Part shown: positions 1 to 64,000 of the stretch, one piece after another
Position numbering within the stretch: position 1 is the stretch's first letter
Layout of the letters: each line of letters begins with the position of its first letter
DNA from: Candidatus Hydrogenedentota bacterium
Lineage (GTDB): Bacteria > Hydrogenedentota > Hydrogenedentia > Hydrogenedentales > SLHB01
NCBI GenBank assembly: GCA_045863335.1
Contig: BTVY01000035.1
Location: forward strand, 13,279 to 77,278
Direction: 5' to 3'
DNA length: 64,000 nt
Notes under the pieces: generated by a model
What the model was told of the DNA's origin: nothing
The model's database searches: none
Seen by the model: the letters and a program-made list of their open reading frames with translations, nothing else
Program-made: the position numbers and the translations under genes

Positions 1-1
1 C

Positions 2-238
2 CTCCTTGCCGCCCCGTTAACGTTCCCGGCAGCGTCGGAACGTACCATTGTACTGAGGATAAACCAGGCATCAGAAGCGCACGGCTACATCGACCCAGAT
101 GGCCCCAACAGTGGCCGCTCGTGGATGGACTACGACGGCGCGGGGGCGTTCAGTCCGCTACCCGGAGATCTGAACCAAATCGCGCTCCTGAGCAGCACAC
201 CGGTGCCGGTGGAGGTCAGCGGGTTCAAAACCGATTAG
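2..238 (+). CDS. C-terminal fragment of a probable secreted protein ending in ...TPVPVEVSGFKTD*
   Basis: Frame 2 is open from the window edge to TAG at 236-238 (LLAAPLTF...SSTPVPVEVSGFKTD) and is followed by a terminator-like hairpin; not in the ORF track. Confidence 0.65.
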   Translation, partial: LLAAPLTFPAASERTIVLRINQASEAHGYIDPDGPNSGRSWMDYDGAGAFSPLPGDLNQIALLSSTPVPVEVSGFKTD

Positions 239-262
239 GCTGCATCCCTTCCGTAGCTTCCA

Positions 263-290
263 GCCGGCCCGTCTCTGACGGGCCGGTTTC
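263..290 (+). terminator. Intrinsic terminator-like hairpin
   Basis: Perfect 10-bp stem CCGGCCCGTC-tct-GACGGGCCGG followed by TTTC, 25 nt after the stop at 238. Confidence 0.6.
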
Positions 291-444
291 ATTCTTCCCG
301 CTCGCGTTTGCGTGTTATGCGGGGCTTTCGATAGGCTGTTCAGAACGCAGAAGTGGGGGTACCAGGCGTGAGCGTTCACAAGACGAACCCGGTATGCATT
401 GCAGCTTCCGTTGACGAGACGCGATGGTCCCGAAAGTTCCGCCG

Positions 445-2463
445 ATGATGAAGACGCGTCTCGCAATACCGATCGTGACGTCGCTGCTCCTGAGCGGGGC
501 GTTATCCGCTATGGCCCAAGTTAGCCTTGATTCACTCCTGAATGAGATGACGAGTCTCGACGTGCTAACCCGCATGCCGGACCCGGCATACACGGTGAAG
601 CAATACTCCAGTTACGACCGGCTCTCGCAGGGCGCGCCGCAAGGCAGCGAGGACTGGTTTGCTAACGAGGATCGCGGGAACTTCCTGCGCAGTGAGGAAC
701 GCGAGGGCGCGACCGAATGGGTCATGATGGACGCCGCGGGTCCGGGCGCTATCGTCCGCATCTGGTCGGCGAATCCGGTGGACGCGGGGATCGTGCGGGT
801 CTATCTCGACCACGAGACGACGCCCACCATCGAAATGCCCTTTGCCGAGCTGCTCAGCGGACAAGCGGCTCCGTTTATCGAGCCGATTGCGGGGGTCCGG
901 TCCGCAGGATGGAACAGCTATTTTCCGATCCCGTACGCCGAACACTGCAAGGTAACGGCAAGCAAGCCGGAGTTCTTCTATCACATCAACTACCGTACCT
1001 ATGACGGGGCGGTTGAAGTCGCGAGTTTCCCGCGAGAGATTCCCGCTGAGGCTCTGAATCGTATTCGCGCCGTCGCGGAACGGCTCTCGAGCCCAATGGG
1101 GGCTCCGGCATCGCCAGCGCGGAGCGAAACGCGTTCCCTCACGTACCGGGTGGAACCGGGCGCGGAGCGCGCTGAGATTCTCTCGCACGACGGTTCCGCA
1201 ATTTGCGCTATGGAAGTCCGCGTCACTGCCGACGACGTCGCGACGGCGTTGCGAAAATGCGTCCTGACGATTTCGTTCGACGATGCGGCGCACCCGCAGG
1301 TATGCGCGCCACTCGGCGATTTCTTCGGCACGGCGCCCGGAGCCAACGCGTATGCTTCCCTGCCACTGGCCGTGCGCGACGACGGCACCTTGACGAGCGC
1401 GTGGATCATGCCGTTCCAGCGGTCCGCGCGGATTGCAATACGAAACACCAGCGATGCGCCGGTTCAAATCGATTTGGAGATGGGGATCGACGAGTACGAG
1501 TGGACCGACCGGTCCATGTACTTTCACGCGAACTGGCGCGGCGAGCATCCGGTGCCCACGCGGCCGCGCCGCGACTGGACGCTAATCGACATCGAGGGCG
1601 CGGGCCGGTTCGTGGGAACCATGATGCACGTGGTGAACCCGGTGCTGTTGTGGTGGGGCGAAGGCGACGAGAAGATCTACGTCGACCACGAAGCCTTCCC
1701 CAGCCACTTCGGGACCGGAACGGAAGACTATTTTGGCTACGCGTGGTGCAGTCCCGTGCCGTTCACGCACGCCTACCACAATCAACCCCGCTGCGATGGC
1801 CCGCAAAACTACGGGCACACCTGCGTGAGCCGGTTCCATATACTGGACAACATCCCTTTTACTGAGGCGTTCCGCTTCGACATGGAGATCTGGCACGCGT
1901 GGACCTGCGATATCGCGCTCGCCGCGACCACCTACTGGTACGCGCTGCCGGGTGCAACGTCGAAGCCCGAGGGAATCGACGACGCGGAACTCGTAATCGT
2001 GACCCCTCCCCCGCCGCCGTCGCCGCGATCCGTCGAAGGCGCTTTGGAAGCCGAGTCCCTGGAGATATTGGAGCAGAGCGGTGGAAAGCTCGTCGTCGAG
2101 GACAACGAGAAATACCATTGGAGCGCCGGCAAGCAAGTGCGATGGTCGGGCGGCGCGCCTGGCGATTCAGTGACGTTCGGCTTTCCAGTGGAAAAGGGCG
2201 GCCAATACGAAGTACGCGCGGCATTCACGAAAACAAAACGTTGCGGAATCGTGCAGCTTCATATCAACGGGGAGCCCGCGGACGGCGAACTCGACCTGTA
2301 CGACCCCACCATTGAACCCAGCGGCGAGATTTCGTTGGGAGTCTACGAATTGACGGAAGGTCAGAACATCTTGACCGCGCGGATCATCGGCAAGAACCCG
2401 CGAGCGGTCGGCGACACCTACGCCTTTGGATTGGATTACCTGATGCTGCAACCAGCGCCCTGA
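445..2463 (+). CDS. Secreted DUF2961 (GH172-like) glycoside hydrolase with C-terminal beta-sandwich/CBM-like domain
   Basis: Signal peptide; motifs QYSSYDR, GPGAIVRIWSA, PLGDFFG, WWGEGDEKIYVD, HFGTGTEDYFG. Start could be 424, 445 or 448. Confidence 0.85.
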   Translation: MMKTRLAIPIVTSLLLSGALSAMAQVSLDSLLNEMTSLDVLTRMPDPAYTVKQYSSYDRLSQGAPQGSEDWFANEDRGNFLRSEEREGATEWVMMDAAGPGAIVRIWSANPVDAGIVRVYLDHETTPTIEMPFAELLSGQAAPFIEPIAGVRSAGWNSYFPIPYAEHCKVTASKPEFFYHINYRTYDGAVEVASFPREIPAEALNRIRAVAERLSSPMGAPASPARSETRSLTYRVEPGAERAEILSHDGSAICAMEVRVTADDVATALRKCVLTISFDDAAHPQVCAPLGDFFGTAPGANAYASLPLAVRDDGTLTSAWIMPFQRSARIAIRNTSDAPVQIDLEMGIDEYEWTDRSMYFHANWRGEHPVPTRPRRDWTLIDIEGAGRFVGTMMHVVNPVLLWWGEGDEKIYVDHEAFPSHFGTGTEDYFGYAWCSPVPFTHAYHNQPRCDGPQNYGHTCVSRFHILDNIPFTEAFRFDMEIWHAWTCDIALAATTYWYALPGATSKPEGIDDAELVIVTPPPPPSPRSVEGALEAESLEILEQSGGKLVVEDNEKYHWSAGKQVRWSGGAPGDSVTFGFPVEKGGQYEVRAAFTKTKRCGIVQLHINGEPADGELDLYDPTIEPSGEISLGVYELTEGQNILTARIIGKNPRAVGDTYAFGLDYLMLQPAP

Positions 2464-2511
2464 TTGGACCATGCACGGTGAGGACCGCGGGCGGACGAAG
2501 GAGTTGTTACG

Positions 2512-4524
2512 ATGCGTTATGCCGGTCGTGTTTTGATGTTCGCGTTGGGGGCGGCGGTCGCCATTGGCGCGCAGGGGCAAGTGACGATGGAATCGCTTCT
2601 CGGCGAGATGACTGATCTGACGGCTCTGACGCGGTTCCCGGATCCGGCGTATACCGTGAAGCAGTTCTCGAGCTACGACCGGAGATCCTTGGATCCCGCC
2701 GTGTTGACGGACGAGAACTGGTTTGCCAACGGCGACCGGGGTCAGCACCTGCGCCAGGAAGAGCGCGACGGCGCGACCGAGTGGGTGCTGATGGATGCGG
2801 ACGGCCCGGGAGCAATCGTGCGGTTCTGGTCGGCGAATCCTGCCGACGCCGGGATCGTGCGAATCTACGTGGACGGCAACGCCGAACCCGCCATTGAAAT
2901 GCCCCTCACAGATATGCTCGGCGGGACGGCCGCTCCCTTCGTGAAACCGATCGCTGGCGAACGGTCGCAGGGGTGGAACAGCTACTTGCCGATTCCCTAT
3001 GCACAACACTGCAAAGTCACAACGAGCCAACCCGACTTCTACTACCAGATCAACTACCGGACGTATGCGGACGGCACGCGTGTGCGGAGCTATTCGGAAC
3101 GGGAGTCGGAACGGGCGGCTGCTTTGGTTGAATCGGCTGCGGCAAAGCTTGCTTCACCGGCGGACCTCAACCTGCCGGATTTGCCGAAGCAAGTGGCCAA
3201 GCGCTTTGAACATGCGCTCGAGCCCGGCGCGTCCGGCACGGAGCCGGTGCAAGCGCCCGGCGCCTTGTACGCCCTCGACCTGCGGGTCGAGGCGGACGAT
3301 CTCGAAGCGGCGCTTCGCGGATGCCTGTTTGAGATCTCCTTCGATGGCCTACCCGATGCTTCGGTGGTTTGTCCCCTGGGCGATTTCTTTGGCACCGCGC
3401 CGGGGCCGAATCCTTACGCCTCGTTGCCACTAGGCGTGAACGAGGACGGCACGCTTTATTGCCGGTGGGTGATGCCTTTCCAGCGCGGCGCGGAACTCCG
3501 CTTCACCAACACCACCCATGCGCCCCTGTCGATCTCCGGGACCTACGTGCTGGGCTCCTACGAGTGGACGGACGCGTCCATGTATTTCCATGCGACCTGG
3601 CGAAGCGAGTACCCGGTGGCGACGCAGCCCCGGCAGGACTGGACGTATGTGGATATCGACGGGCAAGGCCGCTTTGTGGGCGACATGCTTCACATCACGA
3701 ATCCGGTGAAGGCCTGGTGGGGCGAAGGCGACGAGAAGATTTACGTGGACAATGAGGATTTCCCCAGCCACTTCGGGACGGGCACGGAGGACTACTACGG
3801 GTACGCGTGGTGCAGCAACATTCCGTTCACGCACGCGTACCACAATCAACCGCGCTGCGATGGCCCCGCCAACCATGGGCAAACCTGCGTGAGCCGCTTT
3901 CACATTATCGACAATATTCCGTTCACGAAGGCGTTCAAATTCGACATGGAGGTATGGCACTGGGAGGAATGCGAGATCGCCATGGCCGCCACGTCGTATT
4001 GGTACGCGATGCCGGGCGCGACCCACTCCGGTCCGCCGATCGACACCGCGGCCTTGAAGATCGTCACGCCACCGCCAGCGCCCGCACCCAAGGTCGTCGA
4101 AGGCGCGTTAGAGGGCGAGAGCCTGAAAGTAGTCGAGCACACGGGAGGAAATGCGGTCGTTCAGTCCAGCGACGCTTGGGAATGGAGCCGCGAACAACAA
4201 TTGTGGTGGCGCGACGGCAAACCCGGCGACCGTCTAACCGTGGAATTCCCTGTGGAGAAGGCAGGGCGCTACGACGTGCGCGCCGTCTTCACGAAAGCCG
4301 TCGACTACGGCATCATGCGCCTGCTCATCAATGGCGAAGAAGTGAACCCGGCACGGGACTTCTACAACAACGGCGTCATCGCCACGCCGGAAGAATCATT
4401 CGGCACGTTTGAACTGAAGGCCGGCGCAAACACATTCACCGCGGAAATCGTCGGCGCTAACGCCGAGGCGATCCCTGGGCACATGTTTGGGCTGGACTAC
4501 CTGCTCTTGGTACCCGCGGAATAG
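2512..4524 (+). CDS. Secreted DUF2961 (GH172-like) glycoside hydrolase, tandem paralog
   Basis: RBS AAGGAG; signal peptide; same QFSSYDR, WWGEGDEK and GTGTEDY motifs; colinear with 445..2463. Confidence 0.87.
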   Translation: MRYAGRVLMFALGAAVAIGAQGQVTMESLLGEMTDLTALTRFPDPAYTVKQFSSYDRRSLDPAVLTDENWFANGDRGQHLRQEERDGATEWVLMDADGPGAIVRFWSANPADAGIVRIYVDGNAEPAIEMPLTDMLGGTAAPFVKPIAGERSQGWNSYLPIPYAQHCKVTTSQPDFYYQINYRTYADGTRVRSYSERESERAAALVESAAAKLASPADLNLPDLPKQVAKRFEHALEPGASGTEPVQAPGALYALDLRVEADDLEAALRGCLFEISFDGLPDASVVCPLGDFFGTAPGPNPYASLPLGVNEDGTLYCRWVMPFQRGAELRFTNTTHAPLSISGTYVLGSYEWTDASMYFHATWRSEYPVATQPRQDWTYVDIDGQGRFVGDMLHITNPVKAWWGEGDEKIYVDNEDFPSHFGTGTEDYYGYAWCSNIPFTHAYHNQPRCDGPANHGQTCVSRFHIIDNIPFTKAFKFDMEVWHWEECEIAMAATSYWYAMPGATHSGPPIDTAALKIVTPPPAPAPKVVEGALEGESLKVVEHTGGNAVVQSSDAWEWSREQQLWWRDGKPGDRLTVEFPVEKAGRYDVRAVFTKAVDYGIMRLLINGEEVNPARDFYNNGVIATPEESFGTFELKAGANTFTAEIVGANAEAIPGHMFGLDYLLLVPAE

Positions 4525-4530
4525 TAGAGG

Positions 4531-4744
4531 AAATTCGAAATCCAAATCTCGAAATCCGAAACAAATTCGAATGACCAAAACTCGAAACGAGATTACGCAG
4601 TAAACGGAGTGATATTCGACGACCGATTCCTCACGGAATCGGAGTACATGTCTTTATTGGCACATAGACCCCGAACCGCATGCCAACATTTTGAGTTTCG
4701 GATTTGGGATTTGTTTCGGATTTCGAGATTCGAATTTCGGATTT
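4531..4744. repeat. Inverted pair of ~57-bp heptamer-based repeats (AAATYCG-like units) with an internal hairpin
   Basis: 4531-4588 AAATTCGAAATCCAAATCTCGAAATCCGAAACAAATTCGAATGACC; a reverse-complement-like copy at 4689-4744; hairpin CCGATTCC-tcac-GGAATCGG at 4623-4642. Confidence 0.8.
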
Positions 4745-4748
4745 GATC

Positions 4749-5249
4749 CTACGGCATTGGCGGCATGCCGAAGGCGGACCACTCCTCTTTCGCGGGACCG
4801 TACACACCGTTCGGTTGGAGTCCGGCCTGGCGCATGAGCACGGTCATCTGACCGCGATGGTGCGCGTGATGCAGTTCCAGGCAGAGAAGGGTGACCCCGC
4901 GGGTCCATTGTTCCCCGTACATGTCGTCCTCTTGGAGGAGCGTCTCGTCGGTCCAGTTCGCACGCAATTGCCCGACAAGACTGTCCGAGGCCGTGATAAA
5001 CGCCGACACAATCTCCGACGCGGATGCCGGAACCGGCGCATCCTCGGCCGGGGCGTCGACTGTAAGACCCGTGCGGGCCGGCATTTCGCCCAGAGTTTGC
5101 ACGAGGTGCCAGGCGATGAACCCGAGTGAGCGCCCGTCGGCGGTGACGGACTGGGAGAGCGAAGCGTCAGTTAACCGCTCGAAGAGTTTGACGGTCGATT
5201 CGTGCTCGTGCTTCCAGCTCGCATAAAAGTCTTCCAGTTTTCGGAACAT
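4749..5249 (-). CDS. DinB family protein
   Basis: 166 aa; RSLGFIAWHL and HHAHHRGQMTVLMRQAG metal-binding His motifs; GVYGP tail. Confidence 0.9.
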   Translation of the reverse strand: MFRKLEDFYASWKHEHESTVKLFERLTDASLSQSVTADGRSLGFIAWHLVQTLGEMPARTGLTVDAPAEDAPVPASASEIVSAFITASDSLVGQLRANWTDETLLQEDDMYGEQWTRGVTLLCLELHHAHHRGQMTVLMRQAGLQPNGVYGPAKEEWSAFGMPPMP

Positions 5250-5280
5250 TCTCGATCTCCCTTGGTCAATGGGCCTACGC

Positions 5281-5721
5281 TCAGCCTTCGACGACTTTCC
5301 GGCAGACTTCGTTCAGGAGTTTTCCGTCGGCTTGCTCGCCGAGTTCCTTCTTCATAGCCCCGGTCAGTTTGCCCGCATGGTTCATTTCGGGATGCTCGGC
5401 AAGATACGCGCGCACGCGCGCCTCGATTTGATCGGCGGTCAACTGGGTTGGCAGGAACTCCGTGATCACGGCAATCTCCGCCTCCGTCGCCTCCGCCTCG
5501 TTCTGTTTGCCCAATTCGCGGAAAATCTCAAGCGATTGCTGCCGCTTCTTGACCTCCCCACGGACCGCCGCGAGGGCGGATTCCTCGGTGAGCCCGGAGG
5601 AGGACTCCTTTTCCTTTAACAGCAAAGCTGCCTTGACCATACGCAGGCACTCGAGCCGTACGTGGTCCCGGTTTTTCATGGCGAACTTGATTTCTTCCTG
5701 GACCCGTTCCTTGATACCCAT
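5281..5721 (-). CDS. GatB/YqeY domain protein
   Basis: 146 aa; AMKNRD..RL..LRMVKAA, KKRQQS..F...G, E.EIAVI.EFLP.QL, G.ADGK; RBS AAAGGAG. Confidence 0.9.
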   Translation of the reverse strand: MGIKERVQEEIKFAMKNRDHVRLECLRMVKAALLLKEKESSSGLTEESALAAVRGEVKKRQQSLEIFRELGKQNEAEATEAEIAVITEFLPTQLTADQIEARVRAYLAEHPEMNHAGKLTGAMKKELGEQADGKLLNEVCRKVVEG

Positions 5722-5939
5722 TTCGTGCTCCTTTCGTGGAGCACTAATCTATGCGTAGGGCCAGGACAAAAGCAATAGCGGCGTCCGTGGACAGACGATC
5801 AAGTTATTCCACGCGAGAAGCAGAATTTGTCACAAGAGAGCAAATCGAGGCCAAAGGACGGCCTCGCGTAGGACGCCCCCCTTGGAGGGGGTTACTGTAA
5901 GTATCTCATTAGTGGAGCGTTACGATAAATTACCGAACG

Positions 5940-5956
5940 TTGGCGCGAAATTTGCA
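5940..5956 (+). promoter_or_regulatory. Sigma-54 (-24/-12) promoter
   Basis: TTGGCGCGAAATTTGCA matches TGGCACG-N4-TTGCW with exact GG-N10-GC spacing, ~75 nt before the ORF at 6032. Confidence 0.65.
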
Positions 5957-6031
5957 CTTTGCGGCTTATCCGGGCTAACGCCCCGGTGGATTCATTGGGT
6001 TCATTCTGATTGGGACTGAAGGAAGTTCTAG

Positions 6032-6286
6032 ATGTTCTACGGGGGAATATATGGTGAAGAGCGCGAGGACGCGTTTTTCGTGCTTCAGGAATTGAGCACG
6101 GTGCTCAAGTACCTGGCGAGCGAGATCGACTCCGCCCTTGAGCACAACGGCGAAGTCGACACGGACCGACTTGCCCGGATCGCCCAAGCGTTGAACGCCA
6201 GCCATCATACCCTGCTGACCCTTTCGAACGCGAAGGACGGCGGACGAATCGCCGTGGGTAAGGTCTTCGATCAAATGCTGGACTGA
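6032..6286 (+). CDS. Small helical hypothetical protein (84 aa)
   Basis: RBS AAGGAAG, typical codon usage, downstream of a sigma-54-like promoter. Confidence 0.65.
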   Translation: MFYGGIYGEEREDAFFVLQELSTVLKYLASEIDSALEHNGEVDTDRLARIAQALNASHHTLLTLSNAKDGGRIAVGKVFDQMLD

Positions 6287-6512
6287 CCCGGTGTCCACCC
6301 GGCTCCACCTGGTATAGCCAATCCCTTGAATGACTTGGCACTGGCCCGATGCTTTCCCTGCGCCCTTCTGACGCCATCCAATTCGTGGGCTTACGTCCAA
6401 ATCACCCGAATTGCACCCGATCCGCGAAGGAGTATTTCCGCCTCTTGCACCTACCTTGGGCTGAGAAGCCGATGGGAGCGATCCGCTCCGAACACCAAGG
6501 AGGATTTAAGCG

Positions 6513-6944
6513 ATGCGGGATAACACACGCGCCGGCCGCAATGCCGTCTACATGGGACCAGAGGCGCTGCACCTGTTCGACTACGAGCAGGGCGCCTGGT
6601 ATGAGACGCCGGAAGAAGTCCAGGCCGGGCTCGAATGGGGTAGGCGCAAGGCGCTGTTGCTGGCCTGGGTGCGGCGCAGAATGAAGAAACGCCTGACGCC
6701 CCGGGAACGGCGCTGCACGGAACTCTACTTTTTCGAGGGGCACACCTACCGGGAAATCGGACGGCTCACGGGAACCAATGCCAGCTCGGCTTACCGGGCC
6801 GTCCTGCGGTCGTTGCGCAAACTGAAAGCGGACGCCGAGAACGAAGGAGATTCCTTGTCGTCCCTGTACTGGGATAGACCGCCTAAGGCGACAAATCCTG
6901 AGGAAGTGGACTCAGCGCCCGGGCAAACCGGACCAGCGTCGTGA
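6513..6944 (+). CDS. Stand-alone sigma-70 region 4-type HTH protein
   Basis: RBS AGGAGG; LTPRERRCTELYFFEGHTYREIGRLTGTNASSAYRAVLRSLRKLK resembles a region 4 HTH; no region 2. Confidence 0.75.
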   Translation: MRDNTRAGRNAVYMGPEALHLFDYEQGAWYETPEEVQAGLEWGRRKALLLAWVRRRMKKRLTPRERRCTELYFFEGHTYREIGRLTGTNASSAYRAVLRSLRKLKADAENEGDSLSSLYWDRPPKATNPEEVDSAPGQTGPAS

Positions 6945-7428
6945 CGACCTCTTCCAGGCGTTCCCGGGTTCGGGCGTCAACGATTTGCTCGCCCATGACG
7001 TCGTCCTCGTTGGCATAGACGAAGCGCGGCACGACGACGCTGCGAAAATCGAGCATCATGCTGCTGGCAAGCCCCATGATGGACATAAAACTGGTCTGGC
7101 CGCCGGCGGCGCAGAGGAAAGCGACGACTTTCTCTTTCCATGCGTCGCCGGTGAGTTCGATCAGATTCTTGGCGGCGGAATTGACGTCAAAATTATAGAC
7201 GGGCACCGCAATGATGGCCCCTTCGCATTCCGCGACGCGCCGTTTCAAGTCGATTACATCCGGGTGCTGGTAGCTGGACCGGCCATCGCAAAAAGGGAGC
7301 GCCAAGGTCTGCAGATCGATAAACTCGGCATCGACACCGAGGGACTCAAGACGGTTCAGGGCGCCATGAGCCAGGACACGGCTCCGGCTTCCCGGATTCA
7401 AACTACAACTAAATACCAGAAATGCCAT
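6883..7428 (-). CDS. NADPH-dependent FMN reductase (flavodoxin-like)
   Basis: SCSLNPGSRS, PVYN, KNLIEL, AAGG motifs. Confidence 0.88.
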   Translation of the reverse strand: MAFLVFSCSLNPGSRSRVLAHGALNRLESLGVDAEFIDLQTLALPFCDGRSSYQHPDVIDLKRRVAECEGAIIAVPVYNFDVNSAAKNLIELTGDAWKEKVVAFLCAAGGQTSFMSIMGLASSMMLDFRSVVVPRFVYANEDDVMGEQIVDARTRERLEEVVTTLVRFARALSPLPQDLSP

Positions 7429-7489
7429 GATTTACGATCACTCCAACGATACCCCGTTTGGGAACGATTGGGCAGGGCGAAATGTTCCC

Positions 7490-8932
7490 TCACCGATGCG
7501 AAGACCCCCCATCGCGAACGACCATAAGCCGGATCTCCGTCATTTCTTCCATGGAGAAACGGAGGCCTTCGCGCCCCAGCCCGCTGGCTTTGACCCCGCC
7601 ATAGGGCATGTGATCGACGCGCCACGAGGGCACGTCGCCGATCATCACGCCGCCGACGTCGAGGACGTTCCAGGCGCGGTGGGCTTTGTAGATGTCCCGA
7701 GTAAACACGCCGGCCTGGAGACCATACTCGCTGTCGTTGGTTTCGGCCAGCGCCGCTTCAAAGTCGCTGAATCGCGACAGTATGGCGACCGGGCCGAACA
7801 CTTCCTGGAACGACAGGGGCTCATCGCGGGGAACGTTTTCGAGAAGTGTCGGTTGCACCATGAGCCCCTCGCGGCCGCCGCCGCAGAGAACCTTCGCCCC
7901 CTTGGATACGGCGGACTGAACCCAGTCCACGATGCGGGACGCCGCCTTTTCGTCGATTACGGGACCTATAAAGGTATCTTCGTCGTGGGGATTACCCACC
8001 TTGAGACCCTTCGCCGCTCCGACGAGCCGCGTCTTGAAGTCGTCGTACACGGCTTCGTGGACAAGGATGCGTTGCACGCTGATACAGCTTTGCCCGGATT
8101 GGTAAAAGGCACCGGTGCTGATGCGATCCACGGCATCGTCGAGATCGGCGTCTTCATCGACGATACACGCCGCATTGCCGCCCAGTTCGAGGATGACCTT
8201 CTTCCGTCCCGCGCGGGCTTTCAGATCCCAGCCCACGTCGGGAGAACCGGTAAAACTGAGGAGCTTCAGCCGATCGTCCGTAGTGAACAGGTCAGCCCCG
8301 TCGCGCGGGCAGGGGAGGATTGAGAACGCGCCCGCAGGCAACCCCGTTTCGGCCAGGACTTCGCCGATCAGCAACGCGCCGATAGGCGTGCGGCTGGCGG
8401 GCTTCAACACGAAGGGGCACCCGACCGCCAGGGCCGGCGCGATTTTGTGGGCCGCAAGATTGAGTGGAAAATTGAACGGCGAAATGAACGAGCACGGCCC
8501 GATGGGTACGCGCTTCCACATGCCGGAGTAGTTCCGTGCGCGCGGCGAGATGTCCAGCGGCAAGACCTCGCCCAGAATGCGCACCGACTCTTCGGCGGCC
8601 GTGCGGAAGGTATCGACAAGCCGGGCGACCTCGCCGCGGCTATCTTTAATGGGTTTTCCCGCCTCGACGCAGAGCGCATGGGCGAGTTCCTCGCGCCGCT
8701 CCTCGAACCGGCGGACACAGTGCGTCAGGACATCGCGCCGCTCGTACGCGGCCAGCTCGCGCATCGGCTCGGCGGCAGCAGCCGCCGCGGCAATGGCCCG
8801 CTCGATGGCGTCCGGATTCGCGACAGCGACACGCGACGCGACCTCGCCGGAGTACTTGTCGCGAACCTCGAGATCGTGATTAGGAGATTCCGGACGGTTC
8901 GCCAGATAGTAGGGATAGGTCGATTGCAGCAT
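7490..8932 (-). CDS. Aldehyde dehydrogenase family protein
   Basis: SPFNFP, KPA, SFTGS, LELGGNA, GQSC (catalytic Cys), EVFGPV, PYGGVKASGLGREG; start at MLQSTY is likely. Confidence 0.93.
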   Translation of the reverse strand: MLQSTYPYYLANRPESPNHDLEVRDKYSGEVASRVAVANPDAIERAIAAAAAAAEPMRELAAYERRDVLTHCVRRFEERREELAHALCVEAGKPIKDSRGEVARLVDTFRTAAEESVRILGEVLPLDISPRARNYSGMWKRVPIGPCSFISPFNFPLNLAAHKIAPALAVGCPFVLKPASRTPIGALLIGEVLAETGLPAGAFSILPCPRDGADLFTTDDRLKLLSFTGSPDVGWDLKARAGRKKVILELGGNAACIVDEDADLDDAVDRISTGAFYQSGQSCISVQRILVHEAVYDDFKTRLVGAAKGLKVGNPHDEDTFIGPVIDEKAASRIVDWVQSAVSKGAKVLCGGGREGLMVQPTLLENVPRDEPLSFQEVFGPVAILSRFSDFEAALAETNDSEYGLQAGVFTRDIYKAHRAWNVLDVGGVMIGDVPSWRVDHMPYGGVKASGLGREGLRFSMEEMTEIRLMVVRDGGSSHR

Positions 8933-9024
8933 ACCTATGAGTATACCCCGCAATCGCAGAGAATAGAAAAGAGGCCGGATTCCGCATGACGGAAATCCGG
9001 CCTTCCATGCTTTTAATCCATGTT

Positions 9025-11010
9025 CTAGATGCGCTTATACACCGCGCTCGGGATGATCTGCTTCCGGTCGGTCAGGACGGCGCCCAGGACGCGGCCTTTA
9101 CCGTCGGCGAGCTGCTCCATGGCGCGCATGACCACTTCGCGGCGGGTGCTGTCGAACTTGACGACCATGACGATTCCGTCGGAGTGGCGCGCCAGATTGA
9201 CGGCATCGCCCGAATGGAGCACGGGCGGCATGAGGAAGATGATCCGGGAGAACCGGCCTTTCAGTTCGCTGAGCAGCGACTGCATCCGCTCGGACTTCCA
9301 GATGTACGTCGGGATATCGCGCTGGGCGCCCCGGCCCATGAGATAAAGCTGACCGGAGGTGGTCACGCAATCTTCCACGGAACCGCCGTCCATGACGAGG
9401 TCGATGAGGCCGCGGCCACTGGGCGCTTCCCGAATGCCGTCTCCGGATACGTCGACCAACAGGGTCGGCCCGGCAGGGTCGTCGGCGGTCGCGTCGGCCA
9501 GTGCCTTCGCGACGCGATTGGCGCCTTCGCCGGGCACGGAACTTACCACCTGGACAATTTGCAGGGCGTTTTCGCTGTGGGCGGCATCGAGTATGGCGCT
9601 GAGCCGTTGTGCCTCCTTCGGGTCGAGCTTTTCGCCGGACCCCCGCAGGAAGGAAGCCAGGGGAGGCACGCCCAGATAGTGCTCCAAGTCCTCGGGCGTC
9701 TTAAGCCCGTGGTCCAGATAGTCGAAGAAGAATGCGAGCGCGATTCCGCCGACGACGCCGGCGATGAGGCCGAGCACGAGGTTGAACAGCTTGCGCGGAC
9801 GAATGGGCGAGTTCGGCAGGCTGGGATCGGATACGACCACGATATTGTTGATTCCCGCGTCCGACAACACCGTGTTGACGCGCGCTTCCTGAACGCGTTC
9901 GGCGAAAAACACGTAGGCGTCCTGTTTGATCTTTGCTTCTTCCACGAGCGCGTCGTGTTCGTCGATGACGTTGTTCAGGTGCCGGAGCCGCTCTTCCAAC
10001 TGCCGGATCTGCTCGTTCGTGGACTGGGCCGAGATGTCGATGGCGTTGTTCAGGCGATCGAGCGCCTGCTTGACCTGATTGTTGATGCTGATGGTTTCAG
10101 GATGGTTTGGCCCCTTGGATTGAACGATCTCATTGCGGCGCAGCATGAGTTCGAGCAGGCGCAGACGGAGTTCGGTAATGACGGTACTTTGCGTCTCGCG
10201 CGCCAGGGCGGACATGATGGTGTCGTCGGCCGAGGCATCCGCATCGGCGCCCTCCGCGAGAGACTCCAGTTGCTCGAGTTCGAGGGCGAGCTTTTTGGCG
10301 ATCGTGTATTGCTCGAGCAGGAGGTCGCGCTCCTCTTCGAGGCCGTAAACATTGTTGGTTTCGCGGAACTGCTGTAGAGCCTGCTGCGCGGCGGTCCACT
10401 CACCGCGGATCTCCTCCGTCTTGCTCGAGAATACCTCGTCCGCTTCGACCGGCGTAGAGAATACCTCGTTATGCTTCAACTTGTACTCCTCGATCACGGC
10501 GGTGAGGATCGCCTGTGCCCCTTCCGGATTAGGCCACCGGCAGAACAACTCCATGGTGTACGAATCTTTGACCTGGCGGACCGAGATTGCGCCGCGCAAC
10601 ACTTCCACCTGGCGATTCTGGGCGTCCTCTTCCGAAGACATGGTCAGGACATTGACGACCGTGTTGCGTAGTTGGCCCACCGGGCCGGGTTGCGCCTCGA
10701 CCGCTTCGCGCGCGGCCACAGCACTGAGAACGTCGTCGCTCAGGATCATCTGGATTTCCGAGTTGACGTCCTCCTTGGTCATGGAAATAAGAGGCGTCGA
10801 CACGGAGTCCGTCAACGGTGTGGTTGGTTGCAGCGTTTCGCGCCCGCGCAGCAACTGCACCTTCGCGGAGGACTCGTAGGTCGGCGGCCATACCATATTG
10901 CCGACGAAGACCCCCGCCAAGACCAGCACAATGAAGAGTACGATCAGTACCTTCCGCTTGAACAAAACGGTCAAGATATCTCGAAGGAAAAGTTGCCGTT
11001 GTTGGTCCAT
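9025..11010 (-). CDS. Wzc/GumC-like polysaccharide co-polymerase with degenerate BY-kinase domain
   Basis: N-terminal TM, periplasmic coiled coil, P..PIRPRK + TM + DYLD; C-terminal VSSVPGEG P-loop-like domain. Confidence 0.88.
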   Translation of the reverse strand: MDQQRQLFLRDILTVLFKRKVLIVLFIVLVLAGVFVGNMVWPPTYESSAKVQLLRGRETLQPTTPLTDSVSTPLISMTKEDVNSEIQMILSDDVLSAVAAREAVEAQPGPVGQLRNTVVNVLTMSSEEDAQNRQVEVLRGAISVRQVKDSYTMELFCRWPNPEGAQAILTAVIEEYKLKHNEVFSTPVEADEVFSSKTEEIRGEWTAAQQALQQFRETNNVYGLEEERDLLLEQYTIAKKLALELEQLESLAEGADADASADDTIMSALARETQSTVITELRLRLLELMLRRNEIVQSKGPNHPETISINNQVKQALDRLNNAIDISAQSTNEQIRQLEERLRHLNNVIDEHDALVEEAKIKQDAYVFFAERVQEARVNTVLSDAGINNIVVVSDPSLPNSPIRPRKLFNLVLGLIAGVVGGIALAFFFDYLDHGLKTPEDLEHYLGVPPLASFLRGSGEKLDPKEAQRLSAILDAAHSENALQIVQVVSSVPGEGANRVAKALADATADDPAGPTLLVDVSGDGIREAPSGRGLIDLVMDGGSVEDCVTTSGQLYLMGRGAQRDIPTYIWKSERMQSLLSELKGRFSRIIFLMPPVLHSGDAVNLARHSDGIVMVVKFDSTRREVVMRAMEQLADGKGRVLGAVLTDRKQIIPSAVYKRI

Positions 11011-11117
11011 TTTAGTGTCCTCTCTCCCGCAGCGATTCGCCGTCGCAGCGCATCCGCTTCCCGGCCCTTCGGGCTGAGTTATTGTTCTTTATTTTCATAT
11101 CACTAAAACCACTGGGG

Positions 11118-12503
11118 TTACGGGTTGATCACGCCGCCGATGGGGATATTCGCGCCGCCCGACGGGAGCAAGGTAACGCCGGAGTTGAAGCTCTTGCTCT
11201 TACCCTTCGTGTTGATGTTCTGTTCGTTCATGTAATACGTGCCCGTAACGCCCAGGCTGTTGTCGAAGGGAACGATCTCCTCGATGTACTGTTCGACGAA
11301 GAGATTGGCCTTGGAAATGATCTTCTTCGGCACATAAACCACGTCGAAAGCGCGGAGGGGAATATCATTTTCCATGTGCCCCTGGAGCGCCTTGGCGAGA
11401 TTCGTCTTGAACACGTACGGTTTGCCGTTCGGATTGCGGCGGATAACCAGCACGCTGTTCAGGCGCGAGTTGTTGTTCGGGCCCGCGGCCATCATGATGG
11501 CCTGGAGCGCGGTGGGCGCGCCGTCAAGCGGGTATACGCCGTTGACGCCGACTTCGCCGCCCACGTAGATGCGCGACCCGGTGGCGCTCGCCAGATCGAC
11601 AGAGGTCTCGACCTTATTGAAGATCACCTCTGACGCCATGTCGTTGAGATCCTTGCGAATCTCTTCGACGCTGTACCCGGCCACCTGGACGTCACCCAGT
11701 TTCGGGACCGAGATCCGCCCGTCCGGGCGCACTGTATAGAGGCCATTCATGCCGGTCAGCGCGTTGTTGATAAAGGGGAACACGACCAGGGCTACTTCGG
11801 GTTCGTTACGAAGCACGGCGGCCGCCTGCTGCTGAATGGCCTTGGAGGCTTCGTCAACGGTCAGCCCTGCGATCAACACGTCATCCTTGAGGCCAGGGAT
11901 ACGGATCGCGCCGTCAGGGCGGACCACCACGTCGCGGCTCATGTTTTCGAGCCGGTCCGGGTTGGCGAAGTCGACGTTAACGGTAATGCGGGGCTCGCCT
12001 TCGATGATGCCGGTCTTGCTGTAGAGGCTCGTGAGCTTCTGGTTCAACTCATTGGCCGTCAGTCCGGCGGCCTTAACGTCCCCGACTTCGGGCATCGTGA
12101 TAAAGCCGTCCGGCCGGACCGTGCGATTCGAGTTCAGCGGCCAGTTGTTCAGGAAGCTGATACCGATGAGGTCGCCCACGTCGATCTTGTAGTCCATCGT
12201 ATCGCCCATGGGCGCAGTGAGACGGACTTCCATCTGGTCCCCGACTTCGATGCGGTAGTCCCAGGGCACGTCGCCTTCGCGGTAGTTCTGAACGGCAAAG
12301 ACAATGTTCAGCTTGTCCCCGACCTGTGTCAGGTAGGCCATCTCGGTGCCGCTCAACTCGGCAATGTCTTCCTGGGTGACCTCCTCGTCCTCGCCGCGGG
12401 GATCGAGGAGTACGGTGCTCTCGGTGGTCGCGCAGCCTGCTAAAAGCAGGGTCAGCGCCGCGCAGACGACCCACATGTGGTTTCTCATTCCTTTCGCATT
12501 CAT
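11118..12503 (-). CDS. Wza/OPX polysaccharide export lipoprotein with repeated Poly_export units and SLBB domain
   Basis: Lipobox LLAGC; three VRPDGxI..P..G.V..AG units; IYVGGEV..GVY; DVVYVP; RBS GAGGAGG. Confidence 0.87.
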   Translation of the reverse strand: MNAKGMRNHMWVVCAALTLLLAGCATTESTVLLDPRGEDEEVTQEDIAELSGTEMAYLTQVGDKLNIVFAVQNYREGDVPWDYRIEVGDQMEVRLTAPMGDTMDYKIDVGDLIGISFLNNWPLNSNRTVRPDGFITMPEVGDVKAAGLTANELNQKLTSLYSKTGIIEGEPRITVNVDFANPDRLENMSRDVVVRPDGAIRIPGLKDDVLIAGLTVDEASKAIQQQAAAVLRNEPEVALVVFPFINNALTGMNGLYTVRPDGRISVPKLGDVQVAGYSVEEIRKDLNDMASEVIFNKVETSVDLASATGSRIYVGGEVGVNGVYPLDGAPTALQAIMMAAGPNNNSRLNSVLVIRRNPNGKPYVFKTNLAKALQGHMENDIPLRAFDVVYVPKKIISKANLFVEQYIEEIVPFDNSLGVTGTYYMNEQNINTKGKSKSFNSGVTLLPSGGANIPIGGVINP

Positions 12504-12623
12504 CTCCATTGGCCTCCTCGTCCGCTTGGCTTTCGCCACCAGAACGATCCCGCTGTACGTCCGGACATACCGGTTTTCACGTTACCTGATCCCAAACCGG
12601 CGCTCGCCTGAGCGGCGCCGCAC

Positions 12624-13448
12624 TCATTCCCCTGCGCTTGTATACTCCCCTTCCTCGATATCGGCGTTCGTCGGCTGGACCCGCGGTCGCGCAATTCGCC
12701 GATCCGGTTCGGGTCCGGCAATTTCTCCCGGGCGAACCGCATCTTCAGGAAGCTCTTCTCGTTCGCGCATCCGAACCGTCGCCCCCAGTTCCGGGCGTTT
12801 CACGTCGAGATCCGGCGCAAAGGTCTGAGCCGGGTCAATCTGACGGCGCTGACGTGTTCTGGGTGTGATTCGGTAAGCGCCCGTGCGGCTTTCGAGTACG
12901 CTCGTGTAGATTTCCGCCGGGAGCCGCTGCGCTTCTTTGAAGATTTCCGTGACGAGAGGCGCCGCGGCTTCGAGCGCTTCACGGTTGATGCCTGACGATT
13001 GCATGGCAAGTTGCTGAAAAATGTAGTAGACGGCGTCCCGCGCCTTCGATGCGGGCACTTCCATCTTGCCAGCGTATTCGGGGTCCAAGTCGAGGGTCTC
13101 AAAGGTAATCCGGTACCACTCGCCCGGATTCTGGAGGTAGTTGGGCGCGGACGATTTCAGTACCGAAGCCCGCACCATGACTAGAAATGTCGGTTCGGTG
13201 GTCACACGCGGGGACACGCCAGGCGCTTGGGGCGCCACATCGACCAGATCCTGCCCGGCGCTTCGGCTACGTTCTATATAGCCAACGCGACATGTGCCAT
13301 AGGTTTCCTCGATGAGCAGCCGCCGGCTCTCGTCAAGGGGAAGACCGTGATAGCGGACCTCTTCCCCCCGTGCGAGCGGTGCAAGCCCCGCCAGAAGTGA
13401 CAGGCAGATTAGGCGAACACCAAGTGGCCCGGCGCTAGGCGTTGCCAT
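12624..13448 (-). CDS. Secreted hypothetical protein in the EPS operon
   Basis: Signal-peptide-like N-terminus; overlaps the upstream gene by 14 nt; no motif recognised. Confidence 0.6.
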   Translation of the reverse strand: MATPSAGPLGVRLICLSLLAGLAPLARGEEVRYHGLPLDESRRLLIEETYGTCRVGYIERSRSAGQDLVDVAPQAPGVSPRVTTEPTFLVMVRASVLKSSAPNYLQNPGEWYRITFETLDLDPEYAGKMEVPASKARDAVYYIFQQLAMQSSGINREALEAAAPLVTEIFKEAQRLPAEIYTSVLESRTGAYRITPRTRQRRQIDPAQTFAPDLDVKRPELGATVRMREREELPEDAVRPGEIAGPEPDRRIARPRVQPTNADIEEGEYTSAGE

Positions 13449-14412
13449 GGCTGCTCTCCTGAATCAACCCGGGCGCGCCGGTTCTGCGGTGAGGCAGGGC
13501 CAGGACGGTATCCGCGTAATGTTGGCCATCTTCGAGCGTGACGCCGGACAGAACGACGCAGCGTTCGAGTGTGGCGGGGGTGCGGATCGTCACGCGATCG
13601 CCCACGACGGTGTCTCGCAGGTCAACACCTTCCACGATGTTGCATTCCTCCCCAACAATGGATGACACATTCAGCTTTCGCAACTGGTGCAGGCAGCAGC
13701 TAATGAGATCGTGAGTGTACGTGAGATTGATGTCCCAAGTCACGACCGGCGCGACCCGCACCGGGTACTCATAGTCAATCAATATCTGAATCGAGTCCGT
13801 TAACTCGTATTCGTCCCGCATGGCCGTGCGTGGAGTGCGGCGAATGGCGTCGAATATGGGTAGATCAAACAAGTATAGCCCACACCCCTTCAGCATGTTC
13901 GCCACATGGCGCGGCTTTTCGATCACCCGCTTGACCGTGCCGTCTTCGTGAAGCATCACGGAGAAATTCCGCTTCACGGCGTCAACGTCGGTCTCTTCCT
14001 TCACCGCGAGGACGGCGGCAGCGCCGTGGCCTTCCATCTCCTCTATCATACGCTGAATGTCGTCGATCTCAAAAAAAATATCGCCTAGCATGAGGAGAAA
14101 AGGGCGGTCGACACGCGACTCGAGCTGTCCTACCGCGTGGGCAATGCCGAGGCGCTGGTGCTGTTCGACGTACTCGATCCGCACGCCAAAAGCCGACCCG
14201 TCGCCGAGCACCTGAGTAATCCGGTATCCCAAATGCCCAATTACGACAAAGACATCTTCGATCCCGGCCTGCCGCATGTAGTCCAGTTGGTAGGCCAAAA
14301 GCGGCCGATTGCAGATCGGCACGATCGGCTTGGGAAGTTCCGCCCCAAAGGGGCCCATTCGGGCGCCATGACCGGCGGCAAGGATTACGCCCTGATACCT
14401 CGGCTCGCTCAT
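13435..14412 (-). CDS. Sugar-phosphate nucleotidyltransferase (glucose-1-phosphate thymidylyltransferase-like)
   Basis: GVILAAGHGARM, PKPIVP, LGIAHA, LGDI, IEKP, EYELTD. Confidence 0.9.
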   Translation of the reverse strand: MSEPRYQGVILAAGHGARMGPFGAELPKPIVPICNRPLLAYQLDYMRQAGIEDVFVVIGHLGYRITQVLGDGSAFGVRIEYVEQHQRLGIAHAVGQLESRVDRPFLLMLGDIFFEIDDIQRMIEEMEGHGAAAVLAVKEETDVDAVKRNFSVMLHEDGTVKRVIEKPRHVANMLKGCGLYLFDLPIFDAIRRTPRTAMRDEYELTDSIQILIDYEYPVRVAPVVTWDINLTYTHDLISCCLHQLRKLNVSSIVGEECNIVEGVDLRDTVVGDRVTIRTPATLERCVVLSGVTLEDGQHYADTVLALPHRRTGAPGLIQESSHGNA

Positions 14413-14436
14413 GGCGTCGCGGCTCCGTGTCGCCGA

Positions 14437-15432
14437 TCAGTGCTGGGCGTGGACATCGCTGTACCCTCCTGAGGCGATCCAGTCGATGGTGCGCTGCAGA
14501 CCTTCCTCCAGATCCGTTTCCGCCTCCCAGCCCAGCAAGGTCTTGGCTTTTGTGCTGTCGGCGAGAACGCGCTGTATCTCGCTTTGTTTCGGACGCAGCC
14601 GGCTTGTGTCGGACACGATGGAGACGTCTTTCCCCATTAAGTCGGCGATCAATTGGGCCAACTCACCGATGGTGATTGCCCGTGTGGATCCGAAGTTTAC
14701 CACCTCGCCCACCACGGCGTCCTCTTCCGCCATGCGGATGAAGGCGGTGACGATATCATCGACATAGGTGAAGTTCCGCGTGGGCGTCAAATCCCCCAGG
14801 CGAAGTTCGCGGCCGCGCATCAGTTGCACGATGATGGTCGGTATCACCAGAAAACGGCCGATGCGAGGCCCGTAGATATTGAAGATCCGGCACGTGGTCA
14901 CCGGAAGATCGTAGGAGAGGTGGAAGCTCTCCACCGTGAAGTCCGCCGCCAGTTTCGAAGCGGTATACGGGTTGTGGGCGGCCAGCGGGTGGGTTTCGGA
15001 TATGGGTTCGCCCGCCTTCGACGCACCGTAGACGCCGGCTGAGGAGGTATGCACCAAGCGGCGGACATGTTCGTGCCGGGCTGCGGTACACACGTTCAAG
15101 GTGCCAAAAACGTTGGTAATCATGGTTTCTTCGGGATTGGCGTAGGAGTAGGCGACGCTCGTAATTGCGCCAAGATGAAAGATCGTATCCACGCCCACGG
15201 CCGCTTCGCGGACAAAGGCGCCGTCGCGCAGGTTACCTCCGCAGATCTCGAGCTTGTGGGCGTGCTTCGGGTCAAGGTTGCCGAGGTATCCCACGCTGCC
15301 CCGCATATTGCCGTGTACGATTCCGCGCACTTCGGCGCCGAGAGACAGGAGCCGCTCGCACAAGTGGCTGCCGATGAATCCGCCCGCGCCGGTGACCAGC
15401 GCTTTGCATCCTGTCCAATCCATGTCACGCAC
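14437..15432 (-). CDS. NAD-dependent epimerase/dehydratase (extended SDR)
   Basis: TGAGGFIGSH, YTASK, FNIYGPR, TRNFTYV. Confidence 0.92.
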   Translation of the reverse strand: MRDMDWTGCKALVTGAGGFIGSHLCERLLSLGAEVRGIVHGNMRGSVGYLGNLDPKHAHKLEICGGNLRDGAFVREAAVGVDTIFHLGAITSVAYSYANPEETMITNVFGTLNVCTAARHEHVRRLVHTSSAGVYGASKAGEPISETHPLAAHNPYTASKLAADFTVESFHLSYDLPVTTCRIFNIYGPRIGRFLVIPTIIVQLMRGRELRLGDLTPTRNFTYVDDIVTAFIRMAEEDAVVGEVVNFGSTRAITIGELAQLIADLMGKDVSIVSDTSRLRPKQSEIQRVLADSTKAKTLLGWEAETDLEEGLQRTIDWIASGGYSDVHAQH

Positions 15433-16168
15433 ACTCCACGGGATAAGGTTTCCGCCAGATTCCCATCATTTGCGTCGCGCAAGTGCGCAGTCCCGGAACG
15501 CGGAGTTGGGCGCGTTCGCAGGCGCGCACGAAGTGGGCCAGCGGCGCGCTGAAAATGAAGAAGGCCCACATGCCGGCGAGCATCTGGAAGCGCTCGATGT
15601 CAAAGCCCGCATCCCGCATCTGCGCCCGCAACGCGCGCGGCGTATTGGCCCGGTACCGCGTCGGAAACGTGTCTTCGTCGTGGCCGCCGAAGAGGTACTT
15701 CTTGAAGGCCTGCTTCGCCCGAAAGGGGATGAGGAACGAAATCAGCGCGAAGGGACTGTTTCGGTTCGGCGTGAGAATGGCCACGATGCCGCCCGGTTTG
15801 AGTACGCGAAAGAATTCCTGGAATACGCGGAGCGGCGCGCTCAAATGTTCCACCACGAATTTGCACACCACGACATCGAAGGAACCCGCGCGAAACGGCA
15901 AGGCATCCAGAGGCGCCATCACCCGGCCGTCCACGTATTCGTTAGCTCTCAGCCCCAGCACGTCCATGTCGCAGCCCACCACACAGCGGGCGTGGTCCAT
16001 GGAAGGCAGGTCGGGGTCTCCCCGGCTGCATCCCGCGTCGAGCAACAGCGTCTCGTCGTGGACGTGGGCGCCGATCGCCTCGTCGTACACGCCGTTCACG
16101 TCGCGCACCCAAAGCTTGATGAGCCGGTACCGGGTTTGCCCGATGCGTTCAACGACGCCAGGGTCCAT
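15425..16168 (-). CDS. Class I SAM-dependent methyltransferase
   Basis: LLDAGCSRG, LPF..GSFDVV, EH, RVLKPGG, DTFPTRYRAN; start uncertain (16168 or 16201). Confidence 0.85.
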   Translation of the reverse strand: MDPGVVERIGQTRYRLIKLWVRDVNGVYDEAIGAHVHDETLLLDAGCSRGDPDLPSMDHARCVVGCDMDVLGLRANEYVDGRVMAPLDALPFRAGSFDVVVCKFVVEHLSAPLRVFQEFFRVLKPGGIVAILTPNRNSPFALISFLIPFRAKQAFKKYLFGGHDEDTFPTRYRANTPRALRAQMRDAGFDIERFQMLAGMWAFFIFSAPLAHFVRACERAQLRVPGLRTCATQMMGIWRKPYPVECA

Positions 16169-16184
16169 GGCGAGGGAGCGCTTT

Positions 16185-17282
16185 TCACGTGAGGACTTCA
16201 TGGAAGATCCGTTCATAGTCGTCGGTGATCCGGTCCCAGTCATATTCGGCTTTCACGCGCTCGACGGCCACGTGCCGGAGCCGCAGGACTTCTTCGGGAT
16301 GATCCACGAGGAATTGGAGCTTGTCGCGCAGATCGTCCACGTCCCGGCTACGGAAGGGAACGCCCGCGTCCGCCACGGCTTCGACGTTGTAGGAGATGTC
16401 GCTGACCAGCACGCAGTTGCCCGCCCCCATGGCTTCGAGAATAGCGGGGTGGGTCCCCCCCACTTCCATGGCGTTGACGTAGGCGTAGGCGTTGGCCTGC
16501 AACGCGCGGTACGTGTCGCCGTAGAGCGCACCCGGAAATTGGATGCGCGGATCACGGGTGGACTTCAGCTCGCGGATGTAGTCGTCGGCGAACGGCGCGC
16601 TTCCGACCACCAGAAGGGTCTTGTCGGTTTCTACGCCCTCGAACGCCTTGACCAGCAAGTGGGCGTTGTTTTCGGGTTCGAGACGGCTCACGAAAAGGAA
16701 ATAGCTGTCGGGTTCGACGCCAATTTGTTCGAGCAAGTCCTGGCGGTAGCCGCGCTCGACGATATCGGCGCCGTACGCCACAAAGGTCGTATCCACGCCG
16801 AAGCGGCGTTTGTAGTAGTCCTTGATGACGCGGGAATCGGCCACGAGTACGTTGGAAAACCGTGCGGCCATCCACTCCGCGATCTTGAAGTAAACTTTGG
16901 CCAACCGGTTCCACTTGGCCCGTTCCCATTCCAACCCGTCGGTGTTCAGAATGACCTTCACGCCGAACAGCCGCGCGAGCCAGATGAAGGTGCTGTTACC
17001 GGAACTGCAATAACAGCTTACGTCCGCGCCGTCGAAGATCATGTGCATCGTCGACAGGAAGGAATGCGAGATGGAGTCCAGGTGCTTCGTGTGGATGGTG
17101 GGCAGATGGACGAGACGGACCCCGCGATAGGCCTCCGGATGCTCGTCGTAGTGCGAGCTACGGCAATAGACGGTGACGTGATGCCCCCGTTCCGCGAGTC
17201 TCACCGCTACATCCTCCACGAAGGTCTCGAAGCCGCCGTAGTTCGCTGGAATCCCACGGGTACCCAGGAAGGCAATTCTCAT
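16185..17282 (-). CDS. GT4 glycosyltransferase (DUF1972-type)
   Basis: MRIAFLGTRGIPANYGGFETF, NTDGLEWERAKW, RLEPENN, EVGGTHPAILEAM. Confidence 0.92.
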   Translation of the reverse strand: MRIAFLGTRGIPANYGGFETFVEDVAVRLAERGHHVTVYCRSSHYDEHPEAYRGVRLVHLPTIHTKHLDSISHSFLSTMHMIFDGADVSCYCSSGNSTFIWLARLFGVKVILNTDGLEWERAKWNRLAKVYFKIAEWMAARFSNVLVADSRVIKDYYKRRFGVDTTFVAYGADIVERGYRQDLLEQIGVEPDSYFLFVSRLEPENNAHLLVKAFEGVETDKTLLVVGSAPFADDYIRELKSTRDPRIQFPGALYGDTYRALQANAYAYVNAMEVGGTHPAILEAMGAGNCVLVSDISYNVEAVADAGVPFRSRDVDDLRDKLQFLVDHPEEVLRLRHVAVERVKAEYDWDRITDDYERIFHEVLT

Positions 17283-17665
17283 CCGCAGGCTCTCAAGTCC
17301 GGGTACGGTTCGGCCCGGCTGGTGTGCTTGAGTCTGTTTCGGAGCAACGAATCTGTCGCCGCGAACGACACACCAACATGGCCCATTCTCAGCACCCCAA
17401 TATACAACATATTGTGTCTCTCGTAAAGCACAGCAAACCCGACAAGTAAATTATAGACAAGAATCAAATTATTCTCAACCAAACTCCAACAACCGTTTCC
17501 AAATAGGAAGTTAAGCCGGACCACTTTTCACGATGCACGAAGGACTCGATTCGGGGTTTAGGCGGATATCTCCTCGAAAGGCGACCGAAAGGTGGCGGAT
17601 GACTGACACAAGCGACGCAGGGCGAAACGTAAGCGATCAAGATGTTGGGGGCATGAAGGCTGCGA

Positions 17666-18769
17666 TCAGTGGCCGCGCAATGCTTCCCGATAGCCCTGAA
17701 CCGCAGCGGCGGCCATGGATGCTCTCGTGAATCTGGCGGCCTGCGTGGGACCGGCGCGGTGGAGACGCTGTCTCAGAGGGTCATCCGTCAGCGCGGAAAC
17801 GAGGGCGCGTTCCATATCGTCCAAGTCGAGCGGATCGCAGGAGATGGCGGCGCCTCCGCAGACCTCGGCGATGGCGGGGTCGTTCGAGACGACGCAGGGG
17901 ACGCCCGAGGCGAGGGCTTCCAGCGCGGGCAATCCGAACCCCTCGTACAACGAGACATACGCAAATGCGTCCGCGGCGCGGATGAGCGTTGGCAAGTCCT
18001 CGGCATCCACGTAGCCGGTAAACCTCAACCTGTCCCGCAACTGGAGTGATTCGATGGCTTCCAACATGCCGGAATGAAGCCAGGCGCGTTTTCCTGTGAG
18101 CACGAGGGCGTGGGGGAGTCCGTGGTCCCGCAATTGCGCGAAGGCAGTCGCGAGCCGGGCGAGATTCTTGCGTGGTTGAAGCGCGCCAACATAGAGAACG
18201 AACGCTTCGGGAAGATCGTACCTGGCCCGAATTCTCTGCATGTCCTCCGCGCTTGCTTCAGCGAAGAACCGGGGATCGACCGAGGGCGCAACCACGTCCA
18301 TGCGCTCCTCGGCTACCTCATAGACATCGGCAATCTCACGCTTGATCGCATCGGTCAACACGAAAATCCGCGCCGCCCTCCGCAGCGTCCCGGGCGTCAG
18401 CAGTGCAAGCCGGCTACGCAGCAGCGGAGGGAAGAGTTCCGGAAAACGAACCCACCCGATATCGTGGACGCTTACCACCGTCGGGCACGGACACCAGGGC
18501 GGCGCCGCGTACTGCGTGTGAAGCAGGTCGAACCGGTGTTTACGCGCCAGCCAGGGCAGGACGATGGGCACGCGAATTGCCGAAGGCGTTTGCGGCAAAG
18601 GCTGAGCGGCAACGCGCCCGCCCGGACTCCACGTCTCGCTGGGATTGATTAGCCCCACCCACTCGATATCTTCGTTGGACTCGGCGAGAGCGGCGAGCAG
18701 TTCGCGCATGTAGGTCTCGTTCCCGCCGGCCCGCGAGCCGATGGCGTGGGCATCGATTCCGACCTTCAT
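17666..18769 (-). CDS. GT4 family glycosyltransferase (mannosyltransferase-like)
   Basis: GIDA, VHD, VGALQPRKN, SLYEGFGLPALEALASG. Confidence 0.92.
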   Translation of the reverse strand: MKVGIDAHAIGSRAGGNETYMRELLAALAESNEDIEWVGLINPSETWSPGGRVAAQPLPQTPSAIRVPIVLPWLARKHRFDLLHTQYAAPPWCPCPTVVSVHDIGWVRFPELFPPLLRSRLALLTPGTLRRAARIFVLTDAIKREIADVYEVAEERMDVVAPSVDPRFFAEASAEDMQRIRARYDLPEAFVLYVGALQPRKNLARLATAFAQLRDHGLPHALVLTGKRAWLHSGMLEAIESLQLRDRLRFTGYVDAEDLPTLIRAADAFAYVSLYEGFGLPALEALASGVPCVVSNDPAIAEVCGGAAISCDPLDLDDMERALVSALTDDPLRQRLHRAGPTQAARFTRASMAAAAVQGYREALRGH

Positions 18770-18811
18770 GGGTGAGATTCCGCAAGGCCCGGGATCAAAT
18801 GCGGACCAAAC

Positions 18812-19969
18812 CTAGCGCTGCGCATACTCGGCCAGAGCCTCTTCGTAGGTGGCCGCGACCTGCGCGATCATGTCCTCGAGCGTGAAGTTTTCCGCGATCC
18901 ACGTTCGCGCGGCTGCGCCCATTTCGCGACGGCGGTCCGCATCTTCCAGCAATTCGAGTATCGCGTGCGCGATAGATTGCGGATCCCGTGGTTTGGTTAG
19001 TAGCCCAGTTTCCCCGGGCCGCAGTGTCTCGACGGAGCCGCCGATATCCGAAGCCACCACCGGCACCCCGGCGAGTTGCGCTTCGACGAGCGATGTGGGG
19101 AATCCTTCCTGCTCGACAGACGGTTGCACGAAGATATCGAAGGCGGGCAAGGCCTCGGCGATGGAATCGACGAATCCGGTGAAGATTACACGATCCTTGA
19201 GCCCAAGCCGTTCGCACTGCGCCTCGAGGTCAAGCCGGGCCGGTCCGTCGCCACAGATTGCGAGATAGGCGTTGGGACTGGTCCGGCATACTTCGGTCAT
19301 GGCATCGAGGAGATAGCAGTGCCCCTTCTCCACGGATACACGGCTGATGGTTCCGAGGACCACTGCGTCGCCGGGAATGCCGAATCGCGAACGGAATCCG
19401 GTCCCGTCACCCCCCTGGAACAACGCGGCAGAATCGATCCCGGTATGGATAACGCGTACGCGCGATTCCGTCGTAGGGCCTTTAAGAATGCGCCCCTTCA
19501 TGTGTTGCGACACCGTGATCACGCGCTCGAAATTGCGCAGGGCGAACTCCCGTTCGATCCACTGGTAAACGGTGCGGCGAATGGGAAAGGGTCCGTCCCA
19601 CCAACCATAGGCGCTGGCGACGCAGGCGCAAGGCCACGCGCCGCGGCCGATGCCGATCATCGTGTTCGAGTGAGGGTCATGGGTGTGAATGAGATCGATG
19701 TCGTACTTGCGAACCAGATCGCTCACGGCCTGCCGCGCCCGGAACCAGTTCGACCGGGATTTCCAGGGAATGCGCTCCTTCGCGAGCGTGAGGCCGCGTT
19801 TAAGCACTTGCGAAATAAACAATTCGTCGAGCCCCGAGAACGTATCGTAAGGCACGCAAATCACGTTGAACCGGTCCTTGGGCAGATGTTGCATGAGATG
19901 CAGCACGATCGTGTGGGAACCGCCAAAGGCCCAACTGCGGATCAGGAACAGGACGTTACGTTGGGTCAT
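18812..19969 (-). CDS. GT4 family glycosyltransferase
   Basis: GG at N-terminus, RVSVEKG, EGFPTSLVEAQLAGVPVVASDIGG. Confidence 0.92.
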   Translation of the reverse strand: MTQRNVLFLIRSWAFGGSHTIVLHLMQHLPKDRFNVICVPYDTFSGLDELFISQVLKRGLTLAKERIPWKSRSNWFRARQAVSDLVRKYDIDLIHTHDPHSNTMIGIGRGAWPCACVASAYGWWDGPFPIRRTVYQWIEREFALRNFERVITVSQHMKGRILKGPTTESRVRVIHTGIDSAALFQGGDGTGFRSRFGIPGDAVVLGTISRVSVEKGHCYLLDAMTEVCRTSPNAYLAICGDGPARLDLEAQCERLGLKDRVIFTGFVDSIAEALPAFDIFVQPSVEQEGFPTSLVEAQLAGVPVVASDIGGSVETLRPGETGLLTKPRDPQSIAHAILELLEDADRRREMGAAARTWIAENFTLEDMIAQVAATYEEALAEYAQR

Positions 19970-22095
19970 GGCTGAACTCCCAACGCGACGTCGACAGATA
20001 CCGATTCCCGCTCCCGAATGTGCACCGACGATTCGTGCGCAACGCCATCGGCCCCGTCGATGCGAACGAGATAGTCACCACCGTATCCGGACAAGGTGAC
20101 TTGGCCGTCGCCATTCGTCTCGCCGGTCGCGTGGTGACGCGTCCATTCGCTCAGCAGCGAAGAAAGCCGATCAAACGCGGGTTTCGGCGATCCGTCGGCG
20201 CGCAAGAGTCCCCCGGAGATGACGGACGACTTGGTGTCCAGGATGTCCCACCAGGAAATCGATTGCACCGCCGGGTGCGCGAATGCGAGCGTGAAAATCA
20301 TCTCGGCGTAGTCGGCCTGGGTGGTTTCGGTCCACGGCTCGCGCCAGTATCCCGAGGTCCAGGAGGATTCGTAGGTCGAGGGAAGCGAAAACTCGGTAAC
20401 GTGGACCGTGCGCTCGAACGCGGCATACCGCTCGATCAGGTCGTAGAACCAGGACGGCGTGGTGGCCGGCCCCTGCAATCCGCCGAAGGACTCGTTGAAG
20501 TGAAAGCCGGGGTAATACTGAAGACCGATGATATCGACCTGCTTCGTGCCGCCCACGAAGGCGGCCTCTTCAAGAAACGTGGAGTACGTGACATTCCAGT
20601 CGTTCGCCGGAGTTCCATCGGAATCGAACAGCGCGTATTTACGGCCGTAGTCGCCTTCGTGTGCGCCGTTCACGAGAGCAAGTCCGGCACCGGCGATCCG
20701 GCCGGAGGACTTGCCGAGCAACTCGTGCACCATGGGACGCGGCAAGCCAACCACATTGGTGACATTCGGCTCGTTCATGGCTTCCCAAACCGCGATGTCG
20801 CCGCCGAGGGTTTCGATTAACGAAGACTCGTGCGCGAGCATGGCGCCGGTCAAATCAGCATGCGACAGGGAGCGCGCCCGGTCCGGCAGGATGCCGTAAT
20901 TTTGCAGCCAGACAACGCCGTGAGCCTTCACCGCGTAACCAAGTTTCCCAAGCGCCGCGACGCCAAAGGTTTGTTCGATGGCGTCGCGCGGCGCGCCGTC
21001 GGTCCAGCCCCAACCGAGCAGCACCGTGGCAAGATTGAAGCCCGCCTCGCGCGCTTTGGCGAAGGCCTTGGAGTTGTAAGGACTCCCCTCGAACACACCG
21101 AAAAGAAAATCGCTGCTCTGCTGTTCAATCGTTACCGCGGTGCCGGCCACCGGCTTGCCTTGCGCGTCCGTGACACGGATCGTAGCCTCACCCATCCGGA
21201 CCGATGGGATGGACTCGCGCGCCGATTCGACAAGATACGTATCGCGAAAACGTAGGGCATCGGCGAGAATGGCGTCCGCGGCGGCTGCGCGTTCGGCGGC
21301 GGAACCGGCGGACTCCGCATCCTTGAGTTGTGAACGCAATTGCTCTGCGTCAGGGCTGCCCGACTCGGCCAACTGGTGAACCGCCGTGCGCGCCAGCTCG
21401 ACGTTCAATTCAAGCACGCACGCGTCCCCCGCCTCTGCGATGGCAAATCCGGCGCCGCCGTTGTCCGCGCGGAGCAAGAAACGTCCGTAGTCGGAAACAT
21501 CCCAGAAGAGCACCTGGGGCACATACCCAGATCCCGGTTTCACGACGAGCGCGGGGATGCCGAGGTCGCGAGGCTGGCCCTGGGCGCGGGCCTCCTCATC
21601 GAAGACGGGCCACGACACGGCGGGGAGGGCCTGGTCGTCCAATGTAGTGAGATACATGAACTGATCGCCGAAGGTACCCTGCGCGCGAAAATCCTTCCAG
21701 CGCATCAGCTCGCCCTTCCCATTGTAGGCGTTGAGCACAATGCATCCCACGGAAGGAAGTTGGAGGTCAAGGTTTTTCTCGCCCGTGTACCGGATGAGGC
21801 GCGGCTGGACCGCATAGATTCCGAGTCCCTGGGCATTCTCCTGAGGGGGTGGTTGAAACACGAGATAGCCGTCACTGACAGGTTGCGCGAGTTCGATGGA
21901 GTACCTGCCGTTCGCGTCGGACGAAGCCTGTCCGGCCACGTCAAAGGTACTCGTAAGGAGGGCGACGTATGCGAAGCGAATCGGCTCGCCCGTCCCTTCA
22001 ACACGGAGCGTGCCGCCGACGCTCGGTGGAGGCTGAGCGGTTGCCAGTCCCCAGAGGGTGAGGACCGCCGCGACTGCGACACGTCGCGCCATCAC
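19966..22095 (-). CDS. Secreted GH10-like (clan GH-A) glycoside hydrolase with N-terminal carboxypeptidase-regulatory-like domain
   Basis: KAHGVVW, WEAMNEP (acid/base), DIIGLQ, VHVTEF (nucleophile), GLLRADGSPKPAF. Confidence 0.78.
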   Translation of the reverse strand: MMARRVAVAAVLTLWGLATAQPPPSVGGTLRVEGTGEPIRFAYVALLTSTFDVAGQASSDANGRYSIELAQPVSDGYLVFQPPPQENAQGLGIYAVQPRLIRYTGEKNLDLQLPSVGCIVLNAYNGKGELMRWKDFRAQGTFGDQFMYLTTLDDQALPAVSWPVFDEEARAQGQPRDLGIPALVVKPGSGYVPQVLFWDVSDYGRFLLRADNGGAGFAIAEAGDACVLELNVELARTAVHQLAESGSPDAEQLRSQLKDAESAGSAAERAAAADAILADALRFRDTYLVESARESIPSVRMGEATIRVTDAQGKPVAGTAVTIEQQSSDFLFGVFEGSPYNSKAFAKAREAGFNLATVLLGWGWTDGAPRDAIEQTFGVAALGKLGYAVKAHGVVWLQNYGILPDRARSLSHADLTGAMLAHESSLIETLGGDIAVWEAMNEPNVTNVVGLPRPMVHELLGKSSGRIAGAGLALVNGAHEGDYGRKYALFDSDGTPANDWNVTYSTFLEEAAFVGGTKQVDIIGLQYYPGFHFNESFGGLQGPATTPSWFYDLIERYAAFERTVHVTEFSLPSTYESSWTSGYWREPWTETTQADYAEMIFTLAFAHPAVQSISWWDILDTKSSVISGGLLRADGSPKPAFDRLSSLLSEWTRHHATGETNGDGQVTLSGYGGDYLVRIDGADGVAHESSVHIRERESVSVDVALGVQP

Positions 22096-23621
22096 GGAGA
22101 AGGGGTTGCGGCAACGCCGTTGGTTCCGTTGACCCCGTTCTTACCAGTTGCCGCCATACGCGCCGCGCAGAAATAGGATGCAACGGCAACGGCGAATACC
22201 ATCCACCAAACCTTCTGCTGCAGTGCATGGAGGAACACGGCGCAGAGGAGAAAGGCCAATACGCTGACGGACACGGCGCCCGCAAGTGTCGCCATCTGCC
22301 CTTCACCGAGGAGCCGGAACTTGCGTTCGGCACGAAGCGCATGCAAAAGCGCCATCAGGAAAAACAACAGCATAAGGATCAATCCCACGGTGCCGCTTTC
22401 CGAACCAAGTTGCAGGTACATATTGTGCGGTCCGTAGTACAAGGGATTGAAGCCCAGTTCGTCGTTCATCCAACGCAACATGGCGGCGTACGGCGAATTC
22501 TCCTCATAGAAATGCAAACCAAACCCGCCCAGCCCTACGCCCACAACCGGGAAGTCCTGCATGTACTCCCACGCATAGGCCTGCAAATCGACGCGGGCCG
22601 CAGTCGACTCGCTTTCGGAGTAGCTCGAGAAATCGAGGACGCGCTCCTTGTACGCGGTGGGCACGAAGAACCAGGCAACGACAAGCGCCGCGGCCAACGC
22701 GGATATCCGGTACGGATTGAGGCGAACAAGACTCCGCGCCACGAGGATGAGTGCGACCACGAATCCGACGACCAGGCTGACGCGGGTAAACGTCAACACC
22801 AGCGCGGCCAGTTCGACACCGACGGCCGCCAGGACAAGCAGCTTCCCGCGCCGGCTTTTCATGGTGGTAGACCAGTAGACGTTGAGCGGCAGCAACAAGA
22901 GCAGCATGAACGCAAGCCAGTTGGAGTGTCCGGTACCGCCCGTGACGCGGACCGCCGCTCCGGTCACCGTGCCCTCCGGATCGATGAAGGCCATGTCCGC
23001 GCCGCCGGCGATGCTCTCGATACCGGCGACGCCAGCGAGCTGAAATCGCGGAATAAAGTATTGCGCGATCGCGTATAGCGACATGGCAAAGGCGCAACTC
23101 AACACAACGACCACGAATCGATGCAGCTTCTGCGGCGTATCCAGAAGATGGATCGCGAGGATGAAATAGATGACGACCGAAATCAGGCGATTCCACTCGG
23201 GCAGTTGAACCCGCCACGTCAAGGAGAAGGCGATGCCCACGAGCGCCCAGCCCGCGAACGCCAGCGGCAGAAATACCTCGCGCCCGAACCGGAACCGCTT
23301 CTCCGTGGTGAGAACGTTCAGAACCCACGCCGCGATGGTGGCCGCGCCGCAGGCCTTGGCCGCGGTGCTGGGAACACCATAGGGAACGATTCCCAGTCCG
23401 CCCAGCATGCCGGAGAGGAGCAGCAACGCGGTAGTCAGATAAAGCCCGAGCACCGGCCTCTTCACGAAGAAAAAGACAAGGACGAGACCGATAACGGCGA
23501 CGACGGCTTTCTCTTCCACAGCCAGGATGGCGATGGCCACGGCGAGTCCAAAAACGACGACAAGCGCGAGACTGATGGCGTTGATTCCGCCACGGGATGA
23601 ACTGCTGGTAATCGCGGCCAT
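22092..23621 (-). CDS. Wzy polymerase / O-antigen ligase family membrane protein
   Basis: ~12 hydrophobic segments; GHSNWLA, TFTR, PVVGVGLGGF, PHNMYLQLGSESG. Confidence 0.88.
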   Translation of the reverse strand: MAAITSSSSRGGINAISLALVVVFGLAVAIAILAVEEKAVVAVIGLVLVFFFVKRPVLGLYLTTALLLLSGMLGGLGIVPYGVPSTAAKACGAATIAAWVLNVLTTEKRFRFGREVFLPLAFAGWALVGIAFSLTWRVQLPEWNRLISVVIYFILAIHLLDTPQKLHRFVVVVLSCAFAMSLYAIAQYFIPRFQLAGVAGIESIAGGADMAFIDPEGTVTGAAVRVTGGTGHSNWLAFMLLLLLPLNVYWSTTMKSRRGKLLVLAAVGVELAALVLTFTRVSLVVGFVVALILVARSLVRLNPYRISALAAALVVAWFFVPTAYKERVLDFSSYSESESTAARVDLQAYAWEYMQDFPVVGVGLGGFGLHFYEENSPYAAMLRWMNDELGFNPLYYGPHNMYLQLGSESGTVGLILMLLFFLMALLHALRAERKFRLLGEGQMATLAGAVSVSVLAFLLCAVFLHALQQKVWWMVFAVAVASYFCAARMAATGKNGVNGTNGVAATPSP

Positions 23622-23740
23622 AGAACTTCCGCCTCCTGACCTTCACGCCTACTAGACTGAATCGAGTGCAATCGATCCCACATTATATATAGCGGATTCG
23701 CGGACAAAAGTCTATGGAAGCGAGGGCGCTGGTTAAATTC

Positions 23741-23770
23741 ACACGGACGTTCACGGACACACACGGACGA
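23741..23770. repeat. Three 10-bp tandem units with CACGGAC core
   Basis: ACACGGACGT TCACGGACAC ACACGGACGA. Confidence 0.6.
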
Positions 23771-23799
23771 AAAAGGTGGCCGAATCCCACCGTCTTTTG

Positions 23800-23872
23800 G
23801 TGGTGCAGGCTTCCGGCCTGCATCCCCAAAGTAACGCGTCCAAGAACCGCGCAGGCTGGAAGCCCGCACCAC
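23800..23872. repeat. REP/REPIN-like inverted doublet
   Basis: GTGGTGCAGGCTTCCGGCCTGCA (23800-23822) and inverted GCAGGCTGGAAGCCCGCACCAC (23851-23872); each is an imperfect palindrome with a GTGG foot. Confidence 0.75.
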
Positions 23873-23906
23873 AAGGCCAGTCCCATCTCACGTTCCAGGT
23901 ACCATC

Positions 23907-25223
23907 TCAGTGATCGTGCTCAAAGCGATCCTGCCGAGTCGCGTAGAGTGCCACGGCGTATGTGATAACGCCAATGACCCCTTTCGTGGCCGCAACGGCC
24001 CACGCCATACCGAACAGTCCGTAGGTGTCGATGAAGACGAGACCGCCCAGAACGATCGCGATGAGCTTCAAACCTTCGAGGAGCGCAATGAGCGAAGTGC
24101 GGCCCATCCCATAGAGCGCGGCGCCTGCAGGCGCGCAACCGAGCGCGAAGGCGGATCCCAGCACGAGAACGGCGAAAAGACCGCCCGCGCGGATGTATTC
24201 GGGGCCGAAGGCGAGGACAGCGATCCACCGGGAAACGAGGAGAAATGGAAGGAGCGCAACAAACATCAGAAGTGCCGGAACGCGAAATTGGTGGAGGAAG
24301 GCGCGCAACTCTTCCGAGCTTTTCAAGGTGCTCGCCTTGGGCAGGAGCACGTTAAACAGCGTAAGGATGACCAGGTCGCCGATAAGGGTCAGTTGAAGCG
24401 CGGCGCCATAGTCGCCGATGGATTCCGAGGGGAGTTGAAATCCCGTAAGCAAGAAGATGTCCGCGCGTTGCGCCAGGCTGGTGAACGCGCAGGCAAGCAG
24501 GACCCACTTGGCGAAACCAGCGATCTCACGCAGAACCGAGTGGCCGCTTTCGCCGCGCGCGAACAAGCCTTTGGGTACACCGCGCCAGGCGATGAGTGCC
24601 GCGACCGTCGGCGCGGCTACGTAGGCCCCCAGCACGGGCATCACGCGATGAACGCCAGCCCCGAGCAACGTCGCAACGAGAAACAATCGAACCAGGGAAC
24701 AGACGAGTTCGACGGCAGCGTAGCGCGCGAATTGTTGGCGGGCCTGCAGGGAGGCTTGCGCGAAGGCCCAGAGCACGGTGGATGCCGCGCCGGCGAAGGC
24801 CAGAATAACGGCCGCCGGCCCCACCTGGATCCCCGCTGCGGGATCGCTTAGGAGCCGGTCTAAAGGCCATGCCAACGCGCATCCAAGAACCAGTAGCGCC
24901 CCCGCCAGGATCAGTTTCAAGCGGAAGACTGTTCGGACGTAGTCGAAACTGCGGTTGGTCGAATCGCCTGAATGGCGCGCGGCAAATCGAACAAGCGTGG
25001 TATCCAGCGCGGGACCCACCAACTCCGCCGCGACTTTCATGATCGACAGCAGGACGATGAGTTCGCCGTAGGCTCCCCGGCCCAGCATGCGGGCCGCAAG
25101 GATCACCGTCACGAATGTCGCACCGGTAGAGAGGATTCGGGCGAAGAAAACGGAACCGAAGGCGCCCGCCCAGTCTTCGGCGGGCGGCGAGACAGGTCCG
25201 CCTCCCCCGCCTTCGGCGCTCAC
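23907..25223 (-). CDS. Wzx oligosaccharide flippase
   Basis: ARMLG..AYG, ~12 TM segments, RADIFLL, IGDYGAA, LLPKAS. Confidence 0.88.
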   Translation of the reverse strand: MSAEGGGGGPVSPPAEDWAGAFGSVFFARILSTGATFVTVILAARMLGRGAYGELIVLLSIMKVAAELVGPALDTTLVRFAARHSGDSTNRSFDYVRTVFRLKLILAGALLVLGCALAWPLDRLLSDPAAGIQVGPAAVILAFAGAASTVLWAFAQASLQARQQFARYAAVELVCSLVRLFLVATLLGAGVHRVMPVLGAYVAAPTVAALIAWRGVPKGLFARGESGHSVLREIAGFAKWVLLACAFTSLAQRADIFLLTGFQLPSESIGDYGAALQLTLIGDLVILTLFNVLLPKASTLKSSEELRAFLHQFRVPALLMFVALLPFLLVSRWIAVLAFGPEYIRAGGLFAVLVLGSAFALGCAPAGAALYGMGRTSLIALLEGLKLIAIVLGGLVFIDTYGLFGMAWAVAATKGVIGVITYAVALYATRQDRFEHDH

Positions 25224-26644
25224 GCCGCGCCCTTGGCTTGCAGGACGACCTGGAAGGTGCGGAAGAGGATGCGGATGTCTTCCATGAGGGACCAGTTGTC
25301 GATGTAGGCGAGATCAAGCTCCACCCAATCGCTGAAGTCCACGTCGCTGCGGCCGCTCACTTGTTGAAGTCCGGTGATTCCCGGCCGCACGCTGAGCCGG
25401 CGCCTCTGGTCCCACGTGTACTTCTCCACTTCCGCGGGCACGGGCGGGCGCGGCCCGACCAGGCTCATGTCGCCGAGAAACACGTTGATGATCTGGGGCA
25501 TCTCATCGATACTGAACTTGCGAATCCAACGTCCCACGCGGGTCATGCGAGGGTCGCGCCGAATTTTGAATACAGGGCCGTCGGCCTCGTTCATCGCGGC
25601 GAGTTTCGCTTTAAGTTCTTCGGCGTTGACCACCATGGACCGGAACTTGATGCATTTGAACCGGCGCTGGTTCAAGCCGACGCGATCTTGCAGGAAGAAC
25701 ACGGGGCCCTTGGAATCGAGTTTGATGATGAGGGCGATGAAGGGAAACAACCACCACGCAATGGTGATGAGGAAGACTCCAGAAACAATCATGTCGATGG
25801 CCCGTTTCAACGCAAGCTGCGCGAAGGCCTCGGGAATCGTGGACAAGGACAGCACCGGAATGTCTTCCAACTGGTGGATCTGACGTGTCGCCACCCGAAG
25901 CGGAATCAGATCGGCTATCATGCGGACGGATACGCCGACCCCTTCGCACAGATGCGCCACGCTCGTGATTTCCGAGTAGAACTTGCGCACGGGCAGGCAA
26001 ATGTAGACTTCATCCACAACCTGCTTGAGGAGCACATTCTCGAGTTCCCGCACCGGTCCCAGATACGGGATGTTGTGTTTCTCCAGATGGGCCGCCCGCT
26101 CCGGTTCATCGTCCAGAAGCCCCGCGAGGTGATACCCGTACTGGGAGTGGTTCTCCATCACGTCAACCAAATGTTCGGCGCGCGGATTACCGCCGATGAT
26201 GAGGATCTGGCGAAAGTTGTATCCGCGGCGACGAATACTCCACAGGAAAAAGCGCAGGGATACGCGCACCACCAGAATGATGGACGCGGCGGATACGGCA
26301 AAGTAGATGAGAAATGCCCGGTCGACGCCCTGGCGGCTGATGAACATCATGAGCACCGTCGTCACAGCGAGCGACACGACCAGTGCCTTGACGATGCTGA
26401 GAATCTGGACGCCCAGTCCATCGCTGCGATGAGACGCGAACAGCCGCTGATCGCCGGCCGCGAGATACCACACGATGATGAATGCCAGGAAATACAGTCT
26501 ATGCCCCGAGAACGCGTCCCAAAGTGATCGGGTCCCGTCGGCGGGTAACGTAAAATGGGAAGCGACGGTGCCCGCGGCAAGCACGCACAGGCCGTCAACG
26601 ACGACCATCACGAAGGTCAAGTAACTAGCGTTTTTCTTCAGCAT
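25220..26644 (-). CDS. Priming polyprenyl-phosphate glycosylphosphotransferase (WcaJ/WbaP-like)
   Basis: KRAIDM, IKLDSKGPVFFLQ.RVG, KFRSM, DPRMT.VG..IRK.SIDE.PQ, GDMSLVGPRP, RPGITGL.QVSGR. Confidence 0.95.
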   Translation of the reverse strand: MLKKNASYLTFVMVVVDGLCVLAAGTVASHFTLPADGTRSLWDAFSGHRLYFLAFIIVWYLAAGDQRLFASHRSDGLGVQILSIVKALVVSLAVTTVLMMFISRQGVDRAFLIYFAVSAASIILVVRVSLRFFLWSIRRRGYNFRQILIIGGNPRAEHLVDVMENHSQYGYHLAGLLDDEPERAAHLEKHNIPYLGPVRELENVLLKQVVDEVYICLPVRKFYSEITSVAHLCEGVGVSVRMIADLIPLRVATRQIHQLEDIPVLSLSTIPEAFAQLALKRAIDMIVSGVFLITIAWWLFPFIALIIKLDSKGPVFFLQDRVGLNQRRFKCIKFRSMVVNAEELKAKLAAMNEADGPVFKIRRDPRMTRVGRWIRKFSIDEMPQIINVFLGDMSLVGPRPPVPAEVEKYTWDQRRRLSVRPGITGLQQVSGRSDVDFSDWVELDLAYIDNWSLMEDIRILFRTFQVVLQAKGAA

Positions 26645-26910
26645 CCGTATAAACCACCCGCAGGGGACAAGCGCCCAGCGGTGCGGGTTGCAGTGTTAGG
26701 TCGGCAATCGGCGAGGCCCGCGTCTGCGGCACCGATGGCTGCGCGATTGGGGCGGAGAAACACGATTGAAACGTTCCGGCTTCCGGGCGACAGTATCCCG
26801 GCAATCCATCGAGCTTCCGGCGGCTTCGGCGGACCCATCCACCAGCCACGCTGGAGAGTATCCCATCCCGCGCAGTCAGTCAAGAAATCGGCGATCCGCA
26901 CCGAGGTTTC

Positions 26911-29424
26911 TCACAGCTCGCGCCATTGAAGAACGGTCAGCGAATGACGCGGCAGTTCCAGGTTGGCGAGAGTGTCCAACGCATCTCGCGATAGTGGTTC
27001 AATACGGACCTGCTCCGAATCTTCGTTGTCGTCGCTCAAAGTCGATGGGGCAATCCGATGGCCTTCGAATTCGCTCGCACTTTCGGGAAGCTGCAGGCTT
27101 ACCTCGATCGCGTTTTCCAGGTCCAGGTTGAACAGGACGACACCGCCGGCCTCTCCGTCGCGGAACGCAAAGGACTGAACCAGCGGGACCGGGGTCTCCT
27201 CTTCGACCCCGTTGATCGGCCGCTGCACGCGCACGGGTATCCCGCCTTGGCGGGTCTCGAGGAGGTCTCCCCCCACCACTCGATTGACCAGTTCCAGTCC
27301 CAGCCAGGTGGGGCGCTTACGGCCCGTCGCCGCAATATCGCGCAACAACCCCCAAAGACGAACGTAGTTCTTGCCGCCCATGTCGAACGAGTATTGGAGT
27401 GTCGTGAACGCACATTGATCGCGCGCGGCAAAATCCCGCAAGTACACCAGCATGTACAGTGGCAGCGCGAGAGCCCCATCCGCGCCGGACACAAAATCGT
27501 TGCGCACGTCAGAAGGGATATCGCCTCCAGTCGTATGGAAATTGATTTCGTATATGGCCATCGCGGTGTCGCGGCCACCGGCACGCAAGTAGCCCATGGA
27601 CTCTTTCAACTTGCCCGGAGACAAGGGCCGGGCGAAAAGCGGCCCGTAGCGATCGATCGCGGAACCGTATTCACCCAGTTCCCCAAAGTAGGGTGCCAAG
27701 GCCACGGAATGGTGCGCGTTGCTGGTGCGCTGAATCTCCTGCTGCCGGCCGGGAAAGTAGTATTGGCCGCCGATAATAAGGTCGAATGTACCATGCGCGA
27801 AGTCCGGACTCTTCTGCATCGCCGCAAAGCGGTCCCCTGCGATGGTTCCCAACCGATCACCGCCCAACGCCGACGCGCCGAAAAAGGGATCGCCCCCCGA
27901 AGCGGCCCCCCACATTTCGTTGCCGAACTCGAGATGGATCTCGTTGAAGACCTCCCCCCACGGCTCTTCCTGTCCAAGGGCGCGGCGCCGATCCGCATAA
28001 GGATGGGCGCCATCGGCGGGCGCAGCGAGATACTCGATGAGTCCCAGGCAATCCTCCTCCGAAAAGGTCGGTGGGATCACATACCACGGCTCCGCATCGA
28101 CGAGCGCACACAATTCAAGAAACTCGTGCAGAGAAAAACAAAAGGTATTCGGCGCCCGGAACCGCGGACTGAACCCGACCTCCTTGCGCGCCCAGGGTTC
28201 GGCGAGTTGGTTGTCCAGCGTATCGCCAAGTTGTGTACTCCAGTTACGAAGGACGCCTGGACGCAATTCTTTGTAAGCATCCACCAGGGCATCTGCGAAT
28301 ACCGTAGGGTTCGTGCCATCAGTCCGATGCAGCGACGCGTCGTCAACCCACGCGCCGCCCTCTTCCACGGCGATCCCCAGCGTGAGAATCGGATGCGAAG
28401 CCCTCTCGGGATAGGGGCCGGACGTGTCTTGCCCCGCGGCGTCGAAGGAAAACGTGTACTCCTTCCACTCCGTACTCAGCGGAACGGCTTCGTCAATGAA
28501 GACGGCTTCCCCATCCCGCTGGAAACGCACGCGAAGCCTGCTGCCGCTCGCCTCGCCCTTTGCCCAGAAGGAGAGCCTCCAGGGCCCCTCGATAAGCAAA
28601 AGCTTGCCCGCACTCGTATCGCCGTCGCGCCAGTAACTATCCAGGTAAAGGTGCCAGCGGCCGGAGGAATCGAGACGCAACGACTGCGTACCCGGACTCC
28701 CGGGCCGCACCTCGCCCACGTCCACCGTCGACGTATTCATGAACGAGCCGGTAGCGACGCCGGGCAATTCCTGGCGCACAATGAATGCGTCGTACTCCTG
28801 CGGCGCGGTACCCGATTCTTCGAGGTAGAAGACGTTCTTGCCCTCTTCGTGGGTGAATCGTTTCACGGTGCCGGACCGTCCCTTCGCGGGGCCGAAGACA
28901 ATCTCGTAGTCCGCGCGGTTCCAAAAGCCTTCGGGCTGCCCGATGCCATACTCCTCGTGATTCCACGCGACATCCCAGAATGCTTGCGGCAGCCGGTCTC
29001 CGGTCGCGCCTTTTTCCACGTGCAGCATGCTGCCGTACAGTCCCGGCTCAAAACCGGGGTTCGGGATGATGTTCTTGATGATCTGCGCGGCGCCGTACTG
29101 CGTGCGGCCGCCGAGATTGATCCCGAAGCGTTTGACGCCCGGGACGAGCACCTTATCCGTCACGATTACCGTTGGCGGACCGTCGCCGGGCGTGATTGTG
29201 GCCGATTCCTGAGCCGCGGCTTCACGTCGCGGCTCGGGTGCATCGGATACCGGTGATTCGGCGGCCAGCGGGGTGGGCTGAACCAAAGGTGCTTCGACTG
29301 CGGCAACGAGCGCGTCTTTCGCCGGTGAATCGCCGCGGCCGTAGATCAACGCGAATCCGCCTGCAAGTACAAGGGAACCCGCGAAACAGATAACGACGAC
29401 CATTCGTTCTGTGGTCATATTCAA
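26911..29424 (-). CDS. Membrane-anchored GH51-like / clan GH-A protein with CBM4-like module
   Basis: N-terminal TM; NPGFE..WAK..WVDD lectin-like segment; LRPGVLR, LHEFLELC..VDAEPW, LEFGNEMW, IYEIN; C-terminal LPRHSLTVL beta-sandwich. Confidence 0.65.
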   Translation of the reverse strand: MNMTTERMVVVICFAGSLVLAGGFALIYGRGDSPAKDALVAAVEAPLVQPTPLAAESPVSDAPEPRREAAAQESATITPGDGPPTVIVTDKVLVPGVKRFGINLGGRTQYGAAQIIKNIIPNPGFEPGLYGSMLHVEKGATGDRLPQAFWDVAWNHEEYGIGQPEGFWNRADYEIVFGPAKGRSGTVKRFTHEEGKNVFYLEESGTAPQEYDAFIVRQELPGVATGSFMNTSTVDVGEVRPGSPGTQSLRLDSSGRWHLYLDSYWRDGDTSAGKLLLIEGPWRLSFWAKGEASGSRLRVRFQRDGEAVFIDEAVPLSTEWKEYTFSFDAAGQDTSGPYPERASHPILTLGIAVEEGGAWVDDASLHRTDGTNPTVFADALVDAYKELRPGVLRNWSTQLGDTLDNQLAEPWARKEVGFSPRFRAPNTFCFSLHEFLELCALVDAEPWYVIPPTFSEEDCLGLIEYLAAPADGAHPYADRRRALGQEEPWGEVFNEIHLEFGNEMWGAASGGDPFFGASALGGDRLGTIAGDRFAAMQKSPDFAHGTFDLIIGGQYYFPGRQQEIQRTSNAHHSVALAPYFGELGEYGSAIDRYGPLFARPLSPGKLKESMGYLRAGGRDTAMAIYEINFHTTGGDIPSDVRNDFVSGADGALALPLYMLVYLRDFAARDQCAFTTLQYSFDMGGKNYVRLWGLLRDIAATGRKRPTWLGLELVNRVVGGDLLETRQGGIPVRVQRPINGVEEETPVPLVQSFAFRDGEAGGVVLFNLDLENAIEVSLQLPESASEFEGHRIAPSTLSDDNEDSEQVRIEPLSRDALDTLANLELPRHSLTVLQWREL

Positions 29425-29554
29425 GCCAGCCTTCCGTATTACCGAGCGGCCAGTATATCACTGACCGATGCAATCCGATATCGCGCAATGACATGGATCT
29501 CCGTATAATCTCCCGAACGACGGGAGGCGAAATGAAACAGGGCAGACGAATGCC

Positions 29555-30238
29555 ATGAAGCTGTCGGTAGTCATTCCGGTTTACAACGAAGCGGACACGA
29601 TAACCGAAGTGATCCGGCGCGTGCGCGACACCCCCTACGACGTCGAGGTTATCGTCGTGGACGACGGCTCAACCGACGGAACACCGGATCGGTTGCTGGC
29701 TTTAGCGGACGCAGACGACCTATGCCTTCTACGCCACGATACGAACCTGGGTAAAGGGGCCGCGCTGCGGACGGGGTTCGCGCGCGTGACGGGCGACGTC
29801 GTCGTCATTCAGGATGCGGACCTGGAGTACGATCCACGGGATTACGGAAAGCTCCTGGAGCCTATCCTCGACGGGCGGGCAGACGTGGTCTACGGGTCCC
29901 GGTTCCTCGGGGGGCCGCACCGGGTGTTGTTCTTTTGGCACTCCGTCGGGAACAAGTTTCTCACCTTGATTTCAAATGCGGTGACGAATCTGAACCTCAC
30001 GGATATGGAGACGTGCTACAAGGCTTTTCGCGCGGACGTGCTCAAGGACGTTCAGATCCGATCGAACCGGTTTGGAGTCGAGCCGGAATTCACGGCGAAG
30101 GTGGCGAAGCGCGGCCTGCGCATTTACGAGGTGCCCATCAGCTATAGCGGCCGGAACTACGCCGAGGGGAAAAAGATCACGTGGCGCGACGGAGTGGCGG
30201 CATTATTTACGATTCTGCGCTTTCGTCTATTCGAATAA
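29555..30238 (+). CDS. GT2 family glycosyltransferase (DPM1-like)
   Basis: [52 protein letters not shown]. Confidence 0.95.
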
Positions 30239-30387
30239 TTGGGCGTTTCACAGACAAGCGCGGACCGATACGGACACACGCTGCAATCTGCGGACGATAT
30301 GGTCAAAGGCCGCTGCAGTTGTGCTAGAATGAGCGGGTGCGGGTGATTCTGTGCCCTGGATGACATGCAACGCATCGAGCAGGGATC

Positions 30388-31446
30388 GTGATGGACATCG
30401 AAAGCTCCGAGAATAGCAGCACCTCGCCAAGTTCCGCGAGCGCCCCGCAATCCTTCGACAAGGAAGCGCTCAAGAAAGTTACGGCCGGATTTAAGCCGGG
30501 CGAGGTCATTGCCGAACGCTACGAAGTCCAAAAGTTGCTCGGCCGGGGCGGCATGGGCATGGTTTACCTATGTTGGGACCGGGAGATGGAACAGCCGGTC
30601 GCGCTGAAGACCCTCCTTCCCCAATACCTCTCCAGCAGCCACGCCGTGAAGCGTTTCGTGCGCGAAGTCAAGGCCGCGCGCCAGCTCAACCACCCCTGTA
30701 TCGTCAAGGTCTACGATGCGCGCCAAATCGGGCCGCTCCTCTTCTACACCATGGAATATGTGGACGGGATCAGCCTCTTCAAGTGGATCCGCAAAAAAGG
30801 GAAGTTGGGGCTTGGTTCGACCGTGCGCATTCTCAGTTTGCTGTGTCACGCGCTGGAGCACGCCCATCAATTCACTGTCCACCGCGACATCAGCCCCGAC
30901 AATGTGATGGTGCTGAAGAACGGACAGGTGAAACTGTTGGACTTCGGGCTCGCGAAACTGACGAACGTGCAGTCCGCGTTCACGATGATCGGCGTGAGCT
31001 TGGGTAAACAGGATTACATGGCGCCGGAGCAGCGGCTGAGCGCCGCGGGTGTCGATCACCGGGCGGACATCTATTCCTTGGGTGTGATGTTCTACCAGTT
31101 GATCACGGGAGAACTCCCGCGCGCGGGGACTACGCTGACCCGCCTGTGCCCGGATCTTCCGCGGGAAGCCGATGAGTTTGTAGAGAAAGCCATGGCCCAA
31201 TCGGCCGATGAACGCTTTCAGAGCGCGAAAGAATACCGGCTGGCTCTGGCGCACCTGTACAAGGTCTGCACAGGCGTCGTCATCCCGGGCACGGACGACG
31301 GCGACATCACGAAGATTCAGTTCGCGGAGGACACCCCGCCGCCGGTCGACACCGACCACTCCGGCACCGCCCAAGCAACTTCCGGTTCCTTCCTGGCGCG
31401 GATACGAACGACGTTGGGAAAGTTCTTGCCGTTCCTGAAGCCGTAG
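30388..31446 (+). CDS. Hanks-type Ser/Thr protein kinase, cytoplasmic
   Basis: GRGGMG.V, VALK, HRDISPDN, DFG, YMAPE, DIYSLG. Confidence 0.92.
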   Translation: MMDIESSENSSTSPSSASAPQSFDKEALKKVTAGFKPGEVIAERYEVQKLLGRGGMGMVYLCWDREMEQPVALKTLLPQYLSSSHAVKRFVREVKAARQLNHPCIVKVYDARQIGPLLFYTMEYVDGISLFKWIRKKGKLGLGSTVRILSLLCHALEHAHQFTVHRDISPDNVMVLKNGQVKLLDFGLAKLTNVQSAFTMIGVSLGKQDYMAPEQRLSAAGVDHRADIYSLGVMFYQLITGELPRAGTTLTRLCPDLPREADEFVEKAMAQSADERFQSAKEYRLALAHLYKVCTGVVIPGTDDGDITKIQFAEDTPPPVDTDHSGTAQATSGSFLARIRTTLGKFLPFLKP

Positions 31447-31448
31447 CC

Positions 31449-32204
31449 CTAACTGCCTTCCAAATAACGGGTCCCTTGCCGCGTTCTCTCCTTCGGCATG
31501 CGTTTCTTCTCCGGAGCCTTCTCCGTCTCGACCGCCACCGACAAATCATCGAACGCCGCGGTCGTGTCCGCAGCCGTCCAGAATCCAACGCCGCCTTCGC
31601 GGCTGATCGTGTCGTCCTTCACGGAGAGCAGTTCTTTACCGTTCAACGCGCACGTGATGCGTTCGCCGGACTGCTGCACCGTCAACGCGTGCCACGTTTC
31701 GGGTTCGATCGCAACAGTCGTCGAAGCCAACTCCTTCGCACGGCCGTCGCTGACGACCCAAACGCGCAGACTCCGAACGGCAGGGTGCAGGTAACAAACG
31801 TAGTAGTCATTCCGATCCTGAATCCGCCACGCCACTCCCGCACCCGGGTCGAGCGTCCCACCGGTGATCTTGAATCGCGTCGAGGCCGTGCCATCGAAGT
31901 AGTTCGCGGCCGGGGTCCAGCATAGATTGAATGTCGATGCCGACTGGTGGTTGGACGCCGTCAGCGCAAGCGCGTTGGCGCCCGAAGGCGCTCCCGGTTC
32001 CCCTGTGACTGCCCACGTCGCGAACGGACCCTCCTGCGCGGTGCCGTCGATGCGCCATCCCGAAGGGAGTTCGCCTGACGCCGCCGAATCGAAGTGCCAC
32101 GTGGGCCCTTCGTCGTCATTGGCCGTTTCCGCGAATCCATGATCCCCCGCGAGCAGCATGAAACTCACGCCCACCGCGAGGACACACCACCTGATCGCTG
32201 TCAT
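31449..32204 (-). CDS. Secreted concanavalin-like / DUF1080-type beta-sandwich protein
   Basis: Signal peptide from MTAIRW; FDS...G.LP.GW, GVAWRIQD..DYY, WH.L.V, G.VGFWT.AD....FDDL. Confidence 0.7.
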   Translation of the reverse strand: MTAIRWCVLAVGVSFMLLAGDHGFAETANDDEGPTWHFDSAASGELPSGWRIDGTAQEGPFATWAVTGEPGAPSGANALALTASNHQSASTFNLCWTPAANYFDGTASTRFKITGGTLDPGAGVAWRIQDRNDYYVCYLHPAVRSLRVWVVSDGRAKELASTTVAIEPETWHALTVQQSGERITCALNGKELLSVKDDTISREGGVGFWTAADTTAAFDDLSVAVETEKAPEKKRMPKERTRQGTRYLEGS

Positions 32205-32260
32205 CAAAAACCTCCAGAACCTTCTTGCAAAGGATGGGTAGACCGTGCCCCATCTTCGCA

Positions 32261-33475
32261 TCAAAGCGACTGTATCCACAACCAGGCCGCGGCAACGGCC
32301 AGCGTAGCCACGGTAACCGGGAGCCCCGTGCGGGCGTGCTCGACCCAGGTGATGCGGATACCGAGGCGTTGCGCCTGGTCGACCACGATGATGTTGGCAA
32401 TGCTGCCGACGATAAACAGATTGCCCGCCAAGGTGCTCGACAGTGCGAGAATTGCGCCCGCGCTGGGATGGGTTGCCGACGGAATCAGCAGCATCGTGGC
32501 GGGTACGTTCGATACGAGATTGGACAGCACGGTCGAAACGATGAAGAGCGTTACGGGCTGTTCGGCATCGATGTGAATTCGGCGAAGCCCTTCCATGACC
32601 TGGCCGAGGACGCCGGAGGTGTCCAGCACGTGATTCACGATGAACAGTCCACCGAAGAGCACCAAAAGATGCCAATCCACAAGGCCGAGAATCTCGCGGG
32701 ATTCCATGCGCCGGCTCATCAGCAAGATACCGGCGGCGCTAAGGGCGGCCACTTCCCGCGGGATGCCGGTGAACAGAAAGACGACCATGAGCACGGCAAT
32801 CACGACTATGCCTTTGCTGCTTTGCCAGACATTGAGTTGCGGCGCGTCAATATGGGGTACGCTGTGGTCGCCCGTCCACCGTGTGCGGTAGAGAATGCAA
32901 ATCACAACCCAAACAACTGCCAGCCCGATCACGCTTGGAACCGATGCATCGATCAGGTAGCCCGTGAAGGACAGGTCCAGTGCCTGGCCGATGAGCATGT
33001 TCTGCGGGTTGCCGATCAGGGTTGCCGCGGAACCGACATTGGCCGCGCAGGCCAGCGCGAGCAGAAAGGGGACCGGGTTGAGCCGCCGCCGGGCGCAGCC
33101 TTCCACGAGCACGGGCGCCATGGCCAAACAGACGATGTCGTTGGCGAGCACGGCCGAGAGAACGCCGCTTACCGCAATGAGGAGCGCAAGCAAGACGCCA
33201 GGCGACACGTCGGCATTAGCAAGTTTGCGTGTTACAAAGGAGTAGAACCCGCCCAGGCGGAACTGGGCCGAAACCACCATGAGTCCAAGCAGAAGCAGTA
33301 TCGTCGGTTCGTCGACGGCGTCCCAAGCCTCCTGTGGTCCGATCTTCCCCAGCACGAGAAAAGCGATCGCGCCAAGCAATGCAATGCCGGTACGGTCGAG
33401 CGCAAGGCCGGGATAGCGGCCAAAGACCATACCCAGGTAAACAAGAATGAAGATGACGAGTACGGCGGTGTCCAT
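32261..33475 (-). CDS. Anion transporter (ArsB/NhaD/YbiR-like)
   Basis: LDRTGIALLGA, LANDIVC, ANVGSAATLIGNPQN, SNLVSNVPA, STLAGN..IVGSIANIIV. Confidence 0.9.
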   Translation of the reverse strand: MDTAVLVIFILVYLGMVFGRYPGLALDRTGIALLGAIAFLVLGKIGPQEAWDAVDEPTILLLLGLMVVSAQFRLGGFYSFVTRKLANADVSPGVLLALLIAVSGVLSAVLANDIVCLAMAPVLVEGCARRRLNPVPFLLALACAANVGSAATLIGNPQNMLIGQALDLSFTGYLIDASVPSVIGLAVVWVVICILYRTRWTGDHSVPHIDAPQLNVWQSSKGIVVIAVLMVVFLFTGIPREVAALSAAGILLMSRRMESREILGLVDWHLLVLFGGLFIVNHVLDTSGVLGQVMEGLRRIHIDAEQPVTLFIVSTVLSNLVSNVPATMLLIPSATHPSAGAILALSSTLAGNLFIVGSIANIIVVDQAQRLGIRITWVEHARTGLPVTVATLAVAAAWLWIQSL

Positions 33476-33520
33476 GGCGCGCAAGTATACGCCCGCGCGC
33501 CATGGACATCACAGATGACG

Positions 33521-35431
33521 TTAGCGCAGGAACGGTCCAACCTGCTCATTGAAGTCGGAGATCGTCATTCGCTCCACGTGCCCGTCGAGAAAGAGCACGT
33601 TTCGCGTGGCCGGTTTGCCTCCGACTGCGGGGATGTCCTCGATGTTGTACATGAGCGGCACCATCGATTGGGCGCGTGCCCGCAGCGCCGGGTCGTTGAA
33701 ATCCACTTCTCCTTGCGTTGCGAGATAGTCCACGGCCATGGCCTCGATATCTTCCTCGGTCATGGCTGGGAACAGGATTTCATAGGAGAGCATGCCGGCT
33801 TCGTGCCAGGGCGAGGTTAACACGTTCGTATCGCTGAGGTACTCTGGATAGACCGTGCAGAATCCGGGCATCGTATATTCGCAATTCTCGTTTGCGAACA
33901 TCTTGTTGACGAGGCCAAGCTGCTTGAGATTGTTCTGGTCGGAGGCGATCATTGCGGACCACTGCGCCGCGACGGCGGTCGCGTCAGTCGCCAGGACCTC
34001 GAATTCAGCCATCATGGACCGGCTGCCGGTATCGCCTTGCGCGCTCAACGTGACGATCTGATCGGGATCACGGTACGCAACTTCGATGAGATTGGGCACA
34101 AAGGGCGCGGGACCGCCCCATAATTGTTGTAGTTCGGCCTCGTGCGCGAGCAAGGCCTGCCCCGGATCGGGCGAGTTCCTGCAACCTGGAATCCCGGGGA
34201 ATGACCTAGTTTGCGGAAGGGCTTGGCCGGAGACGTAGGTAACCACGCGGTTGTCCCGGCTTGCGTACAAATCCGTGGACGCGGTGTAGTCCGGGATCAA
34301 CAGCGAAAGGGCACTCGGGAACTGGCCGTCGTGCGCCTCGGCGTAGGCTCGAAGCGGTCCATACATGGCGCTGACTTCATCAAGGCGCGCCTGCAACAGC
34401 GCGCGCGGATCCTGATTGGGAGAATTCTCGTCGATCCGGCTGAGCTTGACGGCGTAGGAATGGTTCTCGGGGTCCGGCAGGGTCATGTCGCTCGCGAGCG
34501 AAGCGGACAATTCCGGCGAGGTCAACACGACCTCGGTGAACGCGTTGTTGAAGGTCCCGCGTAGGGACCCCAGTTCCTCGCCGCTCGCTATCCGCGTGAC
34601 GATCAGCGTGTTGCCGTCAAGACGCGCTTCGCCAAAATCTTCCATATCGCCATCGGTGACTTGGACGACACCGCCGGTTTCCTCAAACGTCAACGTGTCG
34701 CCGTAATCCACCACCTTGTCGTCGACAAGCACCGCCAGTTGCCAACGGCCGTCGAGCCGCGGACGCGAGGCGATGACGCCGGGGCCTTTAGTGAGGACCT
34801 CAAGGTTGCCCCGATTGCTCAAGATGATCCGCGTTTGCTGCACGTCCTGCAGGATAACCTCGTCGAAGACGCTATCGCCCGGGCGATAGATATGCTGCTC
34901 GCCGGTATCGTTGTTCTTGAGAACCGCCTGCGGGTCCCCCCCTAGCAGCGTGCCGGTGAGCGTCAGCGGAAGCGACGTTTCCGGGAGCGCGGCCGGCGGC
35001 GCCGCTACCGGGGTTCCGTCCAGCGTGGTGTCGTTCTGCGCGATGACTGTTTGGTCGAGGCCCTGGGAGTTGTCGCGATCGATGGCGACGATGGGCGCTT
35101 GGGACTCCGGCGGCCCGCTCATCGGCGCGTTGAAATGGCGGAATGCTGCATACCCGGCAATGGCGGCCACCGCGATCATCGCGACCGCGATGGCGTAAGT
35201 TCGGAACTTTTGCGATGGTGTGCTTTCTGCTTCGCGAATGCGATCGATGACGGGACCGTGCAGTCCCATGGGGATGGCCTGTGTTAACAACATGGTTCGC
35301 ACCCTTTCCAGGTCTTTCAACGTGGCGGCACAGTCCGGACACGCTCGCAGATGGGCCTCGACCGCGCGCCGTTCAGCGGCGGGAAGCTCCTGGTCCAGGT
35401 AGGCCGACAAGTTGGCGTCGTTACAGTTCAT
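33521..35431 (-). CDS. zf-HC2 anti-sigma factor with extracytoplasmic GspC-like and DUF1559/H-X9-DG-like domains
   Basis: LSAYLDQEL...VEAHLRACPDC (HxxxCxxC), single TM, start overlapping the ECF stop; see findings. Confidence 0.85.
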   Translation of the reverse strand: MNCNDANLSAYLDQELPAAERRAVEAHLRACPDCAATLKDLERVRTMLLTQAIPMGLHGPVIDRIREAESTPSQKFRTYAIAVAMIAVAAIAGYAAFRHFNAPMSGPPESQAPIVAIDRDNSQGLDQTVIAQNDTTLDGTPVAAPPAALPETSLPLTLTGTLLGGDPQAVLKNNDTGEQHIYRPGDSVFDEVILQDVQQTRIILSNRGNLEVLTKGPGVIASRPRLDGRWQLAVLVDDKVVDYGDTLTFEETGGVVQVTDGDMEDFGEARLDGNTLIVTRIASGEELGSLRGTFNNAFTEVVLTSPELSASLASDMTLPDPENHSYAVKLSRIDENSPNQDPRALLQARLDEVSAMYGPLRAYAEAHDGQFPSALSLLIPDYTASTDLYASRDNRVVTYVSGQALPQTRSFPGIPGCRNSPDPGQALLAHEAELQQLWGGPAPFVPNLIEVAYRDPDQIVTLSAQGDTGSRSMMAEFEVLATDATAVAAQWSAMIASDQNNLKQLGLVNKMFANENCEYTMPGFCTVYPEYLSDTNVLTSPWHEAGMLSYEILFPAMTEEDIEAMAVDYLATQGEVDFNDPALRARAQSMVPLMYNIEDIPAVGGKPATRNVLFLDGHVERMTISDFNEQVGPFLR

Positions 35432-36002
35432 GTACGTTCTTTCCCAAATACTGTCCATCCCGATCGAGGAGGGTGGCGAGGCGTTTGCGGCCCCGGTGAA
35501 TCCACACCTTGACCTCGTCCAGGGATGCGCCGAGCGTTTCGGCGATTTCGGCATACCGGAGATCGCCGAACTCGCGCAGCATCAGCGCGGAACGATGGTT
35601 GGCGGGCAAGTCCGCCAGCGCGCGATTCAACTGTTCGCGCAGCAGCGACGACTCGGTTGCGCCGTTGTGCTGTGCCAGGAACGAGTCTTCCAAGGGCACG
35701 GATGGCCTGGCGCGCCGGCGGTTGTCCGCAGCCAGGTTGTGGGCGATCGCAAACAGAAATGATCGCGTCGACCCGCCGGGGCGGAGCTTTCGGGCACGCA
35801 TGGCCTGGTACAAGCGGAACAACGACTCCTGCACGATGTCCTCGGCCTCATGGGAGTTCCGGACCATCCCATAGGCATACCCGTAGAGCGGCCCTTCCAG
35901 ACGGGTGCACAGGAGTTCGAACGCGTTCACGTCCCCGCTGCACACACGCTTGATAAGACCCGCCTCATCCAGACTCGTTGGCGACCCACCGTGCATGTTC
36001 AT
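35421..36002 (-). CDS. ECF RNA polymerase sigma factor
   Basis: GD..AFE.L, EAEDIVQE.L, FLFAIAHN...D..RR, LP..HRSALMLRE..DLRYAEIAE.LG.S...VK..IHRGR..L. Confidence 0.92.
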   Translation of the reverse strand: MNMHGGSPTSLDEAGLIKRVCSGDVNAFELLCTRLEGPLYGYAYGMVRNSHEAEDIVQESLFRLYQAMRARKLRPGGSTRSFLFAIAHNLAADNRRRARPSVPLEDSFLAQHNGATESSLLREQLNRALADLPANHRSALMLREFGDLRYAEIAETLGASLDEVKVWIHRGRKRLATLLDRDGQYLGKNVHEL

Positions 36003-36155
36003 CGTTCCGTCATTGTATACGCGGAATCGAATGAGAAGTTACAGTGCGTGATGACCGTGCCGGAAGTTTGCGATCAGAAGCATAGCGGGCGTACGCATGC
36101 CGGACCCGAGGTCAGGTCGCGTTGCAGCGATTGGGATCATGTCAGGCATACGGCT

Positions 36156-37547
36156 TCAATGGATACCTTCTTCCACCCACTGCATGGCTGCTTCGGTCAT
36201 GGCGCGGGGAGCGCTCGCCTGGAGGCGCGCTGTGGCCTGTTCGTATCCGCCGGTATGCACAGCGCGAGGTGTGACCAGATATCCGAGATAATCATTCGCA
36301 AAACCCACGACCATCAGGGGCCGGTCCTTGGATTGACGCACGCGCTGCTTAATTTCGAGACCGTATTCGACGAAAAGCTCGCCCGGGATTCCGACCAGCA
36401 CGAGTGGGCCAATCTGCATTACGTGGACTGGTGCCCGATCGACGAGCGGCAGTGCGCCGGGACGTTCCTGCGTCAGCGTGGCGATTCGCACCCCCCACTC
36501 CGCGGAGTCCAGTTCTTTTTCCAGCCGGAGGATCGCCGCCGCATTGGTCCCGCGCTGTTTCGCATCAGCCAGTTGGTTCTTCAAGTCATCTCGATTGAGT
36601 TCTGCCTCTTTCCGTTCGGGAAATACGCGCGGTTCGACTTCCACATCCTCCAGTCGGCTGTACAGAACTTCCATTTCGGACCGGGGTGCCGTTTCCGCCG
36701 TCTTGATGACTTCCGCGCCGAGGACACGGCCCAGCCGCTCGACCTCGAGGTACGGGTCACCGCTCCGATGGACGGTGACATCGCCGCAGGCGCCCTGCGT
36801 GAACAGGGCAACGCCTCCAATCGCATCTTCGACGAACTGTTCGGCGGCGCCGGGGTACTCTCCACAAATGAGCAAGTTTCCGGAACCCAAAACTACCGGG
36901 TGGCCAGTGAAATTGAACAGTGTGGCAATAACGATGCGCGAATCCGCCTCGGCGATTTTCAACACCCCGACTTCGGGATCGACAACCGTATCGTTGTTCT
37001 GCTGCCGGTTGCGGGAAAAGTGCTCGAGCAAACCCGCGCCATAGGAAAGCTGCGCCGGGCGAAGCTCAGCATAAGCCTCGACAATCGCATCCGTTAGCGC
37101 GTCTCGCATGAACGCGAACAGCTCCGGATTGTGGGGGCCGCCAAACAGGGACTGCTCGGAGAACCCCGCGGGAGCGGAATGGTTGTGCGCGGCGGACAAG
37201 AGAATATGGTCCGGTTTCAGGGTTGTACGCGAAGCCGCTGTTTCCCGAACGGCATCCGCCAGATTGCGAGGCATCCAAAGCAGGTCCGTCGTGACGACAG
37301 CCACGGCATCGTCCTCCGTCGCGCACACGAGCGCCCGCGCAAACACCGGCGACTTCACTCCGGTGAACGTATCGGTGCGGTCGAAGAATCCTCCCATGCG
37401 AGTCGGGAACGGCGGGACGATACTCACTTTTCCTGCGCTAGCCCGCAAGCTGGCGCCGGTCTGCTCGACGGACGTTTCCTGGGCCAGTGAAAAGAAGGTA
37501 GCGCCAAAGAGGGCAAGACCGAAGATGGTGAGCCGGGTGATTGGCAT
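36156..37547 (-). CDS. Secreted neutral/alkaline ceramidase-like hydrolase
   Basis: AHNHSAP, FNFTGHP, GEYPG, FTQGACGD, IPGELF, FANDYLGY, GGYE. Confidence 0.78.
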   Translation of the reverse strand: MPITRLTIFGLALFGATFFSLAQETSVEQTGASLRASAGKVSIVPPFPTRMGGFFDRTDTFTGVKSPVFARALVCATEDDAVAVVTTDLLWMPRNLADAVRETAASRTTLKPDHILLSAAHNHSAPAGFSEQSLFGGPHNPELFAFMRDALTDAIVEAYAELRPAQLSYGAGLLEHFSRNRQQNNDTVVDPEVGVLKIAEADSRIVIATLFNFTGHPVVLGSGNLLICGEYPGAAEQFVEDAIGGVALFTQGACGDVTVHRSGDPYLEVERLGRVLGAEVIKTAETAPRSEMEVLYSRLEDVEVEPRVFPERKEAELNRDDLKNQLADAKQRGTNAAAILRLEKELDSAEWGVRIATLTQERPGALPLVDRAPVHVMQIGPLVLVGIPGELFVEYGLEIKQRVRQSKDRPLMVVGFANDYLGYLVTPRAVHTGGYEQATARLQASAPRAMTEAAMQWVEEGIH

Positions 37548-37678
37548 GATCGTTCACTCCTATTGCGGCGGGCCACGTTGCAACTCTACGCCGGGAGCGT
37601 GCATTCATCAAGTCCTTTCGCTCCGGTAGACGAACGCCTTGAACGAACGGGGCGGGATTGGGGAAGCGGGAGTCGCTC

Positions 37679-37713
37679 TTGACTAAATCATTCGTTTAAT
37701 CTATTTTAGTCGT
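37679..37713 (+). promoter_or_regulatory. Sigma-70 promoter with overlapping inverted repeat (probable TetR operator); likely leaderless mRNA
   Basis: TTGACT-17-TATTTT ends 6 nt before ATG 37714; GACTAAA (37681-37687) and TTTAGTC (37705-37711) form a dyad. Confidence 0.6.
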
Positions 37714-38430
37714 ATGAATAAACCATTGGAGCGCAAAAGACCCGGCGAGGCTACCCGGTCTCGCATTCTCGATGCGGCGGAACTCCTGTTCACGACGCAC
37801 GGCTACGATGGCACGTCCACCAGGGCCATTGCCGATGCGGCACCGGCGAACATCGGCCTCCTTGCTTACTATTTTGGTTCCAAGGAAGGCCTATTCCGAG
37901 CCGTAGTCGCCCGCTGGGTCGAGAAGACCATGGATTATTTTAATCAATCGATCAATAAGAATACCGATACCGCGCAATCCCTTGGCGATCTCTTGAAATG
38001 TTTGGCCCAGATTTCCCAGCCCGTCATGGCGTTGGCCGTCCGGGAATCGCTCGTCTGCGCCCACACACCGGTGTCCCAAGCCGTGACGTCGCTTCTGGAG
38101 GCTCCTCGGCTGCATATTCAGGAGCTTATCGCTGCGGGAATCCAACAGGGGCGATTCAAACCCGTTGACAGCGGTGCGTTCTATCGCGCAGCCATGGGCG
38201 CGTTGGCGACCGCCAGCACAGCGTCAACCCCGACGGGGGGGCTCGTTCAGAACAGCGCGATAGATTTTGCGGTTGAACTCCTCGTCGCGGGGATTCGACT
38301 CGATGCGACGGGCCCGCTAACGGCCACCCCAGCGGCGGATGGTGGGCGATCAGGGTCTGGGAGCGGACATTCAACGGCGACATCGCCGGAGGAGGACGAA
38401 GACCCCTTCGAAATCGGGATGATAGATTGA
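37714..38430 (+). CDS. TetR/AcrR family transcriptional regulator
   Basis: TRSRILDAAELLF..HGYDGTSTRAIA......GLLAYYFGSKEGLF. Confidence 0.92.
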   Translation: MNKPLERKRPGEATRSRILDAAELLFTTHGYDGTSTRAIADAAPANIGLLAYYFGSKEGLFRAVVARWVEKTMDYFNQSINKNTDTAQSLGDLLKCLAQISQPVMALAVRESLVCAHTPVSQAVTSLLEAPRLHIQELIAAGIQQGRFKPVDSGAFYRAAMGALATASTASTPTGGLVQNSAIDFAVELLVAGIRLDATGPLTATPAADGGRSGSGSGHSTATSPEEDEDPFEIGMID

Positions 38431-38589
38431 TTGGACGAGGCACCCTGCAGTTGGCGGCCATGCGCTTTCGCGCAGTCGCAACAGATTTCGCTTGTGCGGT
38501 GATGTTGTGACCGGCATGGCATAGCTCCCCTGGCGAGGCACCTCGCGGGGCACCTCGCGGGGCAGGAGGAAAAAATTTCCCCATACGTC

Positions 38590-38618
38590 TTGCGTGAACG
38601 GGGTCAACATGGTACGAT
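38590..38618 (+). promoter_or_regulatory. Sigma-70 promoter upstream of the TPR operon
   Basis: TTGCGT-17-TACGAT with extended -10 TG. Confidence 0.55.
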
Positions 38619-38736
38619 AACACAAGTTATGATAACCAACCCAACCTGAGCCCTACATATTGTGGATGTGCTTCCACAACGCCGGCGAATGAGGGGTAAG
38701 GATCCGGTTCCATTTCTTGCGGAGTGTGCAGCGGCG

Positions 38737-47773: not shown

Positions 47774-50700
47774 TTATCCGACCTCCAAGCGGAGTTCCCC
47801 GACTGGCGATAACTTCACTGAATCTGAAAAACGCACTTCGCAACGCTTCCCATCGAAGCGGGCAGTTGCCCGAACCGGTTCGCCCTTGAGGGTTACGCGC
47901 ACGCGATTGCCGCTCAAGTTGTCCGGGCATTCAACCGTCACCGTCGATAATTGCACTTCACCATAGCGGATATCGATGCTGTTTCGCTGGCTGCGTCCGG
48001 TCCTCCGTTGCGCGACCGTTCCCCATCCGGCGCCACCGGCGAAGAAACCTTTGTAGTTCTCCGGCGTGACCCGGGGCGCGAAGGACAGCGCGCCGGACGC
48101 GGCGTCGTACACGAGCCCGGCTGCGGCAGTCATCAGCGAATATGAGGACATGGCGCGTGCGTAGTGTCCGCCGCATTCGATCTCCGACCAGGGGTTGCGC
48201 TGGCTGCCGGAATACCGCTCCCGCGCACCGCGGACGATCTGGAGTCCCTCCTCCACCATGCCTTCGTGGATGAGGCTCGCGGCGACGTGATACTCGAGGC
48301 CGGTCCAGACTTCGTCGCAGTAAAGGATCGGCCGCTCGGGCCGCCCGCCGTTCGGCCACGTGCAGGTGAGCAACCCTTTCTCCGTCCCTTCCGCAAAGAC
48401 GCGTTGGTGGTGCACGTGATCGGACAAATCGGCGCGCCAGCAATTCTGGTGAATCGCTTTCAAAGCCTGCTTCACATGCTCCTCCGGCAGCACGTACCCC
48501 AGATCAAGTATGAAGGCCCACCACTGCCCGAGCAGTTGATCGGTGTGGCAACCCGGCCCGTAGCAGTTGCCGTTGTTGTACGTGGCACCATCCGCGCCGG
48601 GAGCATCGAAAATATTTTCGTAGTACTCGCCGTTCCAGCACGTCTTGTCGTAGCCGTCGCGGCCCAACTCGAAGCGCGCGCGGAACTCCTGCGCCGTGTC
48701 AGCTTCGTTCATGACCTTGGCCATTTCCTCCGCGGCGCGGAGTGCGGCGAGGTACAGGGTGCCGATGAAGGTGTTGCTGCCGTACAAATGCGTGTCGTAG
48801 GTGTTGGGCTGCTCGCCGCGAATCACGCCCGTGCCCTCGGGGTCGTGATACTTCATGATGTATCGCATCAAGGTCTTCGTGCGATCCCATACGGACGCCA
48901 ACCACGCCCGATCGCCCTGTTGCCGGTATTCGCGGTACGATTTCAGCACCGTCCCGAGTTCGCCGTCCAGCGCGGGATGGTGTGGACCGCCAATCTCAAA
49001 ACCGAGACGCGGCAGCGACAGGGGCAGCACGGTGCGGTGCGGGATGTAGTGCTCCTCGGGATGCATCTGGACCAGCAAATCCGTCTCCCGCACGTTGCGC
49101 TCCAGCGCGGGCAAGAGGAACGCGGTGGACATGGCGTAGTTGTAGACGTGCGTGCAGTTCATGGGGCAGCAGCGGTCGGACCCTTCAAAACCGCCGACGG
49201 TGCCGTCCTCGAGCCAGATGGATATGGGCGACCGCATGATGGACGCGTTGGCAGTGACGCAGTCGAGGTAATAGCGCGGCAGCGTGCTGTTGTAGAACGT
49301 CGTGTGGAAAGTGCGTGTCTCCTCGGTCAGACGCTGCAGGTTGGCGGCGACGTAATCGATCACCTCGTTCGCGTTTCCGAACCAGTTGTTGTACTGGTTG
49401 CCGAGCCGGTGGTCGTACTGGTAGCGCGGCGGACCCCAGCCGTAGTTCTCGTCGCGGGTGCGGTTGGGGAAATGCCACGCTAAGGCGATTGTCACCATCT
49501 TCTCTTCACCGGGTTGCAGCGTGTGCGTCGTAGCGATGACGCCGTTACAGGAACTGCCAGGCGAACCGGGACCTTCCATTGCAGACGCGATGGTGCCGTT
49601 CGCGAACGCTTCCCACAGCGAACCGAAATCCGACCATTGCGGGCACGCGCTCATTTCGCCATCGTCGCCGAGCAACGCAAGCGCCATCGATCCGTACAGG
49701 ATCGCGTCAGGCGAATACCCCGTCATGGGTTGGTACGCATTGCCCATGGCGAGAGCGGCAAGGTTCCCAAGTATCGCTTTGCGATCGGAACCGTCCACCC
49801 ATCGATCGGGCAGCCCGTTGCAGACGATCAACGTTCCGTTGCCGTAACTGCCTGAGATGACCAGCGGTGTCCCATCCTCGGTTTCCAGCAGCCGCTCCGC
49901 GCCGCGCTTCAACCAGTCCAATCGGAAATTCAAGAATCCTTCCGCTTTGACGCTGGCCGTTTGAACGCCGTTTACGATAGGCCCTTCCATACGGACTGGC
50001 TGCGGCGAATCCGCCGGACGCACGCGAAGGAACCGGAACGGTAGCGCCTCGCGGAATCGTTTGGCCAGCGCTTTGTCCATGGAATCGGAGCGGGCGGAAT
50101 CGCTGAAGACGATGCGGTCGACCAAAATATGGCCCCAACCGCCGGTGTGCCGATCGACGATCTCGATTTGCGCCTGCTTGCCCGCGTGCGCCTCCACGTC
50201 CCAGGTAACCTGCCGCAGCTTCTCCGTGTTTTCGCCCGTCGCAGTCTCGACGACCGCGCCATCAACCACCAGATTGACGCAGGTTTCGCCGGGATGGTTG
50301 CCGCCGCCTACGAGGAGATGAATGAAGCGCCGTTCGATGGTGAACGCCCCTGAAGTGGCTTTCCCTTGCGTGCCATCCGTGCCGTTGAACGTATTGACGA
50401 AATACGTGCCCTGCCAACCGCTCACCGTTTGCTGATTGGGCTGCGTTCCGGTGACGGGCGCATCGCCGAAGCAATCGCCTTCGATGGTCCAGTCGCCGTA
50501 GGTGCCCGATTCCCAGTCCTCGAACACCTCAATCGTGTCGTCTCCTTCGTTGCGGCCAAGATGGGCGAGCAGCGACTGGTCATCGTTCGTCAGCACGAGC
50601 GCTGCGCCCGCCTCGACACGATCGAGAAGATTCGACAATGCCGTCGGGGACAACGATCCGCGACGGTCCACCACGAAAAGCACGTCGTCGGGCGCGGTCT

Positions 50701-51586
50701 CCTTCGGCAACGGAGCGGGTTCCCCGTAAAAGACCTTCAGATTGCCGCACTGACGCATGGCGTACGCGATGTCGCGGTGATTGGTGTACAGCCGCGCGGG
50801 GCGTTCCAATCGATGCCCATCCCCCTCTTGCGAACGCATTGCGAGAATTGCCGCCTCGTTGCGGGTCTCGATCGCGTTGACGTTTCCACCGAAATCGACG
50901 TGACGAAGATCGTCTATTGCGCCATAGCCGTCCCAGCCGACCAGGTTCGGCGCCGACGCGAGCAGCGCTGCTTCGATAGGTTGCTCCGTACGGTTCCGCA
51001 AGCTGAAACGGAACAGCACGGCGGGCAATCCGGAGTCTTTCGTATTAAGTGGAACGAACGGACTAAAGGCCTCCAGTTCCACGTCAACGGGCAGCGCGTC
51101 GTCGTTGTAGCGGACCCATGCAAAGGGGTACTCGCCGGAAAATTCTATGGAGCCGACGGGCTCTGCGGCGCCTGACGGCTCGGTCTGCAACAATCGGCAT
51201 GTGGTCGATCCGTCCGCCGCCTTCGCGCGCACCGCAAAGAAGGATCCGGGCACGTTCGCGTTGGTGTTGAAGTTGTTCACGATCTGCCAGGGGTTCAGCG
51301 TGCCGTCGCCGCGCAGGTAGACTTGGCCCGCGCCGAAACCGCCCAGGGGCATGGCGATGTGCTTCAGTTCGTCGCCGCGATAGATGCGCCGTTCCTGCTG
51401 ATCGAGAAGCGACGCATTCCACTCCGTGAGATCCGGTGCGGCTGCTCCGCCCTTTCCCACCAGGAAGGACGCCGCGCCCGCAGCGACCGCCGCCGTCTTG
51501 ATGAACTCGCGCCGGTTCAAACCCGATGCGGAATTGTCGCCGCCGCAACCGCCTTTACAGCAACAGGTGTACCCCTTGGATTCCAT
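47774..51586 (-). CDS. Tat-exported GH116 family glycoside hydrolase with internal insertion
   Basis: NRREFIK Tat motif; MPLGGFGAG, EYPFA, FSPFVPL..KDS.LP; FEG....CP.NCTHVYNY, DGE.G, QPNTYD, DQLLGQ, EVWTG.EY, NPWSEIECG.HYARAM. Confidence 0.88.
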   Translation of the reverse strand: MESKGYTCCCKGGCGGDNSASGLNRREFIKTAAVAAGAASFLVGKGGAAAPDLTEWNASLLDQQERRIYRGDELKHIAMPLGGFGAGQVYLRGDGTLNPWQIVNNFNTNANVPGSFFAVRAKAADGSTTCRLLQTEPSGAAEPVGSIEFSGEYPFAWVRYNDDALPVDVELEAFSPFVPLNTKDSGLPAVLFRFSLRNRTEQPIEAALLASAPNLVGWDGYGAIDDLRHVDFGGNVNAIETRNEAAILAMRSQEGDGHRLERPARLYTNHRDIAYAMRQCGNLKVFYGEPAPLPKETAPDDVLFVVDRRGSLSPTALSNLLDRVEAGAALVLTNDDQSLLAHLGRNEGDDTIEVFEDWESGTYGDWTIEGDCFGDAPVTGTQPNQQTVSGWQGTYFVNTFNGTDGTQGKATSGAFTIERRFIHLLVGGGNHPGETCVNLVVDGAVVETATGENTEKLRQVTWDVEAHAGKQAQIEIVDRHTGGWGHILVDRIVFSDSARSDSMDKALAKRFREALPFRFLRVRPADSPQPVRMEGPIVNGVQTASVKAEGFLNFRLDWLKRGAERLLETEDGTPLVISGSYGNGTLIVCNGLPDRWVDGSDRKAILGNLAALAMGNAYQPMTGYSPDAILYGSMALALLGDDGEMSACPQWSDFGSLWEAFANGTIASAMEGPGSPGSSCNGVIATTHTLQPGEEKMVTIALAWHFPNRTRDENYGWGPPRYQYDHRLGNQYNNWFGNANEVIDYVAANLQRLTEETRTFHTTFYNSTLPRYYLDCVTANASIMRSPISIWLEDGTVGGFEGSDRCCPMNCTHVYNYAMSTAFLLPALERNVRETDLLVQMHPEEHYIPHRTVLPLSLPRLGFEIGGPHHPALDGELGTVLKSYREYRQQGDRAWLASVWDRTKTLMRYIMKYHDPEGTGVIRGEQPNTYDTHLYGSNTFIGTLYLAALRAAEEMAKVMNEADTAQEFRARFELGRDGYDKTCWNGEYYENIFDAPGADGATYNNGNCYGPGCHTDQLLGQWWAFILDLGYVLPEEHVKQALKAIHQNCWRADLSDHVHHQRVFAEGTEKGLLTCTWPNGGRPERPILYCDEVWTGLEYHVAASLIHEGMVEEGLQIVRGARERYSGSQRNPWSEIECGGHYARAMSSYSLMTAAAGLVYDAASGALSFAPRVTPENYKGFFAGGAGWGTVAQRRTGRSQRNSIDIRYGEVQLSTVTVECPDNLSGNRVRVTLKGEPVRATARFDGKRCEVRFSDSVKLSPVGELRLEVG

Positions 51587-51616
51587 AACGCTTCTCCCCG
51601 AATTCACTGCTGATTG

Positions 51617-52807
51617 TTATCGTGTTGGCTGCGTCAAGATGCGACAGATACCGCTGGCCCGCTTCGCCCGTTCAAGTGCCTCGGCCGCGGACGATCCGGT
51701 CGCCAACACATGACCGATGCGGTCGCGCGCGCGGCAATCCCGCACATGACTGATGCTTTCGCCCGGTTGGACTCCCACGTGGACGCACTCGACACCCGGC
51801 GCCTGGCGCGCTTCCTCGATGCCTTTGATTTCGGTGACGACCCCGGGCCGCGCATCGATCCAGCATGCGGCGGCACCCTTACTCTCAGGCTCGAAGCGCG
51901 GCAACGCTTCTCCAATCGCCACTCGTACGCTGGAATGAAGCGTATCGACGCCGGTTGCGAGCGCGACAAGCGACGACTCGATCCGCGCGGCGCCCGTGTA
52001 CGCGCCGATCTCGATCACGTAAGGCCCCGTGTCCGTCATGATGAATTCCACGTGGGCGGGACCCGTCATCATCCCGATGGCTGTGAGCGAAGCGCGGGCC
52101 ATGGCTACGAGTGATCCCTGCGTGCTCGTGGTGACGTCCGCTGGCATAAAGACGGCCTTCGTGCAAGGATGGGCAGAATCCATGCGCTCGCGCCCGGCAA
52201 TGGCAAAGACGTAAAACTCCCCGTCCACCTTGATGCCTTCCACGCTGAACTCGGGGCCGTCCAGATAAGCTTCAATAATCACGACGCCCTGGGCAGAGTG
52301 CCGCTGCGCCAAGGGAAACGCGAGGGCCATGTCTTCCGCATGGTCGACGCGGCTGACGCCGAGCCCGGCGTACCCATCTACCGGTTTGACGATGACAGGC
52401 AAGCCGAGTTCACGCGCAGCCTTTTCGGCTTCATCGGGATCGATGGCCTCGCGGTACACGGGATTGGGGAGGCCTTTGGCGGACAGCGCCTGCCGAAGCG
52501 CCACTTTGTTGCGCGTCCGCGTCGCAGCCCACGGCGACACGCCGGGAAGGCCAATTTCATTCGCGGCCTTCGCCACCGCGACCACCGCCTCTTCACTCGC
52601 GGCGATTACCCCGACCGGATCGCATACGGCCGCCGCGGACAGCACGTCCTCCACGTCGGTGATGTGCCCCCCCAAGAGTTCGTAGGTTTCGTCCGGGCTG
52701 CCCCAGTCCGTGCCGTCGTGCATGACGTAGGCGTGCAGACCCGTTTCGCGCGCGGCCCGGAGCAACTCGCGCCGCGGAAATCCGGCGATGAGGATGTTTC
52801 GAGACAT
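51617..52807 (-). CDS. ATP-grasp domain protein (L-amino-acid ligase-like)
   Basis: RNK..LR, PVIVKPVDG.AGLGV, IEAYLDGPEFSVE, GPAHVEF, IEI; start at MSRNILI. Confidence 0.85.
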   Translation of the reverse strand: MSRNILIAGFPRRELLRAARETGLHAYVMHDGTDWGSPDETYELLGGHITDVEDVLSAAAVCDPVGVIAASEEAVVAVAKAANEIGLPGVSPWAATRTRNKVALRQALSAKGLPNPVYREAIDPDEAEKAARELGLPVIVKPVDGYAGLGVSRVDHAEDMALAFPLAQRHSAQGVVIIEAYLDGPEFSVEGIKVDGEFYVFAIAGRERMDSAHPCTKAVFMPADVTTSTQGSLVAMARASLTAIGMMTGPAHVEFIMTDTGPYVIEIGAYTGAARIESSLVALATGVDTLHSSVRVAIGEALPRFEPESKGAAACWIDARPGVVTEIKGIEEARQAPGVECVHVGVQPGESISHVRDCRARDRIGHVLATGSSAAEALERAKRASGICRILTQPTR

Positions 52808-52901
52808 TTGGTTTTCCACTCCGATTCGCCATAATAGCAGGTCCACAGGATAGGCCGCAGCATTGTTTCCGGGCGGCAGAACTACGAGCCGGGAGAACGA
52901 C

Positions 52902-54374
52902 ATGGGCAAAGACTTCGTGCTCGCCATGGACCAAGGCACCACGAGTTCGCGCAGCATCGTGTTCGATCGCGCGGGCCGCATCCGCGCGTCCATATCGGAA
53001 GAGTACCCGCAGATCTATCCCCAGCCCGGTTGGGTCGAGCACGATCCCGAAGCGATCTGGCAATCGCAAATCAAGACCGCGCATGCGGCAATCGCGAAGG
53101 CAGGAATCGCGGCGGCGGATATTGCGTGCATCGGCATCACGAACCAGCGCGAAACGACCCTGGTCTGGGAACGCGCCACGGGGAAGCCCATCTTCAACGC
53201 CATCGTCTGGCAATGCCGGCGCACGGAAGACTTTTGCAATCGCCTCAAGGCGGAAGGCCTGGACGACGAAGTCCGCTCGCGCACCGGGCTGGTCATCGAT
53301 GCCTATTTCTCCGGTTCCAAGATTCGGTGGATTCTGGACCATGTGGACGGCGCCGAGAAACGCGCGGCGGCGGGCGAATTGTGTTTCGGCACGGTCGACA
53401 CGTGGCTCCTCCACAAGCTCTGCGACGTTCACGCCACCGACTACACGAACGCCTGCCGGACCATGCTCTTCAATATCCACGATCTGCAATGGGATGAGAT
53501 GATGGTGGAGCGGCTGGGCATACCCCCGGCTATGTTGCCCGAAGTGTTCCCGACGAGCCACGTGTTCGGGACGACATCGGTCTTCGGTCCCGAGATCCCC
53601 GTCGCGTCCGTCTGCGGCGATCAGCAGGCCGCCCTGTTCGGACAAGCCGCGTTCAACGTCGGCGAATGCAAGAACACCTACGGCACCGGGTGCTTCGCCG
53701 TCATGAATACGGGCGAAGCGCCGGTCGCGTCCCAGCACGGACTGCTGACGACGGTCGCCTGGGGGCTCGACAACAAGGTCGAGTACGCGCTCGAAGGTAG
53801 CGTCTTCATCGCGGGTGCGGTGGTCCAGTGGTTGCGCGACGAGATGAAGCTGATTGCCAGCGCCGCCGAAAGCGAAACCGTGGCGGCGGAAGTGTCCGAT
53901 TCCGGCGGCGTCTACATGGTCCCCGCTTTTGTCGGGCTCGGCGCTCCGCACTGGAACATGAGCTGCAGGGGCACGATCGTCGGGCTCACGCGCGGCGCAG
54001 GCCGCGCCCATATCGTGCGGGCGGCGCTCGAGTCGATCTCCTTTCAATCAGCCGACGTGATCCGCTGCATGGAATCCGAAACAGGCAAACGGGTGCCCTT
54101 ACTCAAGGTAGACGGGGGTGCGGCGTCCAACGACCTGCTGATGCAGCACCAGGCGGATGTGCTCGGCACACCGGTCCTTCGGGGGCAAGTTACTGAAACG
54201 ACAGCACTTGGCGCGGCATTTTTGGGAGGTCTGGCCACCGGATTCTGGAAGGATCGGAGCGAAATTCAGGTACTTTGGAAGGAAGATCGGGTTTTCGAAC
54301 CAAAATGGAACAATCAACAACGCGAAAACGCGTTAAGTGGTTGGGCCAAAGCCATTAAGATGACTACCTCCTAG
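52902..54374 (+). CDS. glpK: Glycerol kinase
   Basis: DQGTTSSR, GWVEHDP, GITNQRET, WQCRRT, DAYFSG.K, GDQQAALFG, KNTYGTG, YALEGS, VDGG. Confidence 0.96.
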   Translation: MGKDFVLAMDQGTTSSRSIVFDRAGRIRASISEEYPQIYPQPGWVEHDPEAIWQSQIKTAHAAIAKAGIAAADIACIGITNQRETTLVWERATGKPIFNAIVWQCRRTEDFCNRLKAEGLDDEVRSRTGLVIDAYFSGSKIRWILDHVDGAEKRAAAGELCFGTVDTWLLHKLCDVHATDYTNACRTMLFNIHDLQWDEMMVERLGIPPAMLPEVFPTSHVFGTTSVFGPEIPVASVCGDQQAALFGQAAFNVGECKNTYGTGCFAVMNTGEAPVASQHGLLTTVAWGLDNKVEYALEGSVFIAGAVVQWLRDEMKLIASAAESETVAAEVSDSGGVYMVPAFVGLGAPHWNMSCRGTIVGLTRGAGRAHIVRAALESISFQSADVIRCMESETGKRVPLLKVDGGAASNDLLMQHQADVLGTPVLRGQVTETTALGAAFLGGLATGFWKDRSEIQVLWKEDRVFEPKWNNQQRENALSGWAKAIKMTTS

Positions 54375-54411
54375 GCGGCGCACAGGGGCGCTCCTGGAAC
54401 GCATGAAACGT

Positions 54412-54440
54412 TTGCGTTCTTGCCTACTCCATGTTACAAT
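54412..54440 (+). promoter_or_regulatory. Sigma-70 promoter of the ncRNA
   Basis: TTGCGT-17-TACAAT with extended -10 TG. Confidence 0.65.
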
Positions 54441-54446
54441 ATGGTT

Positions 54447-54600
54447 GGTCAGCGCCACATGTGGCGTTTCTCCTTCCGCGGAGGCCTCGGTACGAAAGTC
54501 CGAGGTCTCTAAAACAACTCGCGGTCAGGAGTCACATCCGGGCTGCGGAGTGTTCAATAGATTGAGGCCGGAATCTTTTTGATTCCGGCCTTCTCTTTTT
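54447..54600 (+). ncRNA. Structured ncRNA resembling the Acido-Lenti-1 motif
   Basis: Promoter-to-terminator unit with no ORF; hairpin GAGGCCTCGG-TACGAAAGT-CCGAGGTCTC, linker TAAAACAACTCGC, second hairpin closing ...GCTGCGGAG. Family assignment from memory of the motif. Confidence 0.65.
54564..54600 (+). terminator. Intrinsic terminator
   Basis: GAGGCCGGAATC-ttttt-GATTCCGGCCTT followed by CTCTTTTT. Confidence 0.85.
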
Positions 54601-54686
54601 CTTCCCCTTGTTCTCATCCGCCCTTCCTCGGTACTGTCTACCGCAAGCCTTCGTGTTCCGCCAATTCAATTCGGGAGGGAAGTTTC

Positions 54687-55370
54687 GTGTATAGAATGTG
54701 CGCAGTCGTATTCGGATTGATCATTGTATCCATGCTCGGAGCGCGGGCCGAGGCAGAGGACAAGCCCATCCTCGAACGCATCGAATGGAGCGATGTCTGG
54801 GTCGTCGACGCGGACCGCGACGAACTTCCGCGCGTGCTTCTCGTCGGCGATTCCATCGTCAAGGGCTATTACGACAGCGTCAGCCGCGCGCTCGAAGGCA
54901 AAGCCAGCGTCGCGCGCTATGCCACCTCGAAGTTCATGGGAAATCCCGATTATCGCGCGGAGTTGGAAATCCTGCTCACGGGCTATGATTTCGACGTAAT
55001 CCACATCAACAACGGCCTTCACGGCTGGGGGTACACGGAGGAACAATACCGGGAGAGTTTTCCCGCATTGTTGGACAGCCTCAAGAAAAGCGCGCCCGAT
55101 GCCAAAGTGATTTGGGGCATGTCGACGCCGATCCGGAAGAGTGACGACCTGTCGCAACTGGATGAGAAAGACGCCCGAGTCGTGGAACGCAATCGTATCG
55201 CCGGAGAGATCATGGCGGAACACGAGATTCTCGTGAACGATCTGTACACGCTGGTCGTGGACCATCCCGAGTACTTCGCGCAAGACGGCGTGCACTACAG
55301 CGAGCAGGGCCGAACCGCCCAGGGAAACCAGGTCGCAGCGATGATCAAGGAAGCGCTGAGCGAAGAATAG
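54687..55370 (+). CDS. Secreted SGNH/GDSL hydrolase
   Basis: RBS GGGAGG before GTG 54687; signal peptide; LVGDSI, NNGLHG, DGVHY. Confidence 0.88.
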   Translation: MYRMCAVVFGLIIVSMLGARAEAEDKPILERIEWSDVWVVDADRDELPRVLLVGDSIVKGYYDSVSRALEGKASVARYATSKFMGNPDYRAELEILLTGYDFDVIHINNGLHGWGYTEEQYRESFPALLDSLKKSAPDAKVIWGMSTPIRKSDDLSQLDEKDARVVERNRIAGEIMAEHEILVNDLYTLVVDHPEYFAQDGVHYSEQGRTAQGNQVAAMIKEALSEE

Positions 55371-55402
55371 GACGTATAGGACCTATACGACCAATAGGAC
55401 GG
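55367..55402. repeat. Four 9-bp tandem units (ATAGGACxx) starting in the stop codon
   Basis: ATAGGACGT ATAGGACCT ATACGACCA ATAGGACGG. Confidence 0.65.
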
Positions 55403-55446
55403 GAGATGGGGGATCTTGATTGTCCCTCGCCCGAGCCACGCGCCTT

Positions 55447-55506
55447 TGTTTCGGGTTTTCATCATTCGAATCTGTTTCGGATTTCGTGCTTCGAATTTCG
55501 GATTTT
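55447..55506 (-). repeat. Third copy of the ~57-bp heptamer repeat seen at 4531-4744
   Basis: GTTTCGGGTTTTCATCATTCGAATCTGTTTCGGATTTCGTGCTTCGAATTTCGGATTT aligns without gaps to the reverse complement of 4531-4588. Confidence 0.8.
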
Positions 55507-55509
55507 GGT

Positions 55510-56427
55510 TTACCCCCACCGGTGCTCGCGCGTCCACTCGATGCTTTCTTTCAATCCATGGTAGAAGCTGACCTGTGGCTCGTACCCGAAATCCCGCCGC
55601 GCTTTGCCGCTGTCAATGCACATGTGTTCGCAGAGAAACCGCAGCCCGGATTCGTTGGCCTTGCCGGTGGCGAGAATTTCCTTCATGGGCACGTGCTTCA
55701 CCGGCGACTCGGACTTGAGAATTTCTTTCACGGCGGCGACGTACTCGTTCAAGGTGACCGCGCGGTCCGAGGAGAGATTGTAGATCTGCCCCGCCACCTT
55801 GTCGCACTCCAACGCGCTGCAGAAGCCCCTGGCGAGATCGTCCACATGGACCGGCTGCAATAGCGCGCGGCCGTCGTTGGGTACCCAGATCTCTTCGTGA
55901 TACGCCACGCGCTGAAACCACCGCGGATCGCGCGCGCCCCAACCGTCCAGCGGCACGTCTCCCGGACCGAACACGTTACTGACGCGCAAGGAACACGCGT
56001 TGTACCCGGTCTGCGCGTGAAACATCAGGATGGCCGTGTCCTGCGCGAGTTTCTGGGCAAACCCGCCCAACGCTTCGGGGCATGGCGTGGGATCGTCTTC
56101 GCGCGCGGGTACCGTCCCCATCGGCGTATAGACGCCCGTCGACCCGCAGTGGATGAACCGGCCCGCGCAATCTTGCAACAGCGGCAGCATCCAGGCGAGA
56201 TCGTCGTCGGTGACGATCGTATCGATAACAGCGTCAAACCCGCGCGCCAGATGCGGCTGAACGTCCCCGCGCTCATGCGCGTCCGCGATGAGATGTTCCA
56301 CCTGCTCCGGCAGATCGCCGGGAGTCTTCCCGCGGTGCAGCACCGCCACCTCATGCCCCCGCGCACAAAGTTCCCGGGCAATCGCCGCCCCCAGAAACCG
56401 AGTCCCGCCGATGATGAGTACTTTCAC
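55510..56427 (-). CDS. NAD-dependent epimerase/dehydratase family protein (atypical SDR)
   Basis: IIGGTRFLG, STGVY, NVFGPG, QPVHVDDLA; F instead of Y in the YxxxK motif (FAQK). Confidence 0.85.
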   Translation of the reverse strand: MKVLIIGGTRFLGAAIARELCARGHEVAVLHRGKTPGDLPEQVEHLIADAHERGDVQPHLARGFDAVIDTIVTDDDLAWMLPLLQDCAGRFIHCGSTGVYTPMGTVPAREDDPTPCPEALGGFAQKLAQDTAILMFHAQTGYNACSLRVSNVFGPGDVPLDGWGARDPRWFQRVAYHEEIWVPNDGRALLQPVHVDDLARGFCSALECDKVAGQIYNLSSDRAVTLNEYVAAVKEILKSESPVKHVPMKEILATGKANESGLRFLCEHMCIDSGKARRDFGYEPQVSFYHGLKESIEWTREHRWG

Positions 56428-56526
56428 GATGACCGCCTCCCTTCAGAACCTCTATCCTACCCCTCTGGGCGAAACAGTGAAATCCCGAATTCCCCCAAAA
56501 GACTGACGGCCCAGCCCCTCGATCTC

Positions 56527-56593
56527 ATCGGTATCGGTATCGGGATCAAAATCGGGATCGACGTGGGAAATGCGATACCGATACTGATACCGA
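56527..56593. repeat. Inverted arrays of 6-bp units (ATCGGK x6 / CGATAC x3)
   Basis: ATCGGT ATCGGT ATCGGG ATCAAA ATCGGG ATCGAC ... CGATAC CGATAC TGATAC CGA. Confidence 0.65.
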
Positions 56594-56626
56594 GCGTAAT
56601 GCGGATGGCACGCGAAAAGTCGCCGC

Positions 56627-58009
56627 CTATTTCCCGATACAGAACGAGGAAAAGATCCTGTCCAGGATATCTTCCGGCGTGGTTTCTCCCGTAATCTCGC
56701 CGAGGGCGTCTAGGGATTCGCGAAGGTCGATGCTGAGGAATTCAGGGGAGGCGGTGTAGTTGTCGAGCATGCGCTCCAGGGCGATGATGGCGCGGCGGAG
56801 GCTGTCGCGCTGGTGGACGCGGGTGATGAGACCGCGGTCCGGGGCGACGGTTCCGGCGTCGCCGAGCAGCAGGCGGTAGAGCGTGTCTTCGAGTTCCTTA
56901 AGGCCAATAGATTGCGCAGCGGATACCTTGGCGACGGCGGTGAACTCCTTGGCCCACGCGGGCGGCTGCGGCGCGGGATTAAGATCGATCTTGTTCATCA
57001 CGAGGACCGACGGGATGCCAAGCGCCAGGACTTCGCGGGCGCGGTCCTCGTCTTCGGGCGTGACGGGCGCCGCGCCGTCGATGAGGAACAGAACGATATC
57101 GGCGTTCGCCAGCGCGCGGCGGGCGACTTCGATGCCGATGCGCTCGACTTCGTCATCGGCGGCGCGGAGTCCCGCGGTGTCGGTCAGGCGCGCAGGAATG
57201 CCGCCGAGCGTGATCACTTCTTCCAGGAGATCGCGCGTGGTGCCGGGTTGCGCGGTGACGATGGCGCGGGCGTCGCGGAGCAGCGCGTTGAACAGGCTGG
57301 ACTTTCCCACGTTGGGCCGGCCGGCGATGGCGACGGATGCACCTTCGCGGTAGAGGCGTCCGGCATGCGCCGTGCCGAGGAGTTCGCGCATCTCGTCCAG
57401 GGTCTGCACGAGTTGCCGGTGCAACACGTCGTCCACCAGTTCGGGCAGATCCTCTTCGGGAAAGTCGATGGCTGATTCGACCCGTGCCAGCGAATCGGCC
57501 AGCACATCGGAAAACCGGTGGATGCTCTTGGAAAGCGTGCCTTGCGCCGCGGACGCCGCGGCCCGCAAGGCGGCGTCGGTGCGGGCGCGGATCCGGTCCA
57601 GAACGGCTTCCGCCTGAACGAGGTCAATCCGGCCGTTGAGGAAGGCGCGCTTGGTAAACTCGCCCGGTTGCGCCAGACGCGCGCCCTTCGCAAGCGTCAA
57701 TTCGAGAATCGCGCGCAAGGGGCCCGCGCCGCCGTGGGCGTTGATCTCGACCACGTCCTCCGCGGTATAGGAGTGCGGCGCGCGCATGACGTGGACGAGC
57801 ACCTCGTCGACGACGCCTCGCTCGTCGCGGATCTCGCCATGAAAAACGCGGCCGGGATCCGTCTGGATGTCCCGGCCGCGGGATGACACAAAAATGCCGT
57901 GCGCGATCGCGATGGCCGCGGGGCCGCTGAGCCGCACGATACCGATGCCGCCTTCGCCCGGAGGCGTTGCAATGGCGGCAATCGTATCGTCAGGAATCGT
58001 TGCCTTCAC
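56627..58009 (-). CDS. mnmE: tRNA modification GTPase MnmE (TrmE)
   Basis: DTIAAIATPPGEGGIGIVRLSG, GRPNVGKSSL, GTTRD, DTAG, NKID, FCIGK C-terminus. Confidence 0.97.
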   Translation of the reverse strand: MKATIPDDTIAAIATPPGEGGIGIVRLSGPAAIAIAHGIFVSSRGRDIQTDPGRVFHGEIRDERGVVDEVLVHVMRAPHSYTAEDVVEINAHGGAGPLRAILELTLAKGARLAQPGEFTKRAFLNGRIDLVQAEAVLDRIRARTDAALRAAASAAQGTLSKSIHRFSDVLADSLARVESAIDFPEEDLPELVDDVLHRQLVQTLDEMRELLGTAHAGRLYREGASVAIAGRPNVGKSSLFNALLRDARAIVTAQPGTTRDLLEEVITLGGIPARLTDTAGLRAADDEVERIGIEVARRALANADIVLFLIDGAAPVTPEDEDRAREVLALGIPSVLVMNKIDLNPAPQPPAWAKEFTAVAKVSAAQSIGLKELEDTLYRLLLGDAGTVAPDRGLITRVHQRDSLRRAIIALERMLDNYTASPEFLSIDLRESLDALGEITGETTPEDILDRIFSSFCIGK

Positions 58010-59060
58010 CGGACGCCGATTCGGAGTTCGCCGCTACCTGCGATTCTTCGCGCGGCCCGCCCGGACCCCGGCGGCGCCGACCACGTCCGCCGCGGCGCGA
58101 TCCGCGACGGGGTCCCCGGCTATCGCCGCCGTTCGCATTGGCGGAATCGGCCGAGGCGTGCTCGCGTTCGCGCGGGCTGCCGCCACCGCCTCCCCGGCGC
58201 GATCCCCCGCGCCGGCGCGGAGGCCGCTGCTCGGATTCCGGCAGCTCATCGTTCGGCGCGATGACGACTGTACGCAACGCGCCGTCGCCGACGCTGAAGG
58301 TCTTCACATCCGGATCGTTCTCGAGAACCATGTGGATTACGCGACGTTCCTGAGAACTCATGGGCTTCAGGCGGACGCGCTGGCGCGTCTCCTTGGCGCG
58401 CTGCGCCTGGCGTTGCGCCATGTCCTCCAATGCCTCTTGCCGCCGATCCAGATAGCCTTCGATATCGATCACGATTCGTTCGCTATCTTCGCCATCCCCC
58501 GTATTCACCATGCGGTTCATCAGATACTGCATGGACGTGAGATTACGGCCCTTCCGGCCAATGAGAATCGCCGAGTCGGGCGAATCGATCTTGAGACAAA
58601 TGCCGCCGTCATCCGTGGCCTGGCTCGTCACGGTCGCATCGATGCCCATGAGCTTGATCACTTCTTTCAGCAAAGACGCGGCTTCGGTAACGGTATTGGG
58701 ATCGGCCGGAGATAAATTGCGTTCCGGCTTCGGCGCAGGCTTCGGTGCGGCTTCGCGCGGCGGCCGCGATTCGCTTCGCGGTTCCCGGCGCTGCTGAGGG
58801 CGTTCCTTCTGGTCTTGCCGGCGCGACGGCTGTTCCCGGCGCGGTTCACGCCGGGGCTCCCGCCGCTGCTGGCGCGGCTCGGGACCGGCCACTTCGGTCG
58901 ATACCCGCAATTTGACAGGACGCGCGCCGAATCCAAACAACCCTTTACTGCCTTCATCGACGATCTCGACATGGACCTCATCGCGGTCGACGCCGAGTTG
59001 TTCGAGCGCGATCCCGATGGCTTCCTCCCGGGTTTTCGCGCTCACTTCAACTGATCGCAT
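57990..59060 (-). CDS. jag: Jag/EloR RNA-binding protein (Jag_N, KH, R3H)
   Basis: AKT.EEAI, SKGLFGFG, LIGRKG..L, PM...ERRVIH, TFS.G.G..R. Confidence 0.93.
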   Translation of the reverse strand: MRSVEVSAKTREEAIGIALEQLGVDRDEVHVEIVDEGSKGLFGFGARPVKLRVSTEVAGPEPRQQRREPRREPRREQPSRRQDQKERPQQRREPRSESRPPREAAPKPAPKPERNLSPADPNTVTEAASLLKEVIKLMGIDATVTSQATDDGGICLKIDSPDSAILIGRKGRNLTSMQYLMNRMVNTGDGEDSERIVIDIEGYLDRRQEALEDMAQRQAQRAKETRQRVRLKPMSSQERRVIHMVLENDPDVKTFSVGDGALRTVVIAPNDELPESEQRPPRRRGGSRRGGGGGSPREREHASADSANANGGDSRGPRRGSRRGGRGRRRRGPGGPREESQVAANSESASGEGNDS

Positions 59061-59242
59061 ATGCCCAATCTCCCTGTATGCGCGGAGTTCGCGCGGTAGG
59101 CGCGGCGTGGTAGTGCCGCGTGTGGCGCACCGGCCGGCTGCGAAGGCCCCGGCCCTGCGCGTAGTTGGGGCGGTGATGGTGCCGGTCTCGTTGCGCCGGG
59201 TCTACGGCGCGGCGGTTGCATTCCGCTGTGGCGATTGCCGGC

Positions 59243-61168
59243 TTAGTTGGACCGCCCGGGTTTCGAGGCTTTCCCTCCCTTTTTCTTCGAGGCGCGGCTC
59301 CGACCGTTGTCCTTCGCCTCTTTGATCTCCTTGGCAACCTGGCGCCGCTTCGCCTGCGCGGCCGCATACCAGTGCCGTTTCTTCTTCACCGGCTTTTTCT
59401 CGGGGACATCCGTTTCGGATACCCGAATGAGCCGGTTTTGCGCAATTCCCAGTACCGTGCTCGTGAGGATGTACAGGTTCAATCCCGCGGCGAAGCTGTA
59501 GCAGATGAGGCTGAAAAAGATCGGCATGATCGTCATCATGGCCTTCTGCTGCGGGTTCTGCACCGGCCCGGACATGGGCATCAGTTTGGTACTGACGATC
59601 ATGGCCACGGCGCACAAGATAGGCAGCACGTTGAGATACTGAATATGTTCCCCGACAAAGGGGATGTTCTCCAGAACGGGAACCCGAAGCAGCCGGTCAG
59701 GTTCGGATAGATCGTTGATCCACAACATGAACGGCGCCCCACGCAATTCGTAGGAACTCCACAACATGCGGTACAGCGCGATGAACACCGGCAACTGCAA
59801 CAACATGGGGAAGCAGCCGCCAAGAGGATTGACGCCCCGTTCCTTGTACATTTCCATCATGCGGCGGTTCATTTCCTGGGGATCTTCGCCGCATTCCTGT
59901 TTGATCTTCTCCATCTCGGGCGCGAGCAATTGCATGCGCTTCATGCTGCGCATCTGCTTGATGGTTAGCGGGAACATGGCCGTGCGCACCAGCACGGTCA
60001 GCAGAATGATGGCGATGCCGTAATTGGGAATAATGCCGTGGAACCAGTTCAACAGGGCAAGCAACTTGATGGCGAACCAATTCATGAACTCCGGCCACTC
60101 AAAGAACCGGAGTGCCGTGTCCAAGGTCGGCCAGGCAGCCTTCAATTGGTCGCGTTGATTGGGACCAATGTAGACACGCATGGTGGCGGTCAGAGAATCG
60201 CCGGGCTCCACCTGCGCGCGTGGCAGGCCGATTCCGAAACGGAAACGCTCGGACGTGCCAGTGACCCAGCCGAGACTTGGGGTGAACTCGGGCCGCATGG
60301 CAACCATGAAGTAGGCGCTCTTGAGTCCCACCCAGTCGGGGCTGGAAATCCGATCGAGGAAGGGTTCGCCATCCTTTCCGGGTTCCATATTCACGGTGGG
60401 GGTCCAATCGTTCGAGCCCTCCACACGCCAGATTAGGGTCTGTCGAACACCTTTCTTGAGGTCCTGGGAAGCCACATTGGGGCCCCAGTTCACGATAAAA
60501 GCGGGGTCCTGATCCATACCAAGCACACGCGCCTGAGATTCGAGGTTACGGTACTCCACGCTAACGTCGAGAACGTGCGAGGAATCCTCGAATGCAAAGG
60601 TCTTGCGGATCTCGGCGGTTCCCGGAATGGTCAGCCTAAACGTGATGGAATGCTCCGACTGGCCGACCACATCGAAACGGCGGTAGTCGAGTTCGTCCCG
60701 CAGTTTTTCGTGGGTGAACCGGAGGCCAAAGGGGTACACGGCTGTCAGGTCGGACGCGTCGCCCTGTTCAGGAATCAGTTGAATCTCGTCTTCCCCGTTC
60801 TCATGCAGAAGGACGTACGCGTTCTTGAGCCGGGCGCCGATTCGCGTGAACACGAGCCGGAGATCGCCGTTTTCGATGACCACATCGTCGGTGGCCGGGT
60901 CAACGTCCTCTGCGGGAGGCGGCAGGTTTGGCCAGCCGGTAGCGTCGGCGGTTTCGACTTGTTCCGCGGCGGTGTCAGCGCGCAACACGTCGGAAGGCGT
61001 CGCGTCCGCCTGTTGTTGTCCCGCAGGGACCGCGTCCGTGGGGGTTTGGGTCGGAGGGGGCGGTGTCGGGGCGAAGAAATTGAAATAGACGAGCGCCAGC
61101 CCCATCATCAGGAAGATGGCGATGAGTTGGTTTCGTGCTGCGGCCTTCTCTTGTTCGTCTTCAATCAA
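59243..61168 (-). CDS. yidC: Membrane protein insertase YidC
   Basis: NYGIAIILLTVLVR..MFPL, NPLGGCFPMLLQLPVF, APF.LWI.DLS.PD, AGLNLY. Confidence 0.96.
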   Translation of the reverse strand: MIEDEQEKAAARNQLIAIFLMMGLALVYFNFFAPTPPPPTQTPTDAVPAGQQQADATPSDVLRADTAAEQVETADATGWPNLPPPAEDVDPATDDVVIENGDLRLVFTRIGARLKNAYVLLHENGEDEIQLIPEQGDASDLTAVYPFGLRFTHEKLRDELDYRRFDVVGQSEHSITFRLTIPGTAEIRKTFAFEDSSHVLDVSVEYRNLESQARVLGMDQDPAFIVNWGPNVASQDLKKGVRQTLIWRVEGSNDWTPTVNMEPGKDGEPFLDRISSPDWVGLKSAYFMVAMRPEFTPSLGWVTGTSERFRFGIGLPRAQVEPGDSLTATMRVYIGPNQRDQLKAAWPTLDTALRFFEWPEFMNWFAIKLLALLNWFHGIIPNYGIAIILLTVLVRTAMFPLTIKQMRSMKRMQLLAPEMEKIKQECGEDPQEMNRRMMEMYKERGVNPLGGCFPMLLQLPVFIALYRMLWSSYELRGAPFMLWINDLSEPDRLLRVPVLENIPFVGEHIQYLNVLPILCAVAMIVSTKLMPMSGPVQNPQQKAMMTIMPIFFSLICYSFAAGLNLYILTSTVLGIAQNRLIRVSETDVPEKKPVKKKRHWYAAAQAKRRQVAKEIKEAKDNGRSRASKKKGGKASKPGRSN

Positions 61169-61212
61169 AGGATTTCTCCCAGGTATACATCGCGAGGCGG
61201 CGCTTGATCCCC

Positions 61213-61422
61213 TCAGGGAACCGGGTCATGTCCGCCCTCGCAAAACGGCTGGCACCGGAGGATGCGCCAAATCGCGTATCCAAGTCCCTTTAGCGCGCCG
61301 TGCTTCTCGATGGCCTCGATGGCATAACGCGAACAGGACGGCGTAAACCGGCAATTCTGTCCAAGGAACGGGGAAAGCGTAATCTGGTACAACCGGATGA
61401 GCGCGATGAACACTCTACCCAC
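61213..61422 (-). CDS. yidD: Membrane protein insertion efficiency factor YidD
   Basis: [27 protein letters not shown]. Confidence 0.95.
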
Positions 61423-61771
61423 GGGGCTCCTCTCCCACGTTCAGGAGACGGCGCACCGCTTCGGCGCATTGGTGGAAGTCGAGTTTGGCGGCCCCGGGCC
61501 GTGCAACGAATACCAAGTGGATATCGTCAGACAGGTTGTCGCGATGGACGCGATAAATCTCTCTTAGATAGCGCTTGACGCGATTGCGTGTGACCGCGTT
61601 GCCCACCTTGCGCGACACCGCGAAGCCCATCTTCCGGCCTTGCCCGTCCCGCCGGAGGGTGAAGCAGATAAACTCAGGACCCACGCGTTTCCGGCCATGC
61701 TGAAACACAGCCGTGTACTCCCGCCGTCGTGTAAGGCGCTCCCGCTTTGGAAAGGCATGTGGCCCGGGCAC
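61415..61771 (-). CDS. rnpA: Ribonuclease P protein component
   Basis: [29 protein letters not shown]. Confidence 0.95.
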
Positions 61772-61790
61772 AAGACTCGTCCCCCCGGAA

Positions 61791-61925
61791 TCAGGCGGAA
61801 AGCCGCTTGCGTCCCTTAGCCCGCCGGCGCCGAATCACTGCGCGACCGTTTGCCGTTGCCATACGCACCAGAAACCCATGGTTCCGTTTACGTTTCAAAT
61901 TAGATGGTTGAAAGGTCTGTTTCAC
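61791..61925 (-). CDS. rpmH: 50S ribosomal protein L34
   Basis: Manual translation from GTG: [44 protein letters not shown]; absent from the ORF track because of its size. Confidence 0.97.
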
Positions 61926-62018
61926 CAGAATCTCCTTTGCTTCGCGCTACGTTCGCTCCAACCGTTAAAGCGACAACGCGTTAGGGTTGCCCGAACAAGG
62001 GCCAAGTCATAACACGTA

Positions 62019-62048
62019 AGTATATCGAATGGCGGTAGGACCAGTCAA
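62019..62048 (-). promoter_or_regulatory. Sigma-70 promoter of the rpmH operon
   Basis: Minus strand TTGACT-18-TATACT. Confidence 0.6.
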
Positions 62049-62131
62049 ATTCAATGAGAGGCGGATAGTCGGTCGGCCTACGAACAGTAGATCGGTCGGA
62101 TCGATAGAGCCTGACTCCCTGCTACTCTCCC

Positions 62132-62584
62132 TCAACGCCCCGTGTGTCCGAAGCCCCCATCGCCCCGGACTGTTGCGTCGAGCTCCGTAACTGCTTGCCA
62201 GGCAACGCGCGTCACAGGCGCCACAATCATCTGGGCAATCCGGTCGCCCCGGTTGATGGTGAAAGGTTCTTGCCCGAGGTTCACGAGGATTACGCGGATT
62301 TCGCCCCGATAGTCTGCGTCGATGGTTCCGGGCGAATTCACCAGCGCGATCCCATGCTTAATCGCGAGTCCGCTTCGCGGGCGCACCTGCGCCTCGTACC
62401 CGTCCGGCAAGGCAATGCGCAGTCCGGTCGGGATCAGGTCGCGCTGGCCGGGTCCGAGGGTCACCGGATCGGTCACGGCCGCGCGGAGGTCCATGCCGGC
62501 GGCATGTTCCGTTTCATAGGCCGGGAGGGGAATATCCTCGGTGCCGGGCTCCTGGGTGATGCGCACAGCAACGGTCCGGCTCAC
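62132..62584 (-). CDS. dut: dUTP diphosphatase
   Basis: [42 protein letters not shown]; GTG start overlaps the upstream TGA. Confidence 0.96.
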
Positions 62585-63858
62585 AAGGGCGCCCTCTCGT
62601 ACGCGTTTCCGTTGGCGGGACCGAGAATGACCATGGCGCATTGTTCCGGCGTAAACCGTTCGCGGGCGAGTTCCTGAAGATCGCGTGCGGTGACGGCATC
62701 AATGGCCGCGACGATTTCGTCCATGGTGAGGATGCGGCCATGGTACATGTAGGATTTGCACATCCGCGTCATGCGATTGAAGGTGCTTTCCAGCGCCATG
62801 AGCATGCCGCCTTTGAGCTGCTCTCGGTTGAGGACGACTTCGTCTTCCGGCACCAGTTCATCGCGCACGCGCTTCAATTCCGCGCAGGTCAGGTCAACGG
62901 TCTTGTCGAGATTCTCGGGAGCGATGGCGGCATAGATTCCCATCATGCCCGCGTCCCAATAGCTCGAGTGGAACGTGTAGATCGAGTAGGCGAGGCCTTC
63001 CTGCTCGCGGATGGTCTCGAAGAGCCGCGAGGTCGAGCCGCCGCCCAGCACACTGCTGAGCATGTTATAGATATACCGGCGCTCGTCGTGAATGCCGGGT
63101 CCGGGAAATCCCATGCAAAGGTGATTCTGTGCCACGTCGCGTTCCACGATGCCGGTGCCAGCCCCGAACGTGGGTGCTGCCGGTCGGGGCAAGGACGACG
63201 GCGCGGTGATGGTCTCGAATTCATTGGAGATCTGTTCGAGCAACACGTCTTCGTCGAAGCTCCCCGCGACCGAAATGATGAGATTCTCGGGGCGGTACCA
63301 CTCCTCGAAGTAGGCGCGCACGTCCTCGATGGTCATGGCGGTCAGCGTCTCTTCCGTGCCGGTAATGGGCCGGCCGAGGGCATGGTCCGGCCAAAGCCGT
63401 TGCACGAGGAGATCGTGGGCGTGATCTTCCGGCACGTCTTCGATGCTGGCGATTTCCTCCAACACGACGTTCCGTTCTTTTTCAAAATCGTAGAACTGCG
63501 AGTCCTTCAGAATGTCCGCCAGGATCTCGATGCCCGTGCCGACGTGCTCGCCGAGCATCTTGGCGTACAAGCAGGTGTAGTCGCGGGACGTAAAGGCGTT
63601 CAAATGCCCGCCCTTGGACTCCACGGCTTCAACAAGCTGGCGCGCCGTGCGGGAGGTCGTTCCCTTGAAGAAGAGATGCTCCAGGAAATGGGACACGCCG
63701 GATTGCTCCGGGCGCTCGTTGGAGGAACCGGTCTTGATCCAGACGCCCGCCGATGCCGATCGCAGGTACGGAAGCGGTTCAAGAAGTACCGTGATTCCGT
63801 TGTCGAGCTTATGAACGGATGTCGTGTCATGCGTGATAGAGGGCATTGCCGAAGACAT
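62581..63858 (-). CDS. M16 (pitrilysin/MPP-like) zinc peptidase
   Basis: [14 protein letters not shown] (HxxEH), [30 protein letters not shown]. Confidence 0.94.
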
Positions 63859-63949
63859 GAAAAATGTAGCTCCTGTCGAAAAATCATGCAGCTTGCCGGC
63901 CTGGCCGTAGCCAGCGGAATGTTACCATTCTGTCAAACCGCCCACCGCA

Positions 63950-64000
63950 ATCGAGTAGGAGGGGGAGGATAGTTCCTCCCCCGTCCTCTCACACCACCGT
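63950..64000 (-). mobile_element. 3' end (part of domain V plus domain VI) of a group II intron, class C-like; truncated by the window edge
   Basis: Minus strand ACGGTGGTGTGAGAGGACGGGGGAGGAACTATCCTCCCCCTCCTACTCGAT matches the IIC tail: end of DV, DVI hairpin with bulged A, terminal AY. Confidence 0.85.

Follow-up and report, generated by a model that had tools for sequence, protein, structure and literature searches.

Pairs of ECF sigma and anti-sigma factors make up a major signalling system of bacteria, in which the signals acting on the outer domains are known for few members, and the locus studied here raises the question of what is sensed by an outer region assembled from type II secretion system (T2SS) and type IV pilus parts, namely a secretin-docking-type HR domain and two pilin-like heads. 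The pair is encoded by a Hydrogenedentota bacterium from sludge, the 6.75-Mb genome of which is available as a 105-contig draft assembly. In several respects it resembles RslA/SigL of M. tuberculosis (3hug), RsiW/SigW of B. subtilis (5wuq) and RseA/RpoE of E. coli: the anti-sigma factor likewise carries an N-terminal HxxxCxxC motif with an upstream cysteine and a single membrane helix, its gene follows and overlaps the sigma gene, and the operon has an autoregulated ECF-type promoter. In contrast to RslA, RsiW and RseA, it possesses an outer part of about 490 residues with four predicted domains that include type II secretion and pilus parts. To our knowledge, no such secretion- or pilus-derived outer domains have been described for these three proteins.

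A literature search found no anti-sigma factor with DUF1559 or T2SSC domains. Judged by title, publications on DUF1559 or H-X9-DG include no anti-sigma work, and those pairing anti-sigma factors with GspC do so incidentally among the matches listed. The passages and the one supplement of the ECF reclassification that were consulted (PMC7826278) contain no mention of T2SSC, SBP_bac_10, DUF1559 or Hydrogenedentes; its other supplements could bear on this point. Below, the window denotes the whole 64-kb stretch of DNA that was analysed, and all coordinates refer to it.

An autoregulated sigma/anti-sigma operon and its output

The sigma and anti-sigma genes both lie on the minus strand, and their reading frames overlap by 11 nt (the anti-sigma ATG against the sigma stop codon). 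The features of the locus are as follows.

36015..36043, minus strand: ECF-type promoter TGTAAC-N16-CGTATAC, conserved in orthologous loci, with its last base 12 nt ahead of the sigma ATG
35421..36002, minus strand: ECF (group 4) sigma-70 factor, 193 aa
33521..35431, minus strand: anti-sigma factor, 636 aa plus stop codon
33472..33505, minus strand: 11-bp inverted repeat CCATGGCGCGC-N12-GCGCGCCATGG, with the permease ATG (33475) in its 3' arm and CGTATAC in its loop
32261..33484, minus strand: ArsB/CitMHS-superfamily permease, probably co-transcribed
30388..31446, plus strand: Ser/Thr protein kinase of a subfamily that recurs beside the sensor module

A first-pass annotation of the window had recognized the ECF sigma factor, and this assignment holds: Sigma70_r2 (50 bits), Sigma70_r4_2 (53.7 bits) and TIGR02937 (78.3 bits, cut-off 42.9) are all above their cut-offs. 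The protein consists of sigma-2 and sigma-4 domains only and falls in the class of about 190 aa, which places it among the ECF factors; every score against the NCBIfam equivalogs is below the respective cut-off. In each of 14 further loci that were examined, the sensor gene is immediately preceded by a sigma gene. The anti-sigma frame is open from 35554, and its start was set at 35431, where all homologues begin (MNC/MTC), giving 636 aa. These homologues form nine full-length clusters with 47–93% identity and one truncated cluster. The zinc finger and membrane span seen in the first-pass annotation are both present: zf-HC2 matches with 41.6 bits (E 1.3e-10, cut-off 22.2) on the motif H27-x3-C31-x2-C34, preceded by C3, and there is one hydrophobic span at about residues 78–98. 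All 12 aligned sequences share the four zinc ligands, and the best PDB sequence match of the domain is M. tuberculosis RslA (3hug_B, E 3.5e-5). The HxxxCxxC motif with an upstream cysteine in the N-terminal domain assigns the protein to the zf-HC2/ZAS class, and its gene adjoins the sigma gene. The locus is an autoregulated ECF sigma/class-I zinc-finger anti-sigma operon. By analogy with this class, the anti-sigma domain would hold the sigma factor by binding it, and the protein would cross the inner membrane once.

The promoter words and their 16-nt spacing are identical before the orthologous sigma gene in eight loci (the window, L011, L012, L013, L014, L015, L085 and L091). The 6.75-Mb genome contains a single copy of the exact pattern, and the visible output of the pair is therefore its own operon, including the permease. 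With one mismatch allowed, three further genomic sites were found, none of them convincing (reversed control, 0), and looser patterns were no more frequent across the genome than composition predicts by our own estimate. Promoters of the GTAAC...CGTA type are known for other ECF groups, according to passages of the reclassification (PMC7826278). Two sets of candidate targets were rejected. A TGTAAC-N17-CGTAT match lies upstream of a secretin operon on contig C46, where six orthologous upstream regions conserve a different element, the ECF-like promoter TG(C/A/G)AAC-N16-GTATA(C/T)A; extra matches in two other genomes (G001 and G002) are copies of a repeat element.

The permease (Pfam CitMHS, E 2.5e-61) scores far below the cut-offs of NCBIfam MamN and ArsB. 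It follows the anti-sigma gene in the window, L011, L012 and L013 but not in L014, and the linkage is conserved down to 48% anti-sigma identity. The gap between the two genes measures 37 nt to a TTG start or 46 nt to the ATG at 33475 and contains no terminator-like site; the permease is probably on the same transcript. The inverted repeat is identical in L011 and L012 and occurs in a shorter form in L013.

Domains of the periplasmic region

An AF2 model computed from a 105-sequence alignment (mean pLDDT 91.8, pTM 0.74), which replaced a poor earlier model from 11 sequences (mean pLDDT 52.9), predicts that the approximately 490 periplasmic residues fold as four domains: the HR domain, a small beta-barrel and two tandem pilin-like heads. 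The anti-sigma factor is divided as follows.

35216..35431, minus strand: cytoplasmic anti-sigma domain, residues 1–72, zinc ligands C3, H27, C31 and C34 (Pfam zf-HC2)
35138..35200, minus strand: single transmembrane helix, about residues 78–98 (hydropathy scan; helix 79–98 in the first AF2 model)
34784..34984, minus strand: GspC-HR/PilP-fold domain (HR), residues 150–216 (Pfam T2SSC, fold comparison)
34424..34765, minus strand: small closed beta-barrel, residues 223–336, fold class only (AF2 model, pLDDT about 85–95)
34004..34414, minus strand: first pilin-like domain (PIL1), residues 340–476, a diverged duplicate of the DUF1559-type domain (hhalign, fold matches)
33524..33982, minus strand: compacted DUF1559/H-X9-DG-type domain (D1559), residues 484–636, without leader, Cys pair or His (paralogue HMM, hhalign)

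The stretch LPLTLTG...NLEVL (residues 154–213, window positions 34793–34972), previously likened to the GspC-HR/PilP fold, lies inside a T2SSC match of 45.7 bits (gathering cut-off 27). The predicted structure of the HR domain superimposes on the HR domain of ETEC GspC (3oss_C) with a TM score of 0.93 and an rmsd of 1.0 Å in Foldseek, and with a Z score of 12.1 and an rmsd of 1.1 Å over 64 aligned residues (27% identity) in VIA. It also matches PilP (3jc8_Pa, Z 9.4) and PulC (6hcg_e, Z 8.2), so that the proposed likeness to both GspC and PilP is confirmed; identity to the GspC of the same genome is 32% over 59 aa. GspC and PilP (PDB 3oss, 6hcg, 3jc8, 2ivw) are HR-domain proteins with the secretin N0 domain as binding partner, and 3oss, the near-perfect structural match, was solved in complex with GspD. 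As in GspC and PilP, the membrane helix is followed by a Pro/Ala-rich linker and then the HR domain. The anti-sigma factor differs from GspC, however, in lacking a PDZ or coiled-coil domain (no Pfam PDZ match), in scoring far below the cut-offs of the GspC equivalogs (NF041515, 23.1 against 150; TIGR01713, 12.5 against 101.6), in having a cytoplasmic anti-sigma domain added and in being encoded outside any gsp operon. A canonical gspC-gspD-gspE cluster is located separately in the genome, on contig C11.

The beta-rich segment noticed behind the HR domain is modelled as a closed, eight-stranded barrel. Its fold matches are weak (Z 6–8) and include Cap15, avidins, lipocalins, designed barrels and many unrelated small barrels; no sequence family was matched in the Pfam scan or the Atlas look-alike search, and the Atlas search with residues 222–480 was uninformative (top score 0.77). 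The segment LRAYAEAHDGQFPSALSLLIPDY (residues 360–382), read earlier as pilin-like, belongs to PIL1, and the comparisons support that reading: hhalign aligns PIL1 with D1559 at a probability of 95.6% (E 1.1e-8 over 58 columns) and with the DUF1559 paralogues of the same genome at 89% (E 2.2e-6), compared with 0.1% for the barrel as a negative control, and its fold matches the type IV pilins PilA4 (6xxd, Z 7.0), PilV (Z 6.5) and K122-4 (Z 5.8).

In the C-terminal domain, SDQNNLKQLGLVNKMFANE begins at residue 497 and RNVLFLDGHVE spans residues 610–620. The genome contains 37 Pfam DUF1559 matches, and the anti-sigma gene is not among them: PF07596 (DUF1559/SBP_bac_10) does not match the C-terminal 289 aa at E values up to 10, and TIGR04294 (H-X9-DG) gives a 10-residue match of 12.4 bits, below its cut-off of 19. 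Since these direct scans fell short, homology was demonstrated through paralogue profiles. An HMM built from 32 DUF1559 paralogues of the same genome scores the anti-sigma factor at 60.3 bits (E 1.6e-19; sigma-factor control, E 0.57), and hhalign of D1559 against the same 32 gives E 4.6e-38 over 133 columns, so that the degenerate DUF1559/H-X9-DG C-terminus suspected in the first-pass annotation is real although the PF07596 model is silent. Two more canonical relatives with the same architecture (P0047 and P0061) pass PF07596 with 29.4 and 25.9 bits against a threshold of 23.3. The Atlas search with residues 484–636 yielded leads only, namely short Verrucomicrobiota proteins and one cluster in which 17% of the members have PF07596.

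In common with the DUF1559 proteins (PF07596; TIGR04294) of Planctomycetota, Verrucomicrobiota and Hydrogenedentota, D1559 retains the NNLKQ helix, YPEYL(T/S)D and the C-terminal NVL(F/Y)xDGHV strand. It differs from these prepilin-like proteins in the absence of an N_methyl leader or hydrophobic alpha1-N helix, in forming the C-terminus of a multidomain protein and in its length of about 150 aa, compared with 263 positions in the paralogue profile. The loss of the Cys pair and the His, and the absence of a cleavage site, had likewise been anticipated: the canonical Cys positions are occupied by D498 and S540 in both the paralogue HMM and the hhalign alignments, the position aligned with the His upstream of the DG motif holds Gly or Lys, and neither the Pfam scan nor the paralogue alignment detects an N_methyl or prepilin motif in the anti-sigma factor. 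PIL1 and D1559 both lie far from the N-terminus and lack a hydrophobic helix. The pilin-like domains derive from the large DUF1559/H-X9-DG prepilin-like family of this genome.

The sensor module among its relatives

An unusual fusion might stem from a chimeric contig or a fused gene call. This artefact reading is refuted by 37 same-architecture representative clusters, by five full-length loci in other assemblies and by contigs from four public runs (four studies) that bridge all domain junctions at ≥ 99% identity with no indels or joints; the fusion is neither unique nor artefactual. Of the 135 Hydrogenedentota genomes, 27 contain the sensor. The 150 best representatives include 37 with the same architecture, 32 fused to a sigma factor and 21 with an anchor only; that is, the core module of barrel and two pilin-like domains is also attached directly to ECF sigma factors (sigma domains verified by Pfam in 7 of 7 fused representatives tested) or placed behind a bare membrane anchor. 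The sigma-fused and anchor-only representatives lack the HR domain and retain the rest of the sensor, which argues that the core sensor works without it.

Four short anti-sigma–DUF1559 proteins (P0146, P0151, P0154 and P0155), all with PF07596 above the cut-off, are likewise ECF anti-sigma factors with a DUF1559-derived outer domain. In these, the membrane helix is continuous with ...ARE(A/S)ARR(A/S)S-x-QNN(L/M/F)K..., whereas in the present protein the HR domain, the barrel and a second pilin-like domain separate the membrane helix from a DUF1559-type domain that is compacted and Cys-less. Over 47 same-architecture sequences, mean pairwise identity is highest in D1559 (0.42), followed by HR (0.36), PIL1 (0.27) and the barrel (0.20). 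The HR domain is the second most conserved periplasmic part, and it and the last pilin-like domain, being the best conserved, should bind conserved partners.

What the sensor may contact

The explanation that we favour, with a probability of roughly 0.45, is an autoregulated pair whose periplasmic part is a protein-contact sensor with its HR domain on a secretin. The zinc-finger domain would keep the sigma factor at the membrane; the HR domain would most likely dock on a secretin-family channel encoded in the genome, at the N0 domain of that channel, as GspC and PilP do; and the distal pilin-like heads may offer a sensing surface for a DUF1559 pilin-like system or for something bound by it. 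A signal would trigger stepwise proteolysis of the anti-sigma factor, by analogy with systems that use an RseP-type protease, and the freed sigma factor would transcribe from TGTAAC-N16-CGTATAC its own operon, in which the ArsB/CitMHS-type permease is included. The genome has eight secretin-model matches (seven above the cut-off) and encodes an RseP-type M50 protease.

Secretin monitoring by the anti-sigma sensor, which the first-pass annotation suggested alongside a pseudopilus or a DUF1559 ligand as alternative targets, is plausible by analogy. In FecR-type signalling, the periplasmic domain of the anti-sigma factor contacts the N0/STN-type domain of an outer-membrane protein. The parallel with FecR/FecA/FecI, in which an inner-membrane anti-sigma factor is in such contact, is one of analogy only, the corresponding contact being hypothetical here, and the locus differs in having no FecR domain and no TonB-dependent transducer. 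Genomic context gives mixed indications. A Pfam scan of the window found no T2SS, pilus or secretin gene, and 13 of 14 further loci have no linked T2SS gene, their neighbours being unrelated and variable. In one genome (G012) the pair lies directly upstream of a Skp-like/TPR-lipoprotein/secretin/secretin operon, with a terminator-like hairpin and a 717-bp gap in between. A secretin operon of this type occurs in 30 of 31 relatives, whereas 27 of the 135 Hydrogenedentota genomes have the sensor; operon and sensor are thus not co-distributed. A regulon made up of the own operon plus permease likewise gives no pointer to secretion.

That the operon with the permease is the only visible target also invites a different reading, in which a small molecule or a glycan fragment is the ligand of the barrel or the pilin-like heads, the HR domain serves only as spacer or oligomerization element and the output is uptake or efflux by the permease. 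The calycin/avidin-like fold class of the barrel, the survival of the core module without HR in the 32 sigma-fused and 21 anchor-only representatives, and the frequency of glycoside hydrolases and sulfatases as neighbours in other loci are consistent with a soluble ligand. Yet the barrel is the least conserved domain and its Z scores are in the range reached by unrelated folds, no ligand-binding family was matched in the Pfam, NCBIfam and Atlas searches, and a spacer would have no need of a strongly conserved domain that keeps the GspC-HR fold to 1.1 Å; we consider such a sensor possible but somewhat doubtful.

Two further readings would move the input to the cytoplasm. The neighbouring kinase (Pfam Pkinase, E 7e-43) might phosphorylate either the sigma factor or the anti-sigma domain in the cytoplasm, leaving the periplasmic module as an anchor or scaffold. 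Kinases of one subfamily lie within 3 kb of both module copies in the genome, which has 23 kinase matches in 6.75 Mb, and these two are mutual best paralogues; among the 22 own kinase ORFs matched in BLAST, the best paralogue of the window kinase is that beside the sensor paralogue on contig C21 (224 bits; next, 174). The subfamily adjoins the module in L012, L013, L114, L115, L146 and L147, amounting to 8 of 32 loci in three clades when the window is counted, and the kinases of L114 and L115 match the window and C21 kinases first. Kinase control is nevertheless improbable given the complete zinc-finger anti-sigma domain and the absence of the kinase from 24 of the 32 loci, among them each of the nine anchor-only or sigma-fused loci that were retrieved; moreover, we know of no anti-sigma factor in kinase-controlled ECF groups. 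A cytoplasmic thiol/redox (ZAS) switch, in which, as in RsrA or RslA, oxidation of C3/H27/C31/C34 frees the sigma factor and the periplasmic part is not the sensor, would fit the four conserved ligands and the match to RslA. In many zf-HC2 anti-sigma factors, however, the zinc is only structural, the module also occurs joined to sigma factors that lack a zinc finger, and a conserved, confidently folded periplasmic region of 490 residues implies selection for periplasmic function, which leaves little room for this switch.

Within the favoured protein-contact reading, the dedicated kinase subfamily may supply a second input. A bolder form of this reading, secretin-coupled cell-surface signalling in which the HR domain sits on a secretin N0 ring and leaderless DUF1559 heads read the state of a DUF1559 system or its cargo to switch an ECF sigma factor, is unlikely to be correct. 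If it were, an HR domain would for the first time be linked to signalling, the very large DUF1559 family would gain its first functional handle, and the sigma-fused relatives, tethered to the membrane, would combine the same pathway in one protein.

In the family observed here, one sensor module is combined with any of three signalling heads, which are an anti-sigma domain, a complete sigma factor and a bare anchor. DUF1559 is among the largest uncharacterized families in Planctomycetota, Verrucomicrobiota and Hydrogenedentota. With its promoter and sigma factor defined and its 490-residue ectodomain modelled with confidence, the pair offers entry points that could reveal the binding partners of DUF1559 domains and whether secretins feed into transcription.

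Identity and domain composition of the gene pair

The pair is encoded on the minus strand:
35421–36002, minus strand: ECF sigma factor of 193 amino acids (Pfam Sigma70_r2 and Sigma70_r4_2; TIGR02937, 78.3 bits against a cut-off of 42.9)
33521–35431, minus strand: anti-sigma factor (P0001), the next gene after the sigma gene

The anti-sigma reading frame is open from 35554, and its homologs all begin with MNC or MTC; the real start is therefore placed at 35431, giving 636 amino acids and an 11 nt overlap between the anti-sigma ATG and the sigma stop codon. Pfam assigns zf-HC2 to residues 7–35 (E = 1.3e-10) and T2SSC to residues 85–213 (45.7 bits against a gathering score of 27). All 12 aligned family members keep C3, H27, C31 and C34, and a single hydrophobic span lies at approximately residues 78–98. 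The closest solved structure by sequence is the Mycobacterium tuberculosis anti-sigma factor RslA (3hug_B; E = 3.5e-5), and the other top matches are Legionella LspC (7oio; E = 3.2e-4) and the HR domain of ETEC GspC (3oss_C; E = 7.3e-4).

A model of the whole protein from 11 sequences was poor (pLDDT 52.9); residues 148–636 modelled from 105 sequences gave a mean pLDDT of 91.8 and a pTM of 0.74. The HR domain (residues 150–216) has as its best Foldseek match 3oss_C, determined in the GspC–GspD complex (TM score 0.93, r.m.s.d. 1.0 Å); VIA-align gives Z = 12.1 and an r.m.s.d. of 1.1 Å over 64 residues with 27% identity, followed by PilP (Z = 9.4, 8.0 and 7.5), PulC HR (8.2), LspC (7.2) and GspB (7.1). 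Residues 223–336 form a small closed β-barrel, for which Cap15, avidins, lipocalins and designed barrels at Z = 6–8 indicate the fold class only. Residues 340–476 (PIL1) resemble type IV pilins (PilA4, Z = 7.0; PilV, Z = 6.5; K122-4, Z = 5.8) and match the last domain, D1559 (residues 484–636), in hhalign with a probability of 95.6% (E = 1.1e-8, 58 columns), which identifies PIL1 as a diverged duplicate of D1559. The domain order proposed in the first-pass annotation is thus borne out by the model folds and hhalign, as HR, barrel and two tandem pilin-like heads. The mean pairwise identity among 47 sequences of the same architecture is 0.42 for D1559, 0.36 for HR, 0.27 for PIL1 and 0.20 for the barrel, and by this measure HR and D1559 are the parts most likely to contact conserved partners.

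Neither standard family model recognizes the C-terminal domain: PF07596 (Pfam) gives no match, TIGR04294 reaches 12.4 bits, below its cut-off of 19, and the 37 matches that the genome has to PF07596 do not include this gene. Own-genome DUF1559 paralogs carry ...ASCQNNLKQ(L/M)G(L/I)VFKMYANES... and ...H-PGG-NVLY-DGHVEF. P0001 reaches 60.3 bits (E = 1.6e-19) against an HMM of 32 such paralogs, which detects all 11 sensor family members (E = 1.4e-18 to 2.7e-26) and gives E = 0.57 for the sigma factor as control. Profile–profile comparison of D1559 with the paralogs gives a probability of 100% (E = 4.6e-38, 133 columns; 0.1% for the barrel as negative control), and P0047 and P0061, which share the architecture of P0001 but are more canonical, exceed the Pfam threshold for PF07596. 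Taken together, these matches establish homology of D1559 to DUF1559; at approximately 150 residues, against a paralog profile of 263 positions, it is by its sequence a compacted relative. The degeneration noticed at first reading is real: the two canonical Cys positions are occupied by D498 and S540, and the H-X9-DG position lacks its His. Of 105 family sequences, 45 have both Cys residues, 48 have neither and 12 have one, a distribution which suggests that a disulfide is retained or lost as a unit.

Family distribution and architectures

The concern that the fusion might be restricted to one assembly and lack read support is removed by relatives and bridging contigs. There are ten homolog clusters, nine of them full length at 47–93% identity and every named one from Hydrogenedentes, and five full-length loci in other assemblies. 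Many sludge and bioreactor runs contain near-identical DNA; contigs from four runs of four studies, one of them an RNA library that possibly contains DNA too, span the stretch and jointly cross every domain junction with no joints or indels. Searching 1.84 billion representatives with a profile returned 118 proteins at E ≤ 1e-30. Of the 135 species genomes in the phylum, 27 contain a sensor match at E ≤ 1e-40, including 20 of 53 in the same family and all five in the genus. The sigma gene lies directly upstream of the sensor gene in 14 of 14 further loci.

Architectures of the best 150 representatives, sorted with sub-profiles (number of representatives)
Anti-sigma domain, HR and onwards to D1559 (as P0001): 37
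Anti-sigma domain and D1559, long, HR undetected: 5
HR and onwards to D1559 without anti-sigma domain, probably N-truncated: 4
Anti-sigma domain and HR only, likely fragments: 3
Fused ECF sigma, membrane helix, (barrel), PIL1, D1559: 32
Sigma, anti-sigma domain and HR in one protein: 1
Short N-terminal anchor and barrel/pilin-like module: 21
Short anti-sigma domain and D1559: 4
Multi-repeat D1559 proteins: 6
Anti-sigma domain only or repeats: 5
Short pieces: 32

The sigma-fused proteins (L017:4645–6870, P0013, and 31 more representatives) have 683–879 amino acids; a short linker and a single membrane helix join a complete ECF sigma factor to the barrel/pilin-like module. Pfam verified the sigma domains in all seven representatives tested, and no recognisable anti-sigma domain was found in the sigma-fused representatives; from their sequences they look like membrane-tethered sigma factors. 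P0093 has zf-HC2 plus sigma by Pfam. The genome that holds the window also encodes another copy of the sensor module (G000:C21:46354–48120, minus strand; L098:259–2025; 588 amino acids), in which a short cytoplasmic tail and a membrane helix precede HR, barrel, PIL1 and D1559, with neither an anti-sigma domain nor a sigma gene upstream. In another genome (L148, G100:C61), a 1142-residue protein with four DUF1559-type repeats (537–3965) lies directly upstream of an HR–PIL1–D1559 protein.

Promoter conservation and uniqueness, and operon layout

The word and spacing of TGTAAC-N16-CGTATAC upstream of the sigma gene are kept in the window, L011–L015, L085 and L091, and persist down to 56% sigma identity. 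Promoters of the form GTAAC...CGTA are reported for other ECF groups in a portion of the supplement to PMC7826278. The 6.75 Mb genome has a single exact match to the pattern, and a one-mismatch search gave three further sites, none convincing (reversed control, 0), so that the visible regulon is the operon itself. In same-genus genomes the pattern marks the orthologous promoter in four of five; in G004 the sole match is at a different place. Further matches in G001 and G002 were rejected as targets, being copies of a multi-copy repeat of approximately 70 nt, AGACGCGGTTTGTAACCGCGTTTCTTGGGCTTCGTATAT...GCGGCTACAAGCCGCGTCTAC, that happens to match the pattern (L079, L080, L087–L090, L092, L093, L095 and L096); some of them are close to a sigma paralog of 32% identity.

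An ArsB/CitMHS-superfamily permease gene follows the anti-sigma gene after 37 nt from a TTG start, or 46 nt from the ATG at 33475, and no terminator-like site was found in the gap. The permease occupies this position in the window, L011, L012 and L013 and not in L014. Between the two genes lies one further element:
33472–33505, minus strand: perfect 11 bp inverted repeat, CCATGGCGCGC-N12-GCGCGCCATGG

The permease ATG is inside its 3' arm, and its loop includes the −10 word of the sigma promoter, CGTATAC; TGTGAT lies 16 nt upstream of this word. The repeat is kept in L011 and L012 and is shorter in L013; it could be a start-codon-occluding hairpin or a weak second promoter.

The window further contains:
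424–4524, plus strand: two tandem DUF2961 proteins of 670–680 amino acids
9025–30238: large Wzx/Wzy-type exopolysaccharide cluster (Wzz, Poly_export, glycosyltransferases, Wzy_C, Bac_transf)
30388–31446, plus strand: Ser/Thr kinase near the anti-sigma gene
38662–42771, plus strand: 1369-residue protein whose N-terminal half is acidic and repetitive, with recurring QDELDRA-like motifs; it also has a single membrane span, and TPR repeats at its C-terminus

Candidate partners and proposed mode of signalling

By analogy with RsiW/RseA-type systems and with GspC and PilP, the zinc-finger domain would sequester the sigma factor, and the ectodomain would sense by contacting proteins, HR probably binding a secretin N0 domain. 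Proteolysis would then release the sigma factor (the genome encodes an M50 site-2 protease), which would induce its own operon and the permease. One rival explanation is a sensor of a soluble ligand with no docking. The window contains no T2SS or secretin genes. Elsewhere the genome has a canonical gspC–gspD–gspE cluster and eight secretin-model matches, seven above the cut-off. Apart from the sigma gene, the neighbours differ between the 14 further loci and comprise glycoside hydrolases, sulfatases, kinases and a single DUF1559 prepilin gene. In G012 (L108, G012:C193, 390–6923) the pair lies just upstream of an operon encoding a Skp-like protein (143 amino acids), a TPR lipoprotein, a pair of short secretins and an Lnt-like protein; the names other than those of the secretins come from reading the sequences rather than from a family match. 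Between the sigma/anti-sigma pair and this operon lie a terminator-like hairpin and a gap of 717 bp. That operon is orthologous to own-genome C46:13.5–19.2 kb (L120) and occurs in 30 of 31 relatives, so that its distribution does not follow that of the sensor. The C46 secretin pair and the GspD on C11 are among the candidate partners of HR. The operon has a conserved ECF-like promoter of its own, TG(C/A/G)AAC-N16-GTATA(C/T)A, approximately 250–300 nt upstream, which is similar to the sigma promoter but distinct. The adjacency in G012 is a weak lead to secretion.

Control by a kinase is a further rival. Each of the two own-genome sensor copies has a Ser/Thr kinase within 3 kb: the one at 30388–31446 in the window and, at the C21 copy, a zinc-ribbon kinase whose gene is transcribed divergently from the sensor gene (L098:2009–3220). 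Among 23 Ser/Thr kinase matches in the genome these two are mutual best paralogs (224 bits; next, 174), and they are the top matches of the kinases beside the sensor in L114 (7576–10722) and L115 (7685–9583). The G004 locus L115 is related to the C21 copy, with a kinase 74% identical, and retains the sigma gene upstream. The subfamily is next to the sensor in eight of 32 loci examined, including the window, L146 and L147, in three clades, and is absent at the nine anchor-only or sigma-fused loci fetched for comparison. The remaining rival is a redox switch in the cytoplasm.

An ECF sigma factor with a single-pass anti-sigma factor is a known kind of system. The literature search, in which the supplement to PMC7826278 may hold more, returned no HR-bearing anti-sigma factor, barrel/tandem-pilin module or three-head use. 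By that search, the GspC-HR domain within an anti-sigma factor is new, as are the barrel and tandem-pilin core module and the use of one module with three different signalling heads.
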